This document shows positions 1-64,000 of a DNA stretch of 64,000 nt, piece by piece. The translations under genes were made by a program, and so were the position numbers. The stretch covers positions 2,394,152 to 2,458,151 of the forward strand of contig NW_002060944.1 of NCBI RefSeq assembly GCF_000150275.1, in the 5' to 3' direction. Under the pieces are notes generated by a model that did no database searches, had not been told where the DNA came from, and saw nothing but the letters and a program-made list of their open reading frames with translations. Within the stretch, counting starts at the first letter, position 1; each line of letters starts with the position of its first letter. This stretch comes from Trichoplax adhaerens. Its lineage: Eukaryota; Animalia; Placozoa.

Positions 1-3000
1 TAAGAAATATAATATTAACAAGATAATTCAGAAGTTGAAAATCAAGATAGTACGGTACATACCTCTTCAGAATACTTGTCAATATTTTGAACAAGTTGAA
101 CCCATTTTAGTTTGATAGTTGAAACTGTATCTTTGACATCAAGCAAATCAATATCTAAATCCAATCGAAACATATCCACTCTGTAATTAATAAAATCATA
201 TCTCTGCGTATTGATAGCGTAAAGAATTACCTGAGCGGGAAGCAGCAGCATCAATTCGACAAACAACTTTAAATATCTCTAATAAAGCTATTGATAGAAA
301 GGAGATAATTTAGGATCCTTGTGGAAAAATCAAGTGGTTGGATATGGCTAAGTACCTCTAATGAACAATAATCCTTTATTGCACTGGACGATTTCTTGTA
401 ATATTTCATATTTTTTCGTCGACAGCAGGACATCAATTCCATTTTGTACATCTTGTAAAGCTTTTTCAAGGCAGCTATGCCATTTATTGAAAATAGTGTC
501 TGTGGGCTATCAGATACAAGAAAGTTAAATTCTGAGTAGTTCTATATACATATATCATTTAAAAAAACATTAAATCAGAATAGCTAAGAAGTTCACCATA
601 CATGTTTACTTTTTACCTCAGCATCTATGGATAACGCTCGATATCGATCAATATCATAGCTAGTTTCAATACAGACATCACTAGTCTTCCCTGCAGCCGT
701 TATTAGGGTTTGACTCTGAAATTTCTGAGTGTCAGCAGTCGATCCGGGCTGCAAGATATCAAGGACACTATCAGAACCAATTTCATTTAAATCTCCGCCA
801 ACGTCTGGAAGGTTACTTGTAAACTACATAGAAGTATAAGCAACATCGTAACTTCCGTGTAAATTCATTTATGATTTAAATCCAAAAGGAGTTACATTAC
901 GATTGAAATACCGTATAATCGCCAAGGTTATTGGAATCTAAATGTTTGAGGTTGAAAGTATTTTCTTCTTCTAGAGATTGAAAATTACGGACAAAGTTAC
1001 TACAGTCCATATATTTTAATCTGATCTTGTCCCAAATACTAGCATTGCCAGCACTAATGCTGCTACTATTTATTATTTTACACTCATTACCGAAATGGTT
1101 TACATTCTTGAATTTGCCATCCTTCGCAAGATCAACGCTAGTTACGGTAAATGTAGAAAAATCTGACCATTCCTCCGACTGTTTATCTGGTTTCGTAGTT
1201 TCTTGATTTTGATTTAAGGAATTTGACACAGAACTTGCCTTAAAATTATCTTTGGCCTTTTCCGACATAGCAGTAAATTCTTTATTAGATTTGATATTGG
1301 TTGGAAGGTTCGCATTAAATGAAGCTGTAGTAGCTGAATTGAACTCTCCAAAATCATCAAATTCATTCGTATCGGTAACTGGGACATTCTTAGGGTTTTT
1401 AAGGCTATCTTCTTTACTAGGCGACTGTTCATTTACATGCTTAAGAATAGCATAAGGATCATATGATAAAGCTGCAGATTTCTTGGTTTCGATCTTATTA
1501 GGATCATATAAGAGTTCATTGTGGATTTGATTAGATTTCGAGCTCTCAGTGGTAACTTGCCAATCAGAGATAGATGCATCGATTGCACTAAAATTACTAA
1601 TTCCAAGTATAGGTTGCTTGTCCGGTGCAGGAGTAGGCTTGAAATTGTCTTGGTGTTCCTGATTAACACTGTTAGATAGTAAAGGAAGAAATACCGGTAT
1701 TAATAGTTATAATCTTCTCATTGTTCTAAAGATTACATACCTAGAATCACTCATCAAATTATATTCTCCTTGATTCTTAGGTGTTAATGATGGATCGTTG
1801 TCAAAGTGTTTGAAGGCACCATAATCATCATCTATATCCTCAGATGTAGGTTCTTGGAAAGTAAACTGGGATTTATTATCAGGTTTCACAGTTATTTCTC
1901 GAAAGATACTGTATTTATCGTTCGCTGTAGTTGAGGATTCGCTAGGCTGCGATTGGAAATCAGATATAGGTGTCGAAAAGGCTTGCCAATTCTTAGTTTC
2001 AATATTTTTTGTGAAAACGGTAGGCTCAATACCAGGCTGCAGGTCTGCTTCGGGATTGTCTGTAGCGTTATACTTTGGTAATTGAAACGATGGTAACGCA
2101 GTTTCACCCTTAGTACGCTCGCTTGAGGCTGTTTCAGTGGTTAGAATGTCTATACAAAACAGTATATCATTATTCTCTAATGCGAAAACGCAAAGAATAA
2201 TCGTGACATTATCTTATACAAGCTCGAAGATACTTTAGTCATACCATTATCCAGCTTAATTTTAGGAATGGGAGCTGATGAACAAGTCTTAAACGAAGAC
2301 ATCAATTGATCAATTTCGCAGCCAGCCTAAGTTGAAGAGAAGTTTTATACACGTGCACATTGGTTGTAATTCAGTAAAATAGAAATTTTAAATTAGATAT
2401 CTATAACATCTCATAAAGGCAAAACAGTTACTTGAGCTAAAGCTACTAGACCAAGAGCTAGATATAATTCCTGCCGTTTAAGGGTACCAGGTTGCTCACG
2501 GTTCGATGTTTCCCAGATTTTATATAACGTTTTCTTGTTAACACCGGAAGATAGTAGAATCGATTTAATCTTTGTAGTGGTAACATCACCATTGGGAGCT
2601 GCAACCACTTCATAAACTCTCTTATACAACTGTGGAATTTCTGAATCTTGCAAGCACCAACTTGGATACGTGAAATTAATTTCTGTGTGATTATCTAGCG
2701 CGCCAGCAGCTCTGGAGACGGTATTATTGATACCTAACAAACTTTCATTCTTTATCGTAGACGTAATGGAACTTTTTTGACTCTTAGCCACAGTACTTGA
2801 AATTACTTCTGGAAACTTTCCATTCTTGTCAGATATGACTTGCTGCGTTAGAGAAGTTTTTGCAAGTGATTGCTTAGTATACTTCGTCAGCGAATCATTA
2901 TCGGATTTTGATTGGGAAATTACGGTAAATGATCCTTCAGGATATTTACTCTCAGCAATTGAAGCTATTTGGCAGGGTGTCTGTTCATGAGAAAGTTGAT

Positions 3001-5310
3001 GATTTTGGGAACTTTCATCAGAAAATCCTAATAATAAATTGAAAAAGCTTTGTATTTAGCTTAATATTGTATTTCGATCGTAAATGATAATAATACGAAT
3101 GATTTAGACTGATATACCACATGATAGTGGATGATTGAAAGCGCATTAGTATTCATTAAGTAGTTAAGAAATTGAGGAGTAGCTCTCTCATTAAGTCGTA
3201 ACATTGACAGAAAAATCGTAACTATCCTATAAGAAATTATGTTGAATTGGTATGTCAAAAGAAGATTCAATTGCTGCTTCAGCGGCGCAGTCTACAGGAT
3301 TTGTAGTAACTACAGTTAGACATACACTTCGGATATACCTGTCATGAAATCTCCAAAATCATCTTCGCCTTGTATTGCATTCGATGTTGCTAATGTAGGG
3401 TTTTGTAGAGGTGATAGAGTTTGATTTTCCGTTAATGCATTAGAAGTAACAATATTACTTGAAGTTTTGCCATACTGCGATCCATTGGTAAATTCACTAG
3501 AGCCAATAGCTTGTTGAAAGTTAGAAAAGTCATCTGTCGTTGGTATTGGCCCGTGAAGAGCATTGGGGATAGAAATCATTCGTACATCACTCATTGATGA
3601 CTGCATTGAAAAATTGGTAGGCGCAGTGCTAATGCCGGCTTTGGTGTTAAGCGCAGAAGGGGCACCTACTTGCTTCTGATTCTTGGGGGATGCGTTAATA
3701 ACGCTATCTGTTGTCCTCTCCCACATCGCGTTAAATGAAATTTGTGTTTGTGATGATAAATCCGGAGTTGTGACTCCCGATACGGATGGCATCTGGCTAA
3801 TAGTGTTACTTTGAGATTTCTTAGTGCTAATTGCTTTTAAACGTTCTTTTTGCTCTTGAAAGTACTGCTTGCGTTTAAACTCTTTCTCTTGTTCTATGAG
3901 TAATTTTTGTTGCTTAAGTTGTTGTTCGATCATCCGTTTGTGCGCGGCTTGCTGTTCCACGGTAATTCCCATCTGTTGAATGTTTGTGAGTGGCCTATAT
4001 GACGGTTGCTGAACGTTATTTGCTGCAATTTGTTGTTGCTGTTGTGGATAATAAATTTGGTGACGAATATTTTGATTTGGTATGGCTTGATTGGAAACAT
4101 TTCCGTAAATTACGTTTTGTTGTTGCATCATTACATCGTAACCCTGGGTGATCGTTTGCATGCCAAAATGTTGAGCTGGGGTGTGCCCGGTCGCTTGATT
4201 GTGTCTGTAGTTGTTACAATCGCCCATGGAGTTATCATAATACCCTTGTTGCTGTAGAAGATGAAATGAATAGATATTATAGGATTTATTATATAATTAT
4301 TATCTAAGTTAATTAATGTAAGGTTACTGCTCAAGTCAGTAAAACATTTCTGATACTGTAAACTAGTTTCCTGTATTTTCTATTTTTTGTAGTTTTAGAA
4401 AAGTCCTGACCTTAAAGTGAATATCGCAGTGATGCTGCGGCAGTGTACTTATTGACAATGAAATGTCCCTATTGGACATAGATACTATGTTGTACGTCAG
4501 GTCTAGTTGTACTGCATTTGTGAGCATCTTAGTCACTGCAAAGAAGATTAATTAGTATACAGTATGGTATAACTATTTTACAGGGAAATATGCGTAAATA
4601 CTCGTGTTAATTATACGAGTCAGTTGTTAAAACCTTCAAGGTCTAAAGTCTGCTCGATAATTGTATATATAATTAATTACAGTAATATAGAGTCTATTAC
4701 TTTACTGTACATCTAAATAATTTCTTTACAAAGTAACTTTTCGAGTAATCAACCAATTACCAATACCGTAAGCTACCTTTATCTCACATTGAAGTCACTA
4801 GAGCGGGAGCATCTTAATTCTGATTACAGTTTGCTAAGTCGCATGCAGTAGTTACTAGTTATTATATCATAAGGAAATGAAAGCTAAAGTGATTTCGTTT
4901 GCCAATATTCATTATAACTATATTTCGTAAATTGGTAACCAAAAGATCGCGTTATCTTGGACTGGTCAAAAATAAATAAATAACTAATTCCTATGTAATA
5001 ACCTTTCAAACCTTTTAATAGGTATTGTACAGACTAGGGTTCTTACAGGCAAACTTATGAGTAACCAAGCATGTCAAAGAATTAGATTAGTAACGTATTT
5101 AGTGATGCATAATGTACGCATCGAGTTTACATAGTCGATTTAGAGGCGTCACACTCAAATGATACTCTATAGACAGGATTCAGAATTGTACAGTAGACAA
5201 GATAGATACATGGTATAGTAAGTTCGCGTCTTTATAGGAAGGAAATTGAAGCAAGAATCTAGTATGCATCGTTCAATTTCTATGAAACCTACCTGATTAT
5301 ACGGATACAT
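1..5310 (-). CDS. SYNRG: Synergin gamma (AP-1 gamma-adaptin binding, EH-domain protein), multi-exon, 3' end beyond window start
   Basis: Inferred first exon ATG at 5310 (MYPYNQ|gtaggt) splices in frame to an acceptor near 4252 (QQGYYDNSMGD...). Q-rich N-terminus and coiled coil (RMIEQQLKQQK...FQEQKERL); EH-like segment (IPQLYKRVYEVV...ILLSSGV...LYKIWETSNREQPGTLKRQELYLALGLVALAQ); several gamma-ear binding motifs (DDFSNF, DDFGDF, DDYGAF, DDFGEF, EEWSDF). Confidence 0.85.
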
Positions 5311-5720
5311 GCCTATTAGCTAATTACGAACTTAACCGCAACTAGTACTATAGCAGTTGTGATCCGAAAGTTAGGTTAGATCAGCAGATCGGTATAGTCA
5401 GAGTTAATTCTTTCAGACTTTGGCAAATTCTAGGTGAACACAACTTCGATATTTCAACCAACACACAATCGTAATGCAGTACAATACAGTATGTATGATG
5501 GGTTATCGAAGCTTATTCTACTGCTGTACACCGTGTACAGTACAGTACAGTACATAATAAATATCTACAGTTTACGGTACAGTATAAAGTACTGTATACT
5601 GTACTGTATGCACACCGTGCAGTACTGTACAATCTACAGTATCAGTGAAAATAATGTCCGTCATGGAGGGACTACAGTACACAGTACTGTACTGCACTGT
5701 AATGTACTGTAGTGTGTAAG

Positions 5721-5985
5721 TACAGTACAGTACTGTACTGTACAAGTGACAGGAGAAGGGGAAAAATATCACTTAAGCTAGCGTGCAAATACTGTACTTT
5801 ACAGTATAGCAACATCTGCTGTCCATGCAATAATTGTCAAAGTACAGTATACAGTACAGTACTGTACTGTACAAGTGACAGGAGAAGGGGAAAAATATCA
5901 CTTAAGCTAGCGTGCAAATACTGTACTTTACAGTATAGCAACATCTGCTGTCCATGCAATAATTGTCAAAGTACAGTATACAGTA
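5721..5985. repeat. 129-bp perfect tandem duplication (2 copies)
   Basis: The unit tacagtacagtactgtactgtacaagtgacaggagaagggg...aattgtcaaagtacagta starts at 5721 and again at 5850. It appears as a 43-aa repeat in ORF 5712..6023. Confidence 0.92.
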
Positions 5986-6098
5986 CTGTACACTGTACTG
6001 TACAGTATAGCAATAATTTCTGATTTCTATATACAGTACACTACACTTGCCATCTAAAAATCGACTGAATTAATACAACATACCGTTCTGTATCATGA

Positions 6099-6218
6099 CA
6101 GGGACTCCTCAACCACCCCAGCTTCACAAAAAAGTTACTTTTGTGAAGCTGGGTGGTTGAGGAGTTTCTTTTATTTTCTGTTCTATGTTATGAAGCTGGG
6201 GTGGTTGAGGAGTCCCTG
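6099..6218. mobile_element. MITE-like element with 28-bp perfect terminal inverted repeats and an extra internal copy of the right arm
   Basis: cagggactcctcaaccaccccagcttca (6099-6126) is the exact reverse complement of tgaagctggggtggttgaggagtccctg (6191-6218). A near-identical right-arm copy lies at about 6144-6165. No target-site duplication is evident. Confidence 0.55.
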
Positions 6219-6842
6219 GCCATTTACTGAGGGTTACTACTGTAGGCGAAAACTTTCTACTTGCATACTGTACACTGTACAGTACAGTACAGTACTACAG
6301 TATTGTACTGTACATTGTACGGTACAGTACAGTACTATGGACTATGGACTACAGTACTGTATTGTACTGTACCGTAGAGTTATTCGAAAAAATTCTACAG
6401 TACTGTACGGTACAGTACTGTACTGTATAGTGTACAGTACATTGCTACAATATTTAGTATTGTAGTCTACTGTACAGTACTGTACTGTACTGTATGATAG
6501 TAGTGTTCATCTTTACAGTTAGTTAATTAAGTGATTTGCCCACTTGAGTTTAGGAGCTGAAGTTGACTATTGCCGTGGCGTTTAAAACCAGGGTAAAACC
6601 GGTTGTTATGCTGGCCAGCTGTTAGATAGATCTATCGCACAAGCAGTACAGTACAAGTGCACAATATACAGTACTGTACAGTACGTGCACTATTCGTACT
6701 GGACAGTGTACAGATACTGTACTGTACATTGTGTATTGGCATATATTGTACTTACAGAGTTACAGTACATGCATAATCATTTTTATTATTATTATTACTA
6801 TCAATCAATAACGTTAAATAGAAGCATTCCAGGTGCTTCGTC

Positions 6843-9800
6843 ATGTCATCGTCTTCGCCAGTAAATGATAATCTGGAAAAAAGCGAGGAGTTGTCCTGCA
6901 TTGATTTAGCGTTAGAAGGTGAACGTCTATGTAGAGCTGGTCAATGTCGCGCTGGTGTCCTCAAATTCGAAGGTGCAGTTCGAGTCGGAACTGAAGATTT
7001 AAAAACTCTTAGTGCCATTTATAGCCAGTTAGGCAATGCTTACTTTTATTTGCATGAATATGAGAAGGCATTACAATATCATCGGCATGACTTAACATTG
7101 GCGCGTACATTGGGTGATCGGCAGGCGGAAGCTAAGGCTAGTGGCAACTTAGGCAATACTTTAAAAGTATTAGGTAAATTTGATGAGGCGATTCTTTGTG
7201 CGAAAAGATACCTTGAAATTTCACGTGAAATTCAGGACAAGGTGAGAAAGAAATATTGATGGATAGGACGGTTACCGTAATTGATTCTTTCGGCACTAGA
7301 GATACTGTATACGCATATACCTACTTACATCTCGTTAGAATCGGTAATGTCTGTAAAATTGATTTATTTAAACCCCTCATTTTAACTTGGATTTCTGGTA
7401 CAGAATTGGCTGTTACTTTAGAGATATTCTATCATTTTATGTTCGTGTCTGATAGCTTTTGATACAGCACCTCATTCATTATTATGATTATTATTATTAA
7501 TTTTTTCGATCCTAATCTTGAATACGAAACCAGTATTGAGAGTGATTCCATTACTTATTGTTATCGCACTGGACTTATTTATAAGTTGTTGTACTATGCT
7601 GTAATGCCAATTTGGTGTATTTACAACAGTTCTCTCAAGGTTATTTATCCAGTGTCCTTAGTATGCCTTCAAAATACAGAGTATACTCTACATATAAAGG
7701 TGAAAGTAGAAACTAAAGTTTTTGAGGACAACTGTACGTAAACTGTACAGCTGTCTTTGTTACATACCGTAGGGCAAGAAACGACATATAGTGTACCGTA
7801 CTCGATGTCAGTTCTATTAATCAATTTAATTATATCATGCATACAATATTTTTCCATATCCCTTTGTATTTACCGTTAATGTAAGAAAGAACTTATGCCC
7901 TTGGCTCAGCTGACTGGCACGCATGATATGCTAATAGCATTTCAGAGCGAATACAAGCATCCGCATTTTTTAGGATCTATGCCTGTACACTGTACAGTGT
8001 ACAACACTGCCAAATTGCCAATATTATTATATTACATCGCTATATAATACGGGCTCATATTACATTTGTAATATTTCTTTACTAGTATTAAATAGGTGCC
8101 TAGAAAATACGTGATTGAGTAAGATGAACAAAGGAATAGGTCTTCATTACCTAATAATGCGATCTTTGTGATGATACTTAGGGAAACGCCGTTACTGGTT
8201 ATAAATGTAGCAAGGGAGCATATACTGTAATCTGTTTAACAGAACCTGATATATTGCATTAAATGTAGTATTATTCAAGAATAACCTAGATATAAAAATT
8301 CCAGTCTTATAAACACTAGCTTCCAGGGTTAAATCAATCGCTTTTCAGATTACAAATCGTCATTTATAATTTACTGTAATAAACAAACTGCGGTAAGAAA
8401 TTAATTGTTAGTTTGTTTGTTTACTACTGAAATACGGCACAGTTTAAGAAACTACAGGAATTAAATATATGTAATATAGAGGTATATGGGTGAGTCCATA
8501 GATGAATTTCTTACAAAACTCTATGTTCCCTATTTGCTCTCATTTCATCTAGTTTTTGATATCTTTTGAGACATTTAATTGAACACATGTATTGTGTTAT
8601 TGGCTTATATCTATATGCGTTACAATAATGTAACTAGGCATATCACTTGCTTACAAATCCATGATTATAGTAGAATTCCTTTAAAAGATGACAAATCATA
8701 GAATGTATTCTTGGATGGTTCAAAATGACTTGTGCTTAGCAGTAGAACAGAATATCAGCAGTTCGCTTGTGAATGTGCACTTTACTGAACCGTACTGTAC
8801 ACTGTACAGTGTACAGTAATTTAAATTTGGTGATAATGAATCATGTATACGTGTACTAGTGCGTACCGTAGTATTCTAATACATTTGTCGCAGCAGTGCA
8901 GTATGCATTGAGCTTATGGTTTCTGAAGGTATGAGCAACTTTGGGGTCAACTGTACACGAGTATTGCATTAAAAGAAGAGTTTGAAGAATATCATAATTT
9001 AATTTATTATTTTTATTGCTCTCTCAGTCAACATTATTACGTGATTCGTAAGATTTAACCTTAATTTTAATTATGTGTTCTCATTATATTGTAACCTACT
9101 GTACTTCGTATGCGTTGGCACTACAGTAATTTAAAAAAACTGGTAAAAATGATAAGTAATCATAGTAAACTTTTAAACTCATTACTTGTATCAATATTAC
9201 AGTATCTTCGTTGTCCTTTAACCGAATAATACAGTATAATAGGATTAACATTTATTTAATGGATATTTAGTTATAAGAGTTAAAAAGGATTACATCTTGA
9301 TAAGTGCGAGCTCCCATAAATTTGCGAACGTGCTGTGATCTTTGTATTACTGTACTGTACTGTATAGTGTACAGTATACGTGTACTGCATTATAACCATT
9401 GGCCTTGAGCTGTACGAAGGTTTACCGGACTGCTGAAATGTACAGTACATAAAATATCGGGGTAGATTGTTTAATTGGGAAGGTTGGAAATAAGGATCGG
9501 ATACAATTCCAGGATGAATTTTTTGCACGTTGTCGTTTAAGTTTCTAATTGGACTAGATTGATTGTAGTATCGTACGCAAATAGCACATTAATTAAATAT
9601 TATTATGCTGTGCGCTAAAAAAGTTAAATCCTTTCTGCGTATTAACTGTTAGAAAAAATTTTACATCTTTTATACAGTCATTGGTTTACTGAGAGGTTGA
9701 CAGGAGAACTTCAAAATTTTTAAGGAATGAATTACATAAATTTTATCAAATTACCACTGTATTTATGAGTTTATTTTCCACATTATACAATAATGGTAAG

Positions 9801-12800
9801 ATGATAAGATATTTTAATAAGCTTACTGGACTGTAAGTAACTGGTGACTCCTTGGTGTGAAGTGGGTCCCTTAAAAATAGAATTTATTAGTAAACCACGC
9901 TAATATATAATCAGTTACTAATACTGATGTACTTTATTGTACGGGTAAAGTAGAGATCCTAATATATCAATTGGATAATGCTATATATTAATACTCGTAT
10001 TAATGCTATAAACCACCATTACTGTGTATGATTGACGAATAATTCAGTTTTTATTGTTAAATATATGAATTGCAGTATTGAAATAACTCATGTACCGTCC
10101 GTCAGCACGTAAGACGGTTAACCGTACTGTAAAAAAATACAAATGATAATGTAAATTTATACTACGGGATTTATCACACGTTATAAGAAATTTTATTTCT
10201 AATCGAGATTGAGTCCTTGAAAATAGAATCGGCATAATTTCTTAGTATTGAAGTTATCGATTTTTTCATCGTTCTAATCAGTTTATTTAGGCATTAAGGT
10301 AACTATTGAGGCTGGATTAGTAGCACTATAGATTGTACTTAGTACAGTATTACGTTTATTTTATCAATCCACGGCATTTAAAGAATATGATAATCATGTT
10401 CAATTATTATTTGATGGTGTTTATCATACCGTATACAGTATCTCATTTCACGTATCGATCATTTATTACCTATCCTATAAAGTATAATGGCGTAAGGCAT
10501 TAAAATCCAATTTTATTTTTATCTCCGGTGGACGTTGATATAAATTTAAATGTTTTTAAAATCTTTATAGTTATTAAAGTTTATGACTAGCTTTTCTTGC
10601 GTAATAATTTTTATATCTGTACTAAAGAATTTTTTTGTTTCATTTATCGGATAGCATGGCGAATCGAATGCTTTATATAATTTAGGAAATATTTATCATG
10701 CTAAAGGCAAACATTCAGGTCGTTGTGGACATCATGAAAACGCAGAACTTCCACCTATTGTTAAGGATACATTAGAAAAGGCAATAAGCTATTATTGGTA
10801 AGCGAAATGCATTTTTTCCTGTGAAAGATTAACTAGTTTAGAAAATGGAATGACAATAGAGATTTGTATTGTAGCTCTTTCAATAAATAATACGGTATTT
10901 ACGACAATGTGAGGAGTGTTGCAACTTAAATAGTTAATCATAAAGAAATTCTTAGTTTAATATATTAGCAGATTTTGCTGTATTAACCGGAAAAATTACG
11001 TAACTAGTAACAATATGATATAAATTTTAAACATGGCACTAAAAGGAGTCGTTACTGAGAAATAGTGGATATTAGTATATTACTGTAATTGTAGCAGGAT
11101 AAGTTATCGATCTAGTGCTGTTTATTCCTATTAATAACTAGGCATGTATGTCTTTCTTTTTCAAGGCTATGTCAACGGCTATTAATTTTTGTATTATATA
11201 AAAATATTTAAATAATAGATGTTATGCCTTTGTATTTGAAATTCGTAGGAAAAATTTAGATTTATTGCGTGAATTAAATGATAAGTCGGGACAAGGTAGA
11301 GCGTATGGCAACCTTGGCAATACTTATTATCTACTTCGTAAATTTGATGATGCAATTAAATGCCATAAAGAGGTTAGGTCACCAAGCATTTTGTAATTAA
11401 TTCGCTTTTCGCAATAAAATTACTTTATAACATTTGATGGTTAAAAATTCAAAGCGAATTTATATATTTACATTGGGTCTTTGTTGTTAAAATTGACGCA
11501 AGATACTCACGCAAAATTTTATATGCAGCATATTTATGTCTTGATTTATATCATAACGGTTACAAATATTGTTTTAATTTGTTTTACATGGATACTTTCG
11601 GCAACGTTATTCTAGATAAATGTGCCATATCAGCGTATTTATTGATACCTTCTATTAAAACAATCTTATTTTAAATGTCTAATGTCCATAATAATACTAC
11701 TGGGTATCCGTGTCGTGATATTATGATTCATTCGTTCCCTGATACCGTAATGAAAGAGTAATACGAGGCATAAATTAGATAAATTGTCTAAATGTTACAA
11801 CGATGATATTTATGCTTTTTGCATTTTGTTGTTAACCTTATTTTGATCTAGAATAAATTAATTTATTATGGTAATTACTAAATTTTCTAACTCTTGATAA
11901 AGATAATCAATTTATTGTATGTTCCAATGCTTATTGGCTAGCGCCTAGATTTAGCTATTGAATGTAAAGATGTGTCTGCTGAAAGACGCGCCTATAGCAA
12001 TTTAGGGAATGCCTGTGTCTTTGGCGGAGATTTAAGTAGTGCGGTTGAGTATTATAAGTACGTATACATTAGCCAAGTATGCTTTTCGAATATTATACGA
12101 TTTTTGTATTGTTACTTTAGCATATTAAACTTATATTAATTGATCGGCTATTGTCTATTTATAGAAAAGCTCATACTATCTCGATAAAGATGAATGATAA
12201 AGCGATTGAGGCGCAGGTTTGGAGTTAACTGCATTACGTAGTATAAGATCATAGAAGAGATATAGGTTAGAGAATAATTAATTTACCTTATTTCCACATG
12301 TAGACGTGCTATAGCCTTGGAAATGCTTATACTCTCCTACGAAACTTTTCAAAAGCTATTGAAATGCACCGCATGCACCTTAAAATTGCTCAAGCACTTA
12401 AAGACCGGTAGGTATTTGCTTTTGTCATTACTAGCGAATTTACAGCAGTAAATGTGCATATTGAATATTTATTTAAATAAATTAATATAGCGTTGGTGAA
12501 GGCCGAACACATTGGAGCTTGACTAATTGTCATCAAGAATTAGATAATTTCTGGGAGGCTCTCACACATGCTAAAGAGCATCTTGAAATTGCCAAAGAGG
12601 TTGATATCGTAGCATCGTTTTAATCGTTAAAGTCATAATCATTATTCTCTATTATCCTTAAAGTAGTTTTAGGTGTAATCTAATTTAGTAGATACGATAT
12701 CTCGTTATTCAAATTGCAGTTGTTTCTGTATATTGGTAGATTGGAGATCAAACAGGTAGATTGACAGCCCAAAATAATATCTCCAGTTTAAATAAAATTC

Positions 12801-14472
12801 TGAGTGTCATGAGCTCAAAAGAAGCAGAGAGCAGCTCGAATAAGTAAGTCTTTCATTAACGCGTGTCATCTCTGATGGTCATTTTTTAAATAATATTGTT
12901 GAGATTATAATGGTAGCTGTAATACATGATACATTTATTTAGAACAAGTAAAAGTAAGGGGGCAATCAAAACCGCTGATAACTTAGTAAGTATAAGCTAT
13001 ATGAATAAATATGAGTTATTATATGCTACGATTACACTTTAGAAATTTTAACGGTTTTTGTGGCAGTTTACATGAAATTATATAACTGTAGGCGTAATGC
13101 TCTATTTAATTGTTAAATCTATAATAGTATGGAAAGGAAAACGGGAAGAAACTGGTTAAACAACACAGTGAACCGCTCTATCCACAGTCAAAATCGCGTG
13201 CTAGTTTGCGTTCATCAAAAGAAGACGTAATACAACCATTTGTTTAACTACAGTAATATAGATTATGTTATCCCGATTTTATACGATCTTGTTTTTATTT
13301 AGGCCGTGATGAATGATGAAGTAGGACTACTAGATCTTATTCAACGCGTTCAAGGTAGCAGACTTGATGAGCAGCGTACAAAGTTACCGCCACAGAGTCG
13401 CGAAGGGATGATGGAAATGGTTGCAAGGTATTTTTAAATGCTTTATTTATCCGATATTGATTAAATTCTTGCTGATAGCGTCAATATATTGGTTTATACA
13501 TACGTTCTGAATCGTTGTTAGTGCCCAGGGTAGGCGAATGGATGAACAGCGCACTATGTTACCAACAGCGAGTGACAGCTCCGGAAAGTAAGTAGTGTTT
13601 ATGTATGAATAGTTAGAAAATTAAGATTTATAGCTATATTAAAATGCTCGTCTGTGCAACTAACAGTCAAGCAGATAATGCGAAGTTGCCTGGAAATCAG
13701 AGTGAAGAAATGTTCGATATGTTATTTAAGTAAGCCGTATCCCACGTTTGATCACACTTTCCTTGTTTCATTTTCATTGATGTATGCATTAGAGACGCAT
13801 AAATCAATATTTGTATCTTTTTTTCTTTCTTTAAAATAGATCTCAAGGCAAACGTCTTGACGAGCAACGAGTAAGTGCTTTCCATTTACCTGGTCTTAAT
13901 GACAATGGGGCTGCCAAAGTTAGGGAATTGTGGAAGAAGAAAAGAGAGAGCTTGGGTGAAACAAATTCAAATGAACCTGATAATGAATTCTTTGATATGC
14001 TTATGAAATGCCAGGTTTTAACAAATATACAAGTAGCAATTATTGTAATAATTATTTGAGTGTGTTTTTTATTCAGTTTAGAAGATTCATTAAAATAATT
14101 ACGTTAATTAGAATCGCAAATGTTATATGTTTATTTATGCATAGTGCTATAAAATGACGGAAAAGTATGATACGGTTCTTAAAGGGTTCTCCTTCTGTCA
14201 GTTATGTTCGTTGTTAAAGAATGTTGTAAATGCTGATATAACAATAAAAACGATGCTATTTTATGTTGATCCATTATAATCATTAACGCATGTTTGTTTC
14301 ATAGGCGTCACGAATTGATGAACAACGAGTTGAAGCTCACTTACAGATTTCTGCTCCTACGGTTCCGGATGATGATTTCTTCAAGTTAGTTATAAATGCT
14401 CAATCTGGTCGCATGGATGAACAACGATATGCGTTGCCTGAGCCTGGGTATCGGTCTCATACAGGAACATAA
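6843..14472 (+). CDS. GPSM2: G-protein signalling modulator (LGN/AGS3/Pins): N-terminal TPR repeats plus five GoLoco motifs
   Basis: Exon 1: SCIDLALEGERLCRAG...GTEDLKTLSAIYSQLGNAYFYL. Further TPR exons at about 10655-12843 (ALYNLGNIYHAKGK, RAYGNLGNTYYLL, RAYSNLGNA). GoLoco DEQR motifs at 13330-14430. Stop TAA at 14470-14472. Single pre-duplication homologue of GPSM1/2. Confidence 0.93.
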
Positions 14473-15318
14473 ATAACCTTACAGTTAATCTGGCATTAAA
14501 TATTAAAGTTTAACTAATGTATTTAAAGGCTTTTGCGTATGTATGCTAGAACGCCCTCCCAGAAATAGGCCTTTGTCTGAATGTAATATTAGTTTTAAAA
14601 TCTGCATGCTTTGACAAGATTAGTACAGTTTTTGGCCAATTGATATCTTTACTTCAGCATTGTTTGTCGAAGTATTTGCATAGGACCAATAACCATCATG
14701 ATATATATATAATTATACAATCAATGCAGTATGAGTTAGAAACTTTTAAACTACCACAGCCTTTCCATTAAAATATAAGTTTAAATTTTATCATAATGTT
14801 ATTTGAAGCCTTAAACATATTATATCTAACTCTGAAGTACCAGTAGAACCCTGTTTGCGATTAACTAAAATACTGTAACAAATATACCAAAGCATACGGT
14901 TATGGATGCAGTAAACTATAGCTAAAATATTTATTGGCGCGATTGTTTAAATTTAAATTAATAGTTGAATTCCCGCGAGAGTATTGCTCTAAATAGAATA
15001 AGACCTGTTAATACTTTATAAATATTCATGAACGGTTGCATTCTAATGTCGTAAGGTGAACAATTCCTGAAAAACTATATTTAAAATAAAATGTAGCGAT
15101 TTATTAGGTGATTTTACAAATACTTGATTGAACTCTACCAAGTTTTAAATAAATAAAATCTGAAATCTAATGGAATTTAAAGTAGCATTTGATTCTAACG
15201 TATCAATGCAAAAGCAGTATGTAATTTTGAGATTCATTTTTGATAATTTTATTATATTCGATACCAAAATTGCTATACGATTTTTTTTGGCAACAGTCAT
15301 ATATCAGTAAAAAATAGT

Positions 15319-18300
15319 TTAAAAATTATTAATAATTGGCAAAGGGTGTGCCTCAGTATTAAAAACATATTGATTAAGAGGCACGGGTTCTATCATTCTC
15401 CCTTCATCATCGTCATCAGAAAATAGTAAAAAGAGATATTTCAATGTTTCTGCTAAGAAGAAACTTTCTAATTTATCTCTATAACTGCCATGTTGCTTTA
15501 CTGAATTAAGACTTGAATATCCATTTTCTACACGGCATTCTTTTTCGAACGCCTTAAAAATATTCCATCCATAATTTTTATATTTCGGGTCACGCGTTAT
15601 TCTGTACAGTATGAACAAAGATTCAACGGTTTCTGGTCTTAATAGGTTATGGGCATCATTAGGCTAGCACAAACGCAAGTAAAAGCAGTTACATAAAAAA
15701 TAAAGAAGTTTCTCAAAATTGAATATTGCCTATAATTGCAAGATTATAATTATACTCGTATGTTATTGATTAGTTACGGAACTAATGATACGAACCTTGA
15801 CAATAATATCTTCGATCCCGTGTGGATTAGTATTAAAGTAAACAATTTCAGGGCTAAGTAACGTCGGCATTCGAGCATACATTTGATAACATGTTTCCGT
15901 TAATTCTTTTCCAATTTGTAGATGCTTAGCAGGTAAACCATTATGAGCTCCGAGTGCTAAATTACCGGCGAGAAAGCAAACCAAATGATCCTAATGAAAT
16001 AGATAAAATAATTTTTACATCTTTCAAGAAGTGAAAAGTCTGCAATTTTACGATTAATTATATTATTAGTATATCCCAATCGTAAATAGTTCAATCAATG
16101 TCTAGTTTTTAGAATAATGAGGAAATTTTATCTTAAATGCATTTGCTCTCACCATTTTGGGGCTAAATTGAGATCCGTGCATTTCTCCAACATAAGTCAG
16201 TTGGTTAGGAACAGATTTCTTGATCAAATGTTTTATAACACCATCCATGGCTTCTTCGTAATATTCCTTAAATCTGGAGGCAAACATTACCTTTTAGATA
16301 ACTCATTTGTCAATGGTGTAACGGAAGCAGATATAGCGACTAGATTACACAGCAACTGACCGAGTTTCCTGTTTATATGTTTGTAACCATTGCTTCAATA
16401 GATATTCATAATAGCTATCGCCTCTTGCACCTAAAGTAACAGTTCCAGATGTAAATTGGCCGGTATGTGTATTAATGTACATCGGGCAAAGTCCATCTTT
16501 CTTAGATAGCTTTTGAATCTTTGTTATTACATTATCAGCCAATCGCTAAATGACAGAAAAGGATTTCATGAGATCAAATGCCATAAATTTATCATTTTTG
16601 CAGGTAAATCGTAGCTAACAAAGCTATAGTTACTACGGGCAATACTTTGTAATTTTCGTCCTTAGTCAAGTAGGATAAATATCGAAACTCGAGCTGTATT
16701 GTTGAGACCTCTGAAAGACTGCTATCTCCGCCATATGATGGACCATGTGCAGTGCTACTACCTAAATTAACATCAGAATATGGTATTCCAGATGGGGTGT
16801 TGAAAGCTGGAAGCAAACGATGTCCTAATTCCTTCTACAAAGTCGTATATTTTAATTATTTAATTTTATTTAGTAATCAAAGATGACTCTGAGTTTACTA
16901 CGGTACAATTTCATCTTTATAAGATAAGCTTGGTTAGAGTTTTACCATGTAGGTATAATAAGTTAAAAAACTTTAGGGATTTGTTCTATATACTACCTTA
17001 GAGCGCACTTTTTCGATAAATTTATTATATTACTGTATATATATGGAGCTCCAATAATGCATTTGTCAACAAACAACACAATTTATTATGGATATACTAG
17101 TAGCTACTATTAAACCATACAATCATAATCGATAATTTGTCTTCCTATTTACGAGTTAGGAATGAAAAAATTTATAAATTTTGTAGTAAAATAGGTATTA
17201 CCCTTACATGATTAAAAAATTTATATTCGGTAAAATCCTTTAATGGATACAGTACTTACCGCTTGATTGAGAAAGACCTGATCTCCACTTATATTGTAAG
17301 CACTAAGCAATCCACCTAAAGCTCTGATAGTAATTTCAAATAAGTTTACATCGCGATTCTTGTTAAAAGTTAACTTATTAGCGATCCAATCACGAGCTTC
17401 AGAATATTCGTCCTTTAATCCCATAATCAAAATGGTATCTATAGAATCGACAATAGTCAAACCTATATCGAACCATGTACTATGACTGCGTGATATCGGC
17501 CGTAACTCATCATGGCCCCAAGCAAATTTTTTATATCCCTGCCATGCATGCTGAAATGCCTTCGCAACTTCCTTTTGTCTATCAGTTCTGTGGACTTTCC
17601 TATTTTAAGGTTACAAAATATATACGCGTAAATACATTATAGGGTAAGATAGCAATACAGTAATAGTAGTTATAAATTAGTCAATACATTGTGTTAATGT
17701 AACCAGTCGAGAAAACGTAAGTGTAGCTTACTAGTAATGATTATGTTACGGTCAATCCCCGAGAACCGGCCATTCCCTATGACTGACCGAGCAACTAGCT
17801 ATTAACTCGGTCAATCCCTATGAATGGCCGAGTAACTGATCACCAATTTGGTCAATCATATATGATAGTAAAGAATACGTATTTAAAACTAAAAGTTTCC
17901 GGATATCAGCCTGACAGATTGCCTGAGGGTGTAAATCAAGGACTTCTAAGAGGAATTTCTTCGAAGTCTCTGGTATAAAGCGTGTAATAAATAAATGAAT
18001 AGCACGTCTCCGTTGACTACAGTATAATAGGTATTATACAGATCGCTTAGCAACTTCGAACTAAAAGAATTGCTAATATTTGAGTAAAAATTTACCAATA
18101 CAGAGTAATTTCGGAATTAAACATTAGGGTGAATATAGTGTACAAGTTTAACTGCAATTACTGCATTCTACTATTATAGCATATACTAAAACAATTCTGA
18201 ATATTTAAACAGTGGCTAAATTTTTATAGCTTTTGGTTATCTCCATTAAATTAAAGCAAAAAATATTGAATTACGCCTGTAAACCTTTTTGAAGAAACCG

Positions 18301-18872
18301 AAATAATAGAATGATATACTATGATAATCACTTTTTGAGTACGTAGTATTGTTTTATAGTATTTAATTGAGTATGAATACAATTCTTAAGGCTTTAATAC
18401 CCAGTTTTACCGCAATTACGGTCCTTATTTTACTTGATTATAAATTTTTTTGTAAGGAATAGGAAGTACTTTTAATTTAGTTAGTGGACGACATTGTACT
18501 GAAATTGACTTGCGAGTATCACTTTTAACATACTATAGTACAGCATAAAGGATAAGCATTGTATTACCATTGCCTAATATTATCTAGCCAACTGCTAGTC
18601 CTTTTACTCATTTTTGGCGGCGAATCGCTGACAATTTGCTCGCTGTTTGTATCAGATAAATGAGGATGCATAGGGCGCACAGGTCGATTTACGAGAATCT
18701 TTTCAGGGTTGTTAGTTTTATATCTTGATTTACCGGCTGCTTTATCGCGGCGAATATCTTCCATTATTCGCTGAGTATCAAGTTGAACGTTATTGCTTGA
18801 TACTTTTACAATGGCTAGCATAACCAATGCAATAGTACCACATATAGCGATAAATCTTTGAAAGCTAGACAT
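15319..18872 (-). CDS. MAN1B1: ER mannosyl-oligosaccharide alpha-1,2-mannosidase (GH47), type II membrane protein
   Basis: TM anchor [18 protein letters not shown]47 motifs: [99 protein letters not shown]. The true start may lie in an upstream exon. Confidence 0.92.
17749..17860. repeat. Degenerate short tandem repeat (ggtcaatccctatgaatggccgag-like units) in a MAN1B1 intron
   Basis: ggtcaatcc/ggccattcc recurs at about 17750, 17768, 17809 and 17849, with a period of about 41 bp for the last three copies. Confidence 0.6.
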
Positions 18873-21800
18873 TCGGTTCCATGCCTGATAAATATAAGGA
18901 GCTGATTACTATTTATACCTAATAAATACAATAAAACTCGCGTAAAAGCAGTAAAATTTAGATAACAGCTAAATATATTTAGAAGTTTTCATTCAATTTA
19001 AGCTCGGTCTCATCCGTCATAATTTGCTCTCACTATATCAAGTACTCCTAGCATAGTGAACGTACATACCGTACTATCCACGAAGACTCGCCTCGATCAT
19101 TCGCATCGAGCGAGCAAGATAGGCAATGCTAAAGTTATCTTACAAAAAACATGTGGCGGTATAACACTTGCCCTGAAACGGAACAATAACTATAGTCTAC
19201 GAACCACAGGATTATAACGAGAACAAAAGTAAAGTCTTAGCAGATGGTAATTTATTATCATATAAGAAAGGAAGATCCATTAGGCTAAAGGGTATTATAA
19301 AGCTCGCATAGATTATAATAATTTATGAATACAGTTTAGCGAAGCCATACTCAAGATAAATTGTAAACTGTTATTGCTATATCTACGAGCACTACGTGGT
19401 ATTTATGCTAGCGATAAATCATTTTTAAAAGAGCTAACAGTTGAAGTTAATATTTTATTTACAGTACAATTAGCGAAAATTAATTATGCGTATAGTATAA
19501 ACAAAAAAGTTTTAAAGACAAAAAGTAGAAATCCAGACTGTTTACCTAGAAAAGTGTTGCTTTATAGAATTTATTATCGGAGGTGGTGATTTTTTTATCT
19601 CGAATAAAAAAGATATGACGAATAGTAGCTTTTTTAATGGATAGTAAAGGAGAAAAAGTAAGTGACTTAACCAACTTCAACTGCGATCAATTACGCATTA
19701 GCTGATTTCGATTAGACGCCGTATTTACATTAAACAGTGAAAGTAGAGACGCTGAGGGCCGAAAGAAGATATACTAAGATACTAAGTTAGTTAATTTCAA
19801 TTGTAATCAATAGGACGTTGATTGATTTCGATTGGTGATACTGTACGTGGATTTTATAGTGAAAATAGACATAAGGAGGGTCCGTAATATAAGGTACAGT
19901 AGAATATTTAAGTGAACATGAGGATTTTTACTGCATGTAAGTGTATGCTATCGAGAGTAAATCTGCCTGCTGTAACTTTGGAGTTGAGATAATGAAGATA
20001 GCGGTGCAATGGCATTTAAGTGCGATAATACTGTTGGGTATTGCGGAAATGTAGTATCTGAGAGAATATCCTGAATCTGGATTTTACGTTTTAGGCCATA
20101 AATTATCTTTTACAATATTTAAATGTTAACATATAATCAAAGTAATTCATGATAGATTATTTTAACATAATAACTGATACTTATACAGTAGCACTACAAC
20201 CACAATTAGTTTAATGAAATATAATATTGCGGTGAATCATTCAAAATCTACGTATTCCTAATGGTGTATAATATATATATATAATTATATAGTATTATGT
20301 CAAACAGTCGTAATCATTTTGTAATTTTTTAAAACACTTTAGAAGGCTCTGTAACTAGGACAAATTCAGTACAGTATAGTGTAAATAGGACCAGGTTAGT
20401 AATAATTTAATAGATACTTAATGCTAGTGCTGTACAGCTACGGATCACTAGTGGTCCATGGTCCAGTGGATGGCATAGGTTGTATAATATGAATATAACA
20501 TAGTTGATGACATAGACAATGAGCTGGTACATCGTCATCAGGAACAAGTTGTTTAACTGAAAATGCCCTCATTTAGTGTGCCGTATAACAGTACGTTTGC
20601 TTCGTGTCACATTTTGGATAAGAATTACAATTGGGGTAGTGTACAGATTATACTGCATGTACACCTGTGCAAGTCCGGTCTTTCAACTATTAAAGATGGA
20701 GACTATACGCGGAAAGTATTGTCAATATAAAATAGCGTAGATAGTTAGAATGTTAAGTAGTTGATAGCGAGATTTATGCAAGACTCGAGATATGACGTGT
20801 GTAGTGTAGAGACCCTTAGAGAGGGTCTCTAGTTTACTGTATAAACGTTCACGTTAAAATATTGCACAAGCCTGAAGAATTCATACTAAATTTATAACTT
20901 CTGAGCATTTTATTGGCAAACCATCGGCTTACAGCATTAAGTATTTTTTAAAGTTGCTTGCATGAAATGTATAACAAAGTCCTTAAGTAGCTCCAAAAGT
21001 TATTTGCAGTAATGAATAATAAATGTACTTATTTCCGTACGGATGTAAATCGTAGTGTAGAGAATATGCTACATACTATACCGTAAATATATAGTCATGA
21101 AATACGCGTATTTCATGTTAACTGTTATTGCAAGAAGTTAGTATTGAGATTTAAGACTTCCAAAGTAGCAACTTGGTTAAGAACGAAAATCTACATTACC
21201 TGAGAATTACGAGTAACTTAATTGGTCGTTCACTTACCCTTTTCAAAGATACTGGTCGTCTGGATTTACTGTTATAATAATCCGCATCAACTTGCTTGAT
21301 ATCCATACCGATAAATTCTCGTTGGTTCGAGGTATATTTATTCATAGTGTTTAAAATGTTCAATTAACGTTATACGAGTAATGATACAGTAATACGCGTA
21401 AGCCTGACTGTTTCAACTTTTTTATATGGTATTAATATTCGAGAACAAAATTCTGAAAATAAACCACCAATAATCTATAAGCTATATTCAGTTTCAACTA
21501 GAGATACTATGTGTATTTATGCTCTACTGTACTCTTCTCAATTGATAGCAAAACAACTTATTGCACAGAATTTATAAATAGATAATATGTTTTGATCAAG
21601 TGATCAATGAAAGAGCTGCAACTAGGTATCCTGCAGGTTAACTTTGTGGTCTTCGTTTGCGTAGTGTTAATCGGAGTGAACAGTCTTTAGGCGTTATATT
21701 AACCGACATTAATATGCAAGCAAAATTGAGTCGTTGCCTCCACCAACGCTTTCAACTGCTAAAACTGTCTTTCTTTAGTGAGCAGGTATCTCGATGATGA

Positions 21801-24800
21801 TTCTAGATTTACACTAAGTATAGTAGTAGAGTAAGTAGCCAAGTTAAAAATCGAAGAGGCCGAACCAGTTTCCATCTGGTTTTACGTAGTATAATACAGC
21901 ACAGTTCTGTACATTGAGTACAATCCAACACAGTAATAAGACTATAGGACGATTGATACGGGTCGGATTAGGTTCAATCGGCTAAGAGCTGTCGTTACTG
22001 TAGTGTACAGTACGAATTAGTAGGCAGTAAAGATATAAATCTCTAGGTTTCCTTCCGGTAGTCCATCCAGCTCTAGTGCACAATGCACAATACTTGTCGA
22101 CGTGTCATGCACACTTGCATAGTTGAGGTTTTCATACTGCACGTAGGTCTGGTCTACAAAGAATGCAAAGATTGTACAATGTACAGTACTGTACTGTACT
22201 GTACCGTAAGAAGTCAATAAGTTTAGTATGAAGAAAAGCCTTGAATTTAAAATTTTACCCTCTACTGTACAGTGTACACTACTGCAGATTCACACGCGTT
22301 GAAGATTAGGATAGAGAGAACATTACTGTATTGCCAATTTTAACAAGGAATTGTCACGTCTCTCTGTCTCGTTACTCTAAAGTAATAATATAAAAAGTAA
22401 CGTTCGATCGAATAATAATATAACAATAAACACACAGTAAGTCAGCAAGTGTTCTGAGATTGCCTCTCAGGTAGCCCTGGAGGCATTAGGTGCATGACTT
22501 TTCAGAGTCTTTAGAGTTATCACAGATATCATCGTTCAGGTTCAGAATGGCTCCAAATATTTTTATCCATGTACCTATTTTTGGCGGAGATGTTAACGGG
22601 GCCTTAGTGCATATTATTTACTACAGTATAAATAACGTATATAATGAATAGTACAGTACAATAATAATGGTGCACTTATGGCACGAAAGGGGTACTAAGA
22701 CTTTACGAAAGCACTATGAAGCAGACACCGTACTTTAGTAATGCATAAAAGGTTGACGGCTAATAATGTTATCCAATGGTATCTGTATCTCAGATTATTT
22801 AATTATTATCCACGCTAAAGATCCTGAAAGAATAGTCTAGATCATACATACTTTACACGCATCCAATTTTATATACTGTATGTCAAATTCTTTTCACTCA
22901 TACGTACGCGTAGATCATCGATGACAACATATGTACGTGTACTGCATGCGCATGGCTTGATGTAATTAATTTAATTTAATATACAGTTAATTGAAATCTG
23001 GTCAACGATCTTGATTCGATAGTTTTTATTGAGTAATCACTACCTACCAACAACATTCTTTTCGTTATTATGACATTTGTTCCGTCCTGCTTTAAATCTA
23101 CAAATCAATGAATTTCGTCTGAATGCCCTCATAATAACGGTATTATTCTCAAATTAACATGATAATAACCTATATACAAGTATATGTATGCCATATACTA
23201 TAGTACGCCTTTGCATATAACAATCAATATTATACTGTACATGCTAATATATTACGATTACATTGTAATTTTGGAATTCATTAATTTCTAAATATACCAT
23301 GACTTCTCCTATAGCCTTAGGTGGCTTAACCTCAATTGTAATTTGCAACGTTAGTTTATTATTTTAATTTGTATCTTATTGGAGAGTATTAGCTGCTATC
23401 AATTTACCTACGTATCTATGCCAGTTGTTGTTCTCGTATTTTCTATTAATGCTACACTATGCTTGACGATATGTAAGAGAGATCTTTTTGCAGATATTAT
23501 ACATCTTATATGCAGCAACTTAACGACGACTGATCGTTGAAATAGCGATAATTGGATCAATATCATAGAAAATAAATGTATAAGTAGAAACGATAATGAT
23601 GTAAGTTTACCCTTAATTTGATTAGTTTTGTTAATTGTTACGACGCAGATTGCTGTAAGTATTCTGAATATGTGATTGTTAGTATACAGAATGTTTTAAA
23701 AAATTAGAATTATCATATAGACTTCATTAATTTCCGAATTCTCTTGACACCAGTTCAAGAAACTAATACACTCAGAGCGATTTAAAAATGAATCGAACAT
23801 CTGCTAGTGTATCAGATAAATAATCGCTTTTAACTAATACATTTTCTTTCATAAATTTTAGTCATAAAACGGATTTCATCATATCTAAAATTAAAACTAT
23901 AAATAGAAAAAATTGGTAGCATATACATGTCTTAATGTTTATGCTATACAGTATTTCGTTGTATTTATTAAAATGGACGAACTTTTGACAATAGCTCATA
24001 ATTACTTCAATGATGGCAGACTTCTAGATTTTCTTATAAAGTATGAAATCTTACGTACGAATGAATAGATAAAAACCATATTTTCTAAATTGCTGTAGTT
24101 TTAAAATGAAATCAATCTTCAACTACAGGTATATCAAAGGAGATAACTTATATGACTACCAGACGAATATCTGAATTGTCACTAAACTACTACAAGAGTT
24201 TATCGAGAGTAGTAAACATAGTCGTTACTGATCTTAATTTTTATGAAAAATTAATTGAGCTTTGCAACCACCTGCTCATATTTAAGTTCCCAGAAAATGA
24301 TCAAGACACAGATTTAACGTTATATTCATTGAATTGTCAAGATTTATTTGATTATTTGACAAAAAACTGTTGATGTAATTGTAGTTTATTTAACATGCCT
24401 TCTTTTTAAGTAGTGTTAATTTATCTCTCCACAATGAAATTACCAAGCATTAGTAAAGAGATAACCTTAACGATAATCTTCAAGAAAGAGCGAAGTAAAT
24501 GTATAATTGCAGCAATTAATTTCAATGTGAATGAGAATAGGATAGACGAGGCACTCTTAACCTATTCTATTTCCGTTTAGATGTTCCTCTCTATATATCT
24601 ACGCGTACTTATACTACAGCAATTAAGCTTCGATTACCGGCAATACATTAATTTAATTTTATATACAACATAACTTTCTTCTCGTACATTAGATTCTTAA
24701 TTAAAGGATATGTTTATGGCTAAGTACATGGAATCAATGTTGCATGATAAAAGCGAATTTGAATTTTCTTATAAATTAGTTTTATTATATCGTAAACCTA

Positions 24801-26119
24801 ATTAGCAACAAGTCTGTAATATATACTGTATGCTATAAATTTTAAAAATGATTTGCATAGAATAGCGTATATATTACTTCTATTACATGAACATAGCTAT
24901 CAAAAAAATAGGTGGATATTTCATTAATATAGATTAAACTCTACGTACTTACATAATCTGATAAAAGTTTCCAAAATATTTTTCAATGTCAGTTGAATTC
25001 TTTTCGTCCAATTGGATATTACTATCAACAACAGAATGCGTATATAAATTATATACTCGAACGCATATTTTGTCAAATTTGTGTAATTACATACGTAGCG
25101 TATGCTATTGTCAGAGTATGAATTAATCAACTCATAAGATGTTTTTATATTGCTCTAGTAATTTTTAGTAACCATGACAGTTAAAGGGTAAGATATGATT
25201 CCAAGATTAGTTCCATAATTTGATTTAAATTTATCATTTAATACTTGGATAATTAATACATGCGAAAACCGATACAGTAATCTATTAACACTGAAGCATA
25301 GAACTGTGGGGCTTACATAGAGATTAACAGTATAACCGCTAGTTCATTTCTCTATATCGGACACTACTCTAAATTTAAACTTCAAGGATTTAACTGATCC
25401 TTCGAAATGGCAGGACGTCCATTCTTTGCTATTATTAACAATATGGGCGTCTTTGTTGACGATTCAGTAACGTCTATAGAGTAACATGTAATAATACATA
25501 CGCTCAACAAGTGGTGTTTTCTTCCAACTAATGGCATTAAATATTAAGTTAAATTTTATTAGTAAGTAAGCTTAAGTTTATAGCACTATTCTTATATTTA
25601 TTAAATCATAACCGTCAGCCTCAGCATTCTCATCCAATTGTATCATTTTCGTTGAAATTATTGCCATAGTTTTGAATATTTTATCACTAGATTATCACTA
25701 CGTATTCCATTACTCAGTTAAAAAGATAAAGGCCATACTGTCGTTTCTAACCATTTTCATTCGCTACTGTAGTGAAATCAAAATTTATGCAAGAGATACC
25801 ATAGTTGATGGACTGTCATACTTGATCAATTTATTGTTTGTTTGTTTAAATCATAAAGTAATGACTTCTACTTGTATTAAGTTATCGAATATTTTACTGT
25901 TGTAGGACTGCTATCAGTCGTGGATGGATAGTCAGTTAAGATTATCGTAATTTGCCGATATATGCCTAAATTTAATCAATATTTAAACGAGAGAAAGATC
26001 GTTCGCAGAGCCATGTTTACGGCCTTGCTCGCCGACTTTTAGATGAAACGCAATACATTAATCCAATATCAAAAGAAGATTGCGAAAAAGGATTACATCT
26101 AAGACTTCAGATTAATAAA

Positions 26120-29100
26120 ATGGTAAGTATTTCGGACTTATATAAACATTTCATTATCACAGAGTTAACGAACGATTGTGAAATTACTGTAGTACTAAAA
26201 TTACAATATTATCGAGATTAATAGCCATTAGTTGTGGAGTCAATTTTTTTGGCCGTAATTAATAAATCGCCATCATGTTTTGATAAATAAAAATAAAATT
26301 TCTTAATTTATGTAGTCAAGCTAATTTAAGCTTTGCATCCAACTGTAGCGCACATTAATAATTCCGATGGTGATCAAGGATTTAACTTCAATGCTAAACC
26401 CGTAGAACTACAATTGATAATTTAATGATAATGCAAGAATCGACAATAAACATAAATTAAATTAAAACTCAAGAAATTGATTGTAATTGGCTAAATTACC
26501 AATATAGTATTGCGTCACCGGTTCGCCTCTCATGAATCTTGTTTAATCGTTCTGATAGTTATAATTTATGTTATAAGGTTAATATTTAGCTATCTCTGCA
26601 GTTGTTATAAATTAGTAAAATGTTTACATCACATCCTTATCGCTTTGTTGAAGTAATACATAGACTAGTAGTGTTCTAAAGTTTTTATGTATCTAAGATT
26701 TCAACTAACACTTCGGATGCCTTCAGTGATAGGACCGGCGACAGGATCTTAGATTTTGTCGAATTATTGGTTACTCGCTTGCATTATTTGTTTGTGTATT
26801 TATTAATTCAAATACTATATAACATCTCTTAATAAATTCCTTTTACACATATAGAAACTCGAATCATTACCTACATATCCAATTCAATCTATGGTGGCGT
26901 ATTTGTTAGCTGCTATTGTTGCTGTATGCATTATAGTATACTTGTTAGGATGTATTTGGTGTCGACGTAAAGAAATGAGCGCAATTGATGCAGCTGAACT
27001 ATCAGCTCTAGTTACAAGCAGGAAAATGGCTAAAAGATATTATCGCATTAAAAGATCAAAACAAGAAGTCAAGAAATTATCTTTAGATTTTCCTTCCTTG
27101 GATAATCCTCAAAACAAGACAGTAAAAACAGATAAGATTAATTATAATTCAACTTCTTGGTCAGCTCGTGGTCGGCATAATGGTGTATTACATCAGCATC
27201 ATTTAAGTGATAGCGAGATACCGGTGACTGAATTATCATCGACCGTACAGACTTCTAATTTGGGCTCAGGTACTAATTTGCCGAGGGTGCTACAGAGAAG
27301 TTATAGCGCTGATTTAAACTTGAAAGAAGCGCAATCAACTCGAGAAGAATTAAATAAAATTTTTCAAATAAAAAGCAAAATGCTAGTTAAACAGCTGAGC
27401 AAGCGAGGACCATCGAAGGTATGCTAAATTAGGAATTGATAATTTTAACAATTAGAATTATGAAACACACAGGTATAACATTATTAGAATTATTTACTAT
27501 TACGTATGTACAGTGTACAGTAAGATAGTTGAAACGATAAGCAGTTACCTAGACGTACTACACGCAGTGTTAAGATGAGATCATGTAGTGGATTTACTAA
27601 GATAAGAGTATGATACGGTATTGCGGATATAACGCGGCATAATGTGTGGCCTCTTAGACTGTAGTTAGTATTTAAAAGGCAGTAGATCTTAAGTAAAGGC
27701 AGAATTAGTAAGCTTACCAGGTGGAGTATATCTGCGTCAATTTACCCCCATCGTTAACGTCTATGCAGCGAACACAACGTTTACTACATAATTTAATGGA
27801 AAAGCTTGAAGTTTTTGAAAAGATTGCATAATACGTATTACAGAATAAAAATAACATTACCATTCGTATAATTAGCGATGATAAGTAATTGTAAGAATCT
27901 ACTTTGCCTAGGCTAACACCCTACCCAAAAATTATAAGGATTTATCAGTCAGTGGATCCATCCAGTTTACACTCAAGTATAATGAAACAGAGCAAACTTT
28001 ATTCGTAAACGTGGTTAGCATTCTTAATCTGCTTGAGAAAGAGCACAAGAATTTGTGTGATCCATTTGTTATGATTCAAATTTTGCCTCAAGACGGTGAT
28101 ACCTTGACAGGAGTCACAAAAATCAAGCGCAAGACTATTCAACCTGTATTTAATACAACGTTTTGCTTTAAAGGAACAGTAAGAGATCTTAAAAGGAAAT
28201 CAATAGAATTTTTAGTTTTAGATTACAACAAACAAAAACCACACAAAATTTTGGGTCAAGTTTTATTTCCTTTGGGTTTCTATGCCTTCAAAGAAGAATT
28301 ATCATTGCATTGGAAACGACTGGGAGTATGTCCTAAGGTAATGAATAAGTAGATAATTTTGCTTTAAATAAAATAAAATGTATTTAAGTTCCTGTTTAAC
28401 TTCCGAATATTTTCTTAAAAAGACATCTTATTGATCAAAGACAACCTACAAAATTGAATTCTGTTGCTTTGTAGTTAAGAGTTATTGCTACTTCGAAGCT
28501 ATGTTCTAATGATAAAGATTAAACTTGTATATTGTACGGTAACTTTAGATATTAATATTTCTACATACTCACCATAAATCAATATGAATTGGAATATAAG
28601 ATAGATTATGTAAAGGCTGTTTATGCTAGTACTTGTATATAATGATACTGCACAACTGTAAATCGACAATATACTCCTATTTCCAATGTTAAATTATTGT
28701 TTCATTATTGCATAGGAATTTCCGAGCCCTGGCGAAATACAGTTATCTCTTAGACACGTGCCATCAGAGGCAAATGATGAGGAATTAATCGTCGTTGTTC
28801 ACCAAGCAAGAAATTTGTTACCAATGGATATCAATACCAGCTTATCGGGTAAAGCACGCATTAATAGGGCGGATGCAGCATTTACGCCGACATCTATTAC
28901 AAAAAAACGTCTTGTATTAATTAGAAAACTCGTATATTCATTATATTCAATCTCGATAAAAATGCACGTATTTTAATACTTTCTCAGTGTCATATGTAAA
29001 ATTATGCTAAAAATTTCATAAATATTGGACTATAAGGGTGTGCTTTATTTTTATCTAACCAACATTATAATATTCATACGCTGTTGTAGACGCTCTTGTG

Positions 29101-29406
29101 GAAATCACTATTAATACGTCCAGAATACAGACACAGAAAAGAAAAACACAAACCGAAAGGCGATCTTTGAATCCCATCTATGAAGAAACCTTCCATTTTA
29201 AGGTGTCATCTATGGAATTGGCGAGTGCAACGATTAGATTTGATGTTATACATGATCAAGCCCCTATTGAATATTATACCATTGGTTACATTATTATGGA
29301 AGGGAGTCCATCTATTGGAAAGGATATCCAAGGGCCCTTCTTCTTGCATTCCCTTCAGTCAACTGAAATCAGTAAGATTTGGTTTCCCTTGAACATACAC
29401 GTATGA
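26120..29406 (+). CDS. Synaptotagmin-family protein (short lumenal N-terminus, TM, linker, C2A, C2B), probably Ca2+-independent
   Basis: Inferred exons: ATG|gtaagt (26120-26122), 26698-26769, 26855-27418, 27912-28337, ~28717-28847, ~29090-29406. TM MVAYLLAAIVAVCIIVYLLGCIWC followed by RRK. C2A GSIQFTLKY...CDPFVMIQILP...TKIKRKTIQPVFNTTF; C2B GEIQLSLRH...VVHQARNLLPMD...KRKTQTERRSLNPIYEETFHF. Confidence 0.85.
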
Positions 29407-30266
29407 TGCCGTTTCGTTATGGTGTGATGAACAAGGCTACCTATATTTTAGATAATAATTTCTCGTATTTATGCCGCCCATATTGCCTCAAATTATAATT
29501 ATAATTATCGATGGGGCAATTATTTAAAATTATGAAAGTGATTTAGGATCCGCCTACTTGGGCGTGGCGACCACAATTATAGAATCTTACGGAACTATTA
29601 CATATATTACGAAGGTATAAGAAATTATCTCTGGGTGTCTTATTATTAATACAGGATGTTTCGATCCTTTACTCATATATTAATGTTAAATATTATCGTA
29701 ATTTAAAACTGTTCCAAAATTTTGTAAAAAGCTGCCTACTAACATTTTTAGGCCAGCACTAACACTATGCATATTTACTGTGTTACAAGCAATATTTATA
29801 ACCACCCTATGAGAATTAAATAAGCCTAATACCTAATGCAATGAGGTAATACTGCATTATATGTGCGTCATGGGAGAAAATTTAGAAAAAATTCAAATCA
29901 ATGCGTTTAAAGAAATGTGCAGGAAACATATAAAACCACTTTTACAACATGGTACTTGTTTAATTAGCTATTTGTTATCTGCTAAATAAACAATCGCTAT
30001 TCTATATAATTTCAAGGCTGCACAAAATTTATTTCAGTATTAAAAAGCGGCCAAGTTATACACAGATATATAGTCAATTGTAAATGGTTAGGCAATCTAG
30101 GTATCATTTATTGATGGTAGTATAGAAAGAGGCAAAGGAATGTACCAGGGTAGATTAAATCAGAAGTAAAGATCTGACTTTGCAACCGAAGTACTAATTA
30201 TTTGTGGATTTGTAATATATGAGAAGTTTCATAAAAGTAGCATCATCATTATTGCTAGTATTATTT

Positions 30267-31812
30267 TTAGCTTTGATTGTTGGTAGCTTTTGGAATCCAT
30301 CCTTTCCTTTGAGGAATACCAACTTGCAGGGATTCTACCCAATCACCAGTTTTCGCGAAGTGAAGTAGTATATCGAACACTGACGTTCAATTTATGTTAA
30401 AAACGCGAGGAATTGAGTCTCTTTAAAACTTTGATTTTATTCATGTTAACGAAACTGATTCATACCTTGATTGATCGATAAGACCTGATTGTATGTTCCT
30501 TTTTCAGCTTTCATCATGTACTCCGGGATTGGTAAGCGGCATGTAGCGACTTCACATTGCATTCCATAATGCAGTGATATGCGCTTAAAGGTAGAAATAA
30601 TAAACGTGTGTTATACCTCTCTCACCAGTAACTGCAGGTGCAAAAGTACTACCGCTACCATATATTTTAACATACTTTACGAATGCTTTCATCAACGATG
30701 CCACCTAGAACATATACTTTACTTGAGTCAATTTTTCTTAATACTATTAGTGGAATATATTGATATCAAGTTAGAATCAGTTCAAAAAAGCATATTACGG
30801 CACATGTTTAATTCCATAAAGGCAGTAATTATCCGTTACAGTACAGGCTACTTAAATATGCAGTCTTCCCTAATACTAGCTATGAGTTACCATTCTTTGA
30901 GTCAGGTGACATAACAACAATCTCTTCCGGAGGAAATAACTCTAAAACACTTTCGGTAGTTACATCAATCTATTTTCACACACGTATAATTAACAGGTTT
31001 AGGAGATTAAGGGCTACAATTTCTAATTTTATAGCTTACGTACGATGTCCGTTATATTTAGTTATTCCATTTTATTTAAATATATAAAAAACCTTATAAT
31101 TTTGGAATCCATGGTGAAATTCCGTGCATCGCTGATACAATTCATCTTCTTGTCCAAATCTTGTAAAATAGATATGCCAAGGATCCTCTGCGATGCAATT
31201 AGAACCATATAGTCTACCAACCTGATTGCATAACTTAGATATTTCCTGAAATTGATGTTAATGATTTTAATGACTTTTCAAAACAAGTTTCCTAAAACAT
31301 CATTAGAGATATGTAAATATCGAAAGAAAAAAGTAAAGTAAAATAGTGGATACCTTGTTAGTCATACCCTCAGTTAACCCCATGTCGATAACAATTCTTT
31401 GACCACTACACATAGCGGTACGTAATCTTCCATCTCTTAATATGTGCCGCTGCCTTTTCGTAATATAATCTAAGTATGTAGTTATATACGAATAAGTGAT
31501 ACTACCGTACGAACACATTTGAGTCTGACGACAGAAACAATTTTGGATCCTAAACGAAACTATACGACGAAAAAATATCGAGAAGCTTATACTTGATCAT
31601 ACCGTCGGTAGTTTCTCTAAGTGGTTGATCTAGTTTTTTTAGCTTTTTCTTTTCCCGCTCTTGTTGCTTTTTAAAAGTCAGTTTAATCTGCAGTTGTAAT
31701 GCATTACAATAATTATATTATGTACAACTATCATTTCTCGTCATAGAAGATGCATATGCGCAAAACTGACTTTCATTTGCTTCCGTTTCTTCTCTCGTTT
31801 CGTACCAGACAT
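30267..31812 (-). CDS. TRMT10B: Trm10 SPOUT tRNA purine-9 N1-methyltransferase, TRMT10B-like (C-terminal half of the putative fusion)
   Basis: Spliced translation: RIVIDMG...MTNKEISKLCNQVGRLYGSN...HIYFT...VVMSPDS...VYVLGGIVDESIRK...CRLPIPEYM...VLSINQVFDILL...DWVESLQVGIPQRKG, stop TAA at 30267-30269. Confidence 0.88.
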
Positions 31813-31923
31813 CTAATTTTTAACAGAATAAGCGGTAAAGCTATTAATTTCATTAGAAATCCTAGATAATAAAGTATTACTGACTACATTATATGAACTC
31901 TACAAAATCTCTAGCAAACATAC

Positions 31924-34245
31924 CGTTGATGTTAGAGGTGATGTAAGATTTCTTAAATCGTCTATAGTTTTTATCTGACGGTAGTAAAGTTCCGTATCTA
32001 ATGGAAATAATTAGCATATGAGTTTAACTCCATGCTGTGCTAAATAGCGATTGCAATTAAATGTAATAACTATGCCAAACCAGAATGACAACGCCAAACA
32101 GGAATTGATACTGAAGCGCCATCAGTATTGCTCGATTCACTTTCTTCAACCTATTTCAATTTTATTAATGTTTCTTTAATATATTTAAGGATTAGGTCAT
32201 GAACAACAATTACAATCCAGTAAATTTTAAACGTGTCTTTTTAGCTTAGACCAACGTATAAAAGTACTTGAATTGCAAACGACCTTAATTAAATTTTCCT
32301 TCAACTTCTCAATAGCCGCAACTATCGCTTCGTAGGTCCAAGCATGATGAAGCTCTTTCTTTAGATTTATAGCTGCTTCATCATCTGTTTTATTTATACT
32401 AAATTACAACTGTTTAATTAGCTCATATCTGCGATTGTTCTAGAGCCATATTATAAATTCTATAGCCATCTACTATGTTATTACTTACTAGTTATTCCAA
32501 AGTGCATAAATATAAAGTCTAATTTTCTGTGGTGACATTGGATATTGGCGGCATAAATCTAAAAATTCTTTGCTTGTATCATATAATGATGGATTTAATC
32601 CAGTAAATAGGCCAGGATTATGCAAAATATTCACTGTAACATACATTAATTTGAAATTTAACAATAGATAGAGTAACAGTAAACCGAATTTAAGAAATTT
32701 TAAATTGATTTTGTTGGAATAATGAAATAAATATAAGAAGTTGCAATATCTACGCCAAATAAACGATAGTAAAGTTTCTCACGAAATATCTACCATGTTT
32801 AATTAGGTATTAAAATACGAATATCAGCGCATATACTCGTATGTATTTAACTAATATTATGAGATAACGCTAATTTATAATATAACTGCGGATTTTAAGT
32901 TTATAAATATAGATCTGATTAATGATTTATGGAGCAAATTAGTACCGTGCGACATAATCCCCTGAGCGCCAGTATATTCCAGACAAAGATCAGCTTCAGC
33001 TAAAGTACTGATATCACTACAAGCAAAGACTGGAATGACCACAGAATCCCTAGAACGGGGAAGATAGAAGCCGTTTAAAAAATTATTATGCAAGTTTCAT
33101 ATCTATAAGATAGACAGTCTCTTCTTTTCCGTAGATTACTTGACAGCTTTAACAATATTCCAATCATCCAAGCGAAAACGAGGCTCTTTATGACGACAGC
33201 CGATAGATAGTAATTGACATCCGGCGCTTTCTAGACGTTTTGCATATTTTATCAGACTTGAGCTATCCTTGTCAGCTGCAATTTTAATTTTACAGGCTAC
33301 AGGCATGTTTAAATTATCTCTTAATAATGAAATCATTCTTTGTAGTAGTTGAAAGTCCTTCCCAACAGCTTGATTTAATATAGTCTTAGCTAAGGAAAGA
33401 ATAAAAAATAAATAATACAGAGGCTAGGTTTTAATTTAACGGATTAATTCAACAATTGTAAATTTCATCTTTCAAATTTGATTAAGAGTTTCCAAATTTA
33501 GTAGAACTAACCATTAGTCTCAGAATGCAGGGTTAGGTCGATAGCATCGCAAAGACTGTCAACTCTTTCTGCTGCTTGTAGCATGCGGTTAGGATCTCTT
33601 GAACATAGCTACAGTAAACGTGTCATCACAACTTAATATAAAGTACTAAAATAGATGATCCTTCAAGTATTGCCAACAATCAATTTAAGGTCTACGAAAT
33701 ATAAATTGAACATACATATACTGTACAGTAAATAGTTACACGTGCATAGTTTATAGGACACCTGTCTTACTACTATTAATTTCACCTGAACAATTAGCGG
33801 TCTATCTTGAAAGTTATTCGCATTTAAGAAATGATATTTATAGCTATCCCAGTCATTTAGGATTTCCTCTGCTTTCAATAACGGTGTATAAAATAATTGC
33901 ACATTATGGTGTCGACACAATAACCTGAAAGCAAGGTCTAATGAAAAGTATCCATCGTTAGTAAGATACCTTGATTCGCATATAGGCGAACTTAAGTTCT
34001 ATCAATTTTTAAATCGGATTATTGACGTGTTGGTATAGATAGTAATAAGATGTTGATATGCATAGCCAAATACATGTAATTGTATTACTTATACATTCAC
34101 TGATACTCCTCTTTTAGGAACGCTTGCAGATCACACCTGGTATGTGTTCCCTAGGACCCACTGCATAACGACATGCTTTTATCGTTTTTCTCCACAATTC
34201 AAATCCATTCCTGTACGGGTTGCCAATTGAGGATGATGCAGCCAT
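31924..34245 (-). CDS. DUS1L: DUS1L-like dihydrouridine synthase domain with degenerate active site (N-terminal half of the putative fusion)
   Basis: ATG at 34245. GFELWRKTI...DLAFRLLCRHHNVQLFYTPLL...DRPLIVQLCSRDP...CDAIDL...MPVACKIK...YAKRLESAGCQLL...WNIVKAVKDSVVIPVFA...TGAQGIMS...LHNPGLF, collinear with Dus1/DUS1L. Confidence 0.85.
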
Positions 34246-34903
34246 ACTTTACGAGTAAGTAGGAACTGAGGTCTTATTAAAAATTTCTGGAATAGAAAAT
34301 TATGGCCATAGGATAACTACACAATATATTTATAATTGTTAACTCAGTATTATGCCTTTGCACCTTCGTATGTTTTCGTGGAGCTAGTGATCCCTTAGAA
34401 TCATATCAAAACTACCATTCCGTCTGATTTACAGGATACCACCGCAATTCACATGTCATACATTGCCGTTGCACTTGCAAGCACGAAGGAGCAGCTACTA
34501 CTGAACTTACTTGCAGTATTAGACTGTAGTTAAAACTGTTCCTGAAAGGAGTGAGATATAGTATTGTACTGTACAGTCTAAAAAGATCTACAATACGGAC
34601 AAACAGACACACAGACATTAAAATCAATCATTCAAATCATTTTCTTTTAGCGGCCAAGATTAATTGACTACTGCAGGCTGGACCAAATTTTTGGAGAAGA
34701 ATTTTAGCTGAAGTTTTTCTCCCATCCGTTAATAGATCTCCATTCAAATTAACTATTAACCTAGTAGCGTGTACGAGCATTAATATTTACCTCATTTAGC
34801 GAATTTTCTGCATTGTCAACAGTAAGTGTACAGTAGAGTACAGTACAGTATACTTAAACTGCTAAATACTGATTCATGCGTTAGTATAGTAGGTATATCA
34901 TAT

Positions 34904-35210
34904 ACACTTGTGGTAAAGAACTAGAGCATACATAGTGCGAAGAGAGAATGAATTACATATATAGGATGGTAAAGTCCACTCCATATACTCGAATGCTAAT
35001 ATCAACCAATGATTATTTAATTACCAACAGTCAAAAGGAAGTCAACATTGATGTAAACACTTGTGACGAAGAACTTAAGCAATCACAGTGCGAAGTGAGA
35101 ATGAATTACATATGTAGGTTGATAAAGTTCACTCCACATACTCGAATGCTAATATCAGCCAGTAATTATTTAATTACCAACAGTCAAAAGGAAGTCAACA
35201 TTAATGTAAA
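34904..35210. repeat. Diverged 153-bp tandem duplication (2 copies) containing a hairpin
   Basis: atgaattacatat...actcgaatgctaatatca...attatttaattaccaacagtcaaaaggaagtcaacatt occurs at 34948 and again at 35101. Confidence 0.9.
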
Positions 35211-35501
35211 TATACGAGTATTGTCTAGTATCCGAAAATTATTATTATTATAATCATTAAATAATCAAATTTAAGCTAGTAAATTGTCTTATGTTAGATT
35301 TTTTCGACTAAATTGGCTTTTATTTGGATTGTGTAAAGTTACTGGTGTCGGTCAGCATATAATAAGAGCATGTAACAATGCAATACGTGTATATGTTATT
35401 ACAGAGAATAGTAGATCGAAAAGTGTTGAAATCGGATAAAACTATAATATACATTAAAACATTAAATTATTTATTACGTACGGCTATGTACATTACAGTA
35501 A

Positions 35502-38500
35502 TCACCCTTTTGGAGAGGGTATATATCTATTAGATGCTACGTGTTCTTTTAAATATTCTCCACCTTTTTCTTCATAATCAGATCGTGTTATACTAACAGA
35601 CTGCAGGTCGTCTTGGTCAAGAAGCCATTGCTTTGCACCATACCATACGTCTGACATCATATCATCTATCAAAATCAAAGTTATCACGTGGTAATTATAA
35701 TTACTTCCAGTAAATGAGTTAATACAATAAAATAAGACATGATACGTTATCTATACCGGCAAATGCTATTTTAAAATCTGATCTAAAAGGACGAATTTCG
35801 CGTAGTTCATTTTTCAATCTGTCATCAAAATTAGGGTATTGCAAATTTCCACCGGTAACAAAGATATTCTATAAATTTTTTAAAACGTTAGTTACAGCAA
35901 TAGCCGATATATATAGACTACTCAATCGTTTACCTGAGCCAGTAAATTCTGAACATTGTCTGGATAATGCTTTAGTACAAAGGCAATAGTGCTATGCAGT
36001 CCGGCTTGCTCCACACCTCGAATAGACGGCTGAAATAGCATTTCGGTGACCCTAGTTTGATAGATTATGTCTCAGTATCATTTCTACGAGAAGAATGTAA
36101 TGCATAAGAACGAGTATGTACCGCATTCTCTCGATTCCAATGTCAAGCTGGTAGCGCGTAGCTACGTCTGCTGGTTCTGGTGAATTATCTTCTATCTCTC
36201 TTCCATTTGATAACATATGTACGCAAATATATTAGCATGTATACAATATAGCATTCAATAAGTGTAAGAACATGCATCAGTAGCTATATGACAATATGAA
36301 AATGGGACTATCGATATCTTATTTATAAATATATCCATGCTATTCTCTTACTTTCTAAAATTTTCGTCATACAGTTTCAGTAATGATTCTAATTCATTTA
36401 AACGAGTTTCTTCTTTCTCACTATCGCTATTATCCAAATTCTAAATCAAATTAACGATTCTTAAGTACATTGATGTCAGCTTTAAGTAATTAGCGTACTA
36501 CATTAATAATTAAAATAAGAGAAAAAAGCAAAACTATTTCGTAGCATTCGGATTATACGCGTAGACCCACAATTGCCTTATAAACCATCCAGTCTTCATC
36601 ATTTTGACCAAACGTATCCTCTTCATTTTTAGAACCCTTAACGCCCTTCCCGGAGGCTACTTAAGAAGTGATAACAGATTACAGTTATAGTAAAATTGCA
36701 TAAGCTTATAATCAAGGAATTGTAATGGTATGCAGGAGTACAGTAGCAGTACAATTTACCCCCAGTATTGTCGGCCAACTTTGTAATAATTCGCATTCTT
36801 TCTTGGGCCGCATGGCTTCTTCGTGAAGCCATGTTCTGCTTCAAAGATCGACGCTGTTGACGCTGATTCAATATTTCCTGAGAATAATAGTGATAAAAAT
36901 AATAAAATTCTTATACATGAAGATTACTTGTACAGTATACACATTGCTAAACATAAATTTACTTCTCGTTGTTGCCGGATTCCTTCCAGCCATCCGTCAA
37001 AGTCTTCTAGACGTTTTTGTTCTTCTTCTCTTTCCTGTGCTTCTTTTTGAGCTTTCCGCTCATCTCTCTCACGCTTAGCCCTTTCTCTACCAATACTGGC
37101 ATTTTTTAGCATCCTTTGCCTTTTCTTTTTTTCTATTTGCTCAGATGTTAATTCCTCATCCGGTATATCAAGGAGGTCATATACCGCTTTAGTTGCTGAT
37201 CTCTATAGTGAAAAATGTTTAGGACAGGACAGGAATGAATAAGAAATTATTGTAAAATAAAGTATAGCAGCATTATCATAGCTATTTTCGATTTTATAGA
37301 CGGAATAACGAAAAACATTACTTTTATAGGTATTTCTAAGAGATAAAAATTTACTGTTGGGTCATCATCATGATACCTTATTGCTATTACTTTGACCATT
37401 ACTATTAGTAGCCTTTTCGCGTCTCTTGGCAATAGAAGCTTTTAAACGATCAATTTCGAAATTTAACTCCTACAATTTGAAGATCATATTATTGGGGACA
37501 TTGATGCAACCTGAGTATATATCGAGAGATGTACCTCTACACCTTCAAGCTCTGCCTCTTCCAATGCATCCTATCATATCAACAAATCGGTATTACTATT
37601 ATGAAATTATTAATCTTTATGCTATCGAATACTACAGAACAGTATCATTATTGCTATATTTGTAGTAAGTTATTATCGTAATTTTAGCACTCAGCTTACC
37701 CACAGCTCATCTTCTTGGCCTTCTAGTTCTTTTATCTTTTGCAATTGCTGCAATTTCTTTTCTTCTACAGCAAGCTTTCAAGTAATGGCTCATGTAAGTC
37801 GTAAACCATATTTCAAATAAGCGTGAATAAAATTTAAATTATATTTACCATTTTGTCACGCCGACGGGCATTAAGTTCTTGCAATCTTTGCCCTTGTTTC
37901 TGCCGCCTTAATTTTTCTTTTTCTTCACATTTCCCATTGGAATTAGTAGTGCTAGTAATTGGATTAAATGGTAACTGGATTTTACGTGCATTTTGACGGT
38001 AGAATGAAGGTGATGACCATTGATCTAGAGCATCATTGTAATTGCTAGCGACATAAGCATAATCATGTACCAATTCCTGAAGCAAATAGTGCATTGAGTA
38101 TACGCTTTTAATTTTACATATTAGGATTTTTACTTCAAAAGAAAAAAATGATGAAGACTACAACCTGGGCTCTTGATAAAGTAATCAAAGAGGCATGTTG
38201 GGGATATTTTAGTTGTAATAACCTTTGCATTAATATCGTGGAATATGCTCCACCGATATTTATCCTAAAAAGTATTATTATCGTTAGAAATACAATTACA
38301 AACGCTATAAAATTGCAATTGACTACAATAATTTTATTAACAATAAGCAGACCTTTTACAATTAGCAGCGTCAAGCATGCCATCAACAAAGGGCAATACA
38401 TGTGTTGTTTGATATCCAGATGATATTATTAAGGCCGTATTAGCTAGCGAACCTACGAATATATGAAATTTAAGGAAAATTTCGTCGTGTCTGAACATTT

Positions 38501-40284
38501 AAATTGAGTTTGGCATTGAGCAGCAAGCAATTAATACTACCAAATTCAAATTTTACCTTTCTTCTTCGCATTGCAATAGTAACTGAATAGACTATCGACA
38601 CCATAAATGATCTGTGGGACGTGGTAGCATTCAAACAACAGTTCTGACATTACTAATAACACAAATATTCAGATATAGAAAACATCGTGAGCATGATAAG
38701 AACTTCTTTAATGGCTTAGTAAGAAATGCATTGCATTCCAATTAATCAGATAAGTTAAATAAAGTATTACATGAACGACAATAATTCGGATTACACACAG
38801 CCTCCGTCATTAAAATGGGGTGATCGATGCTTTGTTCAGATGAGATACTCAAGTGGCTGAAGATATGATCTAAGATTTGTTCCTAAAAAATATTAATGAA
38901 TTCCGCAGCTAAGTATAGATTTTTTGGAAGTAAATTCAGAATGAAGCATTGTACCACTATTTAACATCAATTTTGAACTGAGTACATGTGATTGCATTTA
39001 TTGCGAATAACTCACCATAGCTATGACTTAGACATATTTTTACACATACAGTATATTAATCTTACGTGCCATTTTATTTTGTAATAGGTATTTTATGCGG
39101 TATATGTGCGCTAAAGAATTGACGCGTAGCTTCTTAGATAGCTACCTTGCTTAATCACTGTGTTACTTAAAGTATCAATTTGAGTACACATTAAAACTTT
39201 ATAGTCCCACTTCTACCATTAATATACAGTACTTAAAATGTCATTATCTGAGTTACTATAAATACCGTAGGGTGCAATGCATTACTAAAATGTTTAAAAT
39301 TTTTCCACCTATTTTAATAAAAATCTTGCAAGACCTGTGCATCAAAATGGGTAACAACGTCAGCATCGAACTGAGTTCTTAACGACCATCGTAATAATTC
39401 CAAGTTGTTAATATCATTTCCTATTGAGATCTCTTCCTGTAAATATTATCCGGAGTTTATACACAACATGTTAGAAATTATGCTTTTCAATCATTTTCTC
39501 AACTAATGATACCTATACACATTACTAACGTAAACGCTACTGCTGTGAAAATCAGTATCTATTAATCTATGAATAAATGCAGTAACATAAATGTCTTGAA
39601 CTGAAGTACAAGTACCTATATAATCGTGGTGTCAAAGCTAAATTTAAAAGGGATTCAATTGTTGCCTACCTGAATTTGTCCTTTCCTCCCCTTTGACTTA
39701 AGCATTAGATTTCTGAAAATCATCTTTGGTTTATCATCAATTGCCCAGCCAACACGACACTGATATGAGCCTATAAAAAACATCGAATTTATACTATTAC
39801 GTATTGCAGTAAATTTAAACAGACGTCAAGTCATCACAACAATATCACGCAGTTTTGACATCTTAAAGTGAGGTTACGTAAAGCTTTCTACAAAATGTAG
39901 TACGCGTATATCCAGTTCGTACAATATCAAATTCAGCTATGCAATAAAAGGACTTAATCATTACCGTTGTCGATAATAAGGGGCGTTTTTTCATTTTTAA
40001 TAGTCTGCGTATATGGAAAGTAAGGATCGGGTTTTACTTGTGTATATAGGTCTTTAAAAGTAGAAACATTTTCATCCACCATTGAATCCATCAGGCTGTA
40101 AGCATTACCTATAATTTACAATATTATACCAAATATACACAGTAAGATTACAGTATAATGATGATGTCTTGCTAATAATTGAGGCTTTCATATTTTGGAT
40201 TAATAATACAAGATGCCAACTAGGATAAAAATCAGGGATTAATATTAAGCAAAATTTTCGATTACCATCAGATTCAAGCGCCAT
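35502..40284 (-). CDS. ACTR5: Actin-related protein 5 (INO80 complex subunit)
   Basis: TPLIIDNG|SYQCRVGWA...[64 protein letters not shown]...[57 protein letters not shown] small first exon (MALESD, ATG 40284) is inferred; an alternative start lies at 40091. Confidence 0.92.
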
Positions 40285-40299
40285 CTTTCGAATTTATGC

Positions 40300-40445
40300 A
40301 GTGTAGTGCAGTAGACTACTGTAGCGGCTTTGGTACAGTACTGTGCAGTACAGTATAAGAACCACAGTACTATACACTGTACAGTACTTGACTGCTCGAC
40401 TACAGTACAGTACAGATGTACAATGCTGTACAGTACAGTACTTTT
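40300..40445. repeat. TACAG/CTGTA island between divergent ACTR5 and GNL1 starts
   Basis: Clusters of tacagtacagtacag and ctgtacagtac immediately upstream of the inferred ACTR5 ATG. Confidence 0.7.
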
Positions 40446-41114
40446 ACTTTTATTCGTGTAGCCGTCCGTGTACCTGTGAAAACGTTTCGAAATTTAAAAA
40501 TTTGAAAATTTATCTGTATAGTATTTACAGCTAATATATTGTAAATTAGTTTGCATGTGCATTATGCAGTAGTGAACCAGATTTCAGGTAAAACCATGCT
40601 TATAATCCATTAATTAATCTTTCACCTCTCTTATTTTATCAATAGTCAAGACGGTGTGTGATAATCTATATAATTTACAGCTAGTTTGCCCCATCATTAG
40701 ACAACAAGTTTTCTGCAGTAGTTACTCAGTTCTTGACGTTCTGTATCAAGTAAATCCACAATTAAGAACACGAGTACTGGTACAGTATATTCTAGAGCTG
40801 TGCACGTAGCGAATTATGTTGGAAATTGCTGTTCAGTGATTATAATCAGTATCTGCATATGTCTGTATATCGGTTATCTCTAATTCTGTACATGATAATG
40901 AAATTTACTCGCTTTGTGATGCATTATATCAGCAATATTTTATTTTAACTGTAAATAGCAAACGAGTATAACATTGATAACATACTGTACAGTGTAAACG
41001 TAGGTAGCTGTTACTACAATAGGATTTGTCTGTTCTACCTTATCCAATCTAGATACGTTACTAACTACGAGTATTAAAAGAAAGTCATCCCCAAGGAGTT
41101 ACATCCTTACAGTA

Positions 41115-44100
41115 ATGCAGCGAAAGCGACCCTATAGCAATAAGAAAAAGAAGAAGCAACTGCAGGAGAAGAGAGAACGTAAAAGAGGTATATACGGGTA
41201 TAACGTCGCCACGCGAACGGAAATAATTAATCAGATAATTTTTTCCTGTAAGTTTTGTAGGAATAAGATAAGCAGTTAAGTACGGTATGCTGTGTACTGC
41301 TATGGACTTCTAGATCCCCAGTTCTAGAAGTCCATGGTACTGCTCGAGCTAAATCAAATTTTACTGCTACTCCTTAGCACAAAGTTGTTAACCGCAGTTT
41401 ACAAGCATACTGTAATGTTTACTGTTAACTTGATTAGATAGCTTCTGCATCTGTAATTCTGTGCATTATGTTGTTCGTAGAGATCCTTGGTTAAAACGAA
41501 AAGTCCCTTTATTAAATTTACTGTATAATTTTGCGATCACCGGATTTTAAAGTTTTATATACTTGTCATATAGAAAATCGTGCTTTTTTTTGCACTAGTA
41601 CAGTATATACATCACATATTTACATACTGTAATTATGTGAGCACTGTAATAACGATGCCTTCATTTTGTTCTTGATACAATAGCTGCTGAGCAAGTCTCT
41701 GGACTAGACGATGGCCTCTACAATACTGATAGTGCTGCCCAGAAAGCATATGATGATACTGGAAATAATCTACAGGGATTGCAAAAGGAAATACTAAAAT
41801 TGCATACCCAACCGGATAACATCTGTAATAAAGATTATGATGCTAATAGGTTAATCCTTGATCATATTCAATAGTATAGAGTCGGACGTACTACTAAGTA
41901 CCGGATTATTAAATAATATGTTATAATCGCCTTACAGATCCGAATTAATTAAGCGGATTATGAATAATCTGCTATTATAGATCTTTCCAATATGGCTAGC
42001 TAGAATTTAGAAAGAAGGCGTATTTAATAGACTCTTAACGAAGCTATAATCTCCAAATAATACAACTTACGTTTTTAAAATTTATAGGTACCGAATACAT
42101 TTCTGGCGTGAGAAGAAGACGACAGTGGACGAACGAAAAGCCCTGTCTCATCAACCTATTGAACGATTAAGAGAGGTTATAGTGCACATTTCAAGGATCA
42201 TAGAATAGTAATTTAGTTATCCTTTAAATAGAGTTAAGTTGTTTTAACTTATAAATGTACATGATTGGCCTTATTGTAACATAGTAGACTGATTTGGAAG
42301 TAGCCATAGAAGATATTTATTATCCTGGTTCAGGTAATAGTAGTGCTCATCCTTTGTAATTTATGCAACATGATAATTTGGAAAATTGATTTATTGTGAT
42401 TCAAGAGACGACTTTACAGCTCTTGCTTATCTGTGCTATTGTAATGCAGTATTAGATATACCTAAACGGCCGAATTGGTCATATCAGATGTCTAAGAATC
42501 AAGTCGAGAGGAACGAGGAAAAATACTTTATCAACTACCTTCAAAGTATCCACCAAAATCACTCTGAAGAGACGTTAAGCTATTTTGAGCATAACTTGGA
42601 AGTAATTTCTTTGTAATCTAGTCTTAACACAATATTGTAATATTGGATTAAGGCTGATATGCTGTATTTCGGTCTAGAAAGTACTAGCTAACGATAGTCA
42701 TAATATCTATTCTAATTGTAATGTTTTTATTGTACAGACCTGGCGACAGTTATGGCGTGTGCTAGAAATTTCGAATTTAATTCTAGTTGTTGTTGACATT
42801 AAAAATCCTGTAAATAGCAAATGGCACGACTGTATTTTCATCTTTCTGTGTTCTCTGATAATATTTCTTCCTATCTAATGTGTTAATCTTGATCTCATAG
42901 ATACTCCATTTTCCTCCAGCTTTATATGATTACGTTGTTAATGATATGAAAAAGAGTCTCGTTCTAGTTTTCAATAAGGTGAAAATCCTCTGGTGGTTAA
43001 AGTTGGATTTAATAGAATACGGCATTTGTTCGTTAGGGTCTGATTCCAATATGTACTTACAGATAGATTTGGTGCCTGCGCCTGTTGTAGTTGCATGGAA
43101 ACAGTATTTTATGGCAAAATTTTCGAAGTTACGAATTGTATGTTTCACTGCTTATTCATACCATAATGTTGACGGAGTTTCAGCAACCACCGCAGAAAAT
43201 AGTAATGACGAAATTATGTGCAGTGTTGACATTCGTTACTAGCTATAACAAAGACTGAAGTTATATTTTTTGAACAGCATTAACTCGCAAACGCCGTAGG
43301 ACACGCCAGATTTTGAATGTTATGGGGTCAAGACAGCTAATTCATGTTTGCCGTGAACTATTTCCGGATACTGGTTAGATAATGTTTTCTCAACAGTAAA
43401 TTTTTATGTCGATTATTAGCTTATTAATGATTAGTGTAATGTTTACGTTTATTATAAATTCTTTTGGAAGCAGATCATGCTCAATTTTGTTTACTTGATA
43501 TATTTATGTATTTAGATTTATCTCAGTGGGAGGAAAAGATTGAGATAATACCTTCAACTGATCAAGATCAGCTTTCGTCGGAATCTGATTCGGAATCGGA
43601 GTCTAACAATACCACAGGTCATCGAGAAGAAACAAACGGTAAGATAGATTTCGAGAATTACTCTAGAAATTTATCTACTTCTTATTTTATTTGACAATCT
43701 ATGAAATAGATAGTGACGATGATATCAAGGATGAAATGATAACAATTGGACTAATAGGTAAGTTATTCGTATAGAGGTGACAATATGCAGTAAACATAGA
43801 TGTAAGTCATACTGTTACTTATTTTATTGCAAAACGATAGAGATGATTGCTTTTATTTCTAGGACAACCCAATGTTGGTAAATCATCAGTCATAAATGGT
43901 TTAATTGGCAAAAAGGTAAGTTTAAATCTGAAGTGAAATATCAGTACTTCGACGTGCATTGAAAATTTTGGATAATTAGTATACGAAATGCGGATTGGTT
44001 ATACGTAAATATGCTATATTTTTAGAATTGCACTCATAATGAGAGGTGCACTTACATTCTATAATTAAGAAGAGCTTGTTGTATTTAATTGATTGATTCC

Positions 44101-45288
44101 TTAGATTGTTAGCACTTCTCGTTCTCCTGGCCATACGAAACATTTTCAGACTATCTACTTGTGTCCTACCATACGATTATGCGATAGTCCAGGAATAATA
44201 TTTCCTTCACTAATAGATAAACAGTTACAGGTAGTGCTACATTAACTTCTGATGGTATTTACGGCTTATTTGATTTAATGTATTAAAAGGATTTTTCTTA
44301 ATCTATGCCATTTCAGATTTTATCTGGATTATATCCAATTTCACAAGTGAAGGAGCCATATTCTTCTATTGCTTACATTGCAGCTGGAACTCCCTTACCT
44401 AAGCTGTTAAATATTAAGCACCCAGACTGTAACTGTAAAAATCCTAGTGTGGAAGACGGCGGCCAACCAAAGCATCTACGATCATTCTATATTGCTTGCA
44501 GTAAATGTAACTTAACATGGTCTGCTTGGATGATCTGTGAAGGTCTCCTGCTAATAATAGTTTTTTCTAGTAAACATAAGCGAGTACATTTAGATATATG
44601 TGTCAGTGTATGTAATACACGATAAAAAGATAGCGTACCTTAAATTACTTTCGTTATGATCATTTTCTAGCATGGGCCATGAAAAACGGGTTCAAGACCG
44701 CGAAAGCTGCAAGAAATGATGTTTATAGAGCAGGTATAAATGTACACCGTATGAATATCTGTCTCGTAAACTTTTCTAAACAATTTAGAAAGTTACTGAA
44801 GTTGCTATGCATTTAATGATGTAATGATTTAAAAGGACAAAAAGATCATCTTAAAATTTTATTGATTTATACCCTATGTAGCTAATAATTTGTTACGATT
44901 ATATACCGATGGTCGACTTTGTTATTATATGCGCCCTCCTAATTTTATGGCTAAAACAGGTAATTTATTGTACTTTGATATTTCTCAGATTATTTTATAA
45001 TAGATTGTACCGCATCATAAACATTCCTTGATATTTTATGGCTCATAGTGTCTAATAGAGCAATTTTATAAATTATTTACTGATCGCTATTGCTAAGATT
45101 GGAAAGAAGAAGATATACAAGCAATGAAGCTATTACAGCAGAACCATTACAGAAGTAATGCGGCAAAAATGGAAGAAAATAGCCAGATGGAAAACGATTC
45201 GAATACTAATGCCTCTAGTGATGAAAACTTTGATAGCAATCAAGCATACAACTTTAACCGGTTTGCTTTACTATTAGAAAATGAATAA
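41115..45288 (+). CDS. GNL1: Guanine nucleotide-binding protein-like 1 (circularly permuted YlqF/YawG-family GTPase)
   Basis: MQRKRPYSNKKKKKQLQEKRERKR, PKRPNWSY, SYFEHNLETWRQLWRVLEIS, LVFNK(IDL), TIGLIGQPNVGKSSVINGL, STSRSPGHTKHFQT, LCDSPGIIFPS, TAKAARNDVYRAAN, C-terminal NRFALLLENE*. Confidence 0.93.
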
Positions 45289-46556
45289 GAAACGTACTAC
45301 CTTGCATCAGTATAGAATCAATTACGAATTATTTTACGAGGCGGATGAATATGCTTTGATAATATAATTACTGTACGTATTATGATTTGATGATAATTAT
45401 AATGTACAGCTAACAAACCTCTTCATTCGGTATGGATATATTGTCATATATTCTCTAGTAGATGTATTGCATCATATATCTATTGGCGTCTGGCCTTTGT
45501 AATATTGTAATTAAATTGACAAGGAGATCCGTATTTATGAGTATAAGCTGTAAAGAGTTATCTGAACTTTTATTAAGTATATAGCAAAACAAAGAGAAGC
45601 GAAGCAAACTCGCAATTGAGTTCAAGTTATTGTACGTTATTGTACGCTTTGCCAGAGTATATTGCGAAATCACGAGCATTCTCACCGACTGTAAAGCTAT
45701 GTGCTTATTCTATTGTATCCTTACATATATAAGAAACTAACTTAACTCTTGGCAATATATCATTATAATTGCAATTAATAAACTGTGTAACTTTTAATAA
45801 CGTGATAGCGTAGAAATTCTAACGTGTCCACATCATACAGCGCTGCATAAAGATATAATTACAGTAGTGTATATAATAGCATTCTTTATTAATTAATAGG
45901 ATAGTTAAAGATATCAATTACAGTTAAATTGCACATAATCATTTCAGTACTGTAATGTAACGCACACATAAATGACAGTAATCACTTCATGAGATACGAG
46001 CTTTTAAGTTTTTCGGCTGTTTTCGAATAGAACTCTTGATTAGAATTGTATATTAAATTAATAGTCAATAGTCTTAATTTCGGAATGCAGAATATAACAT
46101 GCCTGGTCCACACTATGTATATAACACATCTTATCAACATATCGCACAGTAATATAAATTACTCCAGCTAGAATGTAAAAGTGACGATCATGCACGCTAC
46201 CCGTATGTGCAGTATGGCCGAACGAACGACCATTCCTATTTAATTATGAAATAACCTCACACAGTTGAACCGACGGCAACCAAGTAAGTATTTATCGCCG
46301 ACTAGGAATTGCATTATTTATATCAAGAAATAGTCTATTCAGGCATAATTGTATAAGGAAACTAATATTAATAGCAAAATAATATAAAATAAATCAAGCA
46401 ATAAATACTATTTACTGTAAATGGCCATTTCAGTATGTTTTTGTTTTACCAAAATTATATCCTTTTTTACAAATTTAGATCTGCGATATATATTAATTTT
46501 AATAGTCATTCAATAATATTCTATCAAAAATCTATTTTAAAATAAAAGTAACAAAA

Positions 46557-49500
46557 TCAAACATTGGATTCCTTTACATCCGCTGACGAATATTCGTCAT
46601 TATGAAAGCCAGAGATTATACTGTAACTACTTCTTTTTGAGTACTTTGAAATCTTATTAGCTCTTACTCTTCTAGAAGTAATATCAAATTGAATACCCGA
46701 AGATATAGTTGTTTCGCTATCAACAGAATCTGAGAACCTAACAGCCTTTGGTGTAGCTTCTTCAATGGGTAATCCATCAGTTAGGCGATTGGAAAGTACG
46801 GTCTCAATCCATTGCATGCTAGCAATAAGGCTATCATTGAAATCAGTTACTAGCTCCGGTGATTGTGAGCATGTCTCCTTAATGGAGTTATCATCATTAT
46901 CGCCGATACAATGCGTTAAATTCCCCATTTCTGTATCGCTAACCGCATAAACTCCCGAGCGGCGATTCCTTAATTTAGTTTTTTGACTACTAGAAGTTAC
47001 AATATCTTCGTCATCATAATCATCTTCAACATCATCATCATTAACTTTGTATAATGGCTTGATTGAAATATTTCGCGTAGCACGAAATTGACCACAATTA
47101 TTTAAATGCTCATTTTCTAAACGAAATAAGTTCCAAATAAACCTTCTACAATAACATAAGATTAGAATTTGTTAGTAAAGTTACATAGAACGGAAATCTT
47201 ATTTCGAAAATATCTTACCGAAAAACTTCAAAAGATGCTAATATAGTTATTAGCAAGTCAGAATCTAACAAATTTAATTCACCAACTGAAACAGTTATCG
47301 TCCACGCAAAACGTAGAACCAAGTTTGCAATCATAGCCAAATAATAAAGGTACTACACGAATTAAAAATGAAGCTATTAAGTAACTATTAATAACCAAAA
47401 ATTAAAGTCAGAAACGCGTCAATTTATTTATACCTTGGACGGATAGACGGTTTCTTCTCGTAGTAGTTTGTATGGACCATTTCTACGTAGTAAACCCCAA
47501 TCCATGTATAGATCCCACGAATACGTGTATAGAGTGCTAGCAACCAACGACACAATCCAAACCGAAAAGAGAGGCCCTTGTGAGCTACTACCTACAATAG
47601 CAGTTTAAAATATACTTTAGTAGTTACGATAGGATTCAGTGCCAGTCTAGGTGCGCAAAATTGTTTTACCTCGGTGCAATACCGCCAAAGTTGAAAAAGT
47701 TGTAACAAGGAAGGATGTGAAATATTTACCAGCGTTTACTAAATGAGGAAATTTCTGTTTTGTGTTCTTGTATCGACGGAGACACTGAGCAAAGCGGAAC
47801 CATGCTGGCAAACATGCAATTACAGGCCTAATACCATTACTTACTTCAAGGCACACATCAGGAAGAGATTCGGTAATGGTTTCGTTATTTGATTGAGTCA
47901 CTTAAGCGTACATTAAAAATTGATAGAAATTACCCTTCCACCATCATACTTTCTTAATTGTACTTCAAATCGTACCAACTTACATGTATCAATTTTAGCA
48001 AGCCTACTACCCAATGTAGCGTAAAAGCAAATGCCATATTGGAGGTCTAATAACGCTACCACAAGGCTATTCAATTGATCCGCTAACCAAAAATCGGCAA
48101 ATTTAACGTAGCAGAATGGCGCACGAATTATCCGGCCCTAATCATTAAAAACAGTTATAACATTCAATACTCTATACAAAATAAATAAAAATCATACATT
48201 AGATTGAAATAAAGCATTTACCAATATACGGAGTAACCACAAACGTGAGCTTTTACATCCAAAATCAAGGGGGTTGATAAGATACAATAGCATAAAACTA
48301 GTGACCCCGATGGGGAATATTAGTTGATACCCCACAGGGTGATCACTTACAGACATCATCAGAAAACCGAGAAAACCCGAAGCGCAGATCGTAAAGAGGA
48401 AAAAGCCAACCTATAAAATATAGAATAATGAATGCACAAACTAAATTTTCTGAGCTCTTATTCTCCTATAAAAAAGATCTTGCTCATGCGCGCATACCTC
48501 CATCAACTGTATACTAGTTAAGTTATTTCTAGGATCAAGTTCGAAAATTAGTACATGATTAACACCAGAGATTCGCCAAATATGAATATTTAGACCAAGT
48601 AATGTAACAGCTAGGATAAAAAGCAAATATCCACGAAATATTCTCCAAACGGGTAAAACAAAAGGATCAGACGAAGAACCGCGGAAAGGATTTACAGATG
48701 AAATTAACACTACGAAGATAAACGTTAAAATCCCTTTTACAGTTGGAATTAGAATGATGTTGAGAAAACTATTGCTATTCACCGTTATTTAATAACTATG
48801 CATATCACTGCCTATGCGGACGTACATTGGTATGTGATTATTGCCACAAGGAAGGTAGACATGCCAAACCAAGTACCGAAGCGAAACGTGGACCAGTGGG
48901 ATTGCTGGAATAAGCATAAAATACGCGTATTGTAAAATTTGCTCTTCTTACTATTGAATAGCGCATTAAGGAATAACAAGGATGCAAAGAATTGATTGCA
49001 GGAAATTATTAAAAGAAATACATTGCCATATGTAGTATGAAGTACTGTACAGTGCCAATTTTAATTCAATACCGAACGTCTTTACCAGTATTTTAGTCAA
49101 TTAACTTAACGTTGCTGCAACTTGAAGACATTAATTCTATAATAGCATGTACTGTAGTCTTAAGCTAAATAGCTTTAATAAAATTTCTGCGTCGACATTC
49201 AAATAATAACCTACCCGTTCGGCCAAAGGCGGCACTCGAAGCCTATTCATAGCCTTCGATCTATTACCGAAATCTAAAGCGATGGTCAGATTCTAATAAG
49301 GAGAAAAGATATTTGGATATGTATTAGATTTAATATAAATAGATAAAATTTTAATGGTATACGAAATTTCAGTAATTCATTGTATTGCTATAATAGTATG
49401 GTTACCTGTAAAAATTACAAAGAAGCAAACAAAAGATATACCTTTTTATTGCTAATGATAACGTAGTAATTTAACAACTACTGTATAAGATATAGAGATA

Positions 49501-51846
49501 ACACAATGCACACTTGCTGTTAGTAAACCCTGATTCTTACTATAGTAAATTACACACCATTGCTATAGAATAAAATACCTCTATTTCTTCTATCATGAAA
49601 GCCACTTGCTTATTTGTATGAAAGGGTGCAGTCTCAATTTCTTGTGGGAGGAAGGTTCTTATACCATTCGTCGATAACATCATCTTAGTCATAACCATAT
49701 CACATAAAGGATAAATATTAGCAGCTGAAAACTGAAAACTGCTCCGCGATGCAACAATTTTGTCATTTCATGATCTAGTATCAATCTAACCTTATCGTAT
49801 TTTTTTAATATTTTTCGAAATCCGGTATGGTTTAAAGTCTGCAATCGTTATTGAAACATTTGCTAAAGATGTACTTGAGTTTGATAATCGATCAATTGAA
49901 CTTAATTACATTAAGAGAGCAATGCTGCAGCAGTAGTGTACAATATATTTATTAGCACTATGGTGTATTTCGTGATTAGAGTTTTTAAGGGTATGATCCT
50001 ATAATGCATATTGAACATAAACTGCAAGTATTCTATTTCGAAGCTAGGTACCATGCGACACTACAATTTATACCTGGTAATTTTGTAAGAAAGTTAAATT
50101 CAGGTAGAATTCACTTAAATTGAATCGTAGTTTATTCAACCTCCTTTTAAAAGCCATGCCTAATTTTTTGTTTAGTGGTTTTACTCGGTTGACCAATAAG
50201 CTGGTTTTAGTTTCCTTGCTGAAAGCTACAGAGGGCCGAGGGACTGCTGCACTAACAATTTTTCCTTCACGTAACTTTTTAGTACTGTTAACCAAGAAAC
50301 TTTCGGCTCTTGACCTACGTGCTTCTGCAAGACATCCTATGTTGCGTAGGAATCCTTCTACTTCTATATGTAGTGTTTTAAACTTGCGTTTGCATTCGCT
50401 GATCTTTTCTAATTGCCAGAAATAATTTATAACGATATTTACAATTCAAAACTGCATCATTAAACTTCATTAAAAACATGTTTTAACGTTTTCAACTCAC
50501 ATTTAAAAGTACATTTTAGTACTTAGCATAATACAAGCAGTAACATCTACATTAAAATGATACTCTAAACAGTTACAGCTTTAGCTAGTTATGATCACAT
50601 GCTAAATATTGCTTTGATATTATCTTAGCTAGTTCACTTTTTAAGCAGTGAATACTACCAGACGAAAAAGTGAATAAATCCGAGAATGTAATGACTTTTG
50701 ATACCTGGGTAGATTTTAGCTAATATTTATAATTTCTAGCATCGCAGGTAGGTGTGTTATAGCTAAACCTGTCTAAACCCATGCACTACAGTAAATTGAT
50801 AAATCACTTCGTGCTTGCCTATGGATATACGGGTATAAATATATAAATCGCTAGAAAACCGAGGAGTTTACACTGTAACACTTAAAGAAATTCTCAGTAT
50901 TACCGTTACTCGACTAGAGTTAAGAAGGATGACACGAGCAATGTCACAGGATAGTATAAGTATGCAAGTAGGCATGCTATCTACAGAAAGTCTAGCATGT
51001 GTGTACCTATCGGTGCGAACTAGAGACCTTTAATTATTAATATCTTAGTTCAGTTGGGTGTTCGATGTCATGTAATACGTTGAGCAGCCTCAACTTGAAT
51101 TCAGATACAAGGAAACGATCATTACTTTCATAAAATAATACCTAGTGATCGTCATACGCGAAAGCGTATTAAAAAATCACACTACGATTATGAATATACG
51201 CGTACATATAAGGATAGGATACGATACAGCTCATAATTAATGATTCTACTGTTAATATGCAACACATGTGCAGCATGCAGTAATTTCAACTCCGATAATT
51301 TCATACGTGCATCGTGAGTAAATTCATAAATGAGAAGTTAACTATTTTAAAGTAAAGTGTACCCTGTAATTAGGTTATGATTGCTTTACTGACTTCAATA
51401 GATACTAAGGCACGTCATCCATTCCTAACCTAAAAAAAAGTCGTTGACTCTTTCCAATTCTTCGCTACATAATGCAAAAAATTTTCCTTCAAATTTAACT
51501 AGGTACTCCTCCATGACTTGTTCCACGTTGCCATCTTCATTTTTTATTGGACGTTCGTTATATCCGTAATAGATCATCTGCTTTAATTTCTATAATAATA
51601 CAGCAAGTATAAATCAGATAAAACAGATGAACCTTTACAGAACACCGATGCACCAAATACTTCATATTCCACGAGATATTTGGAAATTATAGCACAGTAA
51701 AAATTCTATTTTTTTTACGTAAGTATATTACCAAAACAATAAAAACAATCTCAACATGTAGTACGCTTATTTATCACCTTATAATTTATATACTGTTTGC
51801 GCCATTCAGGCGTTAAGTTAGCCGCTAGATAGGCTGAAAACTTCAT
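46557..51846 (-). CDS. XPR1: SPX-EXS phosphate exporter (XPR1/SYG1)
   Basis: [106 protein letters not shown]...[47 protein letters not shown]. Confidence 0.95.
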
Positions 51847-52064
51847 CTTACTAATTTCAATGCTACTCTGTTCTATCTTTGCACGATACAATTACAGTGT
51901 TAGGTTTGATTCTTGCGCCATATTTCAAGTAAATTTCTTCGTACACCCACTGAAATGTAGCCTGCCAAGATTTATTTGCTCATATAGATCATCAAGGTAT
52001 TGGACCGAACCGAACCTTTCTCAGGTCTAATTTACTGCATCAATCAGATCCCTCAATTGATTCA

Positions 52065-52335
52065 TACATGTACTGTACTTTTCTAGGAGCACAAAGCCCA
52101 GGAACTGTACCATACCGTACATAGTACAGTATAGTACTCGCACTGAGATTCAGATTTTATTTATGCTGACATATGAGTAAAACAGATGTCGTAGATTGAG
52201 CTGTAGCTTAGATATCTTATTTGACATCTGTTTTACGCAGTTTTGTTTACTATGGCATCAAAGAGGTTTGTACTGTACTTTACAGTACTTTGTAGTCTGT
52301 GTTTTGTTGTATACATACTGTACACTGTAGACTAC
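52065..52335. repeat. Weak TACAG/CTGTA island upstream of XPR1
   Basis: Scattered tactgtac, tacagta and tactgtacactgtag copies 200-500 bp upstream of the XPR1 ATG. Confidence 0.5.
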
Positions 52336-54061
52336 CAGATTCTTCCGCCTAGTCTTGCCACGGCCAGTGCCAGTCCAGTGTTCAAAACTAGTACCGGGAA
52401 TTACTTACTGTGCCGTACCATCTGACTCAGTAGTTTCCCTGTTTTTTTTTATTATTACAGGAAGTTAGTTGCGATTTTGCTGATTGCGGAATAAACTAAC
52501 AATTAAATACTATGCATAAATTTAGTAATAAGTTCGATTAATTTTTATTCCCAGTTAATAATTATTTTCCTTATTTTTATCAACTGGCTTTGATCGTACA
52601 GAGATCAGTATTTGATGAAGTATGGAGTGATGCGCCCCATATTTGATTATAATTAATAGGCTATATTTGACATAGTTAGGTTAGTAAGAATAGATATTAT
52701 TATCATAAAGCTAATATTAGATGATTAATAACTACTATATTAGAAATTATTGATGAGTAATGCTAGCCAGTTGACTAATTATGATACAAGATATATGTGA
52801 CATGACATACTGTAATTGCGAAGATACCCTATACCAAAAGGTGCTGGATATTAATGGAAGAGTAGTGATATCTTAAGTAGAATGATTCGGGTTATAGAGG
52901 ATAATGATATCCTATTTAAGAAAAAATATTCTGTTTGATGACTCTAATCTTACTGTGCTCGTAGATTAATTAAGTTGTCATAAATGGATTTAGCGAAATG
53001 TATTGAACAACTGCGGAGATGAGCTCACAAGGAGTGAAGAGATTTCACTTCGCTTTGAGCTCGGAATACTTTAAATTTTAGATTAGATTCTTGTAATTAT
53101 TGCTCTACTATTCGTAAAGCCTTGTAATAAAAACCTTTTTAGAAATACCATTTGAATAAGACAATTATTGTGAGACACTTTAATTACCAGTGTTAAACGT
53201 CTGTACCGTACTTTTTTTGCAGACTGCTTGGTAAACTGATAAAGCCTGTGCGTAGTAAAGTCTCTAGATGATTTGTAACATACTGTATTAAGTTTTACAA
53301 CGATCAAATTCAGCAAATTTAACAGGTGGCACAGTTCTTAAAGTAACATATGTTTTAGTCTATCTTTCAGTTCATAGTATTCTATACGAAAAAATTCATA
53401 CGTCCTGATTATCCTCATTTTACATACGTTTAAAAGAATGAACTAATTAACTATAAGCAAGATAGGGAATGATACCGCTCGACACTCATAGACAATTGGA
53501 CAGTATAATGCAATGCAGATCTTTTTAAACTTATAATCCTTACCGCTCGTTTCGCCCGGGGAGGTAAATAAATTATTTAAAATGATAGATTGCATAGTCC
53601 ACTTAGGCTTGGACTACTAGAAGAAGCCTATGACCTAGTCCATACTACAGTATAGAGGTAGAAGGAAACCTCTATGGTCCATACTGTTGGCTTACCAGTA
53701 CGTACCATTACTGCATTAGTTGCTCAAGTACAGTAAAATATCCAGTAATATTTTTGACTAACTGAAAAAATTGAAAGTTTTCGTTCTGATGATACCATAG
53801 AGAAAATAAAAAAAATTTTTATAAGCAAGATTAAGTACACGATCTAAAATACTTCATTAAGAAGTTCTTAGTAATCATATCAAAAGTATCACGCGGTGCA
53901 TACAGAAAGTACCGTATTTTATTTTTTATTTTACTTTATTTTCCTAATCGTCTGAGCAGTACTGGCTCAAGGAGAACTTTTAAGACGAAATTTACCAATC
54001 TCTTTATGCGATCATATTTTTTGCGAAGGAAGTTACGCTCATCGTAGCAGATAGGAATACC

Positions 54062-56056
54062 ATGGCTGAAGAACGATTAAAAAAGCAATTATTTGATGGA
54101 ATAAGAAATAACGATCTATATAGTATTCAAAAGGCGTTAAATAATGGAGCTAAGATTGATATGACCTTATCACATTCTGATAAGAAAGCTGCAGACTATG
54201 CGATTGAGCTGGGCAAGGAAGATGCGGTCATGTTGCTAATTGCAAATGGAGCGAAACCAGACATGAATAAGTATCAACAAATGCTGCATTATTTTCTCGA
54301 TAAGTTGGCTATCAACCGTTTAAAAGACATAAAAGAAGCGTTAACAGCGATTGCGAATTATGTAAAACAGAAAGTCTTTCGGGTAGTGTTCTATGAATCG
54401 TGTCTACAAGATAATTTATTAGATAAACTATTTAACATACTGACTTTATACACTGATTCCTGTGGGGCTGATATTTTCTCTGTATTGGCGTATGCTACTA
54501 AAGATACAGATATTTGCGCATTTATTCGTCCGTTAAAGTATTTTGATAAAATTTTTTTCTATGCTACCTGTAAAGATTTCGCTAAAGAAATGCGAATTCC
54601 GGCAATCTTAGCTATCGTAAACTTGAGCATAGATGAAGAAACCGAGATTAAACTAGTTAATGGTAACATTGTTGAAATATTAACACTGTTACTGACAGAA
54701 TCGCATACAGTACCATTTTTTACATCTGTAAGTGAACAAAATGAGAGCATTCTAAGAGCTTTATGTGATTTATCTGTCGGTGAAATTGCTCTGAAGCATT
54801 TTGAAGAGGCCGGTATTGTTAACCTTTTGCTTAATACTCTGCAATCAGAACAAAGTTCTATTAAAGTTAAGGAATCCGCTGTTAAAATTTTATGGAATTA
54901 TCTATTTCATGACTCCGTTAAACTGCAAGTACAGCGAACGACTGTTATTAACATCTTGCAACAAGTCGAAGAGAAATTCGCAGATTATGTTGTTTCAGGT
55001 TGTTTGGAGGGAGCTTTATGGTTATTGGGTGCGCCTGTTGATATAGAGCCTTACATTCCGTTGACGATATTGGCTAAAAACTTGGAAAGTGGCGCAAGTG
55101 ATGGTCTAATTAGTCATAGCTCACAATTTCAGATATGGATTAGTTATCATCAAAATGATCTTGCAATAGCAATAAAAATCCGCTCATATTTGAAATATGC
55201 TGGATTCCGAGCATTTATTGATATTGATCGAAATACTAATGTTAAAAATGAATTTAACCTAAAATCCATTGCTAAAAATATAGATGAATCCAATATTGTT
55301 GTTGTATGTCTCTCACACAAATACAAGCAATCTCCATATTGTCACAGCCAGGCTCATTTTGCCGTTCAGAAAAAGAAGAAAGTTATTCCAATATTATTGC
55401 AAGCTAATTATAATTTACATGGGTGGCTTGGTGATCTATTCGGTTCTATACCAATATTGGATTTCAGTGACGGGAATGATATCGATAATAACATGAAAAG
55501 CTTAAAACAAGAAGTGATTCGGAGTAGCGGCGATCGCGATCAATTGTATAAGAATTACGCAGTCAGTAATAGTTCCAGCTTAAATAGATGGGACTCTGAT
55601 AGCTCATTACCCCGTGAATACAGTGAGTCTGTGATCACTAATGATGTTAGTGAACGGTCAACCTTCATGCTGACACCAAGCTCGTCGCTTTCTACAGTCA
55701 CTGCAGTGGATGACGTCCGGTTGAACTATACAAATAAACTTTCGAAATTAGGATCTGTTTATCCTAATGATCGATCATTTAGAGTATCATCGGCGACATC
55801 TAGTGCCCGTAATTACATAGATTGGAATGTTGAAAATGTAGGTCTTTGGTTAAATTCAATCGGACTAGGCTCGTATCGAGAAATGTTTAGAAATCAACAA
55901 GTATGCGGAAGTTCTCTTGAACAATTATTGCGAATAAGTCTAGATCCTATCCACATCGAATACTTACATAGACTCTTGGAAAGTAAATTAGGAATAGTAA
56001 AATTTGGTGATGTTTTAAAATTTATTACAGAATTGCAAAAGTTATCAAGCCGATGA
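54062..56056 (+). CDS. Intronless 664-aa protein: ankyrin-like N-terminus, ARM-like repeats, TIR (TIR_2-type) domain, C-terminal SAM domain
   Basis: Ankyrin-like LFDGIRNNDLYSIQKALNNGAKID...AADYAIELGKEDAVMLLIANGA. ARM-like AILAIVNLS / ILRALCDLS / AVKILWNY / LEGALWLL. TIR QIWISYHQND...YLKYAGFRAFIDID...IDESNIVVVCLSHKYKQSPYCHSQAHFA...KKVIPI. SAM DWNVENVGLWLNSIGLGSYREMFRNQQVCGSSL. Confidence 0.88.
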   Translation: MAEERLKKQLFDGIRNNDLYSIQKALNNGAKIDMTLSHSDKKAADYAIELGKEDAVMLLIANGAKPDMNKYQQMLHYFLDKLAINRLKDIKEALTAIANYVKQKVFRVVFYESCLQDNLLDKLFNILTLYTDSCGADIFSVLAYATKDTDICAFIRPLKYFDKIFFYATCKDFAKEMRIPAILAIVNLSIDEETEIKLVNGNIVEILTLLLTESHTVPFFTSVSEQNESILRALCDLSVGEIALKHFEEAGIVNLLLNTLQSEQSSIKVKESAVKILWNYLFHDSVKLQVQRTTVINILQQVEEKFADYVVSGCLEGALWLLGAPVDIEPYIPLTILAKNLESGASDGLISHSSQFQIWISYHQNDLAIAIKIRSYLKYAGFRAFIDIDRNTNVKNEFNLKSIAKNIDESNIVVVCLSHKYKQSPYCHSQAHFAVQKKKKVIPILLQANYNLHGWLGDLFGSIPILDFSDGNDIDNNMKSLKQEVIRSSGDRDQLYKNYAVSNSSSLNRWDSDSSLPREYSESVITNDVSERSTFMLTPSSSLSTVTAVDDVRLNYTNKLSKLGSVYPNDRSFRVSSATSSARNYIDWNVENVGLWLNSIGLGSYREMFRNQQVCGSSLEQLLRISLDPIHIEYLHRLLESKLGIVKFGDVLKFITELQKLSSR

Positions 56057-56760
56057 TTTGCAATAAAACAAGTCCAAGCCGCCTAATAGCCTAAAATATC
56101 TTTAATGAAGATAATAAATTTTTTGCAAGTCTGTTAATTTAAGTTAATCATGATCGCATGTAATATACAATATATCCGTAACCAGCAATGCGATTTAGCT
56201 CATTATCTTACTGTATATGCAGTTAAACTATAGAATAGAGATTGGCCAGTTAATCACTTTAATCAATTTTCAATTTATAATACTGCGTACTTAAACATTT
56301 GTTTACAGTGAAATTCGCTATCGATATAAAATTGATTTGAAACAGTGGCTTAATTTCTGTTTGCTATTCGAATATAATTGTTCTTGTGGTCCAGCTGAAC
56401 TGCCTTATTGCGGTTTTTTATACATTTACATCACTTTTGCGGAAATAATTTCACATTTGCTCAATAGCAACCCTAGCCAGGAATCCATTCAGTTTCTGGA
56501 ACAATGTTTTTTGAAGTCATTATCTCTATACTATCCTTTGGGAATATAACCATTATGCAATTAAAACAAACTAACGAATCAAGAGCATTATGTTGCGGAT
56601 ATGTAAGATTAAATAACAATTGTTAATGCTATAAAATAGCATACAAGGGATAGTCGAATTTAATTTATAGGTATTTTAAAAGCAGTAAGATATTGCAGTC
56701 GTAACATGATTTATTAGATTAGATATAGCGCTATAAGTATTTACATTATATTTTATATGT

Positions 56761-59700
56761 CTATTTAAGTACTGAGAATAAAATTATTAAAATTATTAAA
56801 ATTATAATTAACACAATAAGGATGCAGGTTTGTTTCTTGTCTACGAAAAAAGAAAGCAAATAAGGATTTTCTGGCAGCTATCTAAGTAACTATTAAAAAT
56901 TTATGTAGTGCTTCATCATGTTCTTACCGCCGGATAATTTTAATACTTTTTCAATTTTAATTAACGATCTATCTAATCGGGATTTAGTGTCGGTCATTTC
57001 TTGATCAAAGTCCTCCAAAAGACTGTTGTTGATCGAATGTTGAAAAATTTTATGTTAGGAATACACGTACATTTACAAACGTACCAAGTTGCTCTCTGTT
57101 GAACCTATAAATTGACTTACGCAGCTTGCTCAGTTAGTTCACCATCGATGTGCTGGCCCATCTGCTTCAGGACTCCAACACTTTTGCTAATCATTTCAAT
57201 TTGATCATCTTGTTGTCTAAATAATTGCTGAAGTATTATTGATCATGATCAGAGACTACCTTCCTTTGTTCATCATAAAATAATCGTAATTTAAGTGTTA
57301 TAGAACCTGCTGCTGTTTTTGATTTTCTTCTATGAAATTTTGATTTGATTGCTCAATTTCCTTATCTAGTCGGGTGTATCTATCTTGATGCCTACCTTTA
57401 CTACCGAGCAAAGCCTAACAATATTTCAAGAAGCACTTAAAAATAAATCACTATTGAGAAAGTGAAAATTAACTACAACTCTACCTCTCTTTCATGTTTT
57501 TCCTTTTTGGCTCTTCTAGATGTACTTGTTAACTCTTCCTTTATTTCCTATTCAAAGATAATAAATACAAAAATGAGTGCTTTAAAATGATTCAAGCTTA
57601 TTGAAGTTGAGATATGCATATCAGTAATAGCTACAGTATTACATACCTTAATGGTTTTCTTCGTTCGCGAGATAAAGGATTTCCTTTCGTTTATCTCTAA
57701 ATCATCTATTCTAAACTTACTTGGATTCGATTCTACTATAGGTACAGTCAGGTTAAGGATAATAGTGTACGTATATATATATATATAATTCTACAATAGA
57801 GATATTACATGCGCTTATCTACGGCTTATTTAACCCTAATGGCATATTCGACTTAAAATCTATTGTCATTTGATTATGAAAAGTATAAAAGTATGGGATA
57901 TTAATAGTCTCTTCAAGATCTTCTAAATCCCATTCCATGCTTCTAATATTATTCTTTAATTCATTGGTTGTCCAAGTAAAGTCTTCTTTGCTGGTATTTC
58001 GACCATCCTCTGAAAGTTCACGCCATTTTTTATGCAGAACAGTGGTGTTATTTAAATTCTTTTGTACTTCCCTAGATCACAACAGATGTAATACAACAAC
58101 TAAAAAATGATATTATACATTTATGTTATCATACTGTAGTAAAGGAAAATTTTACATTTACTAGTATTACGATTTACTATAAGTGCTCGAATTAGCAATA
58201 GTACCACAACAACACGTTGTAACGTAAGTTGTGATTTTCGATGGGATACTTTCATAATCTATCACTGATCTTTTCCGATAAAGCGATTGATTTCTTAATC
58301 ACTAATACCGTAATTTAAGACTTGTGGTCTATAAATTTACAAGTAGAGATTGCTTGCTCGATACTCTGTTGTTCTACAGGACTAAACAGTAACTACACGT
58401 ACTATCAATGTTCATGAGTGATGTATGCTCAGTAATGCTCCCGATTGAGCAGCCCAATGTATATGAATAGTATTATAGTTCGCTGCGAAATACGGCACAG
58501 TAACAGCCCTAAGCAAATACGAAAAACATTTACAAAACCGCTACGGCATAAATAAATTACGTTATTAAATGTATAGGTTACTATTGTATAGTACAGCTTA
58601 CTATAAACCAGACTGCATCACTTTTTACATAGTGTGCAATGAGTAGGGTGTCAGTGTGACTGGTTTCCAGTCTTTCCAAACGGCATCGATTAATTATTGA
58701 TCAATATTTTTCTTTCATGAACTGTTATTTCTAGTTATTACATTTAGAGAATACTTTATAATCAACCAGGTAACATCACCATCTTAGGTCAGGCCGTCAC
58801 AATTTATTATATGCTGTATATTGTATTACATACTGTACTTTCATATGTAAGAAAAGCTTTAAATTTTAACCTCCAGCTACGTGCATGTCTGGCAACTATA
58901 ATCGTAAGCAATCCAATCGATCGATTATTGTATAGTAGATCATGCTTAAACTTCATGTAAATAGGTCTACAGCCTTCATTTACATTCGTAAAACGCAATC
59001 TACAGTACGTTCTATACACGCAGCAGCTATAGCCTACAGTATAACTTAGCACTAATAAATGCCTACTCCTTCGTGAAATTCGAGTTGCAATATGTAGTGT
59101 ATTATACTGTATGTAAGAGTACTGTACATTATATCATGCAATTACTATCAAGTATTCTTTCAAAGAAACGATACTAAAAATCTCCATTTTCTTATTTTTG
59201 AAAGTGTTAAATCAATCTCTGCTATACCGTATAGTACAGTAATTATTTAATTACTGAACCCATAAATGTACTCAGTTTACTGTACCGTACGGTACCACGT
59301 ATAGTATTGTACAATACACCTCTAGGTAGTAACTAGCACACTGTATTATTAAGTACTGTACTGTAATGAATCTAACAACAGGAGTACAGAACTAAAAAAA
59401 TGAATTTGCCAAATCTCAAGTCACTGTTGCTATAACTTAATTTACATGTACGCCTAAAATTGATTAGGTATGTTATCTTCACTTACTGTACGAGTTAACA
59501 TATTTTCGTAGATAGTAGATAGTATACTCGTGTGTCTGGTAAATCTACAATAGTAATCCCTGCTACTGTACATGTACAGTAGTGTACTGTATTTTGAAAA
59601 GGATTGCATTCGATTTACTGTACTGTACTGTACTGTACTTTGTGAAATGATGAGAAGTTACTGCATTTGCGATGCTAGCCATCAGTGATGGTTTGATATA

Positions 59701-60233
59701 GGCTAATAACGGTATATCTTAAGGCAGTATCTATGACTGTGATAGATGAAGGAAGCTGTTACTAGCAGTCTTAACTTCCGGTAGAATATGATAGTTTTAA
59801 TATTCATGTATAATAGTTATATAATCATTATGAATTAGATGGAGCAATAAAAGCTAAAAGCTATTGCTACAGTATACGTACTATATAGTGGCAGCAATGG
59901 ACATGATAACCGTACTGAATTTATGATAGAGTATATCGTACAGTATAAAGGAAATCCGCTGCTAGTATCAAGTAATGCTATTAAGCAATTTATATGGTAT
60001 TTTAACATCAATACCGACATCTTCAGTAGCTAAAATGGTCTACGAAACCCAATATTAGAAATCATTAAAGAGTATAATTATACTTACAGTATTTTACGAT
60101 CGAAAGGTAAAATCTAATTTCAACTTAATACTGACAAATCTCGAGCATTCTTAAAGATGATAGTACATTCATGCTCACATACTTCGAATTCTACTTACGT
60201 TTTAACGACGAAAAACGGATCTTCTATCGACAT
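56761..60233 (-). CDS. STX6: Syntaxin-6 (Qc-SNARE)
   Basis: MSIEDPFFVVK, WTTNELKNNIRSMEWDLEDLEETI(T)IVESNPSKF, SNARE motif QQDDQIEMISKSVGVLKQMGQHIDGELTEQA...LLEDFDQEM, C-terminal TM CILIVLIIILIILIILFSVLK*. Confidence 0.95.
57742..57901 (-). other. U12-type (minor spliceosome) AT-AC intron in STX6
   Basis: On the minus strand the intron begins ATATCCCA and ends ATCCTTAACCTGACTGTAC (branch point TCCTTAAC, AC terminus). Removing it restores ...EETI-T-IVESNP. Confidence 0.9.
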
Positions 60234-60439
60234 AATGCTGCCAAGTTGAATGATTTATTATTTAATAATAATTATAATAATTGATATACAGTACTACTAC
60301 ACTATTAGCGTAACTAATGGATAGAATTTATTTTACTTTAACCGTAATGTAAAACTGCAAACACTCTGTGATCATATACTGCAGGGACTACTGTTATAAC
60401 TATAGGTAAGTACTGATCTAAAGGCGAAATCAGACTCAC

Positions 60440-61380
60440 TAACAAAACATACAGTATACAGTACTACAAGTTAAATTATAAAAATTATACACGCTTCCAT
60501 TGTAGTAGTACTGTACAGTACAGAGTACAGTATACACAGTGAGTCAGTCGCATATGTTATCGATATATCACTTTTCGGCTGCCATCTGCACGAAACATTA
60601 ACAGCAACAGTATTTCCAATATCAATGCAGTCGTACTGGAGTGTGCTGTACTGTACAGTATAATGTACTGTACAGTACAGTACTGTACGCTTATTTACAG
60701 TACACAGTACGTACTGTACTGTACAGTACTGTACAGTACAGTACAGTACAGTACAGTAACGAGAAAGAGAAAGGGGATCTTCTCCAAGTATTGTAAGGTC
60801 GTGTGTAAAAACTTTGCCAACTACTGTACGGTACGAATCACAGGTTCTCTGTACACTACAGTAGTACAGTACAGTATGATGTCATACCTAATCACATCCA
60901 GTACTGTACATGCGCAATGAGTCACTAGATTCTACAGTACATTCTACTGTAATGTACACTCACACAGTGCACGGTATGACAGCAGTTCTTGGTCTGATTA
61001 GCAGAGCTATCGTTATTATGACTTCTCTGATTAATTATATAATTGCTGTAATGAGACTAATGTTGTAGACATAAGATTAGGTAACGTAGTCGATAAAATT
61101 AGCCTTATTTTAGATTTTACCAATCTGTAAGTTATAGCTATACGCTCTAGGGAGCAAAATTACTTCCTGTAATATTGGACGTTTTGCTTATACTGTACAG
61201 TACTGTAAATACTGATACAGTACAGTACAGTACAGTGTACAGTACAGTATAATACTGTACAGTACTGTACTGTACACTGTAGTGTACTGTGCAGTGTGCA
61301 GTAGTGATTAAGTTACACAAGATTGTAAAAGCTATAAGCTATTTCGGAATACTGTACAGTATTACTGTACTGTAGGTTGC
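60440..61380. repeat. TACAG/CTGTA island between divergent STX6 and ZZZ3 starts
   Basis: Long runs such as gtacagtacagtacagtacagtacagt (~60731-60757) and tacagtacagtacagtg (~61216-61237). Confidence 0.85.
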
Positions 61381-61649
61381 AATGACAACTGGAAAGAAAA
61401 CCTGATTTCCATCTCTGTTCATCAAAATAAAGTAGAGGTGTAGCAACGAATCACTTTCACTACCAATCATTTGCTAAAGGTAATCAATGATACTTCCAAT
61501 AACATGCATGATACGTATAATTAATTAATTGGAAATTGTACTGAATTGGATATGTTAAATTAAATTTACTTGAAGACATGCGAAGAGAATATCATACCTA
61601 TACGTAATTTTGAGCTAAAATTACAAGCAGTGGTGCAGCAGTGGTAGGT

Positions 61650-64000
61650 ATGATTGCACAAAGAGGAGATCGGTTTTGTCCAGATAAAAGTATAGACCAT
61701 AAATTAAACAAACTTGGTGACACTGATTCAAGCATGATTGCAAACAATTCATCTCATGATAATCTCCCAGCTTCAACAAGTGGTAACTCACTTGCAGATG
61801 ATATACGAGTATACAATACTAAAGGGCAAGAATTAGAATTAGCGTATCTTGAATCTCAGGATGATGATGGCAGTAACGATAACGATGATGGACTGATTAT
61901 TGATGTTGGAGGTGCTGAAGATGAGAAATTTCATTTAGACAATGAAAATCAAACGAAATCAATACAGAATTATGATCATGGAAGTGATGTTGGGATTAAA
62001 CGGGACTATGAACAACTTCTCGGGAATTGTAATGAGTGTTCGTTATCTTTACTGGGAGCATGTTACGATAAGATGGAAGAAAAAGACAAGCACTATGACG
62101 TTGACATTGAAGGCCGATTCTTTTATGAATCTGATCACTTAGCGTTGAAAAATAACGAAGAGTAAGTAGAAATGCGAACAGAAAACGATCATGCGCCAGT
62201 GATGATTTAGACGAAAGGTGTCTTTTGTTATTATGCTATATAGATTATACTTAGTTGCTGTAACAATAATATTGTACATACGCGTAATTACAAAGTGATC
62301 GAACATCTCCATACGGAATTTCTAGAAATTGATAATACGATACACGGTTGAAAACTAGCACTATAATTTGTAATGATCAACAGTTTAAAATTACATGTGT
62401 TAACAATAGATAATTACTGGAATTTTTAACCAGCACCTCAAGACAGTTGCATTTATGTACACGTGCTATACGAATTATATGCATGCTTCTTAGGTATTGC
62501 CCTAAGCCGTTAAATCTTATTTTGAACGTATGAATGTTATGAATCTGGATATTATTACGTATTCTTAGTATCAGTTAAAAATTCGTACATATTTTCGTAT
62601 CTTTTCTAGCTACCAATTATTACTTCGTACACTTGCTATTTTAGAATCTCAAAGGGCGCAGGCATGTCAGGTAAATGATGTAGCATTGAATATATCGGAT
62701 GATACTGTTATATTGAGCTACGCTATATTGTTATTGTAATACATTGAATTATAATTATAAATATAATATGATCATTTCATATTCAGTAAGCATATAAATA
62801 TTCTGTCCCGTAATTTTTCTTCACGACTGTGTGCTCAAGAGTACTTGCTTACAATTATATAATACGGTAATGTTGATTTACTTTGAGAAAATTATCTTGA
62901 AAGTGCATACAGCGTAATGTAAGATGACATTAGTGATGCCACTCGAGTTGTTTTAGGTATTCTTTAAGTATCCTACAAGGATAAATTGTTACTGAAACCC
63001 ATTCGGTAATTATATATATATTCAGCTTATCTTACGTAAGAATAGGTAGGCTAAGTCAGAGACTACCCATAAAGTATAAAGCTTACTTTTATCAAGTAGT
63101 CTCGGTTAAGTTGGCTATATTCATAGTTTATTACCTGTGAATGACTGATTACAGCATTTTAAGCTGCGACTGATACTGTCCTATAAAGTAATTAAGATTG
63201 AATCAAAATTAAAGTGTTTATTATTGATTTAATAGGATATTTGCGAATTAATTAAAATTAGAAAAGATGCTCTCAATGATCCCGTTGCGTTCGTGAAGAA
63301 ATTACAAATGGATGTAAGTGTATTATATATGTATTGTTCATTGCACTCTGTTTGCTGTGTTATAATAAAAATTAAGGACACCGAAAATGTATGCTGATAA
63401 GCTATTGGGATCTAGCTGACAGCATTACAATTTCGTGGTGATAAGAAGTTGTTATCGTTCTTCTTATATATTTTTGTCGCTTAAATTAACTATTTGAGTA
63501 GAAAGACCTTGGTATGCCGCGGTTGCAAGCTGTATTGCAAATTCCTACTATTAAGTGGGACGAATATACGAAGGCTTTATCGACTCTAAGTCAAAGCGAG
63601 AACGATAGATTACTTAAGCGCCATTCAGCTCGATCCACACCGCTAAAAGGTAAAGGTTCTTGTATAGTATCTAACCGCTAATTTACTAAATTGATAAAAG
63701 AATACATAGCACTCTATCCCTAATTTAATTGTAATAACTTTTATATAATTAATTTAAAATCCCTGAATACAATATTTCATATTGAAGAGTGATATGATGC
63801 AATTTTAATCCCCATCTATTTATCTTATTTGATGAATCTAGATCACAATCTGCAACCGTTGATCGATGCTAGTCAACCAGAGTTGTCTTCGAATGCCTAT
63901 AAAGAGTGTGTGAATATTCTGAATAAGAACAATTAGTAGCTTTATGTCATGCTTAAATTGTTTATAATATTAGGTTGTCATCTTCTGATTCGTCGCTTCT
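61650..64000 (+). CDS. ZZZ3: ZZ-type zinc finger-containing protein 3 (ATAC complex), N-terminal exons; continues beyond the window
   Basis: Spliced: FFYESDHLALKNNE|DYQLLLRTLAILESQRAQACQ|DICELIKLEKDALNDPVAFVKKLQMD|KDLGMPRLQAVLQIPTIKWDEY, matching the conserved ZZZ3 block that precedes the SANT/ZZ domains. The start codon is uncertain. Confidence 0.82.

What the first reader, a model, noticed from the sequence alone, without database searches (positions are those of the whole stretch)
30267..34245. Putative DUS1L-like / TRMT10B fusion: a single 17-exon, 629-aa tRNA-modification chimera
Seen in sequence: minus-strand exons 34245-34137, 33937-33786, 33608-33512, 33389-33140, 33049-32946, 32633-32489, 32398-32284, 32150-32081, 31997-31924, 31812-31771, 31687-31603, 31469-31354, 31245-31093, 30969-30891, 30743-30676, 30583-30466 and 30379-30267. 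They join through GT-AG introns with consistent phases into 1890 nt with no internal stop. The junction reads ...IPVWRCHS|DTELYYRQIKTIDDLRNLTSPLTST|MSGTKREKKRKQMK|IKLTFKKQQ..., with only 83- and 111-nt introns, leaving little room for a separate promoter. Established: DUS1 acts on the tRNA D-loop (positions 16/17) and Trm10 methylates the nearby purine 9; in humans and yeast they are separate genes. Inference: the DUS fold has been recruited as a tRNA-binding or positioning module for Trm10, loosely analogous to TRMT10C depending on the SDR5C1 dehydrogenase as a scaffold. I am not aware of this architecture having been described.
Basis: partly seen in the sequence, partly recalled or inferred. 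Interest (0 to 1): 0.92.

Follow-up and report, generated by a model that had tools for sequence, protein, structure and literature searches.

The report
Placozoan TRMT10B with dead DUS domain
This is a real, transcribed Trichoplax gene that joins a dihydrouridine-synthase-like domain, which has lost its catalytic residues, to an intact tRNA position-9 methyltransferase; the same two-domain layout occurs in predicted proteins of several other animal phyla, yet I found no paper describing it.

Summary
All 17 minus-strand exons have AG/GT borders and consistent phases. They give one 629-codon frame, and spliced RNA contigs from three studies carry the exon 7-8-9-10-11 joints. One 3371-nt contig is colinear with all 17 exons.

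The gene is the Trichoplax adhaerens member of the TRMT10B group of Trm10 methyltransferases, with an N-terminal paralogue of DUS1L. The layout is not unique to placozoans. Predicted Dus+Trm10 proteins exist in a sea anemone, a nemertean, an annelid, spiders, a scorpion, a sea spider and a tunicate. The DUS halves of most of them, including this one, form a clade apart from canonical DUS1L, which Trichoplax also has.

The Trichoplax DUS half keeps only 21 of 47 positions that are invariant elsewhere. The catalytic Cys is Ser, and NLGCPQ, HGRT and ANGNI are all altered. The Trm10 half keeps 40 of 44 conserved positions, including the catalytic Asp and Gln.

Most likely it is an active m1R9 methyltransferase with a dead DUS fold kept as a tRNA-binding module; this part is inference. 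None of eight literature searches, nor two DUS-evolution papers I read, described the fusion.

The joined model was never sent to search or fold tools.

The parts
34364..34491 (-). 5' UTR exon (upstream limit approximate)
   Evidence: joint 34286>34364 in X9 and X12, with 128-131 nt on the far side; depth falls to zero beyond about 34520. uATGs are present but stopped before the main ATG.
34137..34286 (-). Exon 1: 41 nt of 5' UTR plus the start ATG at 34245 and aa 1-37; carries GPREH in place of APMVD (34144-34158)
33786..33937 (-). Exon 2, aa 37-87, DUS barrel (DRPLIVQ kept)
   Evidence: Dus 16.4 bits; joints.
33512..33608 (-). Exon 3, aa 88-120; the active-site motif NLGCPQ is replaced by TLHSET (33516-33533) and the catalytic Cys is Ser116 (33522-33524)
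   Evidence: Human DUS1L C107 is the catalytic Cys (PMC11445529).
33140..33389 (-). Exon 4, aa 120-203; CKIK (33283-33294) is kept basic, and IGCRH replaces VHGRT (33190-33204)
   Evidence: (Dus 43 bits, E 4e-11).
32946..33049 (-). Exon 5, aa 203-238; ACSDI replaces ANGNI (33010-33024)
   Evidence: (Dus 19.7 bits).
32489..32633 (-). Exon 6, aa 238-286, end of the barrel and start of the helical domain (NPGLF kept)
32284..32398 (-). Exon 7, aa 286-324, DUS helical domain
32081..32150 (-). Exon 8, aa 325-348; ends in WRCHS (32082-32096), the counterpart of the DUS1L C-terminal W-x-C-Q-P-Y motif
   Evidence: (joints on both sides in X5, X9, X12).
31924..31997 (-). Exon 9, aa 348-372, linker
   Evidence: 31997>32081 and 31812>31924.
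31771..31812 (-). Exon 10, aa 373-386; begins with an ATG; start of the basic Lys/Arg-rich Trm10 N-terminal region
   Evidence: aligned with the basic region of all Trm10 relatives.
31603..31687 (-). Exon 11, aa 387-415, basic region
31354..31469 (-). Exon 12, aa 415-453, start of the SPOUT domain
   Evidence: the arithmetic of X12 record 1.
31093..31245 (-). Exon 13, aa 454-504; Gln461 (31222-31224) = SpTrm10 Q118
   Evidence: tRNA_m1G_MT 18.2 bits; 57% identity to P0137, E 2e-17.
30891..30969 (-). Exon 14, aa 505-531 (SPDS motif)
30676..30743 (-). Exon 15, aa 531-553; SAM-binding Gly544-Gly545 (30700-30705) and catalytic Asp548 (30691-30693) = SpTrm10 D207
30466..30583 (-). Exon 16, aa 554-593 (RLPI, INQ motifs)
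30267..30379 (-). Exon 17, aa 593-629 plus the TAA stop (VFDILL, PQRKG motifs)
30088..30266 (-). 3' UTR with AATAAA at 30107-30112 (end approximate)
   Evidence: signal; the X9 contig ends at 30088. The X12 contig runs on into the convergent neighbour gene.

Best explanation
The locus is one gene of Trichoplax adhaerens. It encodes a 629-residue protein and is the placozoan member of the TRMT10B group of Trm10 tRNA methyltransferases. As in several invertebrate phyla, it carries an N-terminal paralogue of dihydrouridine synthase DUS1L.

Shown: the exon structure, the continuous frame, splicing across the domain boundary in RNA, the two domain identities, the loss of DUS catalytic and flavin-site residues, the retention of Trm10 catalytic and SAM-site residues, and the existence of homologous fusions elsewhere.

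Inferred: the C-terminal SPOUT domain methylates N1 of the purine at tRNA position 9. Human TRMT10B makes m1A9 on tRNA-Asp, and the Trichoplax tRNA-Asp(GUC) gene has A9. The N-terminal DUS-like barrel and helical domain probably no longer bind FMN or reduce uridine. They are kept as a tRNA-recognition module acting in cis together with the Lys/Arg-rich linker. This is a built-in counterpart of the way TRMT10C uses the dehydrogenase SDR5C1 as a scaffold.
For: Gene and transcript:
- The exon structure and continuous frame hold.
- One search shows the boundary joints in single contigs of three runs from three studies, and X12 record 1 is colinear with all 17 exons.
- Introns 8-10 contain no poly(A) signal.

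Domains.

Family:
- P0067 (Tubulanus XP_074654537) has Dus at 252 bits and tRNA_m1G_MT at 109 bits.
- Ten more proteins carry both domains in the same order (from the lists).
- P0137 is an uninterrupted 622-aa ORF on a 2.8-kb Logan contig.
- The closest stand-alone relatives are named TRMT10B.

DUS tree:
- The window lies in a fusion-specific clade (support 100/98) apart from canonical DUS1L, including TRIADDRAFT_21776.
- Forcing it together with the Trichoplax DUS1L is rejected, p-AU 0.035.
- Its end branch is 5.0 against a median of 0.57.

Asymmetric decay:
- The DUS half keeps 21 of 47 invariant positions; Cys is Ser116, Asn is Thr113, His is Gly183 and NGN is CSD.
- The five invariant basic residues stay basic.
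- The Trm10 half keeps 40 of 44 positions conserved at 90% or more, including Q461, G544/G545 and D548.

Substrate: tRNA-Asp(GUC) of this genome has A9 and U16.
Against: - There is no protein-level or activity evidence.
- Contigs cannot show transcript starts or ends, so a Trm10-only isoform starting near the ATG of exon 10 is not excluded.
- From my own knowledge, not tested here: in related flavoenzymes (class 2 dihydroorotate dehydrogenases) Ser replaces the catalytic Cys, so Cys-to-Ser alone does not prove inactivity.
- The long DUS branch could reflect decay rather than a new role.
- The four exonic differences seen in the runs include three non-synonymous ones (Q133L, C435S, F483L against I139I). 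That is far too few to show selection either way.
- tRNA binding by the DUS half is inferred only.
- The TRMT10B assignment rests on the names of closest relatives and on a tree without TRMT10A or TRMT10C sequences.
Confidence: 0.62

Rival explanations
1. Truly bifunctional enzyme: the DUS half is still an active reductase, with Ser116 acting as the proton donor, and the protein installs both dihydrouridine in the D-loop and m1R9.
For: The other members of the fusion clade (Tubulanus, Lamellibrachia, spiders, Nymphon, Centruroides) keep every DUS motif and score 221-252 bits on Pfam Dus, so bifunctionality is plausible for the family. Lys153, Arg185 and Gln87 are kept in the window. Ser serves as catalytic residue in some related flavoenzymes (my knowledge).
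Against: 26 of 47 invariant positions have changed. They include the Asn and Gly of NLGCPQ, the His and Gly of HGRT, all three residues of the NGN motif and the Met of APM. The end branch is about 9 times the median. Exon-wise Dus scores sum to about 92 bits against 221-252 for intact relatives.
Confidence: 0.12
2. Two functional products: the fused mRNA is a read-through or conjoined form, and the working methyltransferase is mainly made from a shorter transcript, or from internal initiation at Met373 (the first codon of exon 10). The DUS-like part would be a decaying relic.
For: Exon 10 begins exactly with ATG at a phase-0 boundary. The DUS half is highly diverged. Contigs cannot show starts. 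Stand-alone TRMT10B models exist in many animals.
Against: 372 upstream codons stay open across nine exons (chance 3e-13). All splice sites are intact and used. No contig in X9 or X12 starts at exon 10; X9's contig break lies inside exons 11-12, not at the domain boundary. The fusion is conserved across phyla and in transcript-derived ORFs. The Met is not conserved at this column in relatives.
Confidence: 0.12
3. The dead DUS domain has a role unrelated to tRNA positioning, for example binding another ligand, protein or RNA class, or regulating the methyltransferase.
For: Both the placozoan and the sea-anemone copies lost the active site but keep the domain, which shows retention without saying for what. 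The Actinia copy has lost three of the five invariant basic residues.
Against: The Trichoplax copy keeps all five invariant basic positions as basic residues and keeps the helical domain with the W-x-C motif. The partner domain is a tRNA enzyme. The closest precedent, TRMT10C with SDR5C1, is tRNA scaffolding (my knowledge).
Confidence: 0.1

Closest known systems
Human TRMT10B (tRNA-Asp-specific m1A9 methyltransferase; PMC6800469)
   Same: The Trm10-type SPOUT domain is preceded by a Lys/Arg-rich region. The catalytic Asp, the Gln and the SAM-site Gly-Gly are conserved. The closest stand-alone relatives of the fusion family's Trm10 domain are named TRMT10B. Trichoplax tRNA-Asp has A9.
   Different: Human TRMT10B is about 316 aa with no DUS domain; here about 345 aa of DUS1L-like sequence precede it. 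Substrate and base specificity in Trichoplax are unknown.
DUS1L / yeast Dus1 (tRNA D16/D17 synthase; PMC11445529)
   Same: The Dus barrel and helical domain lie in the Dus1 family. Several exon borders are shared with the canonical Trichoplax DUS1L gene. The C-terminal W-x-C motif is present.
   Different: This is a separate paralogue clade. The catalytic Cys (human C107) is Ser, and 26 of 47 invariant positions have changed. It is fused to a methyltransferase.
Predicted Dus+Trm10 proteins of other animals, e.g. Tubulanus polymorphus XP_074654537.1 and Actinia tenebrosa UniProt A0A6P8I3S0
   Same: Same domain order and same linker type. The DUS halves cluster with the window's, and the Trm10 halves align along their whole length. 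The Actinia copy also has a degenerate DUS half (20/47; Dus 57 bits).
   Different: The protostome and tunicate-type members keep all DUS catalytic motifs. These entries carry automatic names only, and I found no functional study.
TRMT10C-SDR5C1 subcomplex of human mitochondrial RNase P
   Same: A Trm10 paralogue relies on an oxidoreductase fold as a tRNA-holding scaffold independently of its redox chemistry (my knowledge; context in PMC12630138 and PMC3874184).
   Different: There the partner is a separate Rossmann-fold protein acting in trans as a tetramer; here it is a TIM-barrel flavoenzyme fold in cis. This is an analogy only: no binding or structure was tested here.

Membership tests
Trm10 / TRMT10 (SPOUT m1R9 tRNA methyltransferases) | Trm10-type SPOUT domain recognisable by profile or alignment | tested here: met
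   Exon-wise Pfam hits are below the cut-off (18.2 and 12.7 bits). However, exons 12-17 align in order over the whole domain of more than 15 relatives (E down to 2e-17), and 40 of 44 conserved positions are kept.
Trm10 / TRMT10 (SPOUT m1R9 tRNA methyltransferases) | Catalytic Asp (SpTrm10 D207) and Gln (Q118), both essential for m1R9 activity (PMC3874184) | tested here: met
   Asp548 in GGIVDES and Gln461 in NQVGRLY. They were mapped through the 4jwh/4fmw alignments.
Trm10 / TRMT10 (SPOUT m1R9 tRNA methyltransferases) | SAM-site Gly-Gly (hTRMT10B G231/G232) | tested here: met
   Gly544-Gly545.
Trm10 / TRMT10 (SPOUT m1R9 tRNA methyltransferases) | Methylation of N1 of purine 9 in tRNA | not testable with these tools
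   This needs an enzyme assay.
TRMT10B subgroup | Groups with TRMT10B rather than TRMT10A or TRMT10C | tested here: inconclusive
   The closest stand-alone relatives are all named TRMT10B(-like). Fused and stand-alone forms interleave in the tree. No TRMT10A or TRMT10C sequences could be included, and the backbone is star-like.
Dus (dihydrouridine synthases), Dus1/DUS1L subfamily | Dus domain by profile, placed within the Dus1 family | tested here: met
   Exon 4 scores 43 bits (cut-off 20.4) and exons 2, 3 and 5 hit in order. The tree places it inside the holozoan Dus1 radiation.
Dus (dihydrouridine synthases), Dus1/DUS1L subfamily | Catalytic Cys (human DUS1L C107; E. coli DusA C114) | tested here: not met
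   Ser116 at that column.
Dus (dihydrouridine synthases), Dus1/DUS1L subfamily | Conserved flavin and active-site motifs (APM, NLGCPQ, K-I-R, HGRT, NGN) | tested here: not met
   The window has GPR, TLHSET, K-I-K, GCRH and CSD; 21 of 47 invariant positions are kept.
Dus (dihydrouridine synthases), Dus1/DUS1L subfamily | FMN binding and NADPH-dependent reduction of U16/U17 | not testable with these tools
This needs biochemistry.
Animal Dus+Trm10 fusion proteins (known only as database entries) | N-terminal Dus and C-terminal Trm10 domain on one polypeptide from one transcript | tested here: met
   One frame, spliced contigs across the boundary, and the same order in 11 relatives.
Animal Dus+Trm10 fusion proteins (known only as database entries) | DUS half belongs to the fusion-specific paralogue clade | tested here: met
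   Support is 100/98 without the Actinia copy and 99/98 with it. The alternative grouping with Trichoplax DUS1L has p-AU 0.035. Caveat: the branch is long.

The most novel reading that the evidence does not exclude
TRMT10B was, from early in animal evolution, a two-domain enzyme: a DUS1L paralogue joined to Trm10. On this reading the stand-alone vertebrate TRMT10B is a truncated descendant. In placozoans and cnidarians the reductase half has become a catalytically dead tRNA-recognition module that sets the methyltransferase's substrate choice, as a cis counterpart of SDR5C1 for TRMT10C. In protostomes the same protein would be a bifunctional enzyme acting on the D-loop and on position 9.
Probability: 0.4. 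Interest if true: 0.8.

Novelty: new variant of a known kind. Interest (0 to 1): 0.62.

Why it matters
Why animals keep a second cytosolic Trm10 (TRMT10B) with a very narrow substrate range and slow kinetics is an open question that its discoverers state themselves (PMC6800469).

If TRMT10B-type enzymes in many invertebrates are physically joined to a DUS1L paralogue, two consequences follow. First, substrate choice may originally have come from the DUS module. Second, the placozoan and cnidarian copies offer a natural experiment in which that module has lost its chemistry but is retained.

The family would also give the first natural example I am aware of that couples dihydrouridine and m1R9 enzymes in one chain. 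It would add a flavoenzyme-derived pseudoenzyme to the list of RNA-binding scaffolds. All of this can be tested with recombinant proteins and tRNA transcripts.

Tried and rejected
- **Finding the locus's own annotated protein.** I therefore could not learn whether the public T. adhaerens annotation has this locus fused or split.
- **Family lookup.** PF27710 (the newer Pfam Trm10 family, labelled TRM10_TRM10A) is not in the local library.
- **A second 'Trm10' locus.** The hit on contig C690 is a bacterial TrmD on a 1650-bp contig, not a paralogue. A Trm10 protein query found only this locus. Exon-wise search is weak, so absence of TRMT10A or TRMT10C is not shown.
- **Short-exon PDB searches.** Exon 13 alone was too short to be informative. 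Mapping was done through exon 15 and P0244 instead.
- **Region search with P0152.** It returned only 8 proteins. None of the three homologue searches listed a protein named TRMT10A or TRMT10C, so the A/B/C question is not settled by a tree.
- **ESM Atlas.** It showed no large cluster with the fused layout.
- **Artefact readings rejected.**
  - A chimeric X12 contig is unlikely, because X5 and X9 show the same joints independently.
  - A recent Trichoplax-only duplication is disfavoured (AU p 0.035).
  - A chance open frame is excluded (3e-13).
- **Shared loss with Actinia.** The overlap of lost positions is 18 (P 0.06) with only one shared new residue, so common versus independent decay is undecided.
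- It was assembled only inside local scripts from window.fa, for the frame check, alignments and trees. No structure or complex prediction was run.
Full report
**1. Observation**

The window lies on a 9.74-Mb contig of a 105.6-Mb assembly. The canonical DUS1L protein TRIADDRAFT_21776 (P0154) maps at 100% identity, in several exons, to a locus 4.5 Mb away on the same contig. The genome is therefore Trichoplax adhaerens.

Phases are consistent and the sum is 1890 nt. The only stop is the terminal TAA. The ATG at 34245 is preceded by an in-frame TAA 6 nt upstream. At 33% GC, 372 codons stay open by chance with probability about 3e-13.

Pfam finds Dus in exons 2-5; exon 4 alone scores 43 bits against a cut-off of 20.4. 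It finds tRNA_m1G_MT weakly in exons 13 and 15.

**2. Transcript evidence**

Of four runs laid on 29400-35300, X4 is unspliced and looks like DNA or nascent RNA. The other three hold spliced contigs:
- X5 is a declared random-primed RNA-seq run from study P3.
- X9 is from study P4.
- X12 is from study P5.

In each of the three, one contig carries the joints 32150>32284, 31997>32081, 31812>31924 and 31687>31771, that is exons 7-8-9-10-11. X9's contig runs from inside exon 11 to the 5' UTR, and its break lies inside the Trm10 part, not at the domain boundary. The pieces of X12's 3371-nt contig add up exactly to exons 17 to 1, plus a 5' UTR exon joined by a further intron (34286>34364).

Introns 8-10 hold no AATAAA or ATTAAA. 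The AATAAA at 30107-30112 fits the end of X9's contig at 30088. X12's contig continues into the convergent C2-domain gene downstream, so that contig alone would not prove a single transcript; the chain of splice joints does. Contigs cannot show starts or ends, so a shorter isoform is not excluded.

**3. The layout is not unique**

phmmer of exon 4 against 1.8 billion representatives gave no self hit. Among its long hits, however, P0067 carries Dus (252 bits) and tRNA_m1G_MT (109 bits). It is Tubulanus polymorphus XP_074654537.

Its full-length relatives with both domains are:
- Lamellibrachia (annelid);
- seven spiders;
- Nymphon (sea spider);
- Centruroides (scorpion);
- Phallusia (tunicate);
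- two Logan ORFs, two metaclust entries and one JGI entry;
- a doubtful EukProt entry, UC4_evm2s566.

A search from a crinoid TRMT10B-like protein added Actinia tenebrosa A0A6P8I3S0, which is named TRMT10B. My own Pfam scan confirmed the N-Dus, C-Trm10 order in all ten proteins tested. P0137 is an uninterrupted 622-aa ORF on a 2.8-kb contig of an SRA run, which fits a spliced mRNA in an animal.

The window's exons align in order with these proteins along both halves. This includes the W-x-C motif at the exon 8/9 border and the basic linker of exons 10-11.

**4. What kind of Trm10**

The Trm10 half of P0152 finds, outside the fusions, only proteins named TRMT10B(-like), at 46-52% identity. In a Trm10-domain tree, fused and stand-alone proteins interleave, with at least 8 changes of label. 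Lamellibrachia (fused) is sister to Ridgeia (stand-alone model) with 100/100 support. Tachypleus (stand-alone isoform) sits inside the chelicerate fusions with 97/87 support.

They therefore appear to be one orthologous group. The backbone is unresolved, and I had no TRMT10A or TRMT10C sequences for the tree.

**5. What kind of DUS**

In a careful tree the window's DUS half falls in a clade with the nemertean, annelid and chelicerate fusions (support 100/98). This clade is separate from the canonical animal DUS1L clade (98/95), which contains the sponge, cnidarian and Trichoplax DUS1L. Adding the Actinia fusion puts it in the same fusion clade (99/98); both are long branches.

Forcing the window together with Trichoplax DUS1L costs 9.0 log-likelihood units (p-AU 0.035). 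Several exon borders are shared with the canonical gene, which fits an old DNA-level duplication.

The tunicate-type fusions sit inside the canonical clade. That points to a second fusion or a misplacement; I did not resolve which.

**6. Asymmetric decay**

| Feature | DUS half | Trm10 half |
|---|---|---|
| Conserved positions kept in the window | 21 of 47 invariant in 24 fungal-to-mammalian Dus1 sequences | 40 of 44 conserved at 90% or more, within the normal range |
| End branch against the tree's median | 5.0 against 0.57 | 2.1 against 0.65 |

In the DUS half, APMVD is GPREH, NLGCPQ is TLHSET, VHGRT is IGCRH and ANGNI is ACSDI. Ser116 stands at the catalytic Cys, which is C107 in human DUS1L (PMC11445529). 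Every other sequence keeps at least 91% of the invariant positions, except the Actinia fusion at 20 of 47. The five invariant basic residues remain basic in the window: R41, R45, K153, K155 and R185.

In the Trm10 half the retained positions include:
- Gln461 and Asp548, the counterparts of SpTrm10 Q118 and D207, which are essential for activity (PMC3874184; mapping);
- Gly544/Gly545, the counterparts of hTRMT10B G231/G232 (PMC6800469).

**7. How it most likely works**

Shown: one mRNA, one frame, a degenerate DUS domain and an intact Trm10 domain.

Inferred: the protein is an m1R9 tRNA methyltransferase. The dead DUS barrel and helical domain, with the basic linker, hold or select the tRNA.

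Human TRMT10B makes m1A9 on tRNA-Asp only. The Trichoplax tRNA-Asp(GUC) gene has U8, A9 and U16, and both A9 and G9 tRNAs exist in the genome.

Members with intact DUS motifs may be bifunctional. The rivals are residual reductase activity, a separate Trm10-only product, or a non-tRNA role for the dead domain. Each gets about 0.1.

**8. Comparison and novelty**

Both domain families are well known. The fused layout is present in public predicted proteomes under automatic names. None of eight searches of the held library, nor two DUS-evolution papers that I read, describes it. That library lacks most subscription journals.

I rate the finding a new variant of a known kind, of moderate to high interest to tRNA-modification specialists.

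**9. Limits**

Noticed in passing
L001 = G000:C690:1-1650 (hit at 10-150, minus strand): The only other PF01746 hit in the assembly translates to a typical bacterial TrmD (…ILTLFPEMYPGPL…PYGGGGGM…) on a 1650-bp contig. It is probably a bacterial contaminant or symbiont contig rather than an animal gene.
   Followed up: partly
window 28011-29406 (+): This is the convergent downstream neighbour, with two C2-domain exons (54 and 37 bits). X12's RNA contig runs from the Trm10 3' end straight into this region, which suggests overlapping 3' ends or read-through.
   Followed up: partly
window 34286-34520 (-): The 5' UTR holds a 77-nt intron (34287-34363) and several upstream ATGs, all terminated before the main start.
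   Followed up: partly
P0135, P0137, P0138 (Phallusia-type fusions): These fusions have DUS halves that group inside the canonical DUS1L clade rather than the fusion-specific clade. That suggests a second, independent fusion or a tree artefact.
   Followed up: no
P0336 (Actinia tenebrosa A0A6P8I3S0): The sea-anemone fusion also has a degenerate DUS half: no NLGC motif, the NGN motif lost, and Dus at only 57 bits. It differs from the Trichoplax copy at most changed positions, with only one shared new residue.
   Followed up: partly
window 32771-33389 in run X5: One X5 contig keeps introns 4 and 5 but has introns 2 and 3 removed. This is partly processed pre-mRNA in a random-primed library.
   Followed up: no
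L059 = G000:C1382:362224-362413: ARAGORN calls a 92-nt 'tRNA-Pyl (cta)' here. It is probably an intron-containing or odd tRNA gene rather than a true suppressor.
   Followed up: no
L043 = G000:C1414:2400868-2401039 (tRNA at 51-123): The Trichoplax tRNA-Asp(GUC) gene has U8, A9 and U16. The base that human TRMT10B methylates is therefore present.
   Followed up: yes
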